Below are positions 1 to 64,000 of a stretch of 64,000 bases of DNA, piece by piece. The notes beneath the pieces are model-generated. The model was not told where the DNA came from, did not search any database, and was given only the letters and a program-made list of their open reading frames with translations. This DNA is from a virus (lineage: Duplodnaviria; Caudoviricetes), in the IMG/VR virus record IMGVR_UViG_3300011989_000257, positions 128,001 through 192,000 of that record. The stretch is one strand, 5' to 3'. The position numbers were made by a program, and so were the translations under genes. Position 1 is the stretch's first letter; every line of letters starts with the position of its first letter.

Positions 1-115
1 TTGCAACACCGTCATTTGTTGCTGATTGTGTCAAACCTTGAGCTGCGGTTTGCTTGTCTGGATAGACCTTACCATTACGTAAGAGTCCCAATGAATAAAG
101 ATTTTTTACTGCCAT
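1..115 (-). CDS. Partial (5' end) structural/tail protein, paralog of 10770..12548
   Basis: ATG at 115 gives MAVKNLYSLGLLRNGKVYPDKQTAAQGLTQSATNDGVA and runs off the window edge. It resembles the N-terminus of 10770..12548 (FLRN...EAA...DG). Late motif at 151-160. Confidence 0.7.
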   Translation of the reverse strand, partial: MAVKNLYSLGLLRNGKVYPDKQTAAQGLTQSATNDGVA

Positions 116-247
116 ATTTTTATATATTTAATTTGTCTTATTATCTAATATATAAATATTTTATATAGCATAAAAATTTGCCCCAGGCACAAGCCCAAGG
201 CAAACTTTTTTTGCAATTTAATCTTGTTTGATTTTATTAAGATTAAT

Positions 248-973
248 TTATTCACTAAGAACACCACGCACAGAGAAGCCGTTGGAGCGATAGGTGTTTT
301 CCTGCCATTTCACACTTCCATCTCTGAATTCAAAGTAGTAGGCCCACTGAACATAATAGTTGAAAAGCGAACTCGACAAATATAAGTCCCAACTGCCTAC
401 ACTGAGAACCCTACCATTGTAGCAGTAGCCACAAGCAGGAAAGAACAGTACCTTTGAACTGTCAGTCTTATCAGTACATACAAGACCCGCAACGCCACTT
501 CCTTGATAATCAGTAGTCCACGCTGTATTCACAGCATTGCCCAATGCAACATACTCTTCAGTTGTTGGCATTCTCCAACTACCACCCCAATCAGCAGTCA
601 CAGCATCATCTTCTGCATCCAATACAGTCTTACCATCAGTTGAGTTATACTTGGTCATTCCTGTATTACCAGGTGAACTTGTACCATTACCGTACTTATA
701 GTCTGCCCAACCAAAGTACTTCTGTCCACTACCACTACCTACTTGTGAAGCAGTATAGCCTTGGGTGTCACCCCATTGGAAATAAAGTCCCGTGTCAGTA
801 ATACCTGTTGCGCCGACGTTCATTGTTGCCCATTTAACACCGCCTATCTCAACATATTCGTGCGATGGGGTTTGTGGGTACAACTTAACGTCTCCAAGGT
901 AGACCTTGCAATCGCTAGAGCCTACCTTGAATGCGCTAATATCTAGATTTCCTATTCTAATTCCGTCTGCCAT
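248..973 (-). CDS. Fibre-tip adhesin with Fib_succ_major/C-type-lectin-like domain, DGR-VR-like C-terminus
   Basis: Motifs HEYVEIGGVKWATMNVGA, GLYFQWGD, WRMPT, LFFPA and GFSVRGV. Likely start is MADGIRIG at 973, just after the fibre stop. Confidence 0.75.
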   Translation of the reverse strand: MADGIRIGNLDISAFKVGSSDCKVYLGDVKLYPQTPSHEYVEIGGVKWATMNVGATGITDTGLYFQWGDTQGYTASQVGSGSGQKYFGWADYKYGNGTSSPGNTGMTKYNSTDGKTVLDAEDDAVTADWGGSWRMPTTEEYVALGNAVNTAWTTDYQGSGVAGLVCTDKTDSSKVLFFPACGYCYNGRVLSVGSWDLYLSSSLFNYYVQWAYYFEFRDGSVKWQENTYRSNGFSVRGVLSE

Positions 974-974
974 A

Positions 975-3900
975 TTAATTAACAATTACGTATAATGTAT
1001 TAGGGTCTTTTGTTGTCAAAGCATCATATGCGGCTTGTGTAATCTTCTTGAGCTTAAGTCCATCAAGGTCTGACTTATCAGCCTTATTTGTGTTCAAATC
1101 ATTCAATGCATTTGATACAGTCAATTCATTCTCAGCTACAACCTTCGTTGCAATTGGGTCTGTTGAACCACTATTTGAAGGAGTGATTGCAGTTACCGTC
1201 TCAACCTTTCCGATGTTATCTTGCAACTTGATGTCAGTACCACCACTGGTTATGTAGATGTCACCATTCTGCCTAATCTCAAAGGCATTGTGCCTTGCAT
1301 TATATTCGCCATTACCAACACTAAATAATGTATTACCACTATCACCAAATGTAGTTGAAGCTCTATTGCTTGCGTTATACTGTCCACTTGCGTGTTCATA
1401 GGAATTGGTTGTTAACGTATTTTGGCCTTCTGTGTGAGAATAATCACCATTTGCTATTGTATACGCTCCTTCAGCGTGAGAAGACTGACCACTTGCTACT
1501 GTACCTTGTCCTTCAGCATGAGAATAATTACCATTTGCCTTTGCATTCCATCCTTCAGCGTGACTACTATTACTGCTTGCAGTAGTACTCTGTCCTTCAG
1601 CGTGAGAATAATAACCACTTGCTAATGCATACTTTCCTTCAGCATGAGAAGAGTGACCACTTGCTGTTGTACTCCATCCTTCTGCGTGTGAATACTCACC
1701 ATTTGCCTTTGTACCGCATCCTTCAGCGTGAGAAGAGCGGCCACTTGCTGTTGTCTCATAACCTTCAGCATGAGATGACTCACCACTCGCCGTTGTACTA
1801 TTTCCTTCAGCGTGTGAACGTAGTCCACTTGCTACTGTACTATTTCCTTCAGCGTGAGAATAATCGCCATTTGCTTTTGTATTATAGCCTTCTGCGTGAG
1901 ATGACTCACCACTTGCTACTGTACTATTTCCTTCAGCGTGAGAATAATCGTCACTTGCAGTTGTATAATTACCTTCAGCGTGAGATTTATTACCACTTGC
2001 AATTGTACTACTGCCCTCAGCGTGAGAATAGTTACCACTTGCAGTTGTGCTATCTCCTTCAGCGTGTGAAGTCATTCCATTTGCTTGCGTATTATTTCCT
2101 TCAGCGTGAGAAAATTGACCATTTGCCTTTGTACTCAATCCTTCAGTGTGAGAAGCAAAACCACTTGCTACTGTACTATTTCCTTCTGCGTGAGAAAAAT
2201 AGCCACTTGCTACTGTACTATTTCCTTCAGCGTGAGAAACAAATGATGTTGCACTAGTACTTAGTCCTTCTGTCACAGAATAGTCACCACTTGCTGTGCC
2301 ACTTGAACCCTTTAATATAACAGAGTTCAATCCTGTTCCACTTTCCCAAAGTTCAACTGATGGCGTATATGCTGATGCATCAAGTTTCTTTTCGTCAAGG
2401 TTGTTCAATGCAGCAGATATAATCCTCTCATTCTCAATGATTACCTCAGTGATTGAAGATGATGTAAATCCGCTTCCAACAAGGCTATCAATTGCTGCCT
2501 TATTATAATAGTTTGAAGCATCAAATATATCAGTCAATGGAATATTGATATCCTGCTTTCCAGCATCGGTGTTGAATGATATAACAAGACAAGTAACTTG
2601 GCTTCCACCGCTTGTTACATCCTTGATTTCAACATTTGACACCATTCCATCCTTGATGAAATCAGTCGCATCAATATGACAAATAGATGTTGCAGTATCT
2701 GTATCGTTCTTATAGAAATTAATCTTCTTGTCGTTTGAATCATATGCAGCATAGCCAATCTTATTGGCCCAAGATGCCTTATCAGCAGCAGTTACGTGTA
2801 TCTCCGTATTTGCAGTATGCGCACTTACAGTACCACTCAATGCAACAAATGCATTAGCCCATACAAGTTCATTTTCAGTTACTGCACTGTACACAGCCTT
2901 TGTAGATATAGGATTTGTACTAGCTGTATTACTGAAATCTTGGTCAATTTCTATATTCCCGCCAAGATTATCTTGAAGCAATATATCAGTGCCGCCACTT
3001 ACAATATAAATGTCACCATTCTGCCTAATCTCAAATGCGTTGTGCCTTGCATTATCAGCAGTACCGTTACCAACACTGAATAGCGTATTACCACTATCAC
3101 CAAATGTAGTAGTAGCACTGCTACTTACATTTAACTGTCCACTTGCGTGTTCATACATATTATTTGCTTGTGTTCCTGCGCCTTCAGTGTGAGAATAATT
3201 TCCATTTGCTTGTGTTCCTATACCTTCAGCGTGCGAATTACTACCGTTTGCTTGTGTTCCTGTACCTTCAGCGTGAGATGACTCACCACTTGCTGTTGTA
3301 TGATATCCTTCAGCGTGAGAATAACTACCGCTTGCCGTTGTATTACTGCCTTCAGCGTGAGAATCACTCCCACTTGCCATTGTATAGCTACCTTCAGCGT
3401 GAGAATATTGAGTATTTGCTGTTGTATAACCACCTTCAGCGTGAGATGACTCACCGCTTGCTATTGTACTATAACCTTCAGCGTGAGAACGTGAACCATT
3501 TGCAGTTGTATAATTACCTTCAGCGTGAGAAGAACTACCATTTGCTTTAGTATAATATCCTTCAGTGTGAGAATAATACCCACTTGCAGTTGTACTATAT
3601 CCTTCAGCGTGAGAAGACTGGCCACTTGCAGTTGTACTATATCCTTCAGCGTGCGAATAGTAACCTATTGATTTAGACCAAGAACCTTCAGCAACAGAAG
3701 ATGTTCCTCTTGCTGTGTTGTTTCCTCCTTTCAATACGACAGAATTCACACCACTTCCGCTAACCCAAAGTTCTACGCTTGGTGTGTATGCGCTTGCATC
3801 GAGTTTTCTTTCATCAAGGTCAACAAGTGCTGATGATACGATTTCTTCATTCTCAATGATTACGTCAGTAATGGATGAAGGTGAAAATCCGCTACCAATA

Positions 3901-4742
3901 TAGTCTTGCAGCTTAAACGCTGGACTTGTTGTTGTACCGCCACTTGTTATGTAAATGTCACCGTTCTGTCTAACCTCAAATGCATTATGACGTGCATAGT
4001 AATTACCATTACCAACACTGAATAATGTGTTGCCACTATCGCCAAAATAAGTTGAAGCACTGCTGCTTACATTATATTGGCCACTTGCGTGCTCTGATGT
4101 GTTATTCGCTATTGTAGATTGCCCTTCAGCGTGGCTATAATTACCACTTGCAGTTGCATAATATCCTTCAGCGTGAGAATAACTACCATTTGCTTTAGTA
4201 TAATATCCTTCAGTGTGAGAAGCATATCCACTTGCAGTTGTATTATATCCTTCAGCGTGAGAATAATAACCACTTGCTATTGTATAACGTCCTTCAGCAA
4301 CAGAAGACGTTCCGCTAGCTTCATTGTATCCACCTTTCAATACAGCAGAATTCATACCACTTCCGCTTACCCACAAATCCCTAGCGTCTATCTCTGCCTT
4401 TGTGTATGTCGGTTTATATGCGCTTTTATTAAGTTTCCTTTCATCAAGGTCAGCCAATGCAAGTGCTGTGACCTTTTCGTTTGATTCAATGACACTTGTA
4501 ACCGTATTTGCACTGTTCTCACCAGTGAATCCACTTCCAAGTTTTTTCTCAGTGTAATAGTTGTCAGATGAGAATGTAACGACATCCCCGCTCTCATTCT
4601 TGATTGACAATGTTTCAACATCCTTACCGAAGTTGATGGCTATCTCACCTTCAACAAGGTCATCAGCCAACGGTAGTTTTGGCCCACCGTTCTCCTTTAA
4701 TTTGCTCTTCTTATGAGAGACAAAATAAGCGTTTTTGCCCAT
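975..4742 (-). CDS. Tail fibre with YadA-like (trimeric autotransporter head) 14-aa SHAEG repeats
   Basis: Three blocks of SHAEGxxTxAxGxx repeats, each closed by EHASGQYN...FGDSGNTLFSVGNG...RHNAFE.RQNGDIYI. C-terminus ITQAAYDALTTKDPNTLYVI is a common phage fibre end motif. Confidence 0.8.
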   Translation of the reverse strand: MGKNAYFVSHKKSKLKENGGPKLPLADDLVEGEIAINFGKDVETLSIKNESGDVVTFSSDNYYTEKKLGSGFTGENSANTVTSVIESNEKVTALALADLDERKLNKSAYKPTYTKAEIDARDLWVSGSGMNSAVLKGGYNEASGTSSVAEGRYTIASGYYSHAEGYNTTASGYASHTEGYYTKANGSYSHAEGYYATASGNYSHAEGQSTIANNTSEHASGQYNVSSSASTYFGDSGNTLFSVGNGNYYARHNAFEVRQNGDIYITSGGTTTSPAFKLQDYIGSGFSPSSITDVIIENEEIVSSALVDLDERKLDASAYTPSVELWVSGSGVNSVVLKGGNNTARGTSSVAEGSWSKSIGYYSHAEGYSTTASGQSSHAEGYSTTASGYYSHTEGYYTKANGSSSHAEGNYTTANGSRSHAEGYSTIASGESSHAEGGYTTANTQYSHAEGSYTMASGSDSHAEGSNTTASGSYSHAEGYHTTASGESSHAEGTGTQANGSNSHAEGIGTQANGNYSHTEGAGTQANNMYEHASGQLNVSSSATTTFGDSGNTLFSVGNGTADNARHNAFEIRQNGDIYIVSGGTDILLQDNLGGNIEIDQDFSNTASTNPISTKAVYSAVTENELVWANAFVALSGTVSAHTANTEIHVTAADKASWANKIGYAAYDSNDKKINFYKNDTDTATSICHIDATDFIKDGMVSNVEIKDVTSGGSQVTCLVISFNTDAGKQDINIPLTDIFDASNYYNKAAIDSLVGSGFTSSSITEVIIENERIISAALNNLDEKKLDASAYTPSVELWESGTGLNSVILKGSSGTASGDYSVTEGLSTSATSFVSHAEGNSTVASGYFSHAEGNSTVASGFASHTEGLSTKANGQFSHAEGNNTQANGMTSHAEGDSTTASGNYSHAEGSSTIASGNKSHAEGNYTTASDDYSHAEGNSTVASGESSHAEGYNTKANGDYSHAEGNSTVASGLRSHAEGNSTTASGESSHAEGYETTASGRSSHAEGCGTKANGEYSHAEGWSTTASGHSSHAEGKYALASGYYSHAEGQSTTASSNSSHAEGWNAKANGNYSHAEGQGTVASGQSSHAEGAYTIANGDYSHTEGQNTLTTNSYEHASGQYNASNRASTTFGDSGNTLFSVGNGEYNARHNAFEIRQNGDIYITSGGTDIKLQDNIGKVETVTAITPSNSGSTDPIATKVVAENELTVSNALNDLNTNKADKSDLDGLKLKKITQAAYDALTTKDPNTLYVIVN

Positions 4743-4840
4743 AAATTTAATTCTTTTTTTTTAATAGCTTTTATTATTAGAAATATAGATTTCAAAAATT
4801 GGTAAGAATACCAGCTTGTTTAAAAATCTATTAAAATATA

Positions 4841-4912
4841 TCTTTCTATATAAATATCATAAGGAATATAAAAAAAGAGCAACCAACTTAATGATTGCCC
4901 TTGATATATTAT
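4841..4912. repeat. Terminator + late-motif intergenic cassette, repeated at 13547-13615
   Basis: About 70 bp near-identical: TCTTTCT.TATAAATATCATAAGGAATATAAAAAAGAGCAA...GATTGC.CTTGATATATTA. Confidence 0.85.
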
Positions 4913-5664
4913 TAATCAGCAACCCCACGCACAAGATGGCCGTCCTTGCGCCCAGTGCTGCTCTCCCAACTCACGTGTTCAGTTCCGAAACCCAAGTGGC
5001 AAGCGTTCATAAACCAACTGCTTTGAGTGATGTCTATAAAATGTGAACTCGACCAATACTCGCCGTTTCTACCTACATTCCACATTTTATTATTGCTACA
5101 GTAGCCACCAGCAGGGAAGAATAATACCTTGGAACTGTCTTCCTTATCAGTACATACCATACCCGAAACGCCAGTGCCTTGATAATCAGCAGTCCAAGCC
5201 GTATTCACAGCCCATCCCAATGCAGCATATTCATCGTTTGTTGGCATTCTCCATTTACCACCCCAATTGGCTATCACGGCATCATCAGATGCATCCAATA
5301 CTGTCTTACCATCAGTTTCATTATACTTGGTCATATCATCAGCAGATGGTGATGTACCCCCACTATTATACTTATAGTCTGACCAACCAAACCCCTTCTG
5401 TCCAGTACCTGTATAGCCACTTATATCACCCCATTGGAAATAAAGACCTGTATCAGTAATTGAGTTTGCCCCAACGTTCATCGTTGCCCACTTAAGGCCA
5501 GCAATTTCAACATAATCATGTCCTCTATATGGGTCAACCCAAGGACTATAATGTACATCATCTTCAGTTTTACAGATTGATACATTTGGTAGTATTGCAC
5601 CACTATCATTAATGTAATTCTCATACTGTGTATGATTCTTGAATTTCTTTAAATATATTGCCAT
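4912..5664 (-). CDS. C-type-lectin-like (Fib_succ_major-like) protein with N-terminal anchor module
   Basis: Paralog of 248..973 (HDYVEIAGLKWATMNVGA, GEYWSSS, LVRGV). N-terminus MAIYLKKF...LPNVS...VHY. Confidence 0.75.
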   Translation of the reverse strand: MAIYLKKFKNHTQYENYINDSGAILPNVSICKTEDDVHYSPWVDPYRGHDYVEIAGLKWATMNVGANSITDTGLYFQWGDISGYTGTGQKGFGWSDYKYNSGGTSPSADDMTKYNETDGKTVLDASDDAVIANWGGKWRMPTNDEYAALGWAVNTAWTADYQGTGVSGMVCTDKEDSSKVLFFPAGGYCSNNKMWNVGRNGEYWSSSHFIDITQSSWFMNACHLGFGTEHVSWESSTGRKDGHLVRGVAD

Positions 5665-5739
5665 AATTATTGTTTTCTATATAAATATCTTATGGGAAAG
5701 AAAAATGAGGAACTGTATTGAAACAATTCCTCATTAATA

Positions 5740-8700
5740 TTATTCAAATGTAAACGTATCACTAATATTGCCACTCTCAACGGTTACTACATCACCACTA
5801 CTGAATGTATGCCCTGTAAACGTAAGAATATTATCAGTTGCTGCCTTTGTTTCAACAGTTGTTCCGTTTACCTTTAATGCAAAATCAGTTGTTTGGTTTG
5901 TGTAACACTTGATAACCCTATCAGTCATCTTTGTATAGTTCTTCTGACATATATGCACGAACTTGTCTGTCTGATTCCACCAAGCCTTGTACAGATAGAA
6001 CGTATCCTTCTTGGTAACGTGGTCTCTCTCAACAAGACCCTTATTATTCAACCTTCTCAATTCATCGTCAATAGATGTGTTCTCACCATCAAGACATACT
6101 GTATATCCCTCATTTCTGTTTGCCACAGCAATGTCGAACAACTGCCATTGAGATGTGAACATCAACTGCGGATATTGCTTGATTGTCGCAATATGTCCTT
6201 CATGTAGCCACATCATATATTCAATATCGTGTCTTTCGTGATTGCCCCTTGTGGTTGTATTCATAAAGTCATCTGAGTGACAACGTTGTGTACCACCACA
6301 TCCATACTCAGAGTATGCCATTGGTTTTCCAACCCTGTTAATGGTGTTGTTAAGACGTGTGTTAATCTGTGACACAGGAGTATTTGAGTTTGGACTGTCA
6401 TACCATCCCACATATATATTACATCCGAACCAGTCAACATTAGATGGGTCATTATAGTATGCACTTGGACTTGTGCCAGGACTTTGTGCAAGCACATATC
6501 CTACCATTCTCTCAGAATCAAGTCTCTTGATTAATGCTGTGTATTCCTCTACCTTCTGCTTACCAAATGCCTTGTCATCAGTCGTTGTCTCATTGCTAAG
6601 ACCCCAGAAGAATATACAAGGGTGGTTATAGTGCTGATTGACCATATCTGTATACTGACCAGTTAAGTGTGTATAATAGTCTTCTGGCATTGTTGACTGT
6701 AACTTGTTAACACAAGGACCTTCAGTCTGCACAACTATACCCAATGCATCACATCTGTCATATACCTCCTTCGGATGAGGATAATGAGCTAAACGTAAGA
6801 AGTTAAGTCCAAGTTCTTGAATTGTTGCAAATGTATTGTTATAATCGGTTTCAGTCAATGCATTTGCCCTTCCTTCTATATCATCATGCATACAGCATCC
6901 TCTAAGAAGATATGGAGAACCATTGAGCAAGAATCCAGTATACGGATTTTCATCAGTGCCAACCTTTTCAGTATCATTGATTACATACTCATAGTATCTC
7001 AATCCATAAGGTCTTACAAACCTATGATACAAATCGTTTCCACCATATATCTCAAGTGTTACTGTGTATAGATATGGGTCTGGTTTACCATTCCATAGAT
7101 GAGGGTTTGCAATAACCTTTGTAAATGTCATTTCCTCACCAGTACTTGCACTTGTTGCAGAATAAATATTGGTATTACCATCATCAATCTTACAAACCAA
7201 CGTAGCACCAGTTGGAACACTTGTCATTATATTGACAGTTGCCTCTGCATCAGACACCGTTGACGTAATATGGAAGCCATCATAGCCATATTTCATTGCT
7301 GGAACATATGGGCTTGTAAGCAACCTTACATTACCAAGAGTCGCATTGAAGTTGAAGTCGCCAGCTGCTGGCGCAACATAGTTTCCTTCATTGTTCTTGA
7401 TTACAACCTTTACAGTATTTGAGCCACTATGTACATAATTTGATATGTCAGTGGTAAACGCTGCATAACCTCCCCAGTGCTTTTCCACAAGTGTATCATC
7501 AACATATATTGATGCTGAATGGTCAGCATGCTGGAACCACAAATACGTTGGTTGCGCTCCACTCAATGCAAAACTTGTCTCAAAGTTAAATGTTCCCTTT
7601 GCATAATTTGATGAATGACCGTCAATTGCATTGACTGAATATGGAGTGGTAATTTCGTTACCACCATAGTTCCACTTCTTTAAGTCTCTATTTGAATATT
7701 CAATAGGTACATCACTTACATATTGACAAGTTTGAGACACTGTACGACTTTCTTGACCATTCAATTCAGAATATGTTTGTATAATAGTGTCTGCTGTTAT
7801 TGTTATAGCAGTTGTATACGCACTATATTCTCCAGTATTGTTTAATCTATAATATATGTCAGCACCTTGAGTTTCACAAGTTAATGTTATCTCACTGAAT
7901 CCATCATATGTGATTGTAGGTGGAACTACTGGAACGTCATCATACACTAACCAATTTTTTGGAATACCGTTTGCTCCCCTAGTCCAAGTATCTACAGAAA
8001 CTCCGCTATCCTTTACGAATGTACCACTTGATGCAACGCCACTAGTCCAATTCTGCTTACAGTTGGTTGTGTTAAATCCATCAATTGCCATACATTTAAT
8101 ATAATTAAGGCTTGTACAGCCAGTAAACATATTACCATAACATTCAGCAACCAAATGTTCTGCAAGTAATTCTGGTGCTTCAACTATTGCACAATTTTCA
8201 AACATATACCAATAAACACCCTTTGCCAATGTTGTCGCTGGTAATTGTGGTGCTTTTGTCAAATATGTACACCAACTAAATAAAGCACGATAGCAATATT
8301 CAGTTAATGTTAATGCTGGTAGCACAAGGTTCTCAGCAGATTCTATATTTGTACGCTTAAATAATGAACAGAAATTGTATGTTCTTGTCATTGCTGTATT
8401 TCCAATGAAATTATCGCCATAAATGAGTGACATTACATTACCTTCAGCGACAAAATGAGCCGTTGAGCCTATGTCTGTAGACCCACTAGTATCTTTTCCG
8501 AATGAAGCATAATTTGATTTACTTCCAGCATATGTAGTATTAGTACCCTTAAATCTTATAACATCATCAGCTACAACATTTATTGCAGTAGGAGACGATG
8601 CTGCTGTTATAGAAGTCCATTCTCCACCGTTAAGGCTATACTCAATTGTTTTCGCATATCCGCTTCCAACAGATTTCCAACAAATTGTTCCTGCACTTGT

Positions 8701-10665
8701 TATTCTAAATGTCAAATAGTCATTTTCATAATGGTGTACTGGACTATATTCACAGTTTTGCGTTACAACAGAACTTACACGTCCTCTATATGATGAATAT
8801 GTTTCAACAAGAGTATCAGCAGTAATTACTATTGGAGTAGTATAAACTTGATAAGTTCCTTCTTGGTTTAATCTATAATTTATGGTTGCACTTGCTGTTG
8901 CACAAGCCAAAGATATTTCCTCTCCATTGAAGATAACAGTTGGGGCTACCAATACAACAGGGCTATAAGTACACGTTTCCTTTGCAGTATGTCCAACCTC
9001 AGTTCCAACTTGGGCATATGCCTCAACAACTGTTGTTGCTGTTATCTCAAACGAATCTGTATATGCACTATATGTTCCAGTTTCGTTCATTCTATAATAA
9101 AGTTCAGCATCTGTTGTTGCACAAGCAATTGACACATATTCTCCATCACAAGTGATAACTGGTGTTGCGATACCATTATCATATAAGCAGTTCTTACTTA
9201 CAGTATTACTTTTGTCACCATCAACTTCAGCATATGTTTGAACAAGTGTGTCAGCAGTAATCGCTATTGGCTCTGTATACTTAGCATATACGCCAACCTC
9301 ATTAAGCCTATAATAAATGTCAGCACCTACAGTTTCACAAGTTATTGTAACATACTGACCGTTACAATCTATTGTTGGCTCATTAACGTTGGTAAGCTTC
9401 TTAATTGAGAAACTGAATACATCAATATTTGAGAATCTGAATGGGTCTCCGTTTGCATCCAACGCACAGCCAACTGTTGTCTTAATATATTTCAAATCCT
9501 CAATGTCTGGGAATGTATTGTTTGATATATAATTGAACGCATTACCGATTAGTTCATCACAAGTAAACTTATTGGTACTAGCAGTTGGGTCATACACTAT
9601 GTGCAAATTATATTCATATATATTTGATGAACCATTATATTTGTTTGCATTTGTTGTTGTAATTGTTGTGTTCGCATTACTGCCAGTTGAGAACTGTGTA
9701 CCAAGTTGTATATACTTGTTTGCTTGAGATTGTCTTACTTGGAAGCCATACCAAGGCTCTGGTGCTGCCCTCTTTGAATTGATTATGTTATGATGATTAT
9801 CACTTTGATTTGGCGGCTGATTTGTAAAATCTATTGTAAAGTGAATATCCATCACAAAGCCTTGTGTAACATCAAGAGCATAGTATTCAGTATTAACACC
9901 ATCTGACCTAAACTCCTTCACTCCATCTGGATTTCCGCTTGTATCAATATCATATCCAGTGACAATTGTATTGCCGCTTTCATCATACTTGACATCTTGT
10001 GTGCTTACGTTGCCATCAGTATCTCCAGTCATGTTAGTACCATCAGTTGCATTACCATTGGCATCATAGTTTGTCTCATTACTTGTATATGAGCCATCTG
10101 AATTTGTTTCCTTGCTTTTCTCTGTGCTACCAATGACATTTCCTTCACTGTCTGTCACAACTGACTCTACAACCTCAGTTGAAGAACCGTCTTCATTCTC
10201 TGTCACTGTTGTGACAACTGTTGTGGTGTTTCCGCTTTCATCAGTTACAACCTCAGTTGTTGTTTCAGCAGAAGAACCACTTTGATATGTCAATGTTATT
10301 TCCTTCGTTGCAGTTTGACCATTATATGCCGCTTGTATTGTAACAGGAGATTCACTTGCTGTAGATGAAATTGTAATCTTACCGTTTGTTGCATCTATCG
10401 TTGCATAATCAGAACCACTTATAATGCTCCATACGGCAGATGATGTGACATCATTACCACCGCACATTGCGTTATATTTACAGGTTTCAGCAATTATTTC
10501 TGACGCTCCTTCTATAACCAAAGTGCATGTTGGAGATGGTTTACCAGCTGTTATATACGTCTTACTATCTCCAGAACAATATGATATATTTGGAACTACA
10601 GCACCTTCTTGTGCCATATATTCAATGTAATCATTTGTGTAATTAAATATCCTAAAATATTTCAT
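5740..10665 (-). CDS. Multidomain virion-associated protein with C-terminal GH2 glycoside hydrolase
   Basis: Anchor module, Ig-like domain, Thr/Ser/Glu-rich repeats, four FN3-associated-like repeats (TxGAxIYYxLN) and a BspA-like PxLPATTL segment. GH2 motifs HLWNG...PYLY, NFLRLAHYP, WGLSNE (acid/base) and YSEYG (nucleophile). Confidence 0.8.
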   Translation of the reverse strand: MKYFRIFNYTNDYIEYMAQEGAVVPNISYCSGDSKTYITAGKPSPTCTLVIEGASEIIAETCKYNAMCGGNDVTSSAVWSIISGSDYATIDATNGKITISSTASESPVTIQAAYNGQTATKEITLTYQSGSSAETTTEVVTDESGNTTTVVTTVTENEDGSSTEVVESVVTDSEGNVIGSTEKSKETNSDGSYTSNETNYDANGNATDGTNMTGDTDGNVSTQDVKYDESGNTIVTGYDIDTSGNPDGVKEFRSDGVNTEYYALDVTQGFVMDIHFTIDFTNQPPNQSDNHHNIINSKRAAPEPWYGFQVRQSQANKYIQLGTQFSTGSNANTTITTTNANKYNGSSNIYEYNLHIVYDPTASTNKFTCDELIGNAFNYISNNTFPDIEDLKYIKTTVGCALDANGDPFRFSNIDVFSFSIKKLTNVNEPTIDCNGQYVTITCETVGADIYYRLNEVGVYAKYTEPIAITADTLVQTYAEVDGDKSNTVSKNCLYDNGIATPVITCDGEYVSIACATTDAELYYRMNETGTYSAYTDSFEITATTVVEAYAQVGTEVGHTAKETCTYSPVVLVAPTVIFNGEEISLACATASATINYRLNQEGTYQVYTTPIVITADTLVETYSSYRGRVSSVVTQNCEYSPVHHYENDYLTFRITSAGTICWKSVGSGYAKTIEYSLNGGEWTSITAASSPTAINVVADDVIRFKGTNTTYAGSKSNYASFGKDTSGSTDIGSTAHFVAEGNVMSLIYGDNFIGNTAMTRTYNFCSLFKRTNIESAENLVLPALTLTEYCYRALFSWCTYLTKAPQLPATTLAKGVYWYMFENCAIVEAPELLAEHLVAECYGNMFTGCTSLNYIKCMAIDGFNTTNCKQNWTSGVASSGTFVKDSGVSVDTWTRGANGIPKNWLVYDDVPVVPPTITYDGFSEITLTCETQGADIYYRLNNTGEYSAYTTAITITADTIIQTYSELNGQESRTVSQTCQYVSDVPIEYSNRDLKKWNYGGNEITTPYSVNAIDGHSSNYAKGTFNFETSFALSGAQPTYLWFQHADHSASIYVDDTLVEKHWGGYAAFTTDISNYVHSGSNTVKVVIKNNEGNYVAPAAGDFNFNATLGNVRLLTSPYVPAMKYGYDGFHITSTVSDAEATVNIMTSVPTGATLVCKIDDGNTNIYSATSASTGEEMTFTKVIANPHLWNGKPDPYLYTVTLEIYGGNDLYHRFVRPYGLRYYEYVINDTEKVGTDENPYTGFLLNGSPYLLRGCCMHDDIEGRANALTETDYNNTFATIQELGLNFLRLAHYPHPKEVYDRCDALGIVVQTEGPCVNKLQSTMPEDYYTHLTGQYTDMVNQHYNHPCIFFWGLSNETTTDDKAFGKQKVEEYTALIKRLDSERMVGYVLAQSPGTSPSAYYNDPSNVDWFGCNIYVGWYDSPNSNTPVSQINTRLNNTINRVGKPMAYSEYGCGGTQRCHSDDFMNTTTRGNHERHDIEYMMWLHEGHIATIKQYPQLMFTSQWQLFDIAVANRNEGYTVCLDGENTSIDDELRRLNNKGLVERDHVTKKDTFYLYKAWWNQTDKFVHICQKNYTKMTDRVIKCYTNQTTDFALKVNGTTVETKAATDNILTFTGHTFSSGDVVTVESGNISDTFTFE

Positions 10666-10769
10666 ATATAAAATTCATTTCTCTATAAATATTTTCCCAA
10701 GAATAAAAAAATGGATAACCCATACAGATTATCCATTTTAATATAAAGAGTTATTTAAAGAAACTTAGA

Positions 10770-12548
10770 TTATGCATAGTAGCCACAATCTAATCCGTCG
10801 AATTTAAGCGTAATGCCACCATTATTGCTTGTTTCAACTATAATTGGGGTTTCTGCTGCGCCAGTAGAAGGAGCGCTAGATAATGTTAATGCAGCAACAT
10901 TATCAGTTACTGTGACGCCACTTCCATTAACTGTAATACCACTTATATATTCATCTTCAACCTTATCAAGTCTTGTATCAAGGTCATTCAATGCCTCAGC
11001 GGTAACTCTCTCGTTCTCAGTGATAACGGCATTTGTCTTCTCAAATGCAGTTGCAATTGAATCAGATGTAGCAATACCACTCAATGCACTAGCAGAATCA
11101 GCAGAGAATCCACTCATCTGAATCTTGTCAGCATCAGTTGCAAGGTCAATTTCCTTTGTACCATCAGCAACATTTCCTGGAGTTACCGTTACACTGCCAT
11201 TGGCTGATTTAACATCTGTAATTGTCTTTGCACTAAGTGCTGCAAGGTCATCAGCGTTTGCGATGTTATCTTCCTCAACATTTACAGTTGTGATAACACC
11301 ATCTGCCTCAACTACGTTAACTTTAATATGCTCTGTAGTACCACTTACATCTGCATCAAGGCCACTAACAGCAGTATTAATTGCGTCTTGTACACCAGCA
11401 AGTTTGAAGCCATCAGCACCAACAGTCAAGAATGACTCAGAAGTTTGGTCAACAACACCGTGAGCAATACCATCTGTTACAGTTACACCACTTGCGAACT
11501 CAGTTTCAAGAACAAGTTCTGACATATCAACATATGTGGTCTGAGTGTTACCGCTTGCATCAATGTATACATACTCAAGATTCTGAGCGTGTTCACCTTC
11601 TGTAATATAAGTAATGCTTACAATGTGGCTGTCCTTGTAAATCTGAACTGGAGCACCAATTGTATTGCCGCTAGCACCAATAAGACGATATTCTTCCTTA
11701 ACTATTTCAGAAAGACCAGTAGTTACCTTCTGAATTGTCAATAGTGAACTAACCGTTTTATTGTTCTGTGCATCAGCAGCAGAAATGTGAATTGTGTCCT
11801 CATCGCCAACATACTGCGTAAGTGCAGCAGAAGCAACACTAATCACACCAGTATCAGTATCGGCAACAAGAGTTTCGCCATCGATATTAACCTTGAAGTC
11901 AACACCATTACCTTCTACCAAATCACTGATTACAACAGTCTTATCAGAAGATTCGATAGTACCCTTAGTGACAGCAATTTCACCCTTGTCCTCAGATACA
12001 CTCATTACAACCTTCTTAGACTCAACCTCGCCAGTTACAGTTGGAAGGGTTGCTGTTGTTGCAGATACAATACCATCAGACTGTGTTACGTTTGTTACAT
12101 AAACACCTGTACCAGTTGTAACACCAGTGTAATCCATCTGACTCTTTAATTCATCAGCGTATCTCTTAGCACCTTCAACAGATGTCTCAGCACTTGTTGA
12201 ACTGCCATTACCACTTAAAGCAGTAAGTTGTGCTGTAACTGTCTCTGAAGCACCAGAGCCAATGCCGTTACCAAGTTTTGCATTAATCTCTTTTCTTAAT
12301 GCCTCAACGTCCTCGCTTCCACCTTCAACGTCAATGATTGTCAAGTGGTGTGTTTCACCTACCACTGCGACATATCCAACGATTGTCTTAACCTCACCAC
12401 TTACGGTGTAACGAGCAAGCAATGAAGTACCGTCTTCTGCTATACCCTTATTGTTCTCCAAAGCGGTACGTGCGGCTTCACGTGACTCAAAAGGATTTTG
12501 GTTTCTTAAGAACTTAACGTTCTCTACATTGTTTTTAATTATAGCCAT
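10770..12548 (-). CDS. Putative tail/fibre structural protein
   Basis: 592 aa, T/S/V/G-rich. Shares ENERVTAEALNDL motif with the fibre 975..4742. Ends LDCGYY. Confidence 0.6.
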   Translation of the reverse strand: MAIIKNNVENVKFLRNQNPFESREAARTALENNKGIAEDGTSLLARYTVSGEVKTIVGYVAVVGETHHLTIIDVEGGSEDVEALRKEINAKLGNGIGSGASETVTAQLTALSGNGSSTSAETSVEGAKRYADELKSQMDYTGVTTGTGVYVTNVTQSDGIVSATTATLPTVTGEVESKKVVMSVSEDKGEIAVTKGTIESSDKTVVISDLVEGNGVDFKVNIDGETLVADTDTGVISVASAALTQYVGDEDTIHISAADAQNNKTVSSLLTIQKVTTGLSEIVKEEYRLIGASGNTIGAPVQIYKDSHIVSITYITEGEHAQNLEYVYIDASGNTQTTYVDMSELVLETEFASGVTVTDGIAHGVVDQTSESFLTVGADGFKLAGVQDAINTAVSGLDADVSGTTEHIKVNVVEADGVITTVNVEEDNIANADDLAALSAKTITDVKSANGSVTVTPGNVADGTKEIDLATDADKIQMSGFSADSASALSGIATSDSIATAFEKTNAVITENERVTAEALNDLDTRLDKVEDEYISGITVNGSGVTVTDNVAALTLSSAPSTGAAETPIIVETSNNGGITLKFDGLDCGYYA

Positions 12549-12629
12549 AATTTTTTAAATGTTTATTAATTTATTCTAATTTTATGTTAATAATAAATAT
12601 TTCATTGCTATACAAAAGTATAACATTTA

Positions 12630-13379
12630 TTATTGTTCTACCTTAGTCCAATTGTACTTGCCTAAGTAATAATCATCTGTACTCATCCATGTATCATAAC
12701 CACTGCTACCACTTGGTACTGTTAATGTACCACCTGTCTTAACATTTAGGAATGTATTACTTTGTATTGTAGGAGCAGTCATAGCATTAGACACTATATT
12801 TGTAAGGCTACCGTTACTATCGAAAGCGCTAGAGCCAATGCTTGTAACGCTATCAGGTATAGTTATACTTGTTAAATTATAACAGCCACTGAAAGCAGCC
12901 TCACCAATATTTGTAACACTATCAGGTATATCTATACTTATTAAACCACTACAACTAATGAAAACAGCTTTACTAATATTTATAACACCATTTGGTATAA
13001 TAACTTCTATCAAATTACCATTACTAAACACAGGCGTTTGATTACCTAATTTGGTTTTATCATATAATTCATACTTAACTGTATGAACACCTGTTGTGTC
13101 AAATGTATACTCAGTCACAAGCTCATCTAACATAACACCATCAATCTCCATTGACTTAAATATATTCTGCTCAAAGTTTGTTCTTAATGCTGTTGGATTG
13201 CTTGTATCAGTCACATTATACACCGCAATCAACTTTGGGTCAGAAGGTGGTTCTGGACTTGATGGGTTATATTCCACTCCATTTGTCTCATCAATCAATG
13301 ACACATTTGGTAACATTAAGCTACTCTGTGCTGCCTCATAAGCAGCCTGTGTCGCAAATTCTCTTAAATAAACTGCCAT
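12630..13379 (-). CDS. BspA-type leucine-rich-repeat (LRR_5) protein with N-terminal anchor module
   Basis: Repeats IPDSVTNIGEAAFSGCYNLTSITIPDSVTSIGSSAF. N-terminus MAVYLREF...LPNVSL...VEY. Confidence 0.85.
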   Translation of the reverse strand: MAVYLREFATQAAYEAAQSSLMLPNVSLIDETNGVEYNPSSPEPPSDPKLIAVYNVTDTSNPTALRTNFEQNIFKSMEIDGVMLDELVTEYTFDTTGVHTVKYELYDKTKLGNQTPVFSNGNLIEVIIPNGVINISKAVFISCSGLISIDIPDSVTNIGEAAFSGCYNLTSITIPDSVTSIGSSAFDSNGSLTNIVSNAMTAPTIQSNTFLNVKTGGTLTVPSGSSGYDTWMSTDDYYLGKYNWTKVEQ

Positions 13380-13434
13380 AATTTTCTTAAATATTTAATC
13401 TGTTATTATTATTTCATTTTATAATGTCCTCATA

Positions 13435-13533
13435 TCAAAGTGGAAATACTTGCACGCTTGGAACAACGAACTCTTCTGAAGCAATATATTCCAAATATTC
13501 CTCGTGATTATTAAACAATCTTAGATATTTCAT
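13435..13533 (-). pseudogene. Truncated anchor-module-only ORF (32 aa)
   Basis: MKYLRLFNNHEEYLEYIASEEFVVPSVQVFPL* matches the first ~25 aa of the shared anchor module, then stops. It has its own late motif at 13555. Confidence 0.6.
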
Positions 13534-13613
13534 ACTTTAACTTTTTTCTTTCTCTATAAATATCATAAGGAATATAAAAAAGAGCAATCATTAAGTTGAT
13601 TGCTCTTGATATA

Positions 13614-14372
13614 TTATTCACCAATAACACCACGAACGGGGTAGGCGATATAGCGGCTGCTGTAGACATTACAAGTCACGTAGCCACTGTTGTTGAAGTT
13701 CAAGGTGTAAGCGTTCTTAACATTATTGCTGTAAAGTGAACTTGACCGATAGTTGCCGATACTACCTACAAACTTAACACTACCATCATTACACCTGCCA
13801 GCAGCAGGGAAGAACAATGTCTTGGAAGAGTCAGTTTTATCTGTAAACATTATACCACTAACTGTTACATTATCAATAGTGATTGAAGTCCAAGCATTAG
13901 TTGTCGCATCAATCAATGATTGAAACTCATCTTTTGTTGGCATTCTCCAACTGCCACCCAAATTGGCTATTACAGCATCATCAACAGATTCAAGCACTGT
14001 CTTGCCATCACTTGAGTTATACTTGGTTATATCACTTTCAGAACCGTTTGCAAGTTCATAATCAGCCCAACTGAATACCCTGCAACCACCAGTCACTTGG
14101 TCAGCAGTGAAACCATTAACGCCACCCCAAGAAAAATACTGACCATAGTCAGTTATTGTCTTTGCACCAACGTTCTTTGTTGCCCACTTAACACCACCAA
14201 TCTTAACCCATTCATAAGTGGTTTCGACCTTCTCACTTATGCAAGGGTCAACCCAAGGTTTATAATGTACAGCATTATTATCCAAGGTCAATGATACATT
14301 AGGTAGAATCAACCCACTTTCCGCTGCTTCATAAGCGGCTTGTGTTTCAAATTGTTTTAAATAAATTGCCAT
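13614..14372 (-). CDS. C-type-lectin-like (Fib_succ_major-like) protein with anchor module and DGR-VR-like C-terminus
   Basis: KIGGVKWATKNVGA, WRMPT, LFFPAAG, GNYRSSS...NAYTLNFNN...PVRGV. 3' end rich in AAC/NAC/ANC codons. Confidence 0.75.
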   Translation of the reverse strand: MAIYLKQFETQAAYEAAESGLILPNVSLTLDNNAVHYKPWVDPCISEKVETTYEWVKIGGVKWATKNVGAKTITDYGQYFSWGGVNGFTADQVTGGCRVFSWADYELANGSESDITKYNSSDGKTVLESVDDAVIANLGGSWRMPTKDEFQSLIDATTNAWTSITIDNVTVSGIMFTDKTDSSKTLFFPAAGRCNDGSVKFVGSIGNYRSSSLYSNNVKNAYTLNFNNSGYVTCNVYSSRYIAYPVRGVIGE

Positions 14373-14488
14373 AATTCTTTATTTGATATTTTTAATAAAT
14401 TATTTTCATTATAGATAAATATTTCACGCATAAACAAAAATGGGATAACCAATCAAGATTATCCCATTTATTATAGATTATGCATTCA

Positions 14489-16264
14489 TTAAGCATCCTT
14501 CTTAACTGTATATACAGTACTATCGCCATCTTGTGATATCTCAACGTGATAACCTTCAGCAACAAAGTTCGTATGCTCACCTTCAGCACTATTATCAGCA
14601 GGGTTGAAGTCATAGAACTTACCACCAGTTACAACAATCTTTGCAGTACCTGCTTTATAGTTTGCATCATAACAGTTCAATAAGAATTTCTTATCCTCAC
14701 CGTTGTTCTTGAATATACCATCTGTGATATTGATAGTTCCAAGGTAACAGTAAATCAACTCGCCACCACTTCTATCAGTAGTATATGTTGGTCTTCCAAA
14801 CATTGTTCCGCTAAGTGTAACAACACAGTCAGCGCCATCAGTCTCAACCGCAACACGTCCACCAGCATCTATTGTACCGCTACCGCCAATGTTAACCTGC
14901 TGCTTATTTCTGAACATCATAGCTGGGCTGCTTGTTGAAGAGCCAGTGAATGTTACAGTCTTACCGCCAAGATTCAACTTAACAATGTTCTTTGCTGTTA
15001 TACCTGCTGTAATAGTACCAGTAGTAATATCCTCAGTCAACTTAGCCTCACCACTCTTACTCTTCAACATAGTATCCAATGTACTGTCTGCTGGGATAGA
15101 ATAAGTAGTTGCATAGTAAAGGTCAAGTACCATATCATTCAATCTGTCATATGCTGCCTGGATTTCATCTATTTCTGCATCCTTTGTTGCAAGCAATTCA
15201 TCAACATCTTCCTTTGTATAGGTTGTTTCCTTGTCAGCCTTCAAGTCAATTGCTGCCTGCAAATCTGTTTCAGCAGATATTGCCCTTTCTTTCTCTGCTT
15301 CAATGCTTTCGGTAACTGCGCTAGCATCTGCCTTTGTTGCAATTATTGCATCTTGTGCTTCATCTGCTGCGATTCTTGCAGTTTCTTCTGTTGCGATTGC
15401 AGTCACATTTGCATCAATGCCAGCTTGCAAAGCATCATCCTTTCCGTCAACCTCACCCTTTGTATAGAAATCAGTTGGAATCTCAGATTTATCAGCCTTA
15501 AGTGCAAGTGCTGCATCAACATCTGCCGAATTAGCTTTCAAATTGATTGCATCCTGCAAACCAGTCTCAGCAGAAAGTGCCCTCTGAGCCTCGTTCTCAA
15601 CCTCAGCAGATACATTGTCCACAGCGCCTGAAATAGCCTCGTCAAAAGCCTTTAAAGCGCTTACAGAAGCATCAACTTCTGCTTTAGTTGCAAGATAAGA
15701 AACATCTTGATGCTCTGTTAAATAATTCTTACTCTCAACCCATGCTTCTGTCGCATATCCATCCAATGAAGGAATGTCTGCCTTATCCGCTTTAGTTTCT
15801 AATTTGGCATCAACATCAGCAATCTTTGCATAGTCATCCAAATCACTAACGTTTGCTTTTTCGTTTAAAAAGCCATCAACCTCATCTTTTGTATAATACA
15901 AATCTTTATTAAACAATTCTTTTAGGTCAATGTCAATTTCTTCTTTTCCACTTTCAGTATTGAAAATTATTCTTAGGGTAGTGCCATCAAGCTCAACAGA
16001 TTCAATCATTCCATCTTTGACGAAATCTATTGCGTCAATTTCTGCAACTTTATTTCCGTTTGCTGTAAAAACAATTTTTTTGGAATCGCTGTCATATTTA
16101 GCCTCATCAAATTTTGCATTTTTGAGTTCATCAATGTCTTTAAATTCCTTTTCATCATTCTTTTTACTTTCAGCTAACTCATTGTCAACTATTGTTTTCT
16201 TACTAATGTAATCGTTTTCGTCCCTGTAACCCCAAGGCTCATACATTCTAGTTCTTCTTTTCAT
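14489..16264 (-). CDS. Putative tail fibre (coiled-coil shaft plus beta-rich C-terminal domain)
   Basis: KAD/YTK.EVD repeats. IDAIDFVKDGMIESV...FNT..GK module shared with 975..4742. Confidence 0.65.
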   Translation of the reverse strand: MKRRTRMYEPWGYRDENDYISKKTIVDNELAESKKNDEKEFKDIDELKNAKFDEAKYDSDSKKIVFTANGNKVAEIDAIDFVKDGMIESVELDGTTLRIIFNTESGKEEIDIDLKELFNKDLYYTKDEVDGFLNEKANVSDLDDYAKIADVDAKLETKADKADIPSLDGYATEAWVESKNYLTEHQDVSYLATKAEVDASVSALKAFDEAISGAVDNVSAEVENEAQRALSAETGLQDAINLKANSADVDAALALKADKSEIPTDFYTKGEVDGKDDALQAGIDANVTAIATEETARIAADEAQDAIIATKADASAVTESIEAEKERAISAETDLQAAIDLKADKETTYTKEDVDELLATKDAEIDEIQAAYDRLNDMVLDLYYATTYSIPADSTLDTMLKSKSGEAKLTEDITTGTITAGITAKNIVKLNLGGKTVTFTGSSTSSPAMMFRNKQQVNIGGSGTIDAGGRVAVETDGADCVVTLSGTMFGRPTYTTDRSGGELIYCYLGTINITDGIFKNNGEDKKFLLNCYDANYKAGTAKIVVTGGKFYDFNPADNSAEGEHTNFVAEGYHVEISQDGDSTVYTVKKDA

Positions 16265-16299
16265 TGTGATATGATATTTTATAAAAATTATTATCTGAA

Positions 16300-18624
16300 T
16301 TAATCTCCGTCAAAGAAATGACTGTTATGTGCTGAATCATTGTCATATATCTCATGGGCAATCTGTCCAAGTAGTTTGTTCACGTTCATGAACTCACCCT
16401 CAACCCAAAGATACAAGTCACCATTCTTCATTATCTCAACGGCATTGTTTCTGTTGGCATCATCAGTACCTATACCTACGCTGAATACTGTTTGTCCTGA
16501 AGGGTCTTCACTTTCATGGCTTATATTATATTCACCGAATGCAACCTCATGCTCACCATTGGTAACAAGAGTTTCATTATTCTTATAACCAAGTTTCCCA
16601 ATTAGTACTGCAAGTGCTGTATCAAGGTTAAAAACATCACCGCTAATTGCCTCAATATTCTCAGTATTAGCGCTTACTCTGTCACTAATGTCGGTATATG
16701 CTGACACGTCAAGTTTTTCATCAAGAAGTGCATCAGTCTCTTCTTTCTTATAATAGTCATCAAGGATTAATATTTCACTTATTGGCACAATCGTCTGTTT
16801 CTCACCATCAACGGTCATATATGTGATGATAAGATTGCCATCCTTAATTTCTATAGACTTGATTGTTCCATGTGTCTGTTCAAATTCATGAAATTCCCTA
16901 TGAAGAACATCAAGTATGCCATTTCCACTATCATCATAATCATCGGGGTTGCTTCCCTCCCACTCAGTGATTGCGTGTATTATGGTAGCGTTATGCGCAA
17001 TGGATTCCTTGGCAATTATTAAATCATTGCGAACCTCAGCAACATCATCAGAGATAAGGTTTTCCTGTCTAGTGGCTCTTTCAGTTTCAGCGTTAATCTT
17101 CGAATTGTAATCGCTTGTTATGATGCCCTTTTCTTCAGAAATCCTATCTTCAACATATCCAGTTGTTGCATATTTCGTTAGTTTCTGATTGATTTCGTCT
17201 TCAAGTTCTGAAAGTTCGGTACTGAAACCAGCAACGGCATCATCGGTATATGTTTCTGCGCTACTGATTGCTTGGCGTCTCATTTCCTTTGCAAAGTTCT
17301 TTGCGCCCCATATGGTATCAGCATCTCTGCTATCGCTTTCATCGCCTATAAGGTCAAGGTCTCCTTGTATTCTGTCAGCAATCTCTTTTGTAAGACCTGT
17401 TTCAACGGCATTGATTCTGCCATCGAATGCATCTACCTTCTCAACAGCCTCTTGAACATCTTCTTCAAGTGAATCAATCTTTGTTTGCATTAAATTGTCA
17501 ACAGTCGTTGACCTTTCAATTTCCCGATTAAGTCTATCTTCGATGGAGTCAACCTTGCCGCTAACTGTCTCAAGGTCAGTCTTATCAGCCTTTTTCTCGT
17601 CAAGTTCATTGAACTTGCACTCCATTTCAGTATGAAGTTCTTGGAGGTCTGAAACATTGGCCTTTGTATCTAATACATCATATATGTTTGCTATATCTGC
17701 TGTATTTGCGCTGACTTTTTCTTCAAGTTCGGAAATATCATCTGTGTTTTTCTGCACATCTTCTTCAAGTGCATCTATTGCTTCGCTATTTGCGCTAACA
17801 GCCTCAGCAATGTCTGCCATATCATTTGTGATGTCATCGATTTTTTCATTTGCATCATCGATTGCATCGTTAATTTCAGACAAAGCACTTGTAACTTCCC
17901 CACTGAATGCATCAACCTTTTCATCCACTTCATTGATTTTACTAGTGGTTTCTGCTGATACAGCATCAATTTTTTCATCGATATCATTCAGTTCATCTTC
18001 GATTTGCGTGAACCCACTTTCAATGATGTCAGTAACGTCTTCAATGTCTTCTATCTTAGCGTACATTGAATCACCGCTTTCTGCTGTGAGATAGCCTTGT
18101 TCCTTTACCCATTCTTGTGTTGCGAACGTCTCGCCGCTAGGAATTCTTTCATCAATTTCAGCCTTCGTGTACACATCATTACGGTGTGCGAATTCTGCAT
18201 CCGCATACCTTGTATAAGCGTTGAATCCTTGTCTTAATTCTGCGAGGTTGAATGCGGTATATCCAGATAACTCTTCAAGGTCGTTGATGGTGTCATCAAC
18301 AGCATCTGTTATTGCGCTTAATTGCTCAGCAAATTCATCGTCAACTGCTTTAAGTTCTTCTATGTCCCCAGACATACCACTTATAGCTTCAGCAAACGCT
18401 TCATTGACTTCACTTTGTGCAGCAATTAAGTTCTCCACGGTTCCAGAAAGTTCGAGCAAGTCTTTCTTATCTGCCTTCTCGCCTTCAAGGTCTTGGATTT
18501 CTTCATCTTGTTCCTTGTTCTTCTCACGGATATCTGACAAGTCGATATCTTCGAAACCAGCATATTTGTTCTGGTCTGGGAAGCCATAGAACTCCAAATG
18601 TCTTATAAATTGCTTTTTAGCCAT
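16300..18624 (-). CDS. Acidic coiled-coil fibre/structural protein
   Basis: Long heptad-rich acidic region. C-terminal GEYN...VFSVGIG...RNNAVEIMKNGDLY resembles the module in 975..4742. Confidence 0.65.
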   Translation of the reverse strand: MAKKQFIRHLEFYGFPDQNKYAGFEDIDLSDIREKNKEQDEEIQDLEGEKADKKDLLELSGTVENLIAAQSEVNEAFAEAISGMSGDIEELKAVDDEFAEQLSAITDAVDDTINDLEELSGYTAFNLAELRQGFNAYTRYADAEFAHRNDVYTKAEIDERIPSGETFATQEWVKEQGYLTAESGDSMYAKIEDIEDVTDIIESGFTQIEDELNDIDEKIDAVSAETTSKINEVDEKVDAFSGEVTSALSEINDAIDDANEKIDDITNDMADIAEAVSANSEAIDALEEDVQKNTDDISELEEKVSANTADIANIYDVLDTKANVSDLQELHTEMECKFNELDEKKADKTDLETVSGKVDSIEDRLNREIERSTTVDNLMQTKIDSLEEDVQEAVEKVDAFDGRINAVETGLTKEIADRIQGDLDLIGDESDSRDADTIWGAKNFAKEMRRQAISSAETYTDDAVAGFSTELSELEDEINQKLTKYATTGYVEDRISEEKGIITSDYNSKINAETERATRQENLISDDVAEVRNDLIIAKESIAHNATIIHAITEWEGSNPDDYDDSGNGILDVLHREFHEFEQTHGTIKSIEIKDGNLIITYMTVDGEKQTIVPISEILILDDYYKKEETDALLDEKLDVSAYTDISDRVSANTENIEAISGDVFNLDTALAVLIGKLGYKNNETLVTNGEHEVAFGEYNISHESEDPSGQTVFSVGIGTDDANRNNAVEIMKNGDLYLWVEGEFMNVNKLLGQIAHEIYDNDSAHNSHFFDGD

Positions 18625-18755
18625 AATTCTTTAAATATTTTAATTACGTAATTTACTATAAATAGTTAAAAAATATTAAAAGGGTATTTATTACCTTAAT
18701 AAATTTGGATGTTCCAAATATTTTTCGTATATTTGCATTAGAAATCATAAATGTT

Positions 18756-18998
18756 ATGAGATTATCAAATAAAAAATTACAAGAACGTTGTTGGCAAGAT
18801 GCCCAAGCTGTTTCTGACGAAATTAATGAATCAATTGTTTACGATGACCAAAAAGACAAATTCTTTACAGAGTCAAAGTATAGGATAGAATGCGAGAAGG
18901 TTGTATTGGCTTACAAAGACAAATACACTGAAGAAGATTGGCAAAGAGATAAATCAAACAATCACTTATTTTGGTATCATCCAAGAAAAAAGGAATAG
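18756..18998 (+). CDS. Hypothetical protein
   Basis: ORF downstream of a host-type promoter (18704-18737). Start reassigned to MRLSNKK. Confidence 0.65.
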   Translation: MRLSNKKLQERCWQDAQAVSDEINESIVYDDQKDKFFTESKYRIECEKVVLAYKDKYTEEDWQRDKSNNHLFWYHPRKKE

Positions 18999-19024
18999 CA
19001 TGTCGCTACTCCTTTATTTTTTTT

Positions 19025-20389
19025 TTAATAATTCTCAAAACGTCCACTTTTTGTTGGTTTATTAATTTGATTTCCAACTCCTAAATTATATTTTATTTGC
19101 ATTTCGCCAAATGTAATTGGAATAATGTACTCTATACCCAATTGTTTAGCTTGCATGCAAATATCAGAAAGAGTTGCGCCGCCACTAATATTATCATCAA
19201 AAATAACAAACACAGTACCTTTTATTTTTTCCATTTCTTGTTTTGCTATCTCGGCATTTATTGCAAAATAATTTTTCATACCCATTCTAGCATCGTTACT
19301 AAGTTTTTTAATCTGGAAATCTTGAGGCTGTAATTTATGCATTGGAATTGATTTAGCTTTAGTGCCCCTTAGATAAGGTTTAACAGTCTTCCAAACAAAT
19401 TCTGTTTTTCTTTTTTCTACTTGAGACTTAGTACCCTTTAAAGGAGAATACACAGCATCTCTATGTATGCCACCAATAGAATTTTCTATCTCTTTAAATC
19501 TTTCATATAGCTCTATATAAAACCTAGCCAAAGCCTTACCAAAGTTATCTCCATATGCCTTTCTGTTCATTATGCATCTATCCAATTTTGCATATGCATT
19601 ATTATAAGCGTCAATCAATGGCTTAGTGGTTTCAATTTTAGTAAATCTCTCCAATTCTTTATCTATATAATCATTATGTGTAATATTATTCTCGCCATTT
19701 TTGAACATTCTACTGTTATAATAGTTCTTATTCTTATTTATAAAATCAGTATCTTTTTGTAAATTGGATAAGTTTTTTTGAAATAAATTCATATTAATTT
19801 TAATTACTGGAAGACCATTCAGTTTAACCCTATTTTGCAACTGTGTGGCAACCATATCATTAAAATTACTACTACTATACACTGGATATATAGATACGCC
19901 ACTAAATTTGATTTTTCCTTTAGATTCTTGATACAATTTGTTTGTAACGTGTGAAATAACATTGTTCACTTTTGTATAAAACTGACTAAAAAATGCATTA
20001 TACTCTGGGTCATCCATCCATAATTCATATGATTCCTTTTGTCCATCGCCATCAAGGTCTATATCCATCTTTGCAAACTTATTCTTGAAATAGTGCATTA
20101 TCTCAGTACCTCTAATAGATGTAATGTTATAAGACATAATACCACCCTTTAAAGGAACTTCATAAGTATCTGAATTGTTCTGGTCCATCTTTCCTGTGTT
20201 TAAAAGCTCTAATGGATTCAATGTGCCAAAGTTTTTAGTTGGCGCAGAAGATGCTCTTTTTTTGTAAGATAATTGTATCTTGTTTTTCCCCTTTCTTCCA
20301 CTAGCATAAACATCTTCACCCAACAAACAAACCTTGTTCTCGCTTATATAAACCTTCTTACCGCTATTCTCAATCGTATATAATATCAT
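19025..20389 (-). CDS. Phosphoribosyltransferase-domain protein
   Basis: PRPP-binding loop VFVIFDDNISGGATL near the C-terminus. Confidence 0.65.
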   Translation of the reverse strand: MILYTIENSGKKVYISENKVCLLGEDVYASGRKGKNKIQLSYKKRASSAPTKNFGTLNPLELLNTGKMDQNNSDTYEVPLKGGIMSYNITSIRGTEIMHYFKNKFAKMDIDLDGDGQKESYELWMDDPEYNAFFSQFYTKVNNVISHVTNKLYQESKGKIKFSGVSIYPVYSSSNFNDMVATQLQNRVKLNGLPVIKINMNLFQKNLSNLQKDTDFINKNKNYYNSRMFKNGENNITHNDYIDKELERFTKIETTKPLIDAYNNAYAKLDRCIMNRKAYGDNFGKALARFYIELYERFKEIENSIGGIHRDAVYSPLKGTKSQVEKRKTEFVWKTVKPYLRGTKAKSIPMHKLQPQDFQIKKLSNDARMGMKNYFAINAEIAKQEMEKIKGTVFVIFDDNISGGATLSDICMQAKQLGIEYIIPITFGEMQIKYNLGVGNQINKPTKSGRFENY

Positions 20390-20760
20390 AAAACTCCCTC
20401 TCCTAACACCTTATTTATCGATTCAATGATAGCCTTCCTTATGATAAATGACTCATTTTTCTCCCAATCATAATCTACATTGTCTCTCTCACCATTATAT
20501 GTATAGTAATCACCCATAATTGGATGTTTTCTAGGCTTCTGAGACACTTTCATACCCAAACCTTTATCGTACTCCACAGCTTCGTTAAAATGCCTTGTAA
20601 TGGCTGTAATTAGACTTTGGTCATAACCTATCTTACCACCAAACTGCTTCTTCGTATATCCAAGTTTATTAGCCATATACATAATGGTTTGTGGCTTGAA
20701 CTTATAACATTGTCCCTCAGTTCTGAATCTTTTTATTATTTGATTTATAGTTAAAATCAT
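20386..20760 (-). CDS. Hypothetical protein (C-terminal IIRKAIIESINKVL motif)
   Basis: ORF overlaps the next gene by 4 nt. Late motif at 20785. Confidence 0.65.
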   Translation of the reverse strand: MILTINQIIKRFRTEGQCYKFKPQTIMYMANKLGYTKKQFGGKIGYDQSLITAITRHFNEAVEYDKGLGMKVSQKPRKHPIMGDYYTYNGERDNVDYDWEKNESFIIRKAIIESINKVLGEGVL

Positions 20761-20937
20761 ACCTACTAAAACTATTTATTACTGATAAATATCATATTAT
20801 TTTTAAAAACATTTTTTAACAATTTATTTGTTTTTTAATTTTTTTTAATATATCTTTGCAAAAATTATAAACTGATGACATTCAAATATGTCTCTAAGTT
20901 TAAAGAAAATAACTAAAGCAAACAATTTAAATGGAAA

Positions 20938-23900
20938 ATGAAAGAGATTACAACAGATGTTGTTAACACCTTCTTAACTGGCCATGACCCAATGGAACGA
21001 ATCATATCTATTGAATGTGCATGGGATGAAAATCAAGTCAGCATAATATATGTCGATGACAAAGGTGTTAAGAGAATCAAAAAAGATGATTTCAAACCAT
21101 TCATTTGGGTAAAACACAGTGCAGCTATAAGACTGTTTAACGGTAATAGGGCTGAACTGAGGAAACAATTGAGAATCTACGGAATCTCAATCAAGAAACT
21201 AATCACAGAGAATAATGACGGAACTGAACACGAAAGACTAGAAAGTGGCTATAAATACCTATTCTATGCCACTAGGAAAATGTCAAACCAAGTATTCCAA
21301 TCATTCTTCTCAAAAGCTGGAGTCCCTATTCACCCAAGACAGAAAAAAGGTGAACCACCAATCTCAAATAGAGAGTTCATGGGAGTCACACCAATAGAGC
21401 AATACATGATTGCTACTGGACGTAGGCTCTTTAAGGGTTATGATACATACAATGAACTCAATCGCTTTATATTCGACTTGGAAACACAAGGTCTAGACCC
21501 CAAAAGACACAGAATCGAACAGATTGGTATACGCACCAATAAAGGGTATGAAAAGATAATCGAAGTCGAAGGAAACACAAAGGAAGAACTAGAAGCAAGC
21601 GAGATTTCTGCAATAAGAGAATTCCTACAAATATTAGCCGAATTGAAACCAGATACAGTGGTAGGGCATAACTCTGAAAACTTCGACTGGAATTTTTTCA
21701 TTGTCCGTTGTGAACATTATGGTATAGACTTCTCACAGTTATCACTCGAATATTTCAAACACGCAATATATAAAAAGAAAAAAGAAGCAGTACTTAAACT
21801 TGGTGGAGAAGTAGAGTACTACTATCCAACAATTATGTGGGGACATAACGTTCTTGATTCACTTCATGCAGCACGTAGAGCGCAAGCAATAGATTCAAAC
21901 ATGAAGAAATCAAACTTGAAATATGTAACAAAATATCTTAATCTTAAAAAACCAAACAGAGTATATGTTCCAGGTGATAAGATTAGCGACACATGGAATG
22001 TTAAAGAAAAAACATATGGACTCTGTGAAGAGGATGGCGATTGGTATAAAGTAACTGATAAAAAACCTTTACTAAAAGGATATAACCTAGTAAGTGGTAG
22101 ATATATAGTCGAAAGATACCTTCTCGATGATATTTGGGAAACTGATAAGGTGGAAGATAAACTTAATGAGTCTAACTTCCTTGTCGGTAAAATGCTACCA
22201 ACAAACTTCTCAAGAACATGTACAATGGGTACAGCTGGTATTTGGAAACTTATCATGCTTGCATGGTGTTATGAAAATGACCTAGCTATTCCAGCGGCTG
22301 CACCAAATAAACGATTCACAGGAGGTCTTTCACGACTTCTTAAAACAGGCTATGTTGACCGTATCGTGAAGCTTGACTACAACTCACTTTACCCATCTGT
22401 AATCCTTACATGGCACATATCAACTCCTATTGATGTAATGAATGTCATGCTTTCATTCCTTGAATATATCTTGACACAACGTGAGAAATATAAGGGACTT
22501 AAAGCAGATGCAGGAGATAAAGTCGATTCACTTAAGGACAAACTTAAGACTGCCGAAGGTGATGAAAAGGCTGAAATCGAGGAACAAATCACATTCTGGA
22601 AGGCTGAGAAGAGTGGTAACGATAAGAAACAGTTGCCTCTTAAGATTCTTGCAAACTCATTCTTCGGTGGCTATGGTTCACCAAACGTATTCCCATTCGG
22701 AGATATTCTTGCAGCAGAGAAAACAACTTGTATTAGCAGAATGGCGTTGAGACTTATGATATCTCACTTTAAATCAATTGGTTACGAGCCAATTGTTGGT
22801 GACACGGATGGTTTCAACTTTCAAATGCCAAGAGAAGAGGACTTCAGATATACAAAGGAACATCCATATATTTCAAATGGAGCTGGTCGTAACTCAATTA
22901 AAGGTAAGGAATATACACGTGTCGATGCTGACGTAGCAGAATTCGAGGACATCTACCTATCACAAGCGTATAATGGCGGCATTAATAAGATGGGTCTTGG
23001 TATTGACGAATATTGCGATGCTTGTATCCAGTTCGCAAGAAAGAACTACGCCGACTTGATGCCAGATGGTAAAACCAAGAAAGTGGGTAATACCATCAAA
23101 TCTAGAAAAATGAGTGGATACCTTGAGAAATTCATCGATGAAGGAGTTGACCTCTTACTTAGAAATAATGGCTACAAGTTCCTATCCAATTATTATGACT
23201 ATGTTGAGAAAATATACAACTACCAAATTCCAATCAGAGACATAGCATCAAAAGGTAACATCAAGAAAACACTTGCTGAGTATGAAGCTGATTGTAAGAC
23301 ACTTACAAAGGCTGGTTCAAAGAAATCACGTCAAGCTTGGTATGAACTTGCACTTAAAGAAGGACTCACACCAAATGTAGGAGATACAGTATATTATATT
23401 AACACAGGAACGAAGAAAGGACATACAGACGTTAAACGTGTTACACATTATTATAATTACGTTGACGGAGAAAAAATTGAAATAACGAAGGAACTTGAAA
23501 AGGAATATAAACTATACACAAAGGAACTACCAAAGGGTACTAAAGATAAGAAAAATAGACTTGAGTTTGCTAGAGAAAAATATGGGGCAAAGGTGTTCGA
23601 TGAGGATGAAGTTATCCTTAACTGTAAACTAGTTCCTTCAAAAATACTTGATATGGAGGAAGATGTTCTTTGCAGTGATTATGAAGGACTTGAATATAAC
23701 GTTGAGAAATATATTGAACAGTTTAATAAAAGAATAACCCCGTTATTAGTGTGCTTCCATCCAGATATAAGGAACAAGATACTTGTAACCAATCCAAAAG
23801 AAAAGAAATTCTTCACAGAAGAAGAATCTAAACTTGTAAGCGGATATCCAAATAAGGAAGGAGACCAAGATACGTATGAGGCACTGATGACCCCAGAGAA

Positions 23901-24267
23901 GAAAGAAATCGAATATTGGCTCAAGATTAACGAAGTTCCACCATTCGTTAAGGAATGTGGAATCGATTGGGATGCCCTAGTTGAGAAGTACAAGAAAGAA
24001 AAGGAAGAAGAGAATAATGCTCTGTTCCAAGAGGAAAACCAGAAGTATCTCGATGCTCTTGAGGAAATCACCAATGATGAAGTTGAGGAATTCGAAGAGG
24101 AAGGTAAGCTGCCACAAGTACTTGAGACATTGGTAACACTTAACTCAGCAGATATGAGGCTGTATTTCAAGAAGATACCAAATCGTACACCTTCAACTGG
24201 TGGATTTGTTTTTGAAGATATACAGTATAACTACGCTGAAACTGTCGATGCACTTGCAGACTTCTAA
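20938..24267 (+). CDS. polB: DNA polymerase, family B
   Basis: Exonuclease motifs FDLET and GHNSENFD. Polymerase motifs DYNSLYPS, KILANSFFG and GDTDG. Host-type promoter at 20826-20860. Confidence 0.95.
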   Translation: MKEITTDVVNTFLTGHDPMERIISIECAWDENQVSIIYVDDKGVKRIKKDDFKPFIWVKHSAAIRLFNGNRAELRKQLRIYGISIKKLITENNDGTEHERLESGYKYLFYATRKMSNQVFQSFFSKAGVPIHPRQKKGEPPISNREFMGVTPIEQYMIATGRRLFKGYDTYNELNRFIFDLETQGLDPKRHRIEQIGIRTNKGYEKIIEVEGNTKEELEASEISAIREFLQILAELKPDTVVGHNSENFDWNFFIVRCEHYGIDFSQLSLEYFKHAIYKKKKEAVLKLGGEVEYYYPTIMWGHNVLDSLHAARRAQAIDSNMKKSNLKYVTKYLNLKKPNRVYVPGDKISDTWNVKEKTYGLCEEDGDWYKVTDKKPLLKGYNLVSGRYIVERYLLDDIWETDKVEDKLNESNFLVGKMLPTNFSRTCTMGTAGIWKLIMLAWCYENDLAIPAAAPNKRFTGGLSRLLKTGYVDRIVKLDYNSLYPSVILTWHISTPIDVMNVMLSFLEYILTQREKYKGLKADAGDKVDSLKDKLKTAEGDEKAEIEEQITFWKAEKSGNDKKQLPLKILANSFFGGYGSPNVFPFGDILAAEKTTCISRMALRLMISHFKSIGYEPIVGDTDGFNFQMPREEDFRYTKEHPYISNGAGRNSIKGKEYTRVDADVAEFEDIYLSQAYNGGINKMGLGIDEYCDACIQFARKNYADLMPDGKTKKVGNTIKSRKMSGYLEKFIDEGVDLLLRNNGYKFLSNYYDYVEKIYNYQIPIRDIASKGNIKKTLAEYEADCKTLTKAGSKKSRQAWYELALKEGLTPNVGDTVYYINTGTKKGHTDVKRVTHYYNYVDGEKIEITKELEKEYKLYTKELPKGTKDKKNRLEFAREKYGAKVFDEDEVILNCKLVPSKILDMEEDVLCSDYEGLEYNVEKYIEQFNKRITPLLVCFHPDIRNKILVTNPKEKKFFTEEESKLVSGYPNKEGDQDTYEALMTPEKKEIEYWLKINEVPPFVKECGIDWDALVEKYKKEKEEENNALFQEENQKYLDALEEITNDEVEEFEEEGKLPQVLETLVTLNSADMRLYFKKIPNRTPSTGGFVFEDIQYNYAETVDALADF

Positions 24268-24271
24268 GATT

Positions 24272-24310
24272 AAAAAAAAGAGGTAAGAAACCAATCTTAC
24301 CTCTTTTTTT
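24272..24310. terminator. Bidirectional intrinsic terminator
   Basis: A8-GAGGTAAGA-loop-TCTTACCTC-T7 between convergent genes. Confidence 0.85.
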
Positions 24311-24315
24311 AATTT

Positions 24316-26115
24316 TTATTTCTTACCGCCAAAATTCTTGGCAAAATTCGCTTTTTTAACCATTGCTGGAGAATAATTGTCCTTGTTCTTTAACACTTGA
24401 TTTGCAAAACCTTGAACAGATTTGCCATGCTTTGTTGCGGCAGCAGTAAACGTGCCTTTTTTTGATGGCTTTATCTCAATGTTACTTGATTCTCTCATTT
24501 CCTTTATGGCTCTTATTGCAGCCTCCTTTACAATTGTCTTCAATTCAGCCTCAGTAACTTTCACTGGTCTTTTTGATTCATTGTACTTATATGGGTCATA
24601 AGAAAAATCTACATCGCCCAATTCATCTGTATCTCTTTTGCCATTAATCCATTTGTTCATTAAGTTCTTACCACGTTCATTATCTCTATCAGTCCAATAA
24701 GCTGCATGGTCTCTTCTATCTTGGGCAGCATCCATTATGTCATGCTGTCTGTCAATCGGAGATTTGCCAACATTATTCATTCTATGGTATAAACCCCATG
24801 AATAATCATTCTCCATATCTTTATCGCCATCTACCCACTCATCATCATCCCAAGAGTTAGGGGGATTAAATGGATTGTCCAAATAATCACCATTTGCAGC
24901 AGAATCAGCCAATGCCAATTCCTCATCACTTGGTTCACTCTTATTCCATCTTCCACTGAAGTTGTCAACATCATAGTTTAATGGGGTTTCAGATAATATC
25001 CTAATTGCAGCTTCTTTAACAACTTGTTTAAGCTCTGCTTCAGATAACTTTATATGCCTACTTTCATTTTCAAACCCATTCTGAAAATCTTTATAATCTT
25101 CCTTCTGACTCCTCCTCTTATTCAAACTGTTCATAGCATTTTGATAAGGTTTAACATCACCTCTTAATATACCACGCAATGCAGCACGACCCATTTTATT
25201 TCTAACCTCTGGTGTGTCACCATATTCATTAATTGATTCGTTTCTCATTTCTCTATTTTCTAATACACGATTATTCTTAGGCCATAATACAATGCAAGTA
25301 TCATAACGACTAAATGGGTCACTAACGGTTCCAGCTGCCATACACTTAATGTAGCCATCAATATTCATACCGTCCTCAAACATTATCTTAATGGCATATT
25401 GCTTTGAACGTGGCATGTTATCATATGGGTCATAATCAGTATATCCACCGTCAGACTCCATACTGTCAGCGTTGCTTAAACTAGCACAAGGCTTCATCTC
25501 AACCTCACACCCCAATGACGATATTGCTCTATAATAATCGCTTATCGCTTGCCAATTCTCATCATGATATATCTTGGAATCAATACCATATTTCTTTACA
25601 ATCCTATATATCTGGTTAATTCTAGCCTTAATTGACTTGGGTTTCCTTCCCATGAACTTGTCAACCTCATCATGATTCGCTAGATTCTTTGGCATTGATT
25701 CATTAATCTTTGCCTTAAGCCTCTCCTTAAGTTCTTCCTTAAGCGTAAAGTTAACCAAATATAACTTCCTCTGCATGTCAGATAAGAAACTCTCACAATC
25801 ACTTGCCATGCCAACGTAAGTGTCACCCATATCTTTCACCTCTTTGTAAAAAGTATTGGTCTCATCCAATACATCTTGGACAAATGATTTCAAATCCTTA
25901 ATCTTATATTCAGTAGGCTTAAGAGAGTTAACCTTTAAGTTGCCAGTTATAGACTGCTCAACCTCAGATACAGTATCTTGAAACTCAGCAATGCTATCTG
26001 CAATGTCATCACATAACTCATGTTGGGACATATTCTTAGCATCCCAATGCAATTGCTTAATTGCAGTTTTATAACCCTCAAGCTTATTTACAAAATCTAG
26101 AACTTTTTTGTTCAT
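24316..26115 (-). CDS. Multidomain putative virion-internal protein with N-terminal ferritin-like domain
   Basis: N-terminal LHW...HELCD...FQD.VSE ferritin-like pattern. Repeated (L/V)(S/T)EAELK.(I/V)VKEAA motif. Basic C-terminal IEIKPSKKGTFT...KKANFAKN. Confidence 0.55.
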   Translation of the reverse strand: MNKKVLDFVNKLEGYKTAIKQLHWDAKNMSQHELCDDIADSIAEFQDTVSEVEQSITGNLKVNSLKPTEYKIKDLKSFVQDVLDETNTFYKEVKDMGDTYVGMASDCESFLSDMQRKLYLVNFTLKEELKERLKAKINESMPKNLANHDEVDKFMGRKPKSIKARINQIYRIVKKYGIDSKIYHDENWQAISDYYRAISSLGCEVEMKPCASLSNADSMESDGGYTDYDPYDNMPRSKQYAIKIMFEDGMNIDGYIKCMAAGTVSDPFSRYDTCIVLWPKNNRVLENREMRNESINEYGDTPEVRNKMGRAALRGILRGDVKPYQNAMNSLNKRRSQKEDYKDFQNGFENESRHIKLSEAELKQVVKEAAIRILSETPLNYDVDNFSGRWNKSEPSDEELALADSAANGDYLDNPFNPPNSWDDDEWVDGDKDMENDYSWGLYHRMNNVGKSPIDRQHDIMDAAQDRRDHAAYWTDRDNERGKNLMNKWINGKRDTDELGDVDFSYDPYKYNESKRPVKVTEAELKTIVKEAAIRAIKEMRESSNIEIKPSKKGTFTAAATKHGKSVQGFANQVLKNKDNYSPAMVKKANFAKNFGGKK

Positions 26116-26135
26116 ATTTCCCTTTATTTATTCCT

Positions 26136-26552
26136 TTATTTATCTGGTGCATAATCATCATATTCATCAATTGAAACACCTTCATCTGTTTCTTTCTTGC
26201 CGCTAATTCTCCTCTTCCTTCTCCTTTCAGCTCTCATGTCCTCAATATCTTCCTCAGCCTCAGCTTGCATTTTCTCACCCTCAACCCAAGAACGAGTCTT
26301 AAGTTTTCCATCGACGAATGCCTTTGGAACGCCAGATGATAAAATATACCCGCCTCCGCATAAAAGAAAAATACCAAGGTCAGTAAGATTGGTGTCAACC
26401 TTGCCATCATATGTAACATCATATATCAATACAAAACATATTACAAAACCTATGATAACACCCATAAGAGCAGATGCCAACAACGTTATGCTATTGACAC
26501 TCATGGACGATTTATCGTCAATTGATGCTTTTATGTTTTTTATTACTCCCAT
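26136..26552 (-). CDS. Two-TM membrane protein (holin-like)
   Basis: Two hydrophobic segments and a highly charged C-terminal tail. Confidence 0.5.
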   Translation of the reverse strand: MGVIKNIKASIDDKSSMSVNSITLLASALMGVIIGFVICFVLIYDVTYDGKVDTNLTDLGIFLLCGGGYILSSGVPKAFVDGKLKTRSWVEGEKMQAEAEEDIEDMRAERRRKRRISGKKETDEGVSIDEYDDYAPDK

Positions 26553-26589
26553 ATATGATATAAATAGTTTCTAAAATGGTAAAATTACC

Positions 26590-26862
26590 TTATAATTCCA
26601 TATTTCTATATTGTTGGTATGAAATACCTTTAGGCTTGTAATTCTTAACCCAATCAGCATATGTATGCAACTTGAAATCACTCCTTGGTGGCATATAATT
26701 CGCACGTGAAGCGTTGCCTGGATGCATCCTATCCATCTTGGTCTCCGCATCCCAAGGTGTCAACCCACCGTTACTCTGATTAATGCCATTGAAAAACTCC
26801 AATGCATCAACCTCTTCCCTAATAATCTCTCTAATTCTATCCTTGTTCATCATTCTCTTCAA
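26590..26862 (-). CDS. Hypothetical protein (IREIIREE motif)
   Basis: ORF coupled to the upstream gene. Confidence 0.6.
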   Translation of the reverse strand: MKRMMNKDRIREIIREEVDALEFFNGINQSNGGLTPWDAETKMDRMHPGNASRANYMPPRSDFKLHTYADWVKNYKPKGISYQQYRNMEL

Positions 26863-28075
26863 AATAATCTTCTCTTATATATTGTTTCTCATAATCAGTC
26901 AAGTCCCTTTGCATATAAGACATTAACTTATTATAATATTCTTCTTTCATTCTTCTTTCCTCGTCAGCATTAATATTCCAAGGAATATTCCATGTAAAAT
27001 TACTTAACAAATTGGTCAAAACACTACCATATGTCTTAGCCCTAGGAACATAGTTAACCCAATAATATGCGCCATATTCATCAATTAATTTTGCAAAATG
27101 CTTAGATTCATCACCCCTAACAAATTTATCCAACACTGGGTCATCCCAATATCCATTAGGATTCTTCACGAATATTAACCTCAAATATCTCTTAATTAAC
27201 TCTGGATTCAAATTCTTCACCACATAAAAATCCAATACCTTGCCACCATCAGTGTAATTCTTTAAAACCCTCATGGCCTTAACCAAAGGCATTTCATTCA
27301 ACTTGTTATACCAACCAATATATTCACCCCTTAAAGAATCTACAACCTCGTCACCATAACCATTCATGGCAACAGTATCATCATAAGGAGTGTCCTTGTA
27401 ACCAGTAAAGAGACTGTTTGGCTGAACTTCCTCCATTTCAGTGTCAGTCTTGGATAAATCATATATCACAGACCCATGTTTCGTGTTGTCATAATAATCA
27501 ACACCACTCACATTAACACCATTATAACCGTTCCATTCCATGAATACAGTGGAGAAACTCTGCATACCTTCATGCCTCTGAGCCATCCTAGTCAAATCAA
27601 AATAAGAAGGACATTTTAAACCTAAAGCTTCAGCATTCCTCTTTATAATCTGATAATTCTCAGCATTATTATAGTTGGCACTCTTTGGGTTATAATATCC
27701 TTGATAAGCAATCTTATTGTACATATTGTTAAGATTCCTCATCATTGTATATAATATGTCACCTTGCTTCTTGCTCCTAACCCTATATAAGTTCTTGTAT
27801 AAATCGAAATCAACACGGTATACATGGTCATGAATCTCAATGAAATTTGGGTTCTGATTTCTGCTCAAAACACCATATTCGTCAATGTCCTTTATGTCTC
27901 GATAAGTGGAAAAATAAGTCCCAGAACCAAAATGACCAGTCTCACGACCACCCATTTGACGCTTATTATCACTTAAGTAAGGCTCTCCGTTGTGGTTATT
28001 CCCAAAATGAAAGTTCCATTCAGATTCCTTCAACAACCCATATTGTTTAGGCGTTATATATACTTTTATATCCAT
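26837..28075 (-). CDS. ADP-ribosyltransferase-like protein
   Basis: NFHFG...GHFGSGTYFS and GYNGVNV...GSVIYD match the H-Y-x ART strand pattern. Late motifs at 28097 and 28108. Confidence 0.5.
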   Translation of the reverse strand: MDIKVYITPKQYGLLKESEWNFHFGNNHNGEPYLSDNKRQMGGRETGHFGSGTYFSTYRDIKDIDEYGVLSRNQNPNFIEIHDHVYRVDFDLYKNLYRVRSKKQGDILYTMMRNLNNMYNKIAYQGYYNPKSANYNNAENYQIIKRNAEALGLKCPSYFDLTRMAQRHEGMQSFSTVFMEWNGYNGVNVSGVDYYDNTKHGSVIYDLSKTDTEMEEVQPNSLFTGYKDTPYDDTVAMNGYGDEVVDSLRGEYIGWYNKLNEMPLVKAMRVLKNYTDGGKVLDFYVVKNLNPELIKRYLRLIFVKNPNGYWDDPVLDKFVRGDESKHFAKLIDEYGAYYWVNYVPRAKTYGSVLTNLLSNFTWNIPWNINADEERRMKEEYYNKLMSYMQRDLTDYEKQYIREDYFEENDEQG

Positions 28076-28194
28076 TACATCTTTTTCTTATTCTAATAAA
28101 TACCTCCTATAAATAGTTAATTATACTTAAAAACCTTGTATTTTCCACTTTTTTACTATATATTTGCACTAAAAATTAATAAAAAATAAAAATC

Positions 28195-28452
28195 ATGACT
28201 TTACTGTATATCATCGGCATAATATATTTCACTACAACACTTATAATGTCAATAATTGTCACAATTGAAAAAAATTGGGATGAAGAAGGCTCAGTGACTT
28301 TTGTGTTCACACCTTTGCTAAATACAATAGTTATTTGCATAGGTATTTTCTATGTGATTCCAACAGACATCATAAAAGAACATAAGGAAAAAATAATGAA
28401 AAAACACAAACATGATACAAGATGGAAAATAATGAACACAGTAATCAAATAA
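28195..28452 (+). CDS. Small membrane protein
   Basis: Two TM segments. First gene after the promoter at 28135-28168. Confidence 0.6.
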   Translation: MTLLYIIGIIYFTTTLIMSIIVTIEKNWDEEGSVTFVFTPLLNTIVICIGIFYVIPTDIIKEHKEKIMKKHKHDTRWKIMNTVIK

Positions 28453-28814
28453 AAACAATAGGAGAACTTAAAAAATACCTCGGCAAAGTGGTAGTATCAT
28501 ATTACTGCGATATAGATGGTGAAATAAGTTTTATGTGGATGTACAAACTTGTGAAAATAAAAAGCCAACTACAAGATGATTTGCCAATCAGACACATAAT
28601 TATGATGGGACTAAACCATATATGCCTAACAAATAATACACGCTATAGCATGTCAAACAAACCACCATTCCTAATGTACACAAGTGGAAGATTGTTTGAC
28701 ATGACGATACCAATGGTGTCTTCAGCACAAGAGTTCATGAGACCGCCAACAAAAGAAGAACTTAACATATACATTAAACTAACTAGAAAAAGAAGAATAT
28801 TAGGATATGATTAA
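28422..28814 (+). CDS. Hypothetical, paralog family P (1/4)
   Basis: IKTIGELKKYLGK...AQEFMRPPTKEE. Confidence 0.7.
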   Translation: MENNEHSNQIKTIGELKKYLGKVVVSYYCDIDGEISFMWMYKLVKIKSQLQDDLPIRHIIMMGLNHICLTNNTRYSMSNKPPFLMYTSGRLFDMTIPMVSSAQEFMRPPTKEELNIYIKLTRKRRILGYD

Positions 28815-29259
28815 AAAAATTTATACAATATTAGTACTACTCTTTAACCTCATAGTAAGACGTAAACACTATAAACTACACTTCGTAGCCGAAAATGACC
28901 CACCTATCAAACTCTGGTATTATGATTTTAAACACTGGGGATTTGATAAGCATAATCTCTTGATGATATCAGGAGCTGATAAACTGTGTGAAATGTATGC
29001 AAAAGGGAAGGATGAGGTGACTGTGGAAATAATCGCTTCAAAGAAAAAACTAAACCTTAATCCACAACTCTATGATGAATTCGTAGCTCAAGACATCATC
29101 ATAGACGGAATGACACACCAAGGAAAATTCATTGATTCACAACTAGATAAATTCCTATGCGGAAGAACATATCAAAAAGGCAATACCCAGATGTGGATTT
29201 GCCCAGTTACACTGTTCGTCCTAGGCAGATACCCTAAATATATCTATATCAAAAAATAA
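28807..29259 (+). CDS. Hypothetical protein
   Basis: Coupled ORF with motifs LLMISGADKLC and WICPVTLFVLGRYPKYIY. Confidence 0.7.
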   Translation: MIKKIYTILVLLFNLIVRRKHYKLHFVAENDPPIKLWYYDFKHWGFDKHNLLMISGADKLCEMYAKGKDEVTVEIIASKKKLNLNPQLYDEFVAQDIIIDGMTHQGKFIDSQLDKFLCGRTYQKGNTQMWICPVTLFVLGRYPKYIYIKK

Positions 29260-29262
29260 ATT

Positions 29263-29604
29263 ATGGAACAAAATAACTGCTTTGACTCAATTGAAGAACT
29301 AAATAAAAGAATAGGAAAATTCGTAATATTAGGGTGTGATGATGGCGGTCTCTATGCTAAACTGCTCACAAAAATAGAAATAACCAAAAACAATTCAAAA
29401 ATAGAAGGACATAAAATCTGGGGAAAATTCCTTGTCGGTATTTCTTCTAGTGGTAAAGTATCCGTTTATAATTTCTCACAAAACCAAGAAACATACGGAA
29501 TATACCAATATGCTAGAGACCCTACAGAAAAAGAAATTAAACTAATTAGAAAAAAATTAAGAGAAATCAAATTTAAAAATTTTTTAATAAAAAGTAAATT
29601 ATGA
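29263..29604 (+). CDS. Hypothetical, paralog family P (2/4)
   Basis: SIEELNKRIGK...ARDPTEKE. Confidence 0.7.
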   Translation: MEQNNCFDSIEELNKRIGKFVILGCDDGGLYAKLLTKIEITKNNSKIEGHKIWGKFLVGISSSGKVSVYNFSQNQETYGIYQYARDPTEKEIKLIRKKLREIKFKNFLIKSKL

Positions 29605-30005
29605 TTGACTATGAATTCGATAAACCAATAAACACAGTGGGAGAACTTAAAAAATATATAGGAAAACCATTGCTGTTCTATTATAACAATGGTAAAAATA
29701 AACCACAATACGCATGGATTAAACAACTTACTGAAATACCATATTATAATTATGATAATGATATGGGAATAAAAAAAATATCAACACAAGGACACAACTC
29801 AATGCAATATATACGAAATGGACAAATCAATATAGAATTCAAACATAACGATATATTCAAAACATCACACTCCAACGCACAAGACTATATAAGAACTCTC
29901 ACAAAAGAAGAGTTTAACCTATATAAAGATAAAACTAGAATGAGAAGATGGATGCCAGAACTAGCAGAAGAAATCAGAATAAAAAATAGTAAACTCCCAT
30001 TCTAA
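29601..30005 (+). CDS. Hypothetical, paralog family P (3/4)
   Basis: NTVGELKKYIGK...AQDYIRTLTKEE. Confidence 0.7.
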   Translation: MIDYEFDKPINTVGELKKYIGKPLLFYYNNGKNKPQYAWIKQLTEIPYYNYDNDMGIKKISTQGHNSMQYIRNGQINIEFKHNDIFKTSHSNAQDYIRTLTKEEFNLYKDKTRMRRWMPELAEEIRIKNSKLPF

Positions 30006-30018
30006 AAAAAAATAAATT

Positions 30019-30366
30019 ATGAATATTACAACAATTGAAGAACTCAAAAAACATATCGGAGAATTCTTGGTCTTTGAATCAAAAGGATTTTATCACTATC
30101 AATGGATTCAAAAACTACAACGAGTGGGAAAAAAAGTAGATTATATACCACTAGGAGAAACAGAAATCTATCACCTACCATGCTATAGCTTGTTCTCAGC
30201 AGAAATATACCCTAATCTAAAACCATATAGCGGAATACACCTAGGTGAAAGTGTATATGAACTCTATCATACAAACGCACAATGTATAATCAGAACGCCA
30301 ACAAAAGAAGAAATGAAAAAATATATGATGTTGTGGAGAAAAATTATAATACTAGGTCGATATTGA
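30019..30366 (+). CDS. Hypothetical, paralog family P (4/4)
   Basis: TTIEELKKHIGE...AQCIIRTPTKEE. Confidence 0.7.
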   Translation: MNITTIEELKKHIGEFLVFESKGFYHYQWIQKLQRVGKKVDYIPLGETEIYHLPCYSLFSAEIYPNLKPYSGIHLGESVYELYHTNAQCIIRTPTKEEMKKYMMLWRKIIILGRY

Positions 30367-30569
30367 AAAATTCAAGAAATTTTTTTTCCAGAATTTTTTT
30401 TCAAATACATCAATGAGAAAAATTGGGGGCCACCCCCTTCTGAAATTTATTGAAAATTTTTCCAGAATTTTATTTAGCAAACTGTTCGTGTGTTAAAAGG
30501 TGTTAAAATCCCCCAAGGGGATGGAGGGGACATAACCCACCCACCTACCTGCCACCCATATCCCCATAA

Positions 30570-30585
30570 TGTTTCACGTGAAACG
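30570..30585. promoter_or_regulatory. parS-like site
   Basis: TGTTTCACGTGAAACG, a 15/16 match to the bacterial parS consensus TGTTTCACGTGAAACA. Confidence 0.65.
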
Positions 30586-30659
30586 TGTGTAAATATTTTT
30601 TACCATATAAAATGTAAAAAAAGTGGAGAATTAATCCCCACTTCTTTGTAAAGATTTTT

Positions 30660-31373
30660 CTATGCGATTTCTTTCATTTTCGCAAGGGCCTCCCACTTAA
30701 TTTGTCTTACTCTCTCTTCTGTGAGGTTGAATTTTTTTGACAATGTGTACTCTGTCTCGATGCTATCAGTCAGCCCAAACAACCCACAAACAATGGCTTT
30801 CTCGACATCTTTCAAGCCACTAAGCAAGTAATTAATCTTGACACGCATATCCTCTTTCTCGCTGAATGTGTCACACTTCATATCAGATGCGAAAGTGTCG
30901 AGTAAAGTTTTTTCGCCGTCCTCGTCACTTGCGAGAGGTGCATCCATGCTTGCAGCATTGTAAGACTTTTTCGCACGAATTTCATGCACACCCATACGCA
31001 CTACCCTGCTATCGTTGTCGATACCGATATTAATATACTTTCTCACTTGCTCTAATGCCCAAGTGCTGAACATTGTTCCACGTGAAACATCAAATGTGTC
31101 CACCGCCTTGCAGAGACCTATTGAGCCATTTTGGAACATATCCTCAAATGGCATGATTGTGCCATAACTTGCAGCGATTGACCACACAATACGCAAGTTA
31201 GCGTTAATAACCTTATTACGAGCCACCTCAGAGCCATTGTGAGCCATTGTGATAAGTTCACGCACCTCGCTATCAGATAATGGCTTGCAGCGATTAATCT
31301 GTGAGAGCATTGCATCAATAACCTCGTTTCTTACGACGTGATTGTTACCTTTGAAATTCTTTGTCTGTGCCAT
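30660..31373 (-). CDS. RNA polymerase sigma-70 family factor
   Basis: Region 2 ANLRIVWSIA...DMFQNGSIGLCKAVDTFD..RG..FSTWA. Region 4 LTEERVRQIK. Confidence 0.9.
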   Translation of the reverse strand: MAQTKNFKGNNHVVRNEVIDAMLSQINRCKPLSDSEVRELITMAHNGSEVARNKVINANLRIVWSIAASYGTIMPFEDMFQNGSIGLCKAVDTFDVSRGTMFSTWALEQVRKYINIGIDNDSRVVRMGVHEIRAKKSYNAASMDAPLASDEDGEKTLLDTFASDMKCDTFSEKEDMRVKINYLLSGLKDVEKAIVCGLFGLTDSIETEYTLSKKFNLTEERVRQIKWEALAKMKEIA

Positions 31374-31961
31374 AACTTTTTAATTTTTATAAGTGAATAA
31401 CTATTGTTTCTTGTTTGCGAGTGCAAAGGTACAACAATTTTTTGAGAAAAAAGAAGGAAATACATTTTTTAACATGAATTTAATATCCATTAACAATTTA
31501 GTAAGTTTTTGATACTCAAATCTTTATAAATGTTAAACGGCTTATTTTAAGGCTTTCTAAGGCGTTTTAAGGTAATGAAATGTAAAAGTTATCAGAGAGA
31601 TATATAAAAGGCTGTCAGAAGGCTTAAAAATGGCTTTAAAATGGATTATTCGTATTTTTATGGCTATATGCGTGCGTATGTATGTGCGTGATTACCTATA
31701 TATGATATAATGGATAATAATAAGTGTATTAAATACAATTAATATTGATTTTATTGCACAAAAATGGTATTAATGTGCAATTTTTGTAAAGAAAGTGGAA
31801 AAATTTAGGGTAAAATGAAAAAAAGTTAGTAAAATGTTTGGTGGAATGAAAAAAAAGTCGTACCTTTGCATCGTCAATCAGAAATGATACAGACAAAGTG
31901 ATTTTTTACTTATTGAGACAATTTTCAGTTATTAACTTAATCTTTTAAATCCACAACGAAT

Positions 31962-32573
31962 ATGGAGAAAATGGAGATTATGGCAATTATTGCCAACGAG
32001 TTCGTTAAGGGTGCTGCAAGCACCGTAGTAGTTAATAAATTAGCCGATTCAGCAATGAATAAGGGCAAAGGTGAAAATCGAAATCCCTATTTAGGTAGGG
32101 TGATTATCGCCAAGGAATATTGTGGCTACGTCATGGGCACAGATTACTCCAATAGCCTTGAAAATACTGCTGATAGAATGGGCAATGGTGATGCGGAGGT
32201 CAATCTGAAACAGACATGGCACAAGCCTTGCAAGGTTTTTGGTGAATGGTTCAGCACTGACAGAGCAACAGAGAGCAAGATTTACTTGAAGTTGCAGCGC
32301 AATGCCAAGCAAGTTGGTTGCAAGACCACTACCACTTACTATCTTGATGGCCACAAGGCAACAGACGAAGAAGTTGCAGACATCGAGAATTGGCTGAAAA
32401 AGAAGAGCCATACCCAGAGCAGCACACAGATTGAAATGGGTATCGACAAGGAACATGAGCAGACGTTTATTCTTCCACAACTTGACACAATCGTTGAGAT
32501 TCGCCAAGGTGAAAGAGTTGTCGAGCCTTATGCGCTCATGCACAAAGTTGAGGAAATGGCAATGGCTTATTAA
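31962..32573 (+). CDS. Hypothetical early protein
   Basis: 203-aa ORF with its own promoter (31837) and terminator (32586-32614). Confidence 0.8.
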   Translation: MEKMEIMAIIANEFVKGAASTVVVNKLADSAMNKGKGENRNPYLGRVIIAKEYCGYVMGTDYSNSLENTADRMGNGDAEVNLKQTWHKPCKVFGEWFSTDRATESKIYLKLQRNAKQVGCKTTTTYYLDGHKATDEEVADIENWLKKKSHTQSSTQIEMGIDKEHEQTFILPQLDTIVEIRQGERVVEPYALMHKVEEMAMAY

Positions 32574-32711
32574 CAAGAACTTTAAATGGTGGGGAGCAAT
32601 CCTCACCATTTTTTGTGTTGTACTTAATTAAGTCGTAGTAAAAAAGATTTACAGAAAAAAGTTGCGAATTTATTTGGTCAATTCAGATAAATTTCGTATC
32701 TTTGCAGTGTA

Positions 32712-32986
32712 AAAGAAATAAGAGGTGTAAGGGCACATTTAACGTAGCGTTTTAGCGTAGTGTCGGTGGTAAGTCCCAAAACACCTTTAGGTAGGATAAA
32801 ACAAACCATAGCGAATGGTAAGGTGAGGGAAGTGTAGGAGCGTTGCAGCCAGAGAGCCACTCTCACGTTGGAATACCAAGATTGGGGAAACCTACCATTT
32901 TGATTGAGAATTTCTGTTCTGAAGTCATATATCGTGTTTTTAGGTGAATATGGATGGGTTGTGTCGTGAGACATGACCCATTTTTT
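32712..32986 (+). ncRNA. Putative structured ncRNA transcription unit
   Basis: Promoter 32673-32706, no credible sense ORF, stems AGGTGT/ACACCT and GGTAGG/CCTACC, and terminator 32954-32986. Confidence 0.65.
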
Positions 32987-33067
32987 GTATTATTATAGAT
33001 TAAAATATAAATGCCCCTACCTTATTCAGATAGGAGCATAGATGTACTTAATTAAGTCCAATGGTGC

Positions 33068-33376
33068 TTATAGTTGCACCCCTTGTAGTATTGGGGATGG
33101 AATATCATCTATCCATACATCAACTGCATCGTACACCTCGCAGCCACCGTGTGATGTCATAAAAATGGTTGTGGTGATGCTCTTATAGTTCACATCAAAA
33201 AATGTGTTGTTTCCAATGAACTTGCTGCCGCAGAAACATGGGTCGATGTTTAGGTTGTAGCCATTCAGTTTCTTAAAAGCGTCCTCAAATTTCATGGTGC
33301 TAACCAAACGGCACAAATCCTCTCTGTCTCTCTTAGCGAGTTCTGTTGCTAACTTGATGATAATTTCTCTTTCCAT
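33068..33376 (-). CDS. Hypothetical early protein
   Basis: Promoter 33404, A-rich leader. Confidence 0.75.
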   Translation of the reverse strand: MEREIIIKLATELAKRDREDLCRLVSTMKFEDAFKKLNGYNLNIDPCFCGSKFIGNNTFFDVNYKSITTTIFMTSHGGCEVYDAVDVWIDDIPSPILQGVQL

Positions 33377-33530
33377 AATCTTTAATTGTTATTGTTTTGC
33401 TGGTGCAAAGATACGAAAAAAAATTGGAATAGCCAAACGAAAACAGATTTTTTTTTAGATTTATAATAAAAAATGTGCTGACTATCCTCACGGATAATCA
33501 GCACCTATATTGCTTATGGTCAAATCTTCT

Positions 33531-33782
33531 TTACTTTGTCATGGCTTTGAGTTCAGCCTTGATGCGCTTTGCAGTCTCACCTCTCCAAGTTGATGCGTTT
33601 CCAAGGAAATAGAGCACGATGGTCTTTGCTGAATCAAACATATAGTTGTCGTTGATAGAATCGAGCGTAGCCATTGCATCGAGGTATGGCTTTGCACCGA
33701 AATATACGTTCTTCCAATCGTTCTTGATGTCACGTGCAATCTCATAGAGAGGTCTTACGTTTGTTGTAGTTGTCTTTGCCAT
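33531..33782 (-). CDS. Conserved phage hypothetical protein
   Basis: RPLYEIARDI..DW..VYFGAKPYLDAM...YFL.NA.TWRGE. Promoter 33816. Confidence 0.8.
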   Translation of the reverse strand: MAKTTTTNVRPLYEIARDIKNDWKNVYFGAKPYLDAMATLDSINDNYMFDSAKTIVLYFLGNASTWRGETAKRIKAELKAMTK

Positions 33783-33971
33783 AATCTAAATCTGTTATTA
33801 ATTGTTGTTTGATGGTGCAAAGATACGAAAAAAAATTGAATTGGCAAAGAGAAACCAGTTTTTTAACATTTAATTAACATAGTTATATCATTTTCTTAAA
33901 AAGTATTAATAGGTTTGGTTATCTCACTGGAATTTCGTATCTTTGCATTACATTAATAAGATATAGTGTAT

Positions 33972-34178
33972 ATGGAAAAGAGAATCAAGTTTCAATATCA
34001 AGTGAAGCAAGTCAAGGGAATGTTCTCCGTGAGCACCATTGAGCGTTACGAGGTGAAAGAACTTATTCACGTTTGCGACCCCAATAAGAGCGACAGAGAG
34101 AATCTTGATGATGCTTTCTCGAAGGCTTGTGACTTGGGCGCTAATCCAAACAAGCAAGTTAGATGGAGTTTTATTTAA
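33972..34178 (+). CDS. Hypothetical early protein
   Basis: Promoter 33914-33947. Confidence 0.7.
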   Translation: MEKRIKFQYQVKQVKGMFSVSTIERYEVKELIHVCDPNKSDRENLDDAFSKACDLGANPNKQVRWSFI

Positions 34179-34192
34179 ATTGAAATAAGATT

Positions 34193-34477
34193 ATGGATAT
34201 TACAACAGAGATTAACAAGTTAAAAGCAGTTGCCAAGGAGAATGGTTTGGAAGTGAGGTTTCGTGACCATAAAACAAATATGGGTGATTTCTGCATATTT
34301 ATCTATGATAAATCTGTAAGAAAATCATATATGGTTGGCTTTGATGGGTATTGGGATAGTAAAACCTTGCCGTTTGATGTATGTCTGCGTTCAGCATACA
34401 ATTGGATTAAGAAGCGTGACAAACGTTACACCAAGGTAGATGGTATGTGGGTATATAATACGCATTTAAATCAATAA
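34193..34477 (+). CDS. Hypothetical early protein
   Basis: Coupled ORF with an AGATTATG leader. Confidence 0.7.
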   Translation: MDITTEINKLKAVAKENGLEVRFRDHKTNMGDFCIFIYDKSVRKSYMVGFDGYWDSKTLPFDVCLRSAYNWIKKRDKRYTKVDGMWVYNTHLNQ

Positions 34478-34505
34478 TAGTTTGTACTTTTTTAAGTCTT
34501 ATAAT

Positions 34506-34751
34506 ATGTTAATATTAGCAAAGTGTATTAAAGAAACATACACATGGGAAGGTGATGGAAAACAGCACAAGTTTTCAAAAGTTAAACTTGGTCACACTTA
34601 TGCATTCTCAGAGACCGCTGGAACCTATTGGCTTGATGTGTTTGCATCACCAAATAGAAAAGACTTTGAGGATTGCAATGGTTGGGTTCAAGCTTGTAAA
34701 AGAGGTCTTGAAAGTAAATATTTCAATGAAATGTTTAAAAGGGTAGATTAA
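34506..34751 (+). CDS. Hypothetical protein
   Basis: Start reassigned to ATG at 34506. Confidence 0.6.
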   Translation: MLILAKCIKETYTWEGDGKQHKFSKVKLGHTYAFSETAGTYWLDVFASPNRKDFEDCNGWVQACKRGLESKYFNEMFKRVD

Positions 34752-34874
34752 TTCTACCTTTTATTTTTAATTTAAAATAACAATGGGATAGGCTAATAAC
34801 CTATCCCCTTTTTGTAGACCATTGAAGATGGGCTTCAATGGCAACAACGTTGCCGTTGTACTTATTTAAGTCCA

Positions 34875-35186
34875 TTAATAATACATTCTAAAGGCAAAGT
34901 ATTGTGTTTCCACCCCATGAGAGAGATTGAATAAGTCAGTTTCAATCATATCCATCAGCCTTGCATAGTCCAACGTGAAATCGAAATGGAAGTTTTCCAA
35001 TGGTGCTTCAAGGTCATTGAGGAATACAAGCATCGAATAGTCATGCGCACCTTTGGTAATATACACATGGCTATATTTCTTTGCAAAGTTATCATCGCCC
35101 TTGAATGACATTGTTCTCACACCATTATCAATGAGTGTCTGCTTAATGAGTTCTTGATATAAACCCTTTGTAGTTGTCTTTGCCAT
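34875..35186 (-). CDS. Hypothetical early protein
   Basis: Its 5' end and leader share about 21 bp of identity with 33531..33782. Confidence 0.75.
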   Translation of the reverse strand: MAKTTTKGLYQELIKQTLIDNGVRTMSFKGDDNFAKKYSHVYITKGAHDYSMLVFLNDLEAPLENFHFDFTLDYARLMDMIETDLFNLSHGVETQYFAFRMYY

Positions 35187-35188
35187 AA

Positions 35189-35569
35189 TTAGAATGTTCT
35201 GTTATATTTCTTCGTATATTCCTCTGGTTGCCACACTCCCATACCTATTGAGACTACATTATCTTTATATCCTACATACAATGCAGAATTAAGAAAAGCA
35301 TTGGCATCAAGTTTGGGGTCTTTTGGTACTAATTTAACTGCCACTTTATTATCTGGCCATATATTTTTTTCTACCTTAAGCCATTTTAATATTTCATCCC
35401 ACAGAGAGTTAAGCCACTCGTCAAATGGGGAATGACCATCTCTGTCTGATTCAACAATGCGGAGATATACGACTGATGTATATGGATAATACTCAACAAT
35501 GTCGAACCTATCCAATGTCAACGTATCTTGCAATGAAAATCCTTTTATTTCTCTTCTTAACCTTTTCAT
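35189..35569 (-). CDS. Hypothetical early protein
   Basis: Promoter 35591. Confidence 0.7.
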   Translation of the reverse strand: MKRLRREIKGFSLQDTLTLDRFDIVEYYPYTSVVYLRIVESDRDGHSPFDEWLNSLWDEILKWLKVEKNIWPDNKVAVKLVPKDPKLDANAFLNSALYVGYKDNVVSIGMGVWQPEEYTKKYNRTF

Positions 35570-35664
35570 ATTTTAATTATTATTTGTTGATGCAAAGATA
35601 CGAAAAAAAACTGAGATAACCAAAAGATTACCCCAGTTTTAACAATTATTTAAAGAGAATCAGA

Positions 35665-36321
35665 TTATGCCCAACATCTTGCCCTTGCCCTTGGTGACAT
35701 ATGCGCACCCTCATTCATGACATCAACGCCCTCGTCAGCAATCTTCTGTAATGTTCCGATTACATCTTCCATTTCCCCAATGGTTTTAAGGCACTTTATA
35801 ACCACTGTGGCAAGTCCAAGTTGACGTCCAGCACCATAAATGGCTTCATGGTCTTTGAAACGCTCACACACACCACTTTCTTCAACACCTTTCATGAGGG
35901 ATTTAATATCCTCCTTCATATCATCGAGTTTCCAAGCCATCTTCTCAACATACTGATAGGCTGCTCTCTCGTTTCTCTTTGCCATCTTCTGAATCTCAGC
36001 AAGCAAAGCATTAAGTTCACCATATTTCACAGAATATGTTGCCATTGGCTTGCTTATTCCCTTATGGGCAAGAATCTCATTGGCTATCTTTCCCCAAGAG
36101 CGATACGCATGGCTCTTATACACTTGGATTGATTTAAGTGTTGTCATTGGTTTCAGCAACTTTTCAATCTGCTCTGCCACCGCACTAATTTCCTTGGTGT
36201 TAGTATCACTTACCTTGGTAGCCTTTTTCTTCTTCTTGGCTTTCTTCTCCTTGCGATAGGTGGCATTAAACTCTGTCATGGTCATTTTAACACCATCAAC
36301 TATGATTGTACTCTCTTCCAT
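35665..36321 (-). CDS. Hypothetical basic protein
   Basis: 218-aa ORF with a Lys-rich N-terminus. Confidence 0.75.
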   Translation of the reverse strand: MEESTIIVDGVKMTMTEFNATYRKEKKAKKKKKATKVSDTNTKEISAVAEQIEKLLKPMTTLKSIQVYKSHAYRSWGKIANEILAHKGISKPMATYSVKYGELNALLAEIQKMAKRNERAAYQYVEKMAWKLDDMKEDIKSLMKGVEESGVCERFKDHEAIYGAGRQLGLATVVIKCLKTIGEMEDVIGTLQKIADEGVDVMNEGAHMSPRARARCWA

Positions 36322-36342
36322 AATAATATTTTGTTTTTAGGT

Positions 36343-36663
36343 TTAATCTTCAAGATAACTCTTTGTTGATATAAGATGTTCCAATGCAATCTCACGCTTC
36401 TCCTTGTCAGAGATTAATCCCCACATAATCTTGTGTAGGTCTTGTGTTTCGAGCACTGATATATTTCTCATTCCATAGCCATCATCAAGCCACATGGTTG
36501 AATTGCCTTGCTTCTGCAATGACACGATGCGCTTTCTTGTTGTATGCTTAATCACACCCTCCTTGAAAACCACATAGAATGGCTTGCGGAGTTTAATCTT
36601 GCCAGAGGTCTTGGAATCAACCTTCTCCTTGATTAACTTTAATGTCTTACTTCTTGTAATCAT
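36343..36663 (-). CDS. Hypothetical early protein
   Basis: True start is MITRSK, after promoter 36690 and an AGGAG leader. Confidence 0.7.
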   Translation of the reverse strand: MITRSKTLKLIKEKVDSKTSGKIKLRKPFYVVFKEGVIKHTTRKRIVSLQKQGNSTMWLDDGYGMRNISVLETQDLHKIMWGLISDKEKREIALEHLISTKSYLED

Positions 36664-36743
36664 AATTCTGTTTCTCCTTTTTATTATGGTGCAAAGATAC
36701 GAAAAAAAATTGAGATAACCAAAGATTATCCCAACTTTTTTTA

Positions 36744-38303
36744 TTAATCTATAGAAATTTTCTTCTTTGTCAGTTCTTGTTCTGTCAAATCCACGAAAAT
36801 CAACTCTTTTCTTGCCCTTGTAATGGCTACATACTTCAGGTTCATTTCTTGTTGTTCTTGCCATTTCTTTTGTTGTGGATATTTCAATGGCAGCTTGTTT
36901 GGCAATAAAATAAATACTCTATTTGCTTCCAATCCCTTGCTCTTATGTGCAGTTGATAAGGTCACAGCGTGCTCAATCTTATCATCAGTAAACATCTTAT
37001 TGATATAAGACTTCAACTGCATGGTATCTTTGATGGAATACATACAAATGTTCTCAATGCACTTGCACCTATCTTCTAAGTTGAGATACTTCATTGCGTT
37101 CTTTGCAGCAGTCTCGTCACATTTTCTTTCCTCTTTGATGATATTAATCATCTTTTTCTTTTCATCTTCCAAATATGCCAACACTTCTTTGATATTTGTT
37201 GTATTCGCATTTTCAATGAGGTTTTTAAGGTCTTGTGCAATGTCCTTGCCCTTGACAACTGCGGTAATGCCACTCTCAATCATTTTCATACAGAGACCTA
37301 CAAGGGGTGCAGATGTCCTACATAATACCATATCGTCCTCTCTGAACAGAGATTTATTAAGTTCCTTGGTATGATATATCTTCCCATCAATCGCCCCATC
37401 ATGCGCCTTAATTTGAGGTACGATTTCTTGTGCAAGCGCAATCATGTTTGTGCCACAACGATAGTTCACAGACAATGGCAATTCAATGGTATTGTCTTGG
37501 TTGGCAATCTTATCAAATGAGTTACAATCAGCACCTGCAAACCCATTGATGGCTTGGTTTCTGTCACCAACTGCGATAAATCTACCATTCTTTGCAGCGC
37601 ATAGCATCAACTCTCTTTGTGCTCTGTTAAGGTCTTGGCACTCGTCAATAAACACATACTTATATGATGGAATTGCTTCTTTATGAAACAATGGCAATAC
37701 AACCATGTCTGTATAGTCAATGGTTAAATCCTTTGGCATCTTATAAGCATCAGCAAGCAATATATTGCATACCTCAATTTCGTCATATAATGTAATGAGA
37801 TTGTGTTCATCACATAGTTCTCTCAACTTGGATAAATCATTCTCACTATGCTTAATGAGATTGACCCTTGCAAGCGCATATAACTTAGCCACATTGCAGC
37901 AGAAACCAAATACCTTTGCAGCATCCGTATCTGGGGTTATAATCCTTGACAATGAATATACATTCTGTTTCACATACTTCTGATACTTCCAATCATCCAC
38001 CTTGACAAACATCTTGTATTGAGGACAATTATAATACTTCTTTAATACATGAAAACCAAATGCGTGCAATGTCGATACCTCTGCATAACCTTTTAATTTC
38101 GTCTTTAATTCCTCTACAATAAGTTTATTAAACGCAAGAAATAAAACATTACGTTCTTTCTCTCCCAATCGCTTACAAGCAGAAACAATGGTTGTGGTCT
38201 TTCCACTACCCGCAACTGCATTGATGGCAATGTTCTCGCTACCATTCTCGACTGCATCGAAAATGTCCAACTGATAATCTGAATACTCTAATCTCTTTAA
38301 CAT
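36744..38303 (-). CDS. Superfamily 1 (UvrD/Rep-like) DNA helicase
   Basis: AVAGSGKTTT, DECQD, GDRNQAI, NYRC, STAHKSKGLE and YVAITRA. Start reassigned to MLKRLE just after promoter 38310. Confidence 0.92.
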   Translation of the reverse strand: MLKRLEYSDYQLDIFDAVENGSENIAINAVAGSGKTTTIVSACKRLGEKERNVLFLAFNKLIVEELKTKLKGYAEVSTLHAFGFHVLKKYYNCPQYKMFVKVDDWKYQKYVKQNVYSLSRIITPDTDAAKVFGFCCNVAKLYALARVNLIKHSENDLSKLRELCDEHNLITLYDEIEVCNILLADAYKMPKDLTIDYTDMVVLPLFHKEAIPSYKYVFIDECQDLNRAQRELMLCAAKNGRFIAVGDRNQAINGFAGADCNSFDKIANQDNTIELPLSVNYRCGTNMIALAQEIVPQIKAHDGAIDGKIYHTKELNKSLFREDDMVLCRTSAPLVGLCMKMIESGITAVVKGKDIAQDLKNLIENANTTNIKEVLAYLEDEKKKMINIIKEERKCDETAAKNAMKYLNLEDRCKCIENICMYSIKDTMQLKSYINKMFTDDKIEHAVTLSTAHKSKGLEANRVFILLPNKLPLKYPQQKKWQEQQEMNLKYVAITRARKELIFVDLTEQELTKKKISID

Positions 38304-38345
38304 AACATTTGCAAAGATACGAAAAAAAAGTGAGATAGCCAAATA

Positions 38346-38531
38346 CTATCCCATCTTTTTTGCACGTTCTGTTTTCAATTCATAATACTTTTTCAACTCC
38401 TTTGTTACGTATTCCTCGTATTTACGGAGTTCTTCTACCCATACCTTACAATCTTCTGCCGATATAGTTACACCTTGCCTACGAGCAACTGGAGTGGTGA
38501 GAATGGCAATCATGCTTTCTAATGCGTTCAT
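38346..38531 (-). CDS. Hypothetical protein
   Basis: Coupled ORF. Confidence 0.6.
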   Translation of the reverse strand: MNALESMIAILTTPVARRQGVTISAEDCKVWVEELRKYEEYVTKELKKYYELKTERAKKMG

Positions 38532-38533
38532 AA

Positions 38534-38803
38534 CTATGCTATTCTAACCACCATACACTTTTCAGCACCCCAATTCTTATAAGCACCGACAGAAAGCGCA
38601 TTGATAACCCTTATTTCATCATCTGTGAATGTACCATAATGTCGCATAGCCTTTGCAGTTGACTTAGGAACACAACGTACAACATTTGAAGTGTAGTCAC
38701 CCTTTTCGTCTGGAAAACTAATCAATTGAAATACTTTTCTTCCCTCATTGCCCTCTATACTACTCACAATGCGAGACAAATGCTCAATATTTCTTCTTGC
38801 CAT
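38534..38803 (-). CDS. Hypothetical protein
   Basis: Coupled ORF. Confidence 0.7.
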   Translation of the reverse strand: MARRNIEHLSRIVSSIEGNEGRKVFQLISFPDEKGDYTSNVVRCVPKSTAKAMRHYGTFTDDEIRVINALSVGAYKNWGAEKCMVVRIA

Positions 38804-38819
38804 ATTCTTATTAATCTAT

Positions 38820-38969
38820 TTAATTATCAGAACCATATACAATCTCATTGGTCTCAGTATCGAGAATGAACTTAGCACCATCATGTTCAGCAGATATTTG
38901 TGCATCCACTAAATCATCGTATTCATCAATAACTTCATCGTTGATGTCATAAACCTCAAAACGTTTCAT
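38820..38969 (-). CDS. Small acidic protein (49 aa, not in ORF track)
   Basis: MKRFEVYDINDEVIDEYDDLVDAQISAEHDGAKFILDTETNEIVYGSDN, with AGGAG leader and promoter 38999. Confidence 0.7.
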   Translation of the reverse strand: MKRFEVYDINDEVIDEYDDLVDAQISAEHDGAKFILDTETNEIVYGSDN

Positions 38970-39070
38970 ATTAATCTCCTTTTAATTGTTTTCTGTGGTG
39001 TAAATATACGAAAAAAAAATAAATCTACCAAAGATTTCACGTTAATTTTTATTTATTTCGTATAATATTC

Positions 39071-39331
39071 TTATTCTATTGAAATCGTGTCATAAGTTCC
39101 TCTCTCTGTCTTTTCCCAAGTGATTGTAAAGTTATCCACGACATCACCAAATTCCAAGTGCAATATTGAATGAATATCATCACAATTTGTAAATGAAACG
39201 TTTGTGCAGTTCTTGAAATGTCTTTCAACAATATCCTTAACAACACCCTTAAAGAATACATTGTAGATGTTGGTAATACCAATCTTCTTCAATGCTTCAA
39301 TGTTTGCTTGATGAAATGTTTTATTCTCCAT
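39071..39331 (-). CDS. Hypothetical protein
   Basis: ORF with a typical leader. Confidence 0.7.
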   Translation of the reverse strand: MENKTFHQANIEALKKIGITNIYNVFFKGVVKDIVERHFKNCTNVSFTNCDDIHSILHLEFGDVVDNFTITWEKTERGTYDTISIE

Positions 39332-39343
39332 AATCTTTTTAAT

Positions 39344-39532
39344 TTATAATACATATACATCTTCCCTTGTATCGTAGTGCTCATATTCAATGGTTTCACC
39401 CAAGAGTTTTGCAGTTCGCTTGCAATTCTTGACATCTTCCCACGTGCATCCCATTGTGGTACGATAGCAGAAACCATTGCGAATCCAATCAACTGAATAT
39501 ATCTTAGTCTTTTTGACTATTCTCTTTTTCAT
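39344..39532 (-). CDS. Hypothetical protein
   Basis: Coupled ORF. Confidence 0.6.
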   Translation of the reverse strand: MKKRIVKKTKIYSVDWIRNGFCYRTTMGCTWEDVKNCKRTAKLLGETIEYEHYDTREDVYVL

Positions 39533-39540
39533 CTAACAAA

Positions 39541-39828
39541 TCAATCTATTTTCAAAATATATTTTTCTGCTGCTTTGATATTATACATATTGCCCTTCGT
39601 TCTATTACCATCACCCCAAATATAATCCACACGATTATAATCTGGAATGTCATACTCACACGCAATTTGGTCAATGCCATTATGTGTATATTTATATACT
39701 TTGAGGTGCGAATAGCAATTGCCGTTCTCTGCAACAATCTTATATTTGCCGCCACCCACAACAACCAATGATTCTGATGAATAACTTGGTGAATCGTTCT
39801 TCACTAATACTTCAATCGTCTTTTCCAT
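39541..39828 (-). CDS. Hypothetical protein
   Basis: Promoter 39863, AGGAG leader. Confidence 0.7.
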   Translation of the reverse strand: MEKTIEVLVKNDSPSYSSESLVVVGGGKYKIVAENGNCYSHLKVYKYTHNGIDQIACEYDIPDYNRVDYIWGDGNRTKGNMYNIKAAEKYILKID

Positions 39829-40000
39829 ATTCTTTATCTCCTTTTAATTGTTATTTCTATGGTGCAAAGATACGAAAATATTTTGAATTGACAAAACAAA
39901 TTAACACATTTAACAAAAATAACATTGGGGTGAAAGCCGAATTGCCTTCACCCCTTCATCGTTCTCAAATGTAACAATTAAAAAGATTAGATTAGATTTG

Positions 40001-40081
40001 TTGGTAAGCATGGAATCGAACCACTCAAGTTTGCTCTATAGAACAGAGCGCAGTACAAGCCATTACTACTATTACTTACTA
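40001..40081 (-). ncRNA. tRNA-like RNA (degenerate, TCT in the anticodon position)
   Basis: TAGTAAG/CTTACCA acceptor-like stem, AGTA/TACT D-like stem, GCTCT-GTTCTAT-AGAGC arm, and TGG-TTCGATT-CCA T-arm. Confidence 0.55.
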
Positions 40082-40087
40082 AACTTG

Positions 40088-40201
40088 TTGGTAGAGGCGA
40101 ATTTGAATCGCCGAAGTCACCGAAGTGACACATCAAGCACGAACTTGATGCCCATTTGTCCACATCTACCCTTGCGGATAGTTCTCCTCTGGTATCTACC
40201 A
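40088..40201 (-). ncRNA. tRNA-like RNA with expanded D region
   Basis: TGGTAGA/TCTACCA acceptor, perfect T-arm GGCGA-TTCAAAT-TCGCC, variable arm GTCAC-TTCG-GTGAC, and a 7-8 bp arm with a 6-nt loop in the anticodon position. Confidence 0.6.
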
Positions 40202-40245
40202 AAAGGTGGTTTTTAATAAGTTGTCCACCGCAACCCTATATCTCG

Positions 40246-40354
40246 TAAGTAAGGTGCTTTCCGCTGAAAATCTTAATGGTGTTCTCGTCTTCTTCGTAAT
40301 GCCCTCACATCTTGAACTATTCAGAGGGATTTGTTCTCCATTTGACCTTACTTA
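40246..40354 (-). ncRNA. Putative structured RNA module
   Basis: First element after promoter 40377, closed by the 10-bp stem TAAGTAAGGT/ACCTTACTTA. Confidence 0.5.
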
Positions 40355-40441
40355 ATGTCTATCGTTTCATTGACGATGCAAAGATATATCTATTTTTCTT
40401 AAATCCCAAATTTTCGCATACCTTTTAACAGTTCTTAACAA

Positions 40442-40774
40442 TTAATCATCTTCGGTGTTTTCAATCATATCAAATATGTGTGTGAATACGATTGCTGCAA
40501 GTGTTGGAGCATACGTTTTTATTGTTTCCCAATCAAAATAGTATTGTTCCTCATTGTCATCAATAAACCAAAGTTCAACACCAAATTGGTCGTTAACACG
40601 GATTGATAACAAATCACCCTTGAGCACACACTTTGGAAACTTGATTGTTAAGTTCTCACTGAATGGCTTTGGCAGATTTGGGAAATATTCAAATTCCTCG
40701 CCATTAAACTCGCCCTTTGCAATGATGAACATCGCAATTAACGGCTCTACTCCTATTGTAATATTCTTATTCAT
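40442..40774 (-). CDS. Hypothetical protein
   Basis: Coupled ORF. Confidence 0.7.
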   Translation of the reverse strand: MNKNITIGVEPLIAMFIIAKGEFNGEEFEYFPNLPKPFSENLTIKFPKCVLKGDLLSIRVNDQFGVELWFIDDNEEQYYFDWETIKTYAPTLAAIVFTHIFDMIENTEDD

Positions 40775-40777
40775 ATT

Positions 40778-41014
40778 CTAATAAATTGCTTCGATTGACA
40801 CTTTTGATTCATCTTTCCCTTTGAGGGTTATCAAGAAAACCATATTGCCCCTTATCCATTCCTCTGGGGTTTTCATATCAATCGTCCTCTCCCCATCTGT
40901 CATGTCATACTCAGCGATTGTCTCACCATCATATTTCATCAGCAACTTATACTTGTCGTGCTTCTTGTCAATGGCTTTGACTTTCTTAACCAATTTCTCT
41001 AAAATAATGCTCAT
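40778..41014 (-). CDS. Hypothetical protein
   Basis: Promoter 41042. Confidence 0.7.
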   Translation of the reverse strand: MSIILEKLVKKVKAIDKKHDKYKLLMKYDGETIAEYDMTDGERTIDMKTPEEWIRGNMVFLITLKGKDESKVSIEAIY

Positions 41015-41113
41015 AATCTATAATATTTAATTGTTTAACGATGCAAAGATACGAAATATTTTTGAATTAGCCAAGAAAAATGGGAAGAATTTTTGTATTT
41101 CTTCCCAAAATCC

Positions 41114-41437
41114 TTAATAACGATACAGATTGTCTGCTCTGTTGTTGTAAACATCACCATCGTAATGACCAATGCGATTGTTCTTGACCTTATAGCCATT
41201 CATGCCATAATATGTCCAATTCTCGCCATCTTTGATGCACCAATGGTTAAATACAATCTGTGAAATGGTATGTTGCTCTTTGCCCCATATACCACAACAT
41301 AGAAATATCGTAAGTTGTTTATGCGTTGGTCTTGGTGCTCTCGGCTTCAAAATCTTTTTGGTTTTCTTATTGCGAATCCTACCATAATTTGAAACCTCAT
41401 ACTTTTTCGCAAATATAATCTCTTTCCACTCTTCCAT
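41114..41437 (-). CDS. NUMOD4/HNH homing endonuclease-like protein
   Basis: EEWKEI...YEVSNYGRIRN (NUMOD4) and GHYDGDVYNNRADNL (HNH-like). Confidence 0.8.
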   Translation of the reverse strand: MEEWKEIIFAKKYEVSNYGRIRNKKTKKILKPRAPRPTHKQLTIFLCCGIWGKEQHTISQIVFNHWCIKDGENWTYYGMNGYKVKNNRIGHYDGDVYNNRADNLYRY

Positions 41438-41438
41438 A

Positions 41439-41657
41439 TTATTTCAATCTATAAGTATAATCGTAAACCTCATTGTCATTACCATCATAGGCATAAATAG
41501 AATCATCTTCAAACATGATGTCAATGTCTGAACGTTCATCAATTGGATTTTTGCGCATTTTCTTAACCTCTTTATCAAAGGCTTTCTTTGCGCAGTCAAA
41601 CTTACGATGCTTACTTATGCAATCGTCACCAACATATAATTCTAATAACTTTGCCAT
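41439..41657 (-). CDS. Hypothetical protein
   Basis: Coupled ORF. Confidence 0.65.
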   Translation of the reverse strand: MAKLLELYVGDDCISKHRKFDCAKKAFDKEVKKMRKNPIDERSDIDIMFEDDSIYAYDGNDNEVYDYTYRLK

Positions 41658-41681
41658 ATCTCTAATCTTTTTTGATTGTTA

Positions 41682-41909
41682 TTATGCCCAACGTCTCCAG
41701 TATGCTTCTGCTCCAAGAAATCCAAAATATTCACGAACACGATGTTGTGTTGCGTCACCATCAGCAACATTGAATGTGGCTCTCATATCCCACTTTCCAC
41801 GTTTCTCAACTCCATTGTTAAATACCTCACCAATAAGGTTTTCCTTTGGAGTTTTCCAAATGACGAGCAATGCCCCATTATCTTTTTTGAACATTGAAAT
41901 CTTTACCAT
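41682..41909 (-). CDS. Hypothetical protein
   Basis: Coupled ORF. Confidence 0.65.
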   Translation of the reverse strand: MVKISMFKKDNGALLVIWKTPKENLIGEVFNNGVEKRGKWDMRATFNVADGDATQHRVREYFGFLGAEAYWRRWA

Positions 41910-41913
41910 ATCT

Positions 41914-42153
41914 TTATTTTCTTTTTATTTCGTTATAATAAAACTTCTCAATCCTATAATGCTGCTTAATCATTTCACATAGCAAATCACACTGCCCAAG
42001 AGTTACATCGTAATGGTCACGAATGTAGTCAGAGAAATACTCATAAGGTGAACTACTACTACCAATACGGCCATTCCACTTCTCACCAAATGTTTTGGTA
42101 ATTTCAGCAAATAACTTACTTGTCTTGTTTGTTTGTTCTTTAACCCATCCCAT
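41914..42153 (-). CDS. Hypothetical protein
   Basis: Promoter 42191. Confidence 0.7.
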   Translation of the reverse strand: MGWVKEQTNKTSKLFAEITKTFGEKWNGRIGSSSSPYEYFSDYIRDHYDVTLGQCDLLCEMIKQHYRIEKFYYNEIKRK

Positions 42154-42266
42154 AATCTTTATTTCTTTTTAATTGTTATTATTTTGTTGATGCAAAGATA
42201 CGAAAAAAAATTGGATTAACCAAACGATTAACCCAATTTCTTCCAGTTATTTACAATGTTTAACAT

Positions 42267-42545
42267 TTACTCCTTAATGCTAAGGTCATAAGCACGATTT
42301 GTTGCCTTCAAGTCATGTTTGAACTCGCACAACTGCTTCTGATACTCACGTACCTTTGCACGACCCTCAACAAGCGCTTTGGTAAGCTCTTTAAGCCTAT
42401 CTGAACGCTTCTCCTTTTCAGCAGTCCAAATGGGTGTAATCTCAACTCTGATGGACTTGTTTGCTTCCTCACGATTCTTTAACGAGGTGCGTACCTCAAC
42501 TTGCTTTGTGCGAATAACACGCATCTTTGCCAACTCTTTTGCCAT
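42267..42545 (-). CDS. Hypothetical basic coiled-coil protein
   Basis: ORF with an MAK start. Confidence 0.7.
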   Translation of the reverse strand: MAKELAKMRVIRTKQVEVRTSLKNREEANKSIRVEITPIWTAEKEKRSDRLKELTKALVEGRAKVREYQKQLCEFKHDLKATNRAYDLSIKE

Positions 42546-42645
42546 AGTTCTTATTTTATTTTAAATTTATATTATTTTCCCATTATGGGGGTGCGGTACT
42601 CAATCGTAATGATGTATTGTACTCGCACACCACATACTCTTATTG

Positions 42646-43107
42646 TTATAATTTTTTATTCTTTATCTCCAATATCCTTATCATTTTCTCGTCTTTCGGT
42701 GTCATTGTATGAACCACCTCAAACTTAAGGCTTTTTAGGAACTCATGCAACTCACCAACGCTTGTTTCTTGTGGTATCTCCAACTTCAATTCAAGTGGAA
42801 CACTCTGAACATTGATGAAACTACCCTCATGCAATTCGCCTACTTGCTGCATGATGTATTCCTCAAACTGATTCTTAAATACCACACTTACGGGCGCATC
42901 ATTGATATTCTCATAGGCATATACCCTTGTGTAAGTGAATTTATTTTCATCCTTATGGTATTCAACTTCAAGATGATAAATATCACCATTGCCATCTTCC
43001 ATTTCTTTGAAACAAACCACATAGGTCTTGCCATCAAGCCAATCCTCACCTACTACCTCATAGACAAGTTCGGGAATCATCTTGCTTGTAAAAATCTTCT
43101 TTGCCAT
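42646..43107 (-). CDS. Hypothetical protein
   Basis: Promoter 43141, AGGAG leader. Confidence 0.75.
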   Translation of the reverse strand: MAKKIFTSKMIPELVYEVVGEDWLDGKTYVVCFKEMEDGNGDIYHLEVEYHKDENKFTYTRVYAYENINDAPVSVVFKNQFEEYIMQQVGELHEGSFINVQSVPLELKLEIPQETSVGELHEFLKSLKFEVVHTMTPKDEKMIRILEIKNKKL

Positions 43108-43187
43108 ATTCTAATCTCCTTTTAATTGTTATTTTGTTGATGCAAAGATACGAAATTCCCTTGAATTAGCCAAGGGAATTAACATTT

Positions 43188-43463
43188 TTAACACTCTATA
43201 AGTGGAACTTCCTCGACACCAAACTCATATTCAAATGCTTCACAACCATATCCGTGTGCTATTGCAAATGCAATTGAACGTATATTAACCCTTTTCATTC
43301 TATCGTTTAGGATTCCACTTTCCTCAATCTCATTGGAAATCTTTGAGATTATATCCTTATCACGCATATCCTTGTCAGACGGAATAGCGCAGATAGACCC
43401 CTTTGTATTATCGTTGGTGTCCACATAATAGACAATATTCACATTCTTACTCATACCAATCAT
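43188..43463 (-). CDS. Hypothetical protein
   Basis: Coupled ORF (start may be MSKN). Confidence 0.65.
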   Translation of the reverse strand: MIGMSKNVNIVYYVDTNDNTKGSICAIPSDKDMRDKDIISKISNEIEESGILNDRMKRVNIRSIAFAIAHGYGCEAFEYEFGVEEVPLIEC

Positions 43464-43842
43464 TTGCTACATCATCAGTTTCAAAAATACACTCTGCAAT
43501 TAACTGATTGCGCTCGGCTTCGTCAGTCACACCATCAAGAATGCCACCATAAGGGGAAAGATACTCACCGATTGCATCTGCATCGTAATCATTCACATCT
43601 GTCTCACTCTGATACCAATCAGCAATGGTGGTGCGGTCATTCAAAGTCGAAAGCAAATGCTTGTTGCCCAAGTGGAATGTCTCAATGAATTTCTTTAAAT
43701 CATCAGTCTTTAACTGAATATACTCAAATATAGTATCACTCACCTTGCGACAGAACTGACATTCGTCTGGGTCTGTGCAAACCCACTCTTCCACATCAAA
43801 GTGAATGGTGTTGTCCTTGTTGAATTTGTTGTTGAACATCAT
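43447..43842 (-). CDS. Hypothetical acidic protein
   Basis: WVCTDPDECQFCR...QLIAECIFE, AGGAG leader. Confidence 0.75.
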   Translation of the reverse strand: MMFNNKFNKDNTIHFDVEEWVCTDPDECQFCRKVSDTIFEYIQLKTDDLKKFIETFHLGNKHLLSTLNDRTTIADWYQSETDVNDYDADAIGEYLSPYGGILDGVTDEAERNQLIAECIFETDDVANDWYE

Positions 43843-43871
43843 AATCCCTAATCTCCTATTCTTTTAAATTG

Positions 43872-44033
43872 TTATTTTGACATAATACAAGTAAAACTAT
43901 CATATTCATCTACTCCGTATAAGGTAGCAGAACCATTTGTGCGCTGATACGCAGAAAACGCATCACGATAGACCTCATAGTTATTTACTCCGTGCTCTTT
44001 AGCCAATTGATAAAAAGAATATTTCCTTGCCAT
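43872..44033 (-). CDS. Small hypothetical protein
   Basis: True start MARKYSF after promoter 44060. Confidence 0.65.
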   Translation of the reverse strand: MARKYSFYQLAKEHGVNNYEVYRDAFSAYQRTNGSATLYGVDEYDSFTCIMSK

Positions 44034-44122
44034 AATTCTAATCTTTAATTGTTTAACAATGCAAAGATACGAAAAAAATCTGAATTGACCAAACAATCCA
44101 GATTTTTTTAACATTTATTTAA

Positions 44123-44284
44123 TTATGCCATCAGAATACAATTCACGATGAAACCACAGAGAGCAGCTATCAAATAACTATTGGGATTCTCAACCTTGTC
44201 CTTTTGTACAAAGTAACACACAACACCAACGATGGGAATGAGAAATGAACACCCAACACCAAAACAACTTGCTTTTTCTTTCAT
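44123..44284 (-). CDS. Small two-TM membrane protein (53 aa, not in ORF track)
   Basis: MKEKASCFGVGCSFLIPIVGVVCYFVQKDKVENPNSYLIAALCGFIVNCILMA. Confidence 0.65.
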   Translation of the reverse strand: MKEKASCFGVGCSFLIPIVGVVCYFVQKDKVENPNSYLIAALCGFIVNCILMA

Positions 44285-44302
44285 TTTCTTTTCTTTTTTA
44301 AT

Positions 44303-44533
44303 TTATAATAATACTTTATCAGTTCCATCCCAACAAATGTTCCAAAGATTGCCCATTGTGACACACTTTGAACCAAGGCATCTATCATTCTTTGACCATT
44401 TATAGATACGAACTTTGATTGTCCATTGGTCTAACTTATGCCTAAGAGTGTCCAACACTTCATCCCAAGTCGCAATATCCTTGATATGCTTTGGGTCACT
44501 ATTTTTATGCTCTATAATCAATGAGTATGTCAT
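44303..44533 (-). CDS. Hypothetical protein
   Basis: Coupled ORF. Confidence 0.65.
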   Translation of the reverse strand: MTYSLIIEHKNSDPKHIKDIATWDEVLDTLRHKLDQWTIKVRIYKWSKNDRCLGSKCVTMGNLWNICWDGTDKVLL

Positions 44534-44536
44534 AAC

Positions 44537-44758
44537 TCAATCTACCTCAAAATTCTTCTTATCAAACTCCTTATAGTCAAAGATACAAGCGAACATTTCA
44601 CTTGAATTAGCCGTACAATAGTAGTCCAAGTCTTCAAGGCTCATGTGCTCCATTTCAGCGATTTCGTCCAAACGAATATCAATCAACTCAATTTCAGTTG
44701 GAGTGTATTCATTTTCCAAATCCTTAATGAGATTGTTTCTTACTTCTTTAATATCCAT
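44537..44758 (-). CDS. Small acidic protein
   Basis: True start MDIKEV after promoter 44782. Confidence 0.7.
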   Translation of the reverse strand: MDIKEVRNNLIKDLENEYTPTEIELIDIRLDEIAEMEHMSLEDLDYYCTANSSEMFACIFDYKEFDKKNFEVD

Positions 44759-44887
44759 ATTACTTATCTTTTTAATTGTAATGCAAAGATACGAAATTAT
44801 TTTGAATCTACCAAAAAAAATGGGAAGAAAATTTAAAAAATCTCTCCCCATTCAAACAAACATTCACAACTTATTAACTTCTCTAAG

Positions 44888-45547
44888 TTACCATTCTTCA
44901 CAGAATTTCACTTCGACAGATGTATCTTTTATTCCTTGGCTTGCAAGGTAATCACTAATCGCCTTATTCAAACCATCTTCCAAACTCTTAGGGTCTTTAA
45001 TGGCTTTGCGCATTGTATGGGTATATACCTCAAACTTCTCATTAAATTTGCATCTATTTGCAGCAAGTTCCTCATATCCCTTATAATCACACTCTGAAAG
45101 CAATCCTGCAAACGAATGGAAATTCGCATCAACCAATCTATCTTCCAACAGAATCTTAATGCGCTTATCAGCCTTTTGGTGCTCACGCATCAACTTCATA
45201 AGAGAATCATATCCATACCCATAATCACACTTTCTGTTTGGGCGATGCACATACTTTTCACGTTCTTCTTCGGTGAAATAGATTGAATCATCTTTGATGA
45301 AATTATCAATACATTCCTTGCACTCTTTGATGTTGCTCGCCCAAGAACCATAATGCTGCGATGGCTTTTTCTCATTGCCCTCTTTACAGAAATCATAATG
45401 AATCTCTTTCTTCTTTGGATAATCAGAATAACGTGATGAATCAAATATGCTACGCTCATACTCAATCTCAGTTACCCTAATGATACGATAACCATTATAA
45501 ACCTCTAAAGGTGTTCTGCTTGTCTTATGACCACTTCTTACTCCCAT
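44888..45547 (-). CDS. Hypothetical protein
   Basis: Promoter 45583, AGGAG leader. Confidence 0.75.
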   Translation of the reverse strand: MGVRSGHKTSRTPLEVYNGYRIIRVTEIEYERSIFDSSRYSDYPKKKEIHYDFCKEGNEKKPSQHYGSWASNIKECKECIDNFIKDDSIYFTEEEREKYVHRPNRKCDYGYGYDSLMKLMREHQKADKRIKILLEDRLVDANFHSFAGLLSECDYKGYEELAANRCKFNEKFEVYTHTMRKAIKDPKSLEDGLNKAISDYLASQGIKDTSVEVKFCEEW

Positions 45548-45633
45548 AATCTAATCTCCTATTCTTTATTTGTTTAACTTGATGCAAAGATACGAAATTA
45601 TTTTGAATTGACCAAGAAAAAAGATAAAAAAAT

Positions 45634-46065
45634 AACCCACAAGTGCCATTTTTAACACTTGCGGGTCGAAAAGGAGATTTGAATTATTGTTTCACAAGAA
45701 CAAGATTATAGGAGGTTTGTTTTCTTGCGTAGGCGAACCTTATTCCCTCTTTGCGATGGATGCCTATCCCCATCTTTCAACTCAATCTTGTCTTATATCT
45801 TAAAAGGAGAAACTAATTAGTGGCGGAGTTGCACTTTCCTTACTTGACTACACAGCCAGCCTCTTCTTCCAAATGCGCATTGGAATGTCAAACGACCTAC
45901 TCTTACCCTTAGACGAGGTTATTTCTCCTTTGGGGCACTCAGATTTCCTAAGTCCTCTGAGTGTTCTTCCCCTTATATCTTTAAAAATGTGGGAAATGTA
46001 CACTAAGTTTACCGCATCACCGCCATGTACCATCACTGACCTGCGCAGTAATATCAGTGACTTTT
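45634..46065 (-). ncRNA. Putative structured ncRNA region downstream of 46087..46482
   Basis: About 430 nt without a credible ORF. Stems ACAAGATT/AATCTTGT (45700/45784), AAAGGAGAAA/TTTCTCCTTT (45803/45922), CACTCAGA/TCTGAGTG and TCACTGA/TCAGTGA. Terminator 45634-45666. Confidence 0.55.
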
Positions 46066-46086
46066 TGACCCACGTTTATTATTCTC

Positions 46087-46482
46087 TTACTTCAACAATC
46101 TTTCGATTACTTTTTCGCAGTCCTCAAAGTAGCAATTATTATTGTAACCTCCACGATAGTCTCTTTCATCCTTTGCAGTTCTGCAATACATTGGCTGCAA
46201 CCAATTTCCATCATTTTTTAGGGCAACGTGAGTTCTTCCACCACGTCCACAACCATTGTCATAACTGAAATATACATACTTGTCACCACACTTGATAAAC
46301 CCACTCATGTCATAGTGTCCATACGAGGGATTAACAACCTCTCCATCAAGTGATTTCGCAATCTTCCTCATTGCATTGAAGAAAGCCACTTGAAATGAAT
46401 GAAATTCCTTTGATACACGAAAACCATCGTCCTCTAATGTACGACCATTCCACTTTTTGATAAATGCCTTAACGTCTGCCAT
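46087..46482 (-). CDS. Conserved phage hypothetical protein
   Basis: GHYDMSGFI...YCRTAKDERDYRGGYN. Promoter 46509. Confidence 0.75.
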   Translation of the reverse strand: MADVKAFIKKWNGRTLEDDGFRVSKEFHSFQVAFFNAMRKIAKSLDGEVVNPSYGHYDMSGFIKCGDKYVYFSYDNGCGRGGRTHVALKNDGNWLQPMYCRTAKDERDYRGGYNNNCYFEDCEKVIERLLK

Positions 46483-46559
46483 AATCTAAATCTTTAATTG
46501 TTTAACGATGCAAAGATACGAAATTATTTTGTAATAACCAAACTTTTTTGGAACTTTTT

Positions 46560-46847
46560 TTAAAGAAATTCTATTGTTACATTTTCTGTTATCTGTGGGA
46601 ACGTCTTACAGATAATTCTCTTATGCCAATCTGTCAGCACACAACACTGACTAAACTTAAATAGTGCTACATCATGCCGTAAGTCACTGACCTCACCCAT
46701 AAATAATGAAAGCGTCTTGAACTCATTCTCATTAAGACTAAGGGTAGCAACATTAGGCTCGCCATAACTTCCACCAATGCAACTTCCGTCTCCAAACTCC
46801 TTGAAGAACTTGTTCTTATCGGTAATCTTAACCTTAATTCTCTTCAT
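46560..46847 (-). CDS. Hypothetical protein
   Basis: Promoter 46876. Confidence 0.7.
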   Translation of the reverse strand: MKRIKVKITDKNKFFKEFGDGSCIGGSYGEPNVATLSLNENEFKTLSLFMGEVSDLRHDVALFKFSQCCVLTDWHKRIICKTFPQITENVTIEFL

Positions 46848-47006
46848 AACTCTCTAATCTTTAATTGTTTAACAATGCAAAGATACGAAATTATTTTCAA
46901 TTGACCAAACCTTTTAACGTTTTTAACAAAAGAGAAATGGTGGCTAGGCTTTGATTCACTTACCTAGTCACCACCAACGTCAAAACAAATTAAAAAAGAT
47001 TATGAT

Positions 47007-47405
47007 TTATGTGAACTCTTCCAACATATCCTTGAAAGTCAATGGATATAACTCTCTGTTCCTACCACAATCAGCACACATCTTCATGAGGTTGCGCTCA
47101 ACAAACTCCTTGATGATGTCATGAGTGCTTTTCTCATACTTGAATTGGGGAATTGCCACCATTGGATTGTGCTTACCTCTAATCTCAACGAGAACCTTGC
47201 GGATAATCTTTTCTTGCCAAGGGAGATTATACTTTGACTTTAGAATCTTCTCAACAATGCCATTAACAGACATTCCACTATCCTTGAAATATGCTTTGCA
47301 CATTGCACTATCGAGAATAAAATTGGACTTCTTCTTATAAGCCTCAACCAACTTCTCATTCTTTGCTTGTGCTTCCAACTGCTTTCTTACTTTTGAATTG
47401 CTCAT
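47007..47405 (-). CDS. Hypothetical basic protein
   Basis: Promoter 47433. Confidence 0.75.
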   Translation of the reverse strand: MSNSKVRKQLEAQAKNEKLVEAYKKKSNFILDSAMCKAYFKDSGMSVNGIVEKILKSKYNLPWQEKIIRKVLVEIRGKHNPMVAIPQFKYEKSTHDIIKEFVERNLMKMCADCGRNRELYPLTFKDMLEEFT

Positions 47406-47848
47406 AACCTTTAATGTTTATTTGTTTAACGATGCAAAGATACGAAATAAAGTTGGAATAACCAAACTTAATCCGTTAATAAACGTTAAACACATTTTAA
47501 AGCCCTCTGAGCCACTTTCTCTGTCCAAGTGAATAAGTTATAGGAACAATACGTTTTAACGTCTCAGAAACAAAATAAAACACTATTGGTATTTAAAGTT
47601 CTCTCACGTGCGCACGTGTGCGCATAATATATTTAAATTAAAATATAATATTAAATAAATTTATAATAATATATTATATAAGAAAAGAGAATATATTATT
47701 ATATAATAATATATTCCAGAAAAGAAATAAGGGTTTGATTGCTCCCCAACAACCAAACCCTTCAATTTAAAAAGGTTTTATTCCTTGAAAAAATTCAAGG
47801 GAAACTTCCTCAATTTTTCCCTTGAATTATATTATAAATATTATGAAT

Positions 47849-48304
47849 CTATTGTTTCTTCAAGAACTTGTCGAATAAAGACACATACTTCTGACACTCG
47901 GCCATTTCCGCTTCAAGTTTCTTAAGCCGCACATCTTTCTCCCACCAAAGAGCAAACTTGATGTCATTGACAATCTTTTCCAAGTCATTAACAAACAAAT
48001 CTTCCAAGGCAATCTTATTAACGATTTGGAAAGATGGAACTTTACAAATGGGATATTTACGAATCCTTGCGCCATACTCTGTACCCTCGTCATTGGTTGT
48101 ATAAATCGCTCTGCAACCGATATAAACGTACTGCTTAGTAATCTTACCATAGCGGACTTCTTGTTCACCAATACGATTGGCTTCATACTTGCATTGCTTT
48201 AGATATGCTTCGGAACACTCAAAACCTCTGCCTACAATCTTACGGAGTTCAGCAAGTAACTTCTGCTGCTTTTCCTTTAATTCAACGTTTTCTTCAAGTA
48301 CCAT
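47849..48304 (-). CDS. Hypothetical protein
   Basis: Promoter 48333, AGGAG leader. Confidence 0.75.
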   Translation of the reverse strand: MVLEENVELKEKQQKLLAELRKIVGRGFECSEAYLKQCKYEANRIGEQEVRYGKITKQYVYIGCRAIYTTNDEGTEYGARIRKYPICKVPSFQIVNKIALEDLFVNDLEKIVNDIKFALWWEKDVRLKKLEAEMAECQKYVSLFDKFLKKQ

Positions 48305-48438
48305 AATCTAATCTCCTATATTTTAGTTGTAGTGCAAAGATACGAAATTATTTTCAATTTACCAAAAAAAATAGTGGAAAATGTCAAGATTGAAACAATC
48401 TTTAACGTTTCCAACTTGAAAAAGGAGATTAAAGTGTG

Positions 48439-48523
48439 TAGGGAAGGTGGGATTCGAACCCAACGAGCCCAGATGGGCATGGCTTTTTAAGAGCCACGTG
48501 TCTACCAGCTGCACCACAACCCC
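48439..48523 (-). tRNA. trnL: tRNA-Leu (anticodon TAA) with imperfect acceptor stem
   Basis: TGGCT-CTTAAAA-AGCCA anticodon arm, long variable arm GCCC-ATCT-GGGC, and TGGG-TTCGAAT-CCCA T-arm. The acceptor GGGGTTG/CTTCCCT has two T-T mismatches. No encoded CCA. Confidence 0.8.
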
Positions 48524-48603
48524 ATATAAAAAAAAATTCCTTCTCTATCTATCACAGACTGAGAAGGAACATAAACGTAATCTAAATGCCATGAAAAACA
48601 CTT

Positions 48604-48894
48604 TTATTCAACCTTGACAAACACCACAGAACCTTTTGTAATGGGGTTCTTTGATAATGCCCAAGTTATTGTTCCCTCAACCTTATAATCGTCCCATAAA
48701 AGTGAAACCTTATCGTGTAAGGCATCAATTTCGGTTAATTCGACCTTATCAACATGAGGTAACACAATCATATCATCACTACCCTTAACACAAGTGTTAA
48801 GCATATTGAAAACACTTTCAGCATTACGTTCAATAACGTTAAACTCAAAGTTTCTATTGATTGCGTCCTTTATGTTATTACTTAGTGTACTCAT
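48604..48894 (-). CDS. Hypothetical protein (probably leaderless mRNA)
   Basis: The A of ATG is the 5th nt after the -7 element (TATCTTTGCAATATG). Confidence 0.7.
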   Translation of the reverse strand: MSTLSNNIKDAINRNFEFNVIERNAESVFNMLNTCVKGSDDMIVLPHVDKVELTEIDALHDKVSLLWDDYKVEGTITWALSKNPITKGSVVFVKVE

Positions 48895-48945
48895 ATTGCA
48901 AAGATATAAATAAATATTGACAATTCCAAATTTTTAAGAGTTTTT

Positions 48946-49047
48946 TTAATCTTCTTCCAACTCTTTCTTCCATTTTGTGTAAGTTGGGTCACTTATAATA
49001 TCCCATGCCATAACACCTATGCAGAATAACAGAAATAGTCCAAACAT
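48946..49047 (-). CDS. Small single-TM protein (33 aa, not in ORF track)
   Basis: MFGLFLLFCIGVMAWDIISDPTYTKWKKELEED. Confidence 0.5.
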   Translation of the reverse strand: MFGLFLLFCIGVMAWDIISDPTYTKWKKELEED

Positions 49048-49057
49048 AATTCAATCT

Positions 49058-49303
49058 TTAATAATTATAAACAAGTGAATTGCAAGCCTCTTTTACCGCA
49101 TTGATACGTGCAGTTGTTGAAGCGTTTGTGTAACCACAATTATCAAAGGTTGCGCTCTTATTGGAATGGTCAACCCTTGCAATCTGATTGCCGTGATACC
49201 AAACCTTTGTAATGTTGTTTTCAGTTTTAACAACAACGTTGCTGCCACTCCAATTGGTCTTGCGAGTAACCGCATCACAGATTCTTTCTTGATATTCTCT
49301 CAT
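49058..49303 (-). CDS. Conserved phage hypothetical protein
   Basis: WSGSN.VV...YHGNQIA...TTARINA. Promoter 49331. Confidence 0.75.
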   Translation of the reverse strand: MREYQERICDAVTRKTNWSGSNVVVKTENNITKVWYHGNQIARVDHSNKSATFDNCGYTNASTTARINAVKEACNSLVYNY

Positions 49304-49375
49304 AATCCTATTATTTAAATTGTTTGATGGTGCAAAGATACGAAATTATTTTCACACCACCAAACTTTTTAGAGA

Positions 49376-50173
49376 TTATTTTTCGATTTTTTCGATTGTT
49401 CCCTTGTCACCATTGATAATATATCCAATTTCCTTTGCGATTGTTGGGAAGAACACATCATCAAAGTATGTGCTTCCGTCACCCTCTGCATAGAGATTTA
49501 CATCAAATTGATATGCTAACGGATAGAGCATTACACGATTGAAAATCTCACCCCAATAGGCGATAATGATACCCTTGATGTCCTTTTTGGCAACAATGTC
49601 ACCATCATTAAGGTTATACCATTGGATAAAGCGAGAACCCAAAGCCTTAACCTTTGCCCAATCGCTTGGTTTCATGCTACCTCTCAACACTCTCACATCA
49701 TCATCATTGGTGAGGTCATAGATGTATGAATCATCACCATATAAGGAACTTTCCTCAATAAATGCGTTCCACAACTGGACAAGCACTTCATCAGTGAGTT
49801 TAATGGTAGCAATGAGGGTATTTTTCTCAACTCCCTTATAGGTATTGACAACCCACTCATTGATAAACTTCTGTTTGTCATAGCCATTCTTTGCCACAAA
49901 CTCCCTAACATTCTCAATGGTTGGTGTTCCCTCTCCCCAATTAATCTTCATGAGGTCATTGTAGAACTCTGTGGTTGGGTCACGGAAGATACCCTCTTTC
50001 TCTGTATAGTCTTTCATGAAATCATCAACGTTCATGCCATACTTCTGATTGATGTATTCAGAAATCTTATCGTCAGAGGGATATTCCAAACCCTTTTTGC
50101 GGCAAATATCACGAATTACCTTGCGGAAACTGATTACCTTATTCGCTTTCTCAACTAAGTTTAATTCTGCCAT
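49376..50173 (-). CDS. Hypothetical protein
   Basis: True start MAELNL after promoter 50212 and an AGGAG leader. Confidence 0.75.
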   Translation of the reverse strand: MAELNLVEKANKVISFRKVIRDICRKKGLEYPSDDKISEYINQKYGMNVDDFMKDYTEKEGIFRDPTTEFYNDLMKINWGEGTPTIENVREFVAKNGYDKQKFINEWVVNTYKGVEKNTLIATIKLTDEVLVQLWNAFIEESSLYGDDSYIYDLTNDDDVRVLRGSMKPSDWAKVKALGSRFIQWYNLNDGDIVAKKDIKGIIIAYWGEIFNRVMLYPLAYQFDVNLYAEGDGSTYFDDVFFPTIAKEIGYIINGDKGTIEKIEK

Positions 50174-50274
50174 AACTTTTAATCTCCTATTACTTTTAAA
50201 TTGTTTGATGATGCAAAGATACGAAATTATTTTCACATCACCAAACTTTTTAACTTTTTTTAGCCTAACTCATT

Positions 50275-59295: not shown

Positions 59296-59528
59296 AGCCT
59301 AAATCTCCTATATTTTTGAATTATGGTGCAAAGATACGAAATTCTGGCGAAACTACCAAATAAATCTATAAAAAAATTACGTTCAATTGAAAATATTTCC
59401 ACTTTCTTTACAAATCCCTATATACCTTATTATAATATATTATATAGGGAAAAATTAAATTTAAAATAAATCTATTTTTATTTGGCTATTCCAATTTTTT
59501 TTCGTATCTTTGCAAAAAATTTAGAGAT

Positions 59529-59750
59529 ATGGATAAAAATAGTAACGTAAGAGTAGTAGGATTCCCAAAGAACTCCTACGACAAAGAATGGCTCGATTCG
59601 ATTAACGATAGAGAGCGTAGTGAGGCAGCGTGTGCTGATGGCGATACCCAAATTTGGGGTAGTCTTACTGAGTTTCAAGATGACCTACATCTTAATGGCG
59701 CTGGACGTAATATTATTGACCTTAATTGGATTTATTTCTTAAACGATTGA
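59529..59750 (+). CDS. Hypothetical protein
   Basis: Promoter 59481-59514. Confidence 0.7.
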   Translation: MDKNSNVRVVGFPKNSYDKEWLDSINDRERSEAACADGDTQIWGSLTEFQDDLHLNGAGRNIIDLNWIYFLND

Positions 59751-59754
59751 TTTT

Positions 59755-60120
59755 ATGACATCAACAACCGAATTAAACGAAGCAAGAAAGAAGTTATATA
59801 GGGTATCTGATGATACCCTTTTACTTGTGAACAAAGTAAGGGAAACGCTCATTCATTTATTTCCTAAAGTCGAAGTGAGTGGTATTCGTATTGATTCCAA
59901 TCAACTGAAGATAAATGACCTATATGTGCAGATGATTGAGATAGACCCTCAAACATTGGGAAGTATATTGATTCATTGGTATCCTGATTATAAGGTATCC
60001 ACAAAATCAGACCCATATTGTTCCATATATATGCTCACGGAAGAGGAGATAAAGGATATATGGCGGTATCTCAAGAAAGTGCAATTATTTTCAATGAAAC
60101 ATAACGAGCACCCTCAGTAA
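59755..60120 (+). CDS. Hypothetical protein
   Basis: Coupled ORF. Confidence 0.7.
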   Translation: MTSTTELNEARKKLYRVSDDTLLLVNKVRETLIHLFPKVEVSGIRIDSNQLKINDLYVQMIEIDPQTLGSILIHWYPDYKVSTKSDPYCSIYMLTEEEIKDIWRYLKKVQLFSMKHNEHPQ

Positions 60121-60398
60121 GAGGGTGTAACGTTGTTGTTGTACTTATTTAAGTCTTATGTATGGCATTTTGGTAGGTAAATACGCCATTTACTTATCAA
60201 AGTGTCACAGACGTACATACGGAAAATTTTCAAAGTGTTACTGAAAAATATGCTTATACTTACATTTTGTACTTTTTCAAGTACATAATATATCTAAATA
60301 ATGCTTAATTTATTTGGTTATTTAAGATTTTTTCTATATCTTTGCATTAGCATATTATATTTTATAGAAAAAATAAACAACTTAATAACTAAACAATT

Positions 60399-60734
60399 AT
60401 GGCATATTTTAAAATTTCAGAACCAAATCAACCTACAAAATGGATTAAAGAGGTTGATGGAGCAAACGGTACAATTACATTCCAAAACACTAAAGAAAAT
60501 GCATATTACCAAGATGAAGGATTCTTCGCTGACTCAGAACTAGATTATATTAAACATCACTTCATGAAAGACTACCCAGAACTAGAATATATGACAATCG
60601 ATAGTGAATGGGGTGACTGTGAGGAAGATGTAGATGCAGCAGATGAACCTATGCCTATGGATTTGGTAGGCGCACCAGCAGCAGAAGCAAGACCACAAGC
60701 ACCTATCCTAGACGATTTAGCTTGGAATGATTAA
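60399..60734 (+). CDS. Hypothetical acidic protein, paralog of 60868..61086
   Basis: Promoter 60313. Motif IK..D....AY....ELDYIKHH....PELE.M. Confidence 0.75.
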   Translation: MAYFKISEPNQPTKWIKEVDGANGTITFQNTKENAYYQDEGFFADSELDYIKHHFMKDYPELEYMTIDSEWGDCEEDVDAADEPMPMDLVGAPAAEARPQAPILDDLAWND

Positions 60735-60867
60735 CATGTGCATCATTTCGCTGATGCTCAATGGTAACAACGTTGACGTTGTACGCTATCTCACTAGCGT
60801 TCAATAGCAACAACAGTGCTGTTGTACTTTTTTAAGTCTATTTATAATTTTTAAATCGTTTAAAACT

Positions 60868-61086
60868 ATGGCAAAAGGAGTAGCAAAAAATAAAGATGGT
60901 CTCATGATTAAATCATATGACCTATCAACAGAAACACTTGAATTGACAACTGATATCAATGAGGCATATAACTATGGATATATGGGAGAACAAGAAACAA
61001 ATAATGACTTGGATTTCCTAAGACACCATATGGGAAATATACATAAAGAACTTGAAACCATGAAGTATACCGTAGTTACAACATAA
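60868..61086 (+). CDS. Hypothetical protein, paralog of 60399..60734
   Basis: IK.YD...EAY...DLDFLRHH...KELETM. Confidence 0.7.
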   Translation: MAKGVAKNKDGLMIKSYDLSTETLELTTDINEAYNYGYMGEQETNNDLDFLRHHMGNIHKELETMKYTVVTT

Positions 61087-61321
61087 TTATGTACTTTTTT
61101 AAGTACTAATACATACTCATAAAATACATTAAAAAGATGACATATATTGGTAATATGCCATCTTTTTTATTTTTATCCCTTAAGAAAATAAATATCACAT
61201 ATAGCTTAATTATAGCCCATTGTACGCTATCTCACTTCGCCTATGGCTCGATTGTGGACAAGTCCACAAGCTAGCGTTCAATAGCAACAACACTGTTGGT
61301 GTTGTACTTTTTTAAGTACAT

Positions 61322-61870
61322 TTATCCAAAGTAGTGTCCCTCCTCACTCCATCTTCCATCTGGTTCGTATACTGGCTCCATATGTCTCATACTAGGTGGT
61401 CTATTGATTGCCACATTACCATGATGGACACATGTATCGGTAAAAGGGTTATTCTTAAATGTATTCTCAATACTGCTACCCTCCTCTATAGCTTTGGATA
61501 ATTCACTGAAACTATTCTTGATTATAATTTCCTTCTTACCCTTTTTGCAAGCAATATAGGGATGTTTCATATGAGAAATAACCTCACGTTGCCAAGCTAA
61601 TAGATAAATGTGACAGTCATTCAAGAATTTCTCAAACGCTTCCAAAGTATAATATGTCTTGGGAGTCCTATTGGTATCAGACCATTCGTAGAAATATATA
61701 CAGCCAATAACACCGCTGTTAAATAAAGAGGGCTGATATGTAGTAGGATTTGGTCTATGTGTTACTACACTGCCGTATTCCCTTGGTTTATTTTTGTTCG
61801 TTAAATGTGCAAAAAATAACTTCTTTAATTCCTTACTTAAATTAGCCATAAATTTATATATTATTTCCAA
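61322..61870 (-). CDS. Hypothetical protein
   Basis: Shares IYFY...TL..F..F with 61878..62609. Confidence 0.7.
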   Translation of the reverse strand: MEIIYKFMANLSKELKKLFFAHLTNKNKPREYGSVVTHRPNPTTYQPSLFNSGVIGCIYFYEWSDTNRTPKTYYTLEAFEKFLNDCHIYLLAWQREVISHMKHPYIACKKGKKEIIIKNSFSELSKAIEEGSSIENTFKNNPFTDTCVHHGNVAINRPPSMRHMEPVYEPDGRWSEEGHYFG

Positions 61871-61877
61871 AAAAATA

Positions 61878-62609
61878 TTATTGACTTAATTCGCTAATTG
61901 GACATACTTCATATACCATATCACTAAATGATTCCTTGGCAACAATCTCCATGATTCCATCCTCCCTTAACTTGGGGTCTAAACATGTGTGACTAATCCT
62001 ACGATATGCAATGTCCATTCCAACCTCCCTAGGGACAGTATAACCTTGGTCAGCACAAAAATCACTGAAACCACTTAAGGTCTCAAATTCCAATCTGTCA
62101 CTCTTATTCAAATAGTCTGGATAATAATATATCATCTTGCCATCCTCAATACCACTAGAATCAAGGTCATAATACCCAGCGTAATCACCAACCTCATCTG
62201 GATTATCCTCATCACCACTGTAAGGAACATTTATATTAATAACCTTTGTAGCCTTACCTTTCCTATGTTTGCGCTTGTTATGCCTCTTCTCCATCTTCTC
62301 CAACGTCTCCCAATATTGACCATATGGGTCAAGAGACTTACGCTTGCCTTTTCTCTTATTGCGCTCATGAGAAGCGGATGTTGGTGGCCATATCGTATCA
62401 GCATCATCCATTTCCATACCAGGAAATATAATGCCTTGCTGCATTAGCCACATTACCTCATCATCTTCAGCCCAATCATAACCACTACCGTATCTTCTGC
62501 TGTAATGATTGGATTTACTAACTTCATGACAATCCTCAAGATATTCATGAAATAAATCATGCAATTTCCACCTTATATTATTTAAAGGTATAGTTATTTT
62601 CTTCGACAT
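61878..62609 (-). CDS. Hypothetical protein
   Basis: Promoter 62636. Confidence 0.75.
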   Translation of the reverse strand: MSKKITIPLNNIRWKLHDLFHEYLEDCHEVSKSNHYSRRYGSGYDWAEDDEVMWLMQQGIIFPGMEMDDADTIWPPTSASHERNKRKGKRKSLDPYGQYWETLEKMEKRHNKRKHRKGKATKVININVPYSGDEDNPDEVGDYAGYYDLDSSGIEDGKMIYYYPDYLNKSDRLEFETLSGFSDFCADQGYTVPREVGMDIAYRRISHTCLDPKLREDGIMEIVAKESFSDMVYEVCPISELSQ

Positions 62610-62788
62610 CTATTAATTATATTTTAATATATCAATGCAAATATATCTAAAAAATATTTAATTACCAAATATTATGGAAATATTTATATAACATTAACAT
62701 TGATATTTTTTGGAAATATTTTCTGGAATAAAGAAACAACAGTTTTTTATGTTGTTTTTTATCATATTTTTCCATATATTTTTTCATT

Positions 62789-62983
62789 TCATTTTGACAT
62801 TTCTGCTGAGAACGCAATACCTCCAATTATAGCCCAACTACCAACCATAGATAATGCAATAGTCATTATTGTATCGTCATCAAGTTTTTCGAAAAAAGAT
62901 GGGTCATAATAATACCATATTCCTATCGCAAAATTTGCGATAAAAAGCATTACAATTACTATATCTACTACTTTGTTATACAT
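62789..62983 (-). CDS. Small two-TM membrane protein
   Basis: Two hydrophobic segments. Confidence 0.5.
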   Translation of the reverse strand: MYNKVVDIVIVMLFIANFAIGIWYYYDPSFFEKLDDDTIMTIALSMVGSWAIIGGIAFSAEMSK

Positions 62984-63208
62984 ATGTTATCGCTAAACAT
63001 CTTCATATAATTTATCGAATATCGATAAACAATCATCGAAAAACAATAAACATTTATCGAAAATCAAGCAAGGATTTATTGATAAACGATAAGCCTTAGA
63101 AATGTAAATTATTTATCATTTATTTTAACTTATTAATTTTCAAGTACTTATAGTGTTTTATAGGTCTATTTTCGGTAATTATTCATGATTACTATACGTT
63201 CCCATGTG

Positions 63209-63511
63209 TTATCGTTTTCTTCTTGGTTTATATAGGAAGAATTTTTTAAAGTTGTTTACTTGTTTTTCATTTTTTGGTTGCACTTTTTTAAATCGTTCCA
63301 AGATTTTGAATAGTTCGATTATATTTTCTGTTTGTATGGCTTTAAGGAATTTATAGAGCACATGTGTTTCTGGAAGCATATATTTTCTATTATGTGCTTC
63401 GGTTTTATCAATATCTGAGTAGAGCCATTGTAGTAAGATTCTAAACTGTGTATATAGTTTATTTTCTTTTGTAAGTTTTACAATTCTTTTTGATTTGTCG
63501 TTAATAATCAT
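63209..63511 (-). CDS. Hypothetical protein
   Basis: Coupled ORF. Confidence 0.65.
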   Translation of the reverse strand: MIINDKSKRIVKLTKENKLYTQFRILLQWLYSDIDKTEAHNRKYMLPETHVLYKFLKAIQTENIIELFKILERFKKVQPKNEKQVNNFKKFFLYKPRRKR

Positions 63512-63900
63512 ATCAATCTTATATTCTTTCCTTTTTCTGAGTCAAAGTATCTTCTCATATATTCTATGAGGTTTACGAGATACTCTTCATCTAGTCTTGA
63601 GAGTGTATCATTAAACTTATCCAATAGTCTTTTTCTGCTTATGTCAAAAGTTCCATTTTGTATGAATTCTTGTTCACATTCAGACATCAATTCTCCCATT
63701 GGTGTACTGTATACCCACAGCCATTCTTCGAGTATGTCATATATTCTATGGGGTCTTACAGCAATGGTTGTCATATATATTCCGAAGAGGTTATGTTGTT
63801 TAAGGAGTTTATAGAGTTTTCTAGTTCTTTCCTCAAGTGATTCCTTTGGCTGTTGTTGGTAAGTTTGTTTACCTTCAACTGTAGATTGGTAATAATACAT
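63508..63900 (-). CDS. Hypothetical protein
   Basis: ORF with an A-rich leader. Confidence 0.65.
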   Translation of the reverse strand: MYYYQSTVEGKQTYQQQPKESLEERTRKLYKLLKQHNLFGIYMTTIAVRPHRIYDILEEWLWVYSTPMGELMSECEQEFIQNGTFDISRKRLLDKFNDTLSRLDEEYLVNLIEYMRRYFDSEKGKNIRLI

Positions 63901-64000
63901 GGTTATTTTATAATTGTTTAAGTGTATTCATTACTTTTTGGTATGTTCCTCTAGCTGTTATTCTTCCACGATGGCATTCTATTCTATAGAAGTCTCTGAT

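Follow-up and report, generated by a model that had tools for sequence, protein, structure and literature searches.

The window analysed here, a stretch of 64,000 nt, covers positions 128,001 to 192,000 of the record IMGVR_UViG_3300011989_000257, whose source is an uncultured rumen-type phage (Duplodnaviria; Caudoviricetes) with a genome of 412,514 bp. The initial annotation had proposed that five ORFs begin with a common anchor of about 40 residues fused to different passengers. The ORF list and an alignment bear out the five minus-strand genes and their shared N-terminal module (Table 1), which begins at residue 1 in 5 of 5, and revise its length, which is nearer 45 residues. An HMM of the module, run against 4,547 ORFs of at least 25 aa from the whole genome, matched seven, each from residue 1 (E = 1e-15 to 2e-27), which between them have four head types; the next ORF had E > 0.03. 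The shared module is not a chance resemblance. For the module of the GH2 gene, the profile built from this genome gives E = 2e-22 and a broad profile 1e-8.

Table 1. Module-bearing genes, neighbouring genes and associated DNA features (window positions unless marked 'genome'; strand in brackets).
Feature	Position	Remarks
Module, Pro-containing linker and lectin-like head, 252 aa	13614..14372 (-)	module ~14238-14372; HMM E = 7e-22
Stub, 32-codon ORF	13435..13533 (-)	module β1, helix and β2 only; HMM E = 9e-17
Module, Pro-rich linker and BspA-type LRR head, 249 aa	12630..13379 (-)	module ~13245-13379
Divergent module, long multi-domain stalk and GH2 glycosidase, 1641 aa	5740..10665 (-)	module ~10531-10665
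Module and lectin-like head, 250 aa	4912..5664 (-)	module ~5530-5664
Extra module gene, LRR head, 688 aa	genome 124137-126203	outside window
Extra module gene, LRR head, 337 aa	genome 231447-232460	outside window
Backbone fibre-like protein, 592 aa	10770..12548 (-)	between cassette slots; N-terminus common to a 606-aa paralogue (genome 126295-128115)
Backbone fibre-like protein, 591 aa	14489..16264 (-)	upstream of slot A; weak phage-tail-repeat match
Fibre with YadA-head-type repeats and Phage_tail_C tip domain, 1255 aa	975..4742 (-)	
Third lectin-like gene	248-985	after the 1255-aa fibre; N-terminus other than the module
Promoter-like motif ATATTTAT	14415..14422 (-)	upstream of the 252-aa gene
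ATATTTAT elsewhere	13556-13563; 10685-10692; 5681-5688; 12593-12600; 4850-4857	first four, in order: stub; GH2 gene; 250-aa gene; 592-aa fibre
3' joint: terminator-like hairpin and T-run, then promoter-like motif	13547..13618 (-)	after the 252-aa gene
Copy of the 3' joint	4841-4913	after the 250-aa gene; 89% identity over 75 nt
IS1595-family element	genome 231,301-233,765	outside window; carries one module cassette as cargo

Among the passengers, the labels BspA LRR and GH2 hold. LRR_5 scores 81 bits on the head of the 249-aa protein (Pfam gathering cut-off 27.7), and the sugar-binding, immunoglobulin-like and TIM-barrel domains of GH2 score 29, 30.7 and 84.8 bits, all above cut-off (21 bits for the TIM barrel). 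The description of two heads as 'lectin-fold' stands only in part: Lcl_C yields 22.5 and 31.7 bits on the 250-aa and 252-aa proteins, respectively (cut-off 34.9), and FISUMP (TIGR02145) 18.6 and 27.8 bits (cut-off 41.65), while the best PDB matches of an AlphaFold model of the lectin-like protein are the Lcl C-terminal domain and then Mtd (E about 0.1-0.2). With curated scores below cut-off and a fold match to Lcl and Mtd, 'lectin-like' is a reasonable term, family membership being unproven. Judged by their domain signatures, the heads are best explained as binding or glycan-active types. Among GenBank phages, the lectin-like head without the module has 30% identity to Lak megaphages. Two further properties considered for these proteins were rejected: (i) the lectin heads as DGR targets, the genome having no RVT_1 match (the control was positive in 3 genomes) and the lectin genes no template repeat, their 3' ends matching paralogous lectin genes only; and (ii) a Sec or lipoprotein signal peptide, the longest hydrophobic run being 3-4 residues and the maximal 12-residue Kyte-Doolittle mean at most 1.34.

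The module cassettes are interleaved with fibre-like genes, one bearing a Phage_tail_C tip domain. This fibre island directly follows the Gp23-type capsid gene in the sister genome G406, and in the studied genome its neighbours on either side are replication and metabolism genes rather than baseplate genes. A scheme in which a dedicated head comes after every backbone fibre fits these two genomes but is contradicted by the relative G407, where 13 module copies are scattered genome-wide and a single 592-type fibre is present; hence there is no simple fibre-plus-head pairing, and 592-type fibres do not rise in number with the module copies. A T4 gp9/gp10-type branching domain (PF07880) has no match in the genome, nor in the control genomes. 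The promoter-like motif ATATTTAT lies at most 70 nt upstream of 61 of 711 ORFs genome-wide, against about 10 expected; the Gp23-type major capsid gene and genes next to it are among these ORFs. The 249-aa LRR gene has no such motif of its own and comes after the stub, which has one. That the stub is a remnant, as first suggested, is supported by its partial module and by its DNA, which is 71% identical over 108 nt to the 5' end of the GH2 cassette in the same genome and 77-78% identical to the 5' end of GH2/Big_2-type cassettes of relatives, the match stopping at about codon 25. The stub, a 5' remnant by these alignments, is unique to the studied genome and absent from G406.

Searched against 1.84 billion representatives, the module profile matched 1,929 protein clusters at E ≤ 1e-3 and 246 at E ≤ 1e-10. 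The module stands at residue 1 in 139 of 151 matches, and in the other 12 the module itself opens with a Met. Its conserved columns are Y4, L5, F8, Y14, P-N-V-S, V37, Y39 and P41; across the ~1,900 clusters the proteins remain 40-50% identical and keep an invariant structural pattern, and DNA identity between paralogous modules is low. Pfam, PHROG and NCBIfam hold no model for the module; neither tblastn of the module against 50,697 GenBank phages nor a comparison of the region's DNA with GenBank phages gave a match, PDB sequences yielded a chance match only (an importin re-exporter, E 0.44), and the ESM Atlas low-score leads only. In IMG/VR, 27 distinct contigs carry the module, among them the complete records of 412,753 bp (3 copies) and 401,138 bp (13 copies). 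Its carriers are T4-type megaphages of ~400 kb with 3 to 13 copies per genome, best explained as a clade of phages of Prevotella-type hosts. We also asked whether the module occurs mainly in cellular proteins. It is viral: only 5 MAG loci among 185,579 species genomes carry it, it is present in 0 of 400 other sampled genomes of the Bacteroidaceae family, and the rare cellular copies are transposon cargo. The module is an undescribed domain family, strictly N-terminal and restricted to viruses. The passenger catalogue assembled with the module HMM, as had been proposed, comprises BspA LRR, Lcl_C/FISUMP lectin-like, Big_2 and GH2 heads; LRR_5, Lcl_C and Big_2 account for 66, 8 and 3 of the best 150 module matches, and relatives of the phage show the LRR, Lcl_C and Big_2 heads again, plus GH2.

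AlphaFold predicts the module confidently as a β-α-β-β mini-domain followed by a Pro-rich linker. The model of the 252-aa protein (pLDDT 93.4) has a strand at residues 4-8, a helix at 11-20 and strands at 25-29 and 34-38, a weaker linker at 40-54 and then the head; the module has pLDDT 82-94 within the full-length model and 77 when modelled alone. With Foldseek, the module alone retrieves the trimerisation domain of collagen XVIII first (probability 0.94, TM 0.59), and the whole-protein model matches the same domain with probability 1.00 and an r.m.s.d. of 1.1 Å over 37 columns, the collagen-domain matches overall spanning 1.1-2.0 Å and E 0.4-0.5. VIA-align, which is independent of Foldseek, likewise ranks the collagen XVIII domain first (Z 3.9, 39 aa, 2.2 Å) and that of collagen XV second (Z 3.5), and N-terminal segments of phage tailspikes or fibres (7chu 3-47, 7w1c 10-49, 7xyc 14-63) are among only 20 matches with Z ≥ 2. 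The collagen match is weak in absolute terms, as is usual at 45 residues, and a merely common arrangement could score likewise. The module has no sequence homology to multiplexin trimerisation domains, the structural alignments showing 6-8% identity; at such identity to animal extracellular-matrix proteins, common ancestry with the phage module is not implied, and a shared fold does not establish function.

That heads are interchangeable behind one module, as the initial annotation held, is corroborated both by module similarities that do not track head type and by sister slots that hold other cassettes. The module of the 250-aa lectin-like protein is 70% identical to that of the 337-aa LRR protein versus 57% to that of the 252-aa lectin-like protein; a tree of 103 modules shows 27 head-label changes versus about 31 with shuffled labels, its well-supported branches requiring at least 3 to 5 changes per head label; and one lectin head is found with three different N-termini. 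G406 keeps the fibre backbone and carries different cassettes in the same slots: the 250-aa gene is absent from its slot, and the GH2 gene has a 96% identical orthologue. Between the sisters, DNA identity is 95% upstream and through the opening 22 nt or so of the module, and then breaks. Cassettes are thus exchanged and turned over. One is moreover carried by a transposon, whose transposase matches DDE_Tnp_IS1595 at 150 bits (cut-off 27) and has a zinc ribbon, and whose ends are perfect 25-nt inverted repeats with an 8-bp target duplication, TTTATTTT. A second, independent insertion, with the duplication AATATTTT and a different head, resides in a Prevotellaceae MAG.

On balance, we lean modestly towards a trimerising N-terminal adaptor that attaches exchangeable binding heads to the virion and travels in self-contained, exchangeable cassettes. 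The module would be an autonomous N-terminal domain of ~45 residues, β-α-β-β plus a Pro-rich linker, that most likely assembles into trimers and provides the proximal end for glycan- or surface-binding heads, the docking structure most probably being the tail fibre or baseplate. A cassette would read terminator-like hairpin, ATATTTAT promoter-like motif, module, linker and head, and heads would be swapped by recombination in or beside the conserved module DNA as well as by the IS1595-family transposon carrying a cassette as cargo. Structural modelling and gene context suggest that the module trimerises and that it may attach to the virion at the proposed docking site; display on the virion at a common site, as originally envisaged, is inferred from the fibre island, the motif shared with the capsid gene and the tailspike-like fold. 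LRR domains are usually monomeric, which we count against a trimerising adaptor, together with the weak structural scores, the unmatched (though uninformatively controlled) gp9/gp10-type profile, the lack of baseplate genes beside the island and the scattered copies of G407.

If the best fold matches, which are pure trimerisation units, are taken at face value, the module might do no more than trimerise soluble, non-virion lectin, LRR or glycosidase proteins, which could act either after lysis, binding or trimming host or dietary glycans, or on the surface of the infected cell. A docking partner was not found (the PF07880 profile, unmatched in controls also, and the 592-fibre counts), many copies in G407 lie far from fibre genes, and copies persist as transposon cargo in bacterial chromosomes, all of which favours such a role. 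However, an export signal is absent, so that release of soluble proteins would need lysis, the promoter-like motif is common to the capsid gene, the cassettes are interleaved with fibre genes, and the same fold occurs at the virion-proximal end of a solved tailspike; we regard this reading as unlikely. Quite improbable, in our view, is a Hoc-type decoration of capsid or tail tube, in which the module docks heads on the capsid or sheath for adherence to mucus, plant or microbial glycans rather than for primary receptor recognition. Ig-like Big_2, lectin and LRR are typical adhesion domains, the G406 island directly follows the major capsid gene and up to 13 different heads occur in one genome, but the genes next to the cassettes encode fibre-like proteins with a tail-tip domain, and Pfam and PHROG scans reveal no similarity to known decoration proteins.

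Two further readings strike us as highly improbable. The strictly N-terminal position on unrelated proteins would suit a removable address tag, meaning a leader that is cleaved off, whether for capsid targeting, as in T4 internal proteins, or otherwise; a T4-type leader, short, unstructured and with a hydrophobic-x-Glu site, is nevertheless rejected because the module, a folded domain of ~45 residues, shows a hydrophobic core pattern and lacks a cleavage motif, there being no conserved Glu-type motif after it and no invariant Glu among its conserved columns, and the heads are extracellular-type binding domains. Alternatively, conservation might act on DNA only, the 5' end serving as a recombination or translation-initiation handle for a functionless peptide. 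Breakpoints do fall in or beside module DNA, and the promoter-like motif and 5' region move together; against this, protein identity is 40-50% with an invariant structural pattern over about 1,900 clusters, a fold is predicted confidently, and paralogous modules share little DNA identity.

The trimerising, head-attaching adaptor that we favour would follow a known design principle, exchangeable host-recognition heads, and the domain family is what is new. Anchor or conserved-docking-peptide systems of receptor-binding proteins (RBPs) are described for the Klebsiella KP32, KP34, Menlow and phiK64-1/RaK2 groups and for K1-5, SP6, G7C and CBA120 (PMC6872550, PMC13352976, PMC10253068). There, too, several RBPs of a single phage, although otherwise unrelated, begin with one conserved element and end in variable heads, about ten different ones in jumbo phages, and some truncated genes retain the conserved peptide alone, a parallel to the stub. 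In contrast to them, the module here (i) is a new sequence family, (ii) belongs to phages of Prevotella-type anaerobes, (iii) carries LRR, lectin-like, Ig-like and GH2 heads rather than β-helix depolymerases, and (iv) has no T4gp10-like branching partner that the (uninformatively controlled) search could find, docking being deduced here. A Klebsiella phage tailspike begins with a small β/α domain that adopts the trimerisation fold of collagen XVIII and forms a trimer in the crystal; this domain is among the module's few matches with Z ≥ 2, but at Z 2.4 only, and has five strands, about 60 residues and no sequence similarity to the module. The NC1 domains of the multiplexins (collagens XV and XVIII; 3HSH, 3HON, 3N3F, 9BNB), the best structural matches by two independent methods and with two models, are similar in size but belong to animal extracellular-matrix proteins; one account of 'trimerbodies' describes them as trimerising fused partners (PMC3564888). 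Should the module trimerise too, it would provide a compact natural trimerisation tag.

Next to nothing is known of how the huge uncultured phages that infect Bacteroidota of gut and rumen recognise their hosts. One easily recognisable N-terminal domain on about 1,900 clusters provides a handle for listing candidate binding proteins and tracing head exchange, and it opens the way to assays in which heads are expressed both with the adaptor and without it. The cassette on the transposon ties these phages to Prevotellaceae and represents a route of module movement other than homologous recombination. It is tempting to speculate, although we doubt the scheme as a whole, that many trimeric heads compete for one docking site, yielding stochastic virion mixtures, and that IS1595 shuttles cassettes between phage and a host reservoir in Prevotellaceae. 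Mixed-head virions would then form a combinatorial repertoire for host recognition or adhesion, refreshed by ready-to-express 'promoter + adaptor + head' units, and the host population would be a reservoir of phage receptor-binding modules; the studied phage has 6 intact heads and one relative 13. Insertion sequences of the IS1595 family that carry passenger genes are known (ISfinder classification). The present elements resemble them in DDE_Tnp_IS1595 plus zinc ribbon, terminal inverted repeats, 8-bp duplication and a single passenger gene, and differ in that they carry a phage cassette together with its phage promoter-like motif, that the head varies between copies, and that copies reside in phage genomes and host-type chromosomes.

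The ~45-residue N-terminal domain studied here, hereafter the module, defines a phage-specific domain family with a cassette architecture, turnover and one route of mobilisation. The initial annotation had listed five ORFs of the window as opening with this module, and we confirm that all five lie on the minus strand and carry it at residue 1. When its profile was run against every ORF of at least 25 codons in the genome (a 412,514-bp IMG/VR virus record with a G+C content of 34.5%, estimated to be complete; the window covers its bases 128,001-192,000), seven ORFs scored at E 1e-15 to 2e-27 and the rest at E > 0.03. The heads, that is, the different domains fused behind the module, are of BspA-type LRR (n = 3), lectin-like (n = 2) and GH2 type (n = 1, in a 1,641-aa protein), and one copy, the stub, has none. 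The major capsid gene of the genome is of T4 type (Pfam Gp23, 215 bits); the family-B DNA polymerase reaches a best GenBank-phage identity of only ~25%, and no DNA match to the window region was found among 50,697 GenBank phage records.

Positions of the module genes, neighbouring island genes, promoter-like motifs, transposon copies and structural matches
Feature	Position	Strand	Remark
Module-lectin252	window 13614-14372	-	slot A
Stub	window 13435-13533	-	slot A
Module-LRR249	window 12630-13379	-	slot A
Module-GH2	window 5740-10665	-	
Module-lectin250	window 4912-5664	-	slot B
Extra module copy, LRR head (LRR688)	genome 124,137-126,203		profile search; slot C
Extra module copy, LRR head (LRR337)	genome 231,447-232,460		profile search
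Third lectin-like gene, without module	window 248-985	-	probably starts at an ATG a few codons after the listed TTG
ATATTTAT motif	window 4850-4857, 5681-5688, 10685-10692, 12593-12600, 13556-13563, 14415-14422	-	
592-aa fibre-like protein	window 10770-12548	-	
606-aa fibre-like protein	genome 126295-128115	-	
1266-aa protein	genome 329,994-333,794		
Major capsid gene	genome 75,574-77,604		
Fibre island, ~22 kb	genome 124-147 kb here vs 303-324 kb in the sister genome		loci L049, L050
IS1595-family transposon, 2,465 bp	genome 231,301-233,765 = L003:711-3175		outside the window; inverted repeats and transposase
Second copy of the transposon	L021:5871-7988		Prevotellaceae MAG contig; identical inverted repeats, own duplication AATATTTT
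Phage tailspike/fibre N-terminal segments at Z >= 2	7chu 3-47; 7w1c 10-49; 7xyc 14-63		Foldseek-independent search

Searched against 1.84 billion proteins, the module profile matched 1,929 clusters, counted as 50% identity representatives, with a cut-off of E <= 1e-3; at E <= 1e-10, 246 remained. The match begins at residue 1 in 139 of 151 retrieved proteins, and the other 12 have a methionine precisely where the module starts, so that the gene start is evidently miscalled there. In all of the best 150 of the 1,929 matches, Pfam leaves the module uncovered; the heads are LRR_5 (66), Lcl_C (8), Big_2 (3) and others occurring singly, and many of these proteins are fragments. PHROGs and NCBIfam likewise cover the heads and have nothing over the module, and tblastn of the module against GenBank phages returned no match. 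Twenty-seven distinct IMG/VR contigs bear it, among them two complete records, the sister genome G406 (412,753 bp) with three copies and the relative G407 (401,138 bp) with 13, and the relatives' heads are once more LRR_5, Lcl_C, Big_2 and GH2. A pattern scan of one-per-species prokaryote genomes yielded five MAG loci, and no copy turned up when 400 further genomes from the family of these loci were searched with the profile. The module is therefore viral; a mainly cellular occurrence, which had been named as speaking against a display role, is not what these numbers indicate.

AlphaFold2 predicts the 252-aa lectin protein with a mean pLDDT of 93.4, placing in the module a strand (4-8), a helix (11-20) and two further strands (25-29 and 34-38), followed by a Pro-containing linker (40-54) of lower confidence and then the head; modelled alone, the module shows identical elements at pLDDT 77. 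The near-invariant residues (Y4, L5, F8, Y14, the P-N-V-S turn, V37, Y39 and P41) form the pattern of a small hydrophobic core. In all copies, an N-x-S sequon lies inside this turn, at module residues about 26-29. Foldseek matched the whole-protein model to the human collagen XVIII trimerisation domain (probability 1.00, 1.1 Å over 37 columns), which also ranked top for the module alone (probability 0.94, TM 0.59). A Foldseek-independent search of 48,161 chains again placed this domain first (Z 3.9, 39 residues, 2.2 Å) and that of collagen XV second (Z 3.5); only 20 chains reached Z 2, three of them N-terminal segments of phage tailspike or fibre proteins. One of these, 7W1C, is a K1-lyase tailspike whose N-terminal domain was described by its authors as a trimeric collagen XVIII-like fold (PMC8822698). 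With low absolute scores and identities of 6-8%, the matches are a consistent lead, rather than proof, pointing to a trimerising N-terminal unit.

The cassettes of slots A to C and the module-GH2 gene lie in a fibre island. In transcription order it encodes a 774-aa coiled-coil protein, a 591-aa fibre-like protein, slot A (module-lectin252, stub, module-LRR249), a 592-aa fibre-like protein, module-GH2, slot B (module-lectin250), a 1255-aa fibre (YadA-type repeats, Phage_tail_C tip), a lectin-like gene whose N-terminus is not the module, a 606-aa fibre-like protein and slot C (module-LRR688). The 592- and 606-aa proteins have only their first ~100-140 residues in common (31% identity), which gives the island another shared N-terminal element besides the module; the 1255-aa fibre shares its first ~60 residues with the 1266-aa protein. 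Here the island has replication and metabolism genes on its flanks, whereas in G406 it directly follows the Gp23-type major capsid gene, with flanking genes 85-97% identical to ours; hence it has moved as a block. A hairpin and the promoter-like motif ATATTTAT precede the cassettes, except for the LRR249 gene, which has no motif of its own. Genome-wide, 61 of the 711 ORFs have the motif in the 70 nt ahead of them, about six times the ~10 expected. Carriers include the major capsid gene and its neighbours, and the distance is 8-51 nt for many genes, the major capsid gene among them. Since cassettes and capsid-gene neighbourhood share this putative promoter, the cassettes appear to be co-regulated with virion genes.

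That heads are interchangeable on one module, as had been proposed, is borne out by module similarity cutting across head type and by the differing cassettes of G406. A tree of 103 modules (45 columns) has 27 head-label changes, close to the 31 expected on shuffling; only its well-supported branches are trustworthy, and these force 3 to 5 changes per head label. G406 retains the backbone and a GH2 gene 96% identical to ours, and has one LRR gene in slot A and a different one in slot C, slot B being empty. On the upstream side of slot A, DNA identity between the two genomes is 95% across the intergenic region and some 22 nt into the module, where it collapses; downstream of the slot it is back at 89%. 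Furthermore, module-bearing heads on other contigs show 60% identity to the lectin-like head that is encoded after the 1255-aa fibre; this head has one non-module N-terminus here and another, unrelated one in G406, and is thus found with three N-terminal elements in all.

The stub keeps the promoter-like motif and its first 32 codons (beta1, helix, beta2). Its DNA aligns to the 5' ends of GH2/Big_2-type cassettes until about codon 25 and then stops, which supports the earlier view of a deletion remnant; it was not found in G406. Most simply, it would be what is left of a cassette that lost its head on arrival of the LRR cassette. In Klebsiella phages, genes cut down to nothing but a docking peptide have been described (PMC6872550).

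The LRR337 copy sits in a transposon that encodes an IS1595-family transposase and is bounded by perfect 25-nt inverted repeats; the 8-bp duplication is TTTATTTT. Besides the module-LRR337 gene, this transposon carries the hairpin and the ATATTTAT motif as cargo. The second copy of the element carries a module-lectin (lectin-like) gene and adjoins a Bacteroides-type gene. Of the four other MAG loci, three (L017, L018, L019) have the module gene between identical or degenerate repeats, and the fourth (L020) has a transposase homologue next to it; one MAG contig holds ordinary chromosomal genes. In G406 both a 97%-identical transposase and the right-hand repeat come after the slot C gene. Because the cellular copies adjoin transposon ends or a transposase, the few found are most simply transposon cargo; they point to Prevotellaceae-type hosts, host and habitat being taken from MAG titles.

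We infer that the module trimerises and would serve as the virion-proximal attachment end for exchangeable binding heads. It is paralleled by the anchor and conserved-peptide systems of Klebsiella phages and coliphages (PMC6872550), for which docking through a conserved peptide has been demonstrated in experiments (PMC13352976) and about ten different fibre proteins are found in jumbo phages (PMC10253068). A simple pairing of fibres with heads is contradicted by the 13 copies of G407. Soluble trimeric proteins outside the virion, which would share the trimerisation suggested by the collagen matches, appear unlikely, the cassettes sharing their motif with the capsid gene; that the heads decorate the capsid is more doubtful still. 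No hydrophobic core segment was found in the module, which is thus not an export signal, and a cleaved leader, for which the N-terminal position might speak, is very improbable. We give equally little credence to conservation at the DNA level only, the near-invariant positions forming a core pattern. The design principle of a shared N-terminal adaptor with variable heads is already known; what is new is the domain family, which is confined to Bacteroidota-type megaphages, together with heads that are not depolymerases, as many as 13 copies, and transport on an IS1595 transposon that also occurs in host-type chromosomes.

The lectin-like heads do not reach the curated Lcl_C and FISUMP cut-offs, and the Lcl C-terminal domain and Mtd are the structures closest to their AlphaFold model. 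With no reverse transcriptase in the whole genome and no template repeat for the 3' ends of the three lectin-like genes, we reject their reading as DGR targets in this genome. The third of these genes has a unique N-terminus of ~35 residues without a paralogue within the genome. Prevotella Lak megaphages (records H1-H6) encode 30%-identical relatives of the lectin252 head, from residue 45 onward and without the module.

Follow-up and report, generated by a model that had tools for sequence, protein, structure and literature searches.

The small stable RNAs of phage T4 (species 1 and 2; RNA C and D) are co-transcribed with the T4 tRNA cluster. Like them, the RNA described here is phage-encoded, about 100-140 nt long and non-coding, lies in tRNA operons and is presumably cut from a longer transcript. 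The T4 RNAs, however, are single conserved genes without comparable strain variation, whereas the present RNA combines an invariant junction with an exchangeable arm, and a relation between the two in sequence or structure is not expected. Y RNAs and the YrlA-type RNAs of bacteria and phages (partners of Ro60; RF02553), which are recognised by a bulged, Ro60-binding helix in the closing stem and by co-occurrence with a Ro60/TROVE gene, share with it terminal sequences that pair into a closing stem, a conserved set of unpaired nucleotides that would serve protein binding, a second module that varies and the occurrence of several paralogues per genome. In contrast to Y RNAs, it gives no Rfam Y-RNA match at E-values up to 10, carries other junction motifs and has no tRNA-like T arm. 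Phages of the phi29 type likewise encode an RNA, pRNA, that measures some 120 nt and combines a closing helix with a multi-helix junction and an early promoter, but it is essential, single-copy and assembles into a ring through complementary loops, while the present RNA is dispensable, occurs in zero to two copies and shows no conserved complementarity between loops. Aptamers of riboswitches and small ribozymes built on four-way junctions resemble it in that their junction nucleotides do not change and their peripheral stems vary freely; unlike these, it matches no such family and is an independent gene that has a promoter and a U-run of its own and no regulated gene downstream. Finally, RNA anti-CRISPRs are reportedly repeat mimics. 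They too are small, promoter-driven, accessory and strain-variable phage RNAs that are proposed to be decoys, yet the RNA studied here has no demonstrable similarity to CRISPR repeats and no match to an Rfam CRISPR-DR model; mimicry of Cas13b repeats was set aside, and any resemblance to them would concern only a segment that is not invariant.

The window, that is, the whole stretch of 64,000 nucleotides that was analysed, runs from position 128001 to position 192000 of a virus record of 412,514 bp that is rated complete and uses the standard genetic code. Two loci within it, copy A at 32790-32896 on the plus strand and copy B at 52116-52202 on the minus strand, had been proposed in a sequence-only reading to share a common scaffold around unrelated cores, and alignment bears this out: the 9-nt A-rich strand, a short hairpin and a 3' block of about 20 nt are identical, while the middles are unrelated. 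A 19-nt motif of the 3' block is present exactly in both copies, giving two matches in the window where 0.01 would be expected, and a search of the whole 412,514-bp record returned the same two occurrences only. Scanning the record for the RNA itself also yields just copies A and B, with covariance-model matches of 98.5 and 74 bits, respectively, each in agreement with the RNAalifold consensus and, for copy A, with the single-sequence fold. The difference in closing-stem length between the copies is indeed compensated: copy A has a 6-bp and copy B a 10-bp stem, and the extra G/C pair is matched on both sides. Both copies lie, as had been claimed, on the transcribed strand behind promoters, with 15-nt cores at 32692 (plus) and 52497 (minus). 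Neither locus becomes coding when TAG, TGA or TAA is reassigned.

The predicted fold, derived from comparison of the sequences, is a four-way junction in which a closing stem P1 is followed by a 9-nt A-rich strand J1/2, hairpin P2, arm P3, mini-hairpin P4 and a 5-nt strand J4/1, with a U-run after P1; the strand J3/4 between the last two hairpins is about 5 nt long. Both window copies have every one of these family features. In copy A (plus strand), P1 pairs 32790-32795 with 32891-32896, J1/2 occupies 32796-32804, P2 32805-32819, the variable arm P3 32820-32869, J3/4 32870-32875, P4 32876-32885 and J4/1 32886-32890. In copy B (minus strand), P1 pairs 52202-52193 with 52125-52116, and J1/2 (52192-52184), P2 (52183-52171), the P3 region (52170-52141), P4 (52140-52131) and J4/1 (52130-52126) follow, with a T-run at 52115-52110 directly behind. 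Across the family P1, J1/2, P2, P4 and J4/1 are near-invariant and P3 is exchangeable. The junction strands stay identical even where the adjacent small protein diverges strongly, between forms of 41 and of 57-58 amino acids.

Evidence for the fold comes principally from P1, in which both-sided changes are found in six of seven pairs and 96.8% of cells are paired, a covariation count that is partly due to a register shift in the longer-stem copies. Genuine exchanges are seen as well, the top pair changing from G-C to C-G and a lower one from G-C to A-U; the covariation score was reached by none of 500 shuffles, and controls in which the strands were slid against each other fall to 17-52% paired. 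When sub-families resembling copy A and copy B were run apart, RNAalifold returned the same P1-P4 for each, with six compensated pairs per sub-family, some of them within the variable arm P3. Since the inner helices are invariant, covariation cannot separate P2 from alternative pairings; in partition-function folding of 38 sequences the mean probability was 0.64 for P2 and 0.38 for P4, as against 0.05 and 0.03 for the rejected pairings of the middle UGG with the 3' CCA and of the 5' CCA with the 3' UGG. The P4 stem is kept while its 4-nt loop varies, and one sub-family gains a fourth pair in P4 through an A-to-C change. Self-dimerisation by way of the near-palindromic 10-mer was considered, but the P4 hairpin was preferred to it since only the two central bases of the 10-mer vary and its arms are constant. 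G-U pairs in P1, P2 and P3 are compatible with the promoter strand only. The folding z-scores of the single copies are modest (-1.9 and -1.7). The proposed non-coding RNA family, fixed in its scaffold and swappable in its core, is supported, as are covariation of the closing stem and invariance of the junction strands.

Within the otherwise identical scaffold, P3 occurs in at least 13 unrelated types, each of which keeps its own pairing, and ranges from a plain 5-bp hairpin in the smallest member of the family (L052 3948-4033, 86 nt in total) to branched arms of about 55 nt. The arm types also swap loci: in L059 and L036 the A locus holds a copy-B-type arm, and in G005 the B locus holds one of copy-A type. 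The layout of a constant scaffold with a variable segment had invited a guide-type interpretation. In a guide RNA of CRISPR, OMEGA or bridge type, the core would be single-stranded and pair with a nucleic-acid target on behalf of a nuclease or recombinase. This reading is highly improbable: the cores are internally paired hairpins with compensatory changes, their best matches to the phage's own genome are 11-13 nt (E at least 0.23) and thus at chance level, and a 22-mer from the core of copy A is missing from 185,579 prokaryote genomes. Moreover, no effector gene is adjacent and the flanking open reading frames contain no nuclease domain. A retron RNA (msr/msd) was rejected in turn, as the complete 412,514-bp record gave no match to the reverse transcriptase model RVT_1, with which control genomes did score. 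Guide-RNA and retron readings are therefore effectively excluded.

Further homologues with covariation, on whose existence the sequence-only reading had staked the family, were found by pattern and covariance-model searches; about 38 are distinct, and all are located in related megaphage contigs or metagenomes, so the family proposal holds on this point. Judged by contig names, their source looks like rumen-type metagenomes and ruminant gut data sets. When viral contigs were scanned by pattern in two rounds, six records proved to hold true homologues, among them two further genomes of about 410 kb. The covariance model detects exactly two copies in each of G000, G001 and G003 (the last a 60-kb fragment), a single copy in each of G002, G004, G005 and G006, and none in the complete 295-kb relative G008, where the weak matches are coding sequence. 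The scaffold pattern was positive in 38 metagenome contigs, in which the covariance model then produced 46 matches, 35 of them true and distinct, and later searches added further variants; matches in L004, L008, L010, L011, L057, L064, L085 and L086 were set aside as coding sequence or chance. The same pattern was not found in 185,579 prokaryote species represented by one genome each, and megablast and blastn gave no match to the RNA among GenBank phages. Of the 4227 models of Rfam 15, only tRNA-Leu (48439-48523) passes its gathering threshold in the window; nothing overlaps copy A or B at E-values up to 10, nor the RNA in 15 homologous contigs at E-values up to 1. A search of full-text papers found the motifs unreported. 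This is a real and previously undescribed RNA gene family of one large-phage clade, with members of 86-117 nt and zero to two copies per genome. All members belong to a single shallow clade, and hence part of the invariance may stem from recent ancestry or gene conversion.

The organisation of the loci is gene-like, the RNA being carried in RNA-only operons that also hold tRNAs and lie behind a consensus promoter. The 15-nt core of this promoter, which we take to contain the Bacteroidota -7 consensus, occurs 36 times in the window, as against zero or one time in shuffled sequences, and recurs in relatives; the occurrences include those at 32692 (plus), 52497 (minus) and 52043 (minus). They are spread over about 27 kb (32692-59514), roughly one per kb and nearly all on the minus strand, and this dense block marks many short transcription units with host-type promoters. 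At the A locus the order is promoter (32692-32706, plus), a tRNA-like element in relatives, module U, the RNA, a tail and a canonical terminator. Module U (32714-32789, plus) is a separate stem-closed RNA module with a core of about 45 nt that is conserved in eight loci, while its outer stem appears, by eye and without a count, to be locus-specific in sequence; it is also present in L007, L006, L038, L034, L039, L037 and L028, often directly preceding the RNA family, and persists where copy A is missing. Downstream of copy A, 32897-32990 holds the U-run, the tail and a canonical intrinsic terminator detected by a terminator scan (32952-32983 and its T-run), with no open reading frame under any reassignment. 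In G006 the A locus is without the RNA.

In relatives, tRNA-like elements that possess a canonical T arm lie in the A-locus operon (L028 3250-3620, which corresponds to the A locus of G006, and L059 785-843), one of which shows a weak match to the tmRNA model (E 0.009). Such neighbours raise the possibility that the RNA is itself a strongly degenerated tRNA-derived cloverleaf that serves as a tRNA mimic or decoy, like the other tRNA-like modules of these operons. The four helices, a P1 that is often 7 bp long and followed by A and a U-rich trailer, a P2 resembling a D arm (4 bp with a 7-nt loop), and the tRNAs and tRNA-like elements in the operons are all in keeping with such an origin. We regard it as very doubtful nevertheless: the RNA is detected neither by ARAGORN nor by the Rfam tRNA model RF00005, the 9-nt J1/2, where tRNA has a 2-nt connector from acceptor to D arm, and the 5-nt J4/1 break the stack of acceptor and T arm, P4 has 3-4 bp with a 4-nt loop instead of the 5 bp and 7-nt loop of a T arm, and the P3 loops do not have anticodon-loop form.

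The B locus follows a different order, in which the promoter (52497-52511, minus, matching the 15-mer consensus) is followed by a gene for a basic protein of 41-58 amino acids, an optional hairpin termed module C, the RNA, an optional promoter, a mini-ORF and a long RNA-only region that contains true tRNAs in some contigs. The protein gene (52273-52449, minus) encodes 58 amino acids and precedes the RNA in most B-locus contexts. Small basic proteins of this kind measure 41-60 amino acids across the family and are found in this phage clade only. The 58-aa protein has no relative in Pfam, PHROG or PDB; its AlphaFold2 model, at a mean pLDDT of 80, combines a helix with a long beta-hairpin and matches no other fold significantly. 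Its exact window sequence occurs in 126 blocks of the assembly index. An obligate partnership of this protein with the RNA was rejected because the gene occurs without it, and the mini-ORF and the long RNA region accompany the gene more constantly than the RNA does. In G002, L075 and L079 the B locus lacks the RNA. The protein therefore remains a weak candidate partner for the protein-binding scaffold or decoy that the sequence-only reading suggested and that the RNA may be.

Seven sampled contigs that encode an identical 58-aa protein display four states at the RNA position, namely three versions of the RNA and one unrelated module, and RNA modules thus appear to be swapped as cassettes. The unrelated module, in L088 at 1745-1840, takes the place of copy B and comprises about 80 nt with a closing stem of 6-7 bp and a U-run. 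Module C (52203-52276, minus), a hairpin closed by a 6-bp stem, had been reported to share a motif with the two copies. The 10-nt motif is there (52257-52266, three matches in the window against 0.24 expected), but membership in the family is not borne out, as the motif is not conserved in orthologues and the module has no covariance-model match; it is a G-rich/C-rich hairpin with only the closing stem in common. Compared with L041, G006 and G001, an interior of about 35 nt in module C is inverted, its reverse complement aligning to their sense strand within an unchanged outer stem, which would reflect either hairpin-mediated DNA inversion or an invertible element. Just 3' of the RNA, a conserved mini-ORF of 7-13 codons (51966-51989, minus) with a purine-rich leader heads the long RNA-only region. 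It ends in Pro-Pro-Pro, sometimes with one more residue, or in Arg-Gly-Arg-Pro before the stop, is also found in L003, L005, L024, L040, L048, L066, L034 and L039, and looks like a ribosome-stalling leader peptide. Positions 50926-52036 (minus) form a unit from promoter to terminator, some 1.1 kb long, in which no genetic code yields an open reading frame and Rfam gives no match; real tRNA genes are present in its homologues in other contigs (L034 1096-1166, L053 2175-2248).

Directly after copy B lies the next consensus promoter (52043-52057, minus, again matching the 15-mer). Stand-alone units consisting of promoter, RNA, U-run and next promoter are found in L052 and L033, tandem copies with differing arms in L066 and L047, and at least four U follow within 8 nt of P1 in nearly all copies. 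The U-run lends itself to the main rival of a trans-acting small RNA, an elaborate intrinsic terminator or 3'-end stabiliser in which P1 and the U-run would end the upstream unit and the remainder would be a tolerated insertion guarding the 3' end. Apart from the regularity of the U-run, this explanation draws on the B locus, where the RNA is the sole terminator-like element ahead of the next promoter, and on L088, where the unrelated module with its own stem and U-run occupies the same position. We consider it unlikely, given that about 30 unpaired junction nucleotides are invariant and unneeded for termination, that copy A possesses its own tail and a separate canonical terminator downstream, that tandem and operon-internal copies require read-through, and that P1 encloses 75-105 nt. 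A closing stem that spans an insert of 80-100 nt makes a poor kinetic terminator.

The position of the RNA between other RNA modules and tRNAs, together with its multi-helix junction, invariant unpaired nucleotides and freely variable peripheral stem, could also befit an RNA that, through self-cleavage or other catalysis, would help to cut multi-module RNA operons apart. Such activity is improbable, however, as no ribozyme family of Rfam 15 matched at E-values up to 10, stand-alone promoter-to-U-run units need no processing, and related operons without the RNA keep the same neighbouring modules. Conservation of this kind, with invariant junction strands and variable outer stems, is equally riboswitch-like, and with the tandem copies it might be read as a free-standing small-molecule aptamer acting as a sponge or sensor, for instance for a host signalling nucleotide. 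There is little to recommend this, since copy A and the stand-alone units have no expression platform or regulated gene, no known aptamer family matched, and the neighbouring genes give no clue to a ligand.

The reading we prefer, tentatively and at somewhat under an even chance, is an accessory small RNA that acts in trans and whose constant core binds a conserved partner. Such an RNA would be made early, from host-type promoters, and its 3' end would be set at P1 and the U-run, either because transcription terminates there or because the RNA is cut from a longer RNA-only transcript. It would then act as a stable particle, presumably a discrete species, and a single conserved partner, in all likelihood a protein, would dock at the invariant junction. 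P3 might be a peripheral stem that is simply tolerated or an arm that confers strain-specific 'specificity'; the plain 5-bp P3 of L052 is explained by a neutral stem no less well than by an arm of the second kind. The module is dispensable, being missing at one locus in G002 and G006 and wholly in the complete 295-kb G008, and is subject to rapid gain, loss and replacement as well as to strand-specific constraint. This patchy, fast-changing distribution suggests an accessory role, and the RNA would play such a part in host takeover or counter-defence rather than in a core phage function. In a more specific version, which we hold to be quite unlikely, the RNA would be a counter-defence or host-takeover tool whose invariant junction recruits or blocks a conserved factor and whose P3, or the whole module, is swapped by recombination through the constant flanks, retargeting or escaping host systems.

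To our knowledge, Bacteroidota of the gut and rumen have very large phages that are still uncultured and whose non-coding RNAs have hardly been explored. The family described here is well defined, with about 55 strongly constrained nucleotides, a clear fold and a set of natural 'mutants' in the form of at least 13 arm types, deletions and replacements, and it is thus a ready substrate for RNA-structure work and for the hunt for partners by pull-down. Should a host or phage factor be bound by the constant core, the two would form a new RNA-protein interface early in infection, and if the arm carries specificity, the family would be a rare case of cassette-like diversification of a structured RNA. 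The counter-defence reading, if true, would make it an RNA analogue of the fast-changing islands of protein anti-defence genes. Beyond this one family, whole promoter-to-terminator operons in these phages are assembled from exchangeable stem-closed RNA modules.
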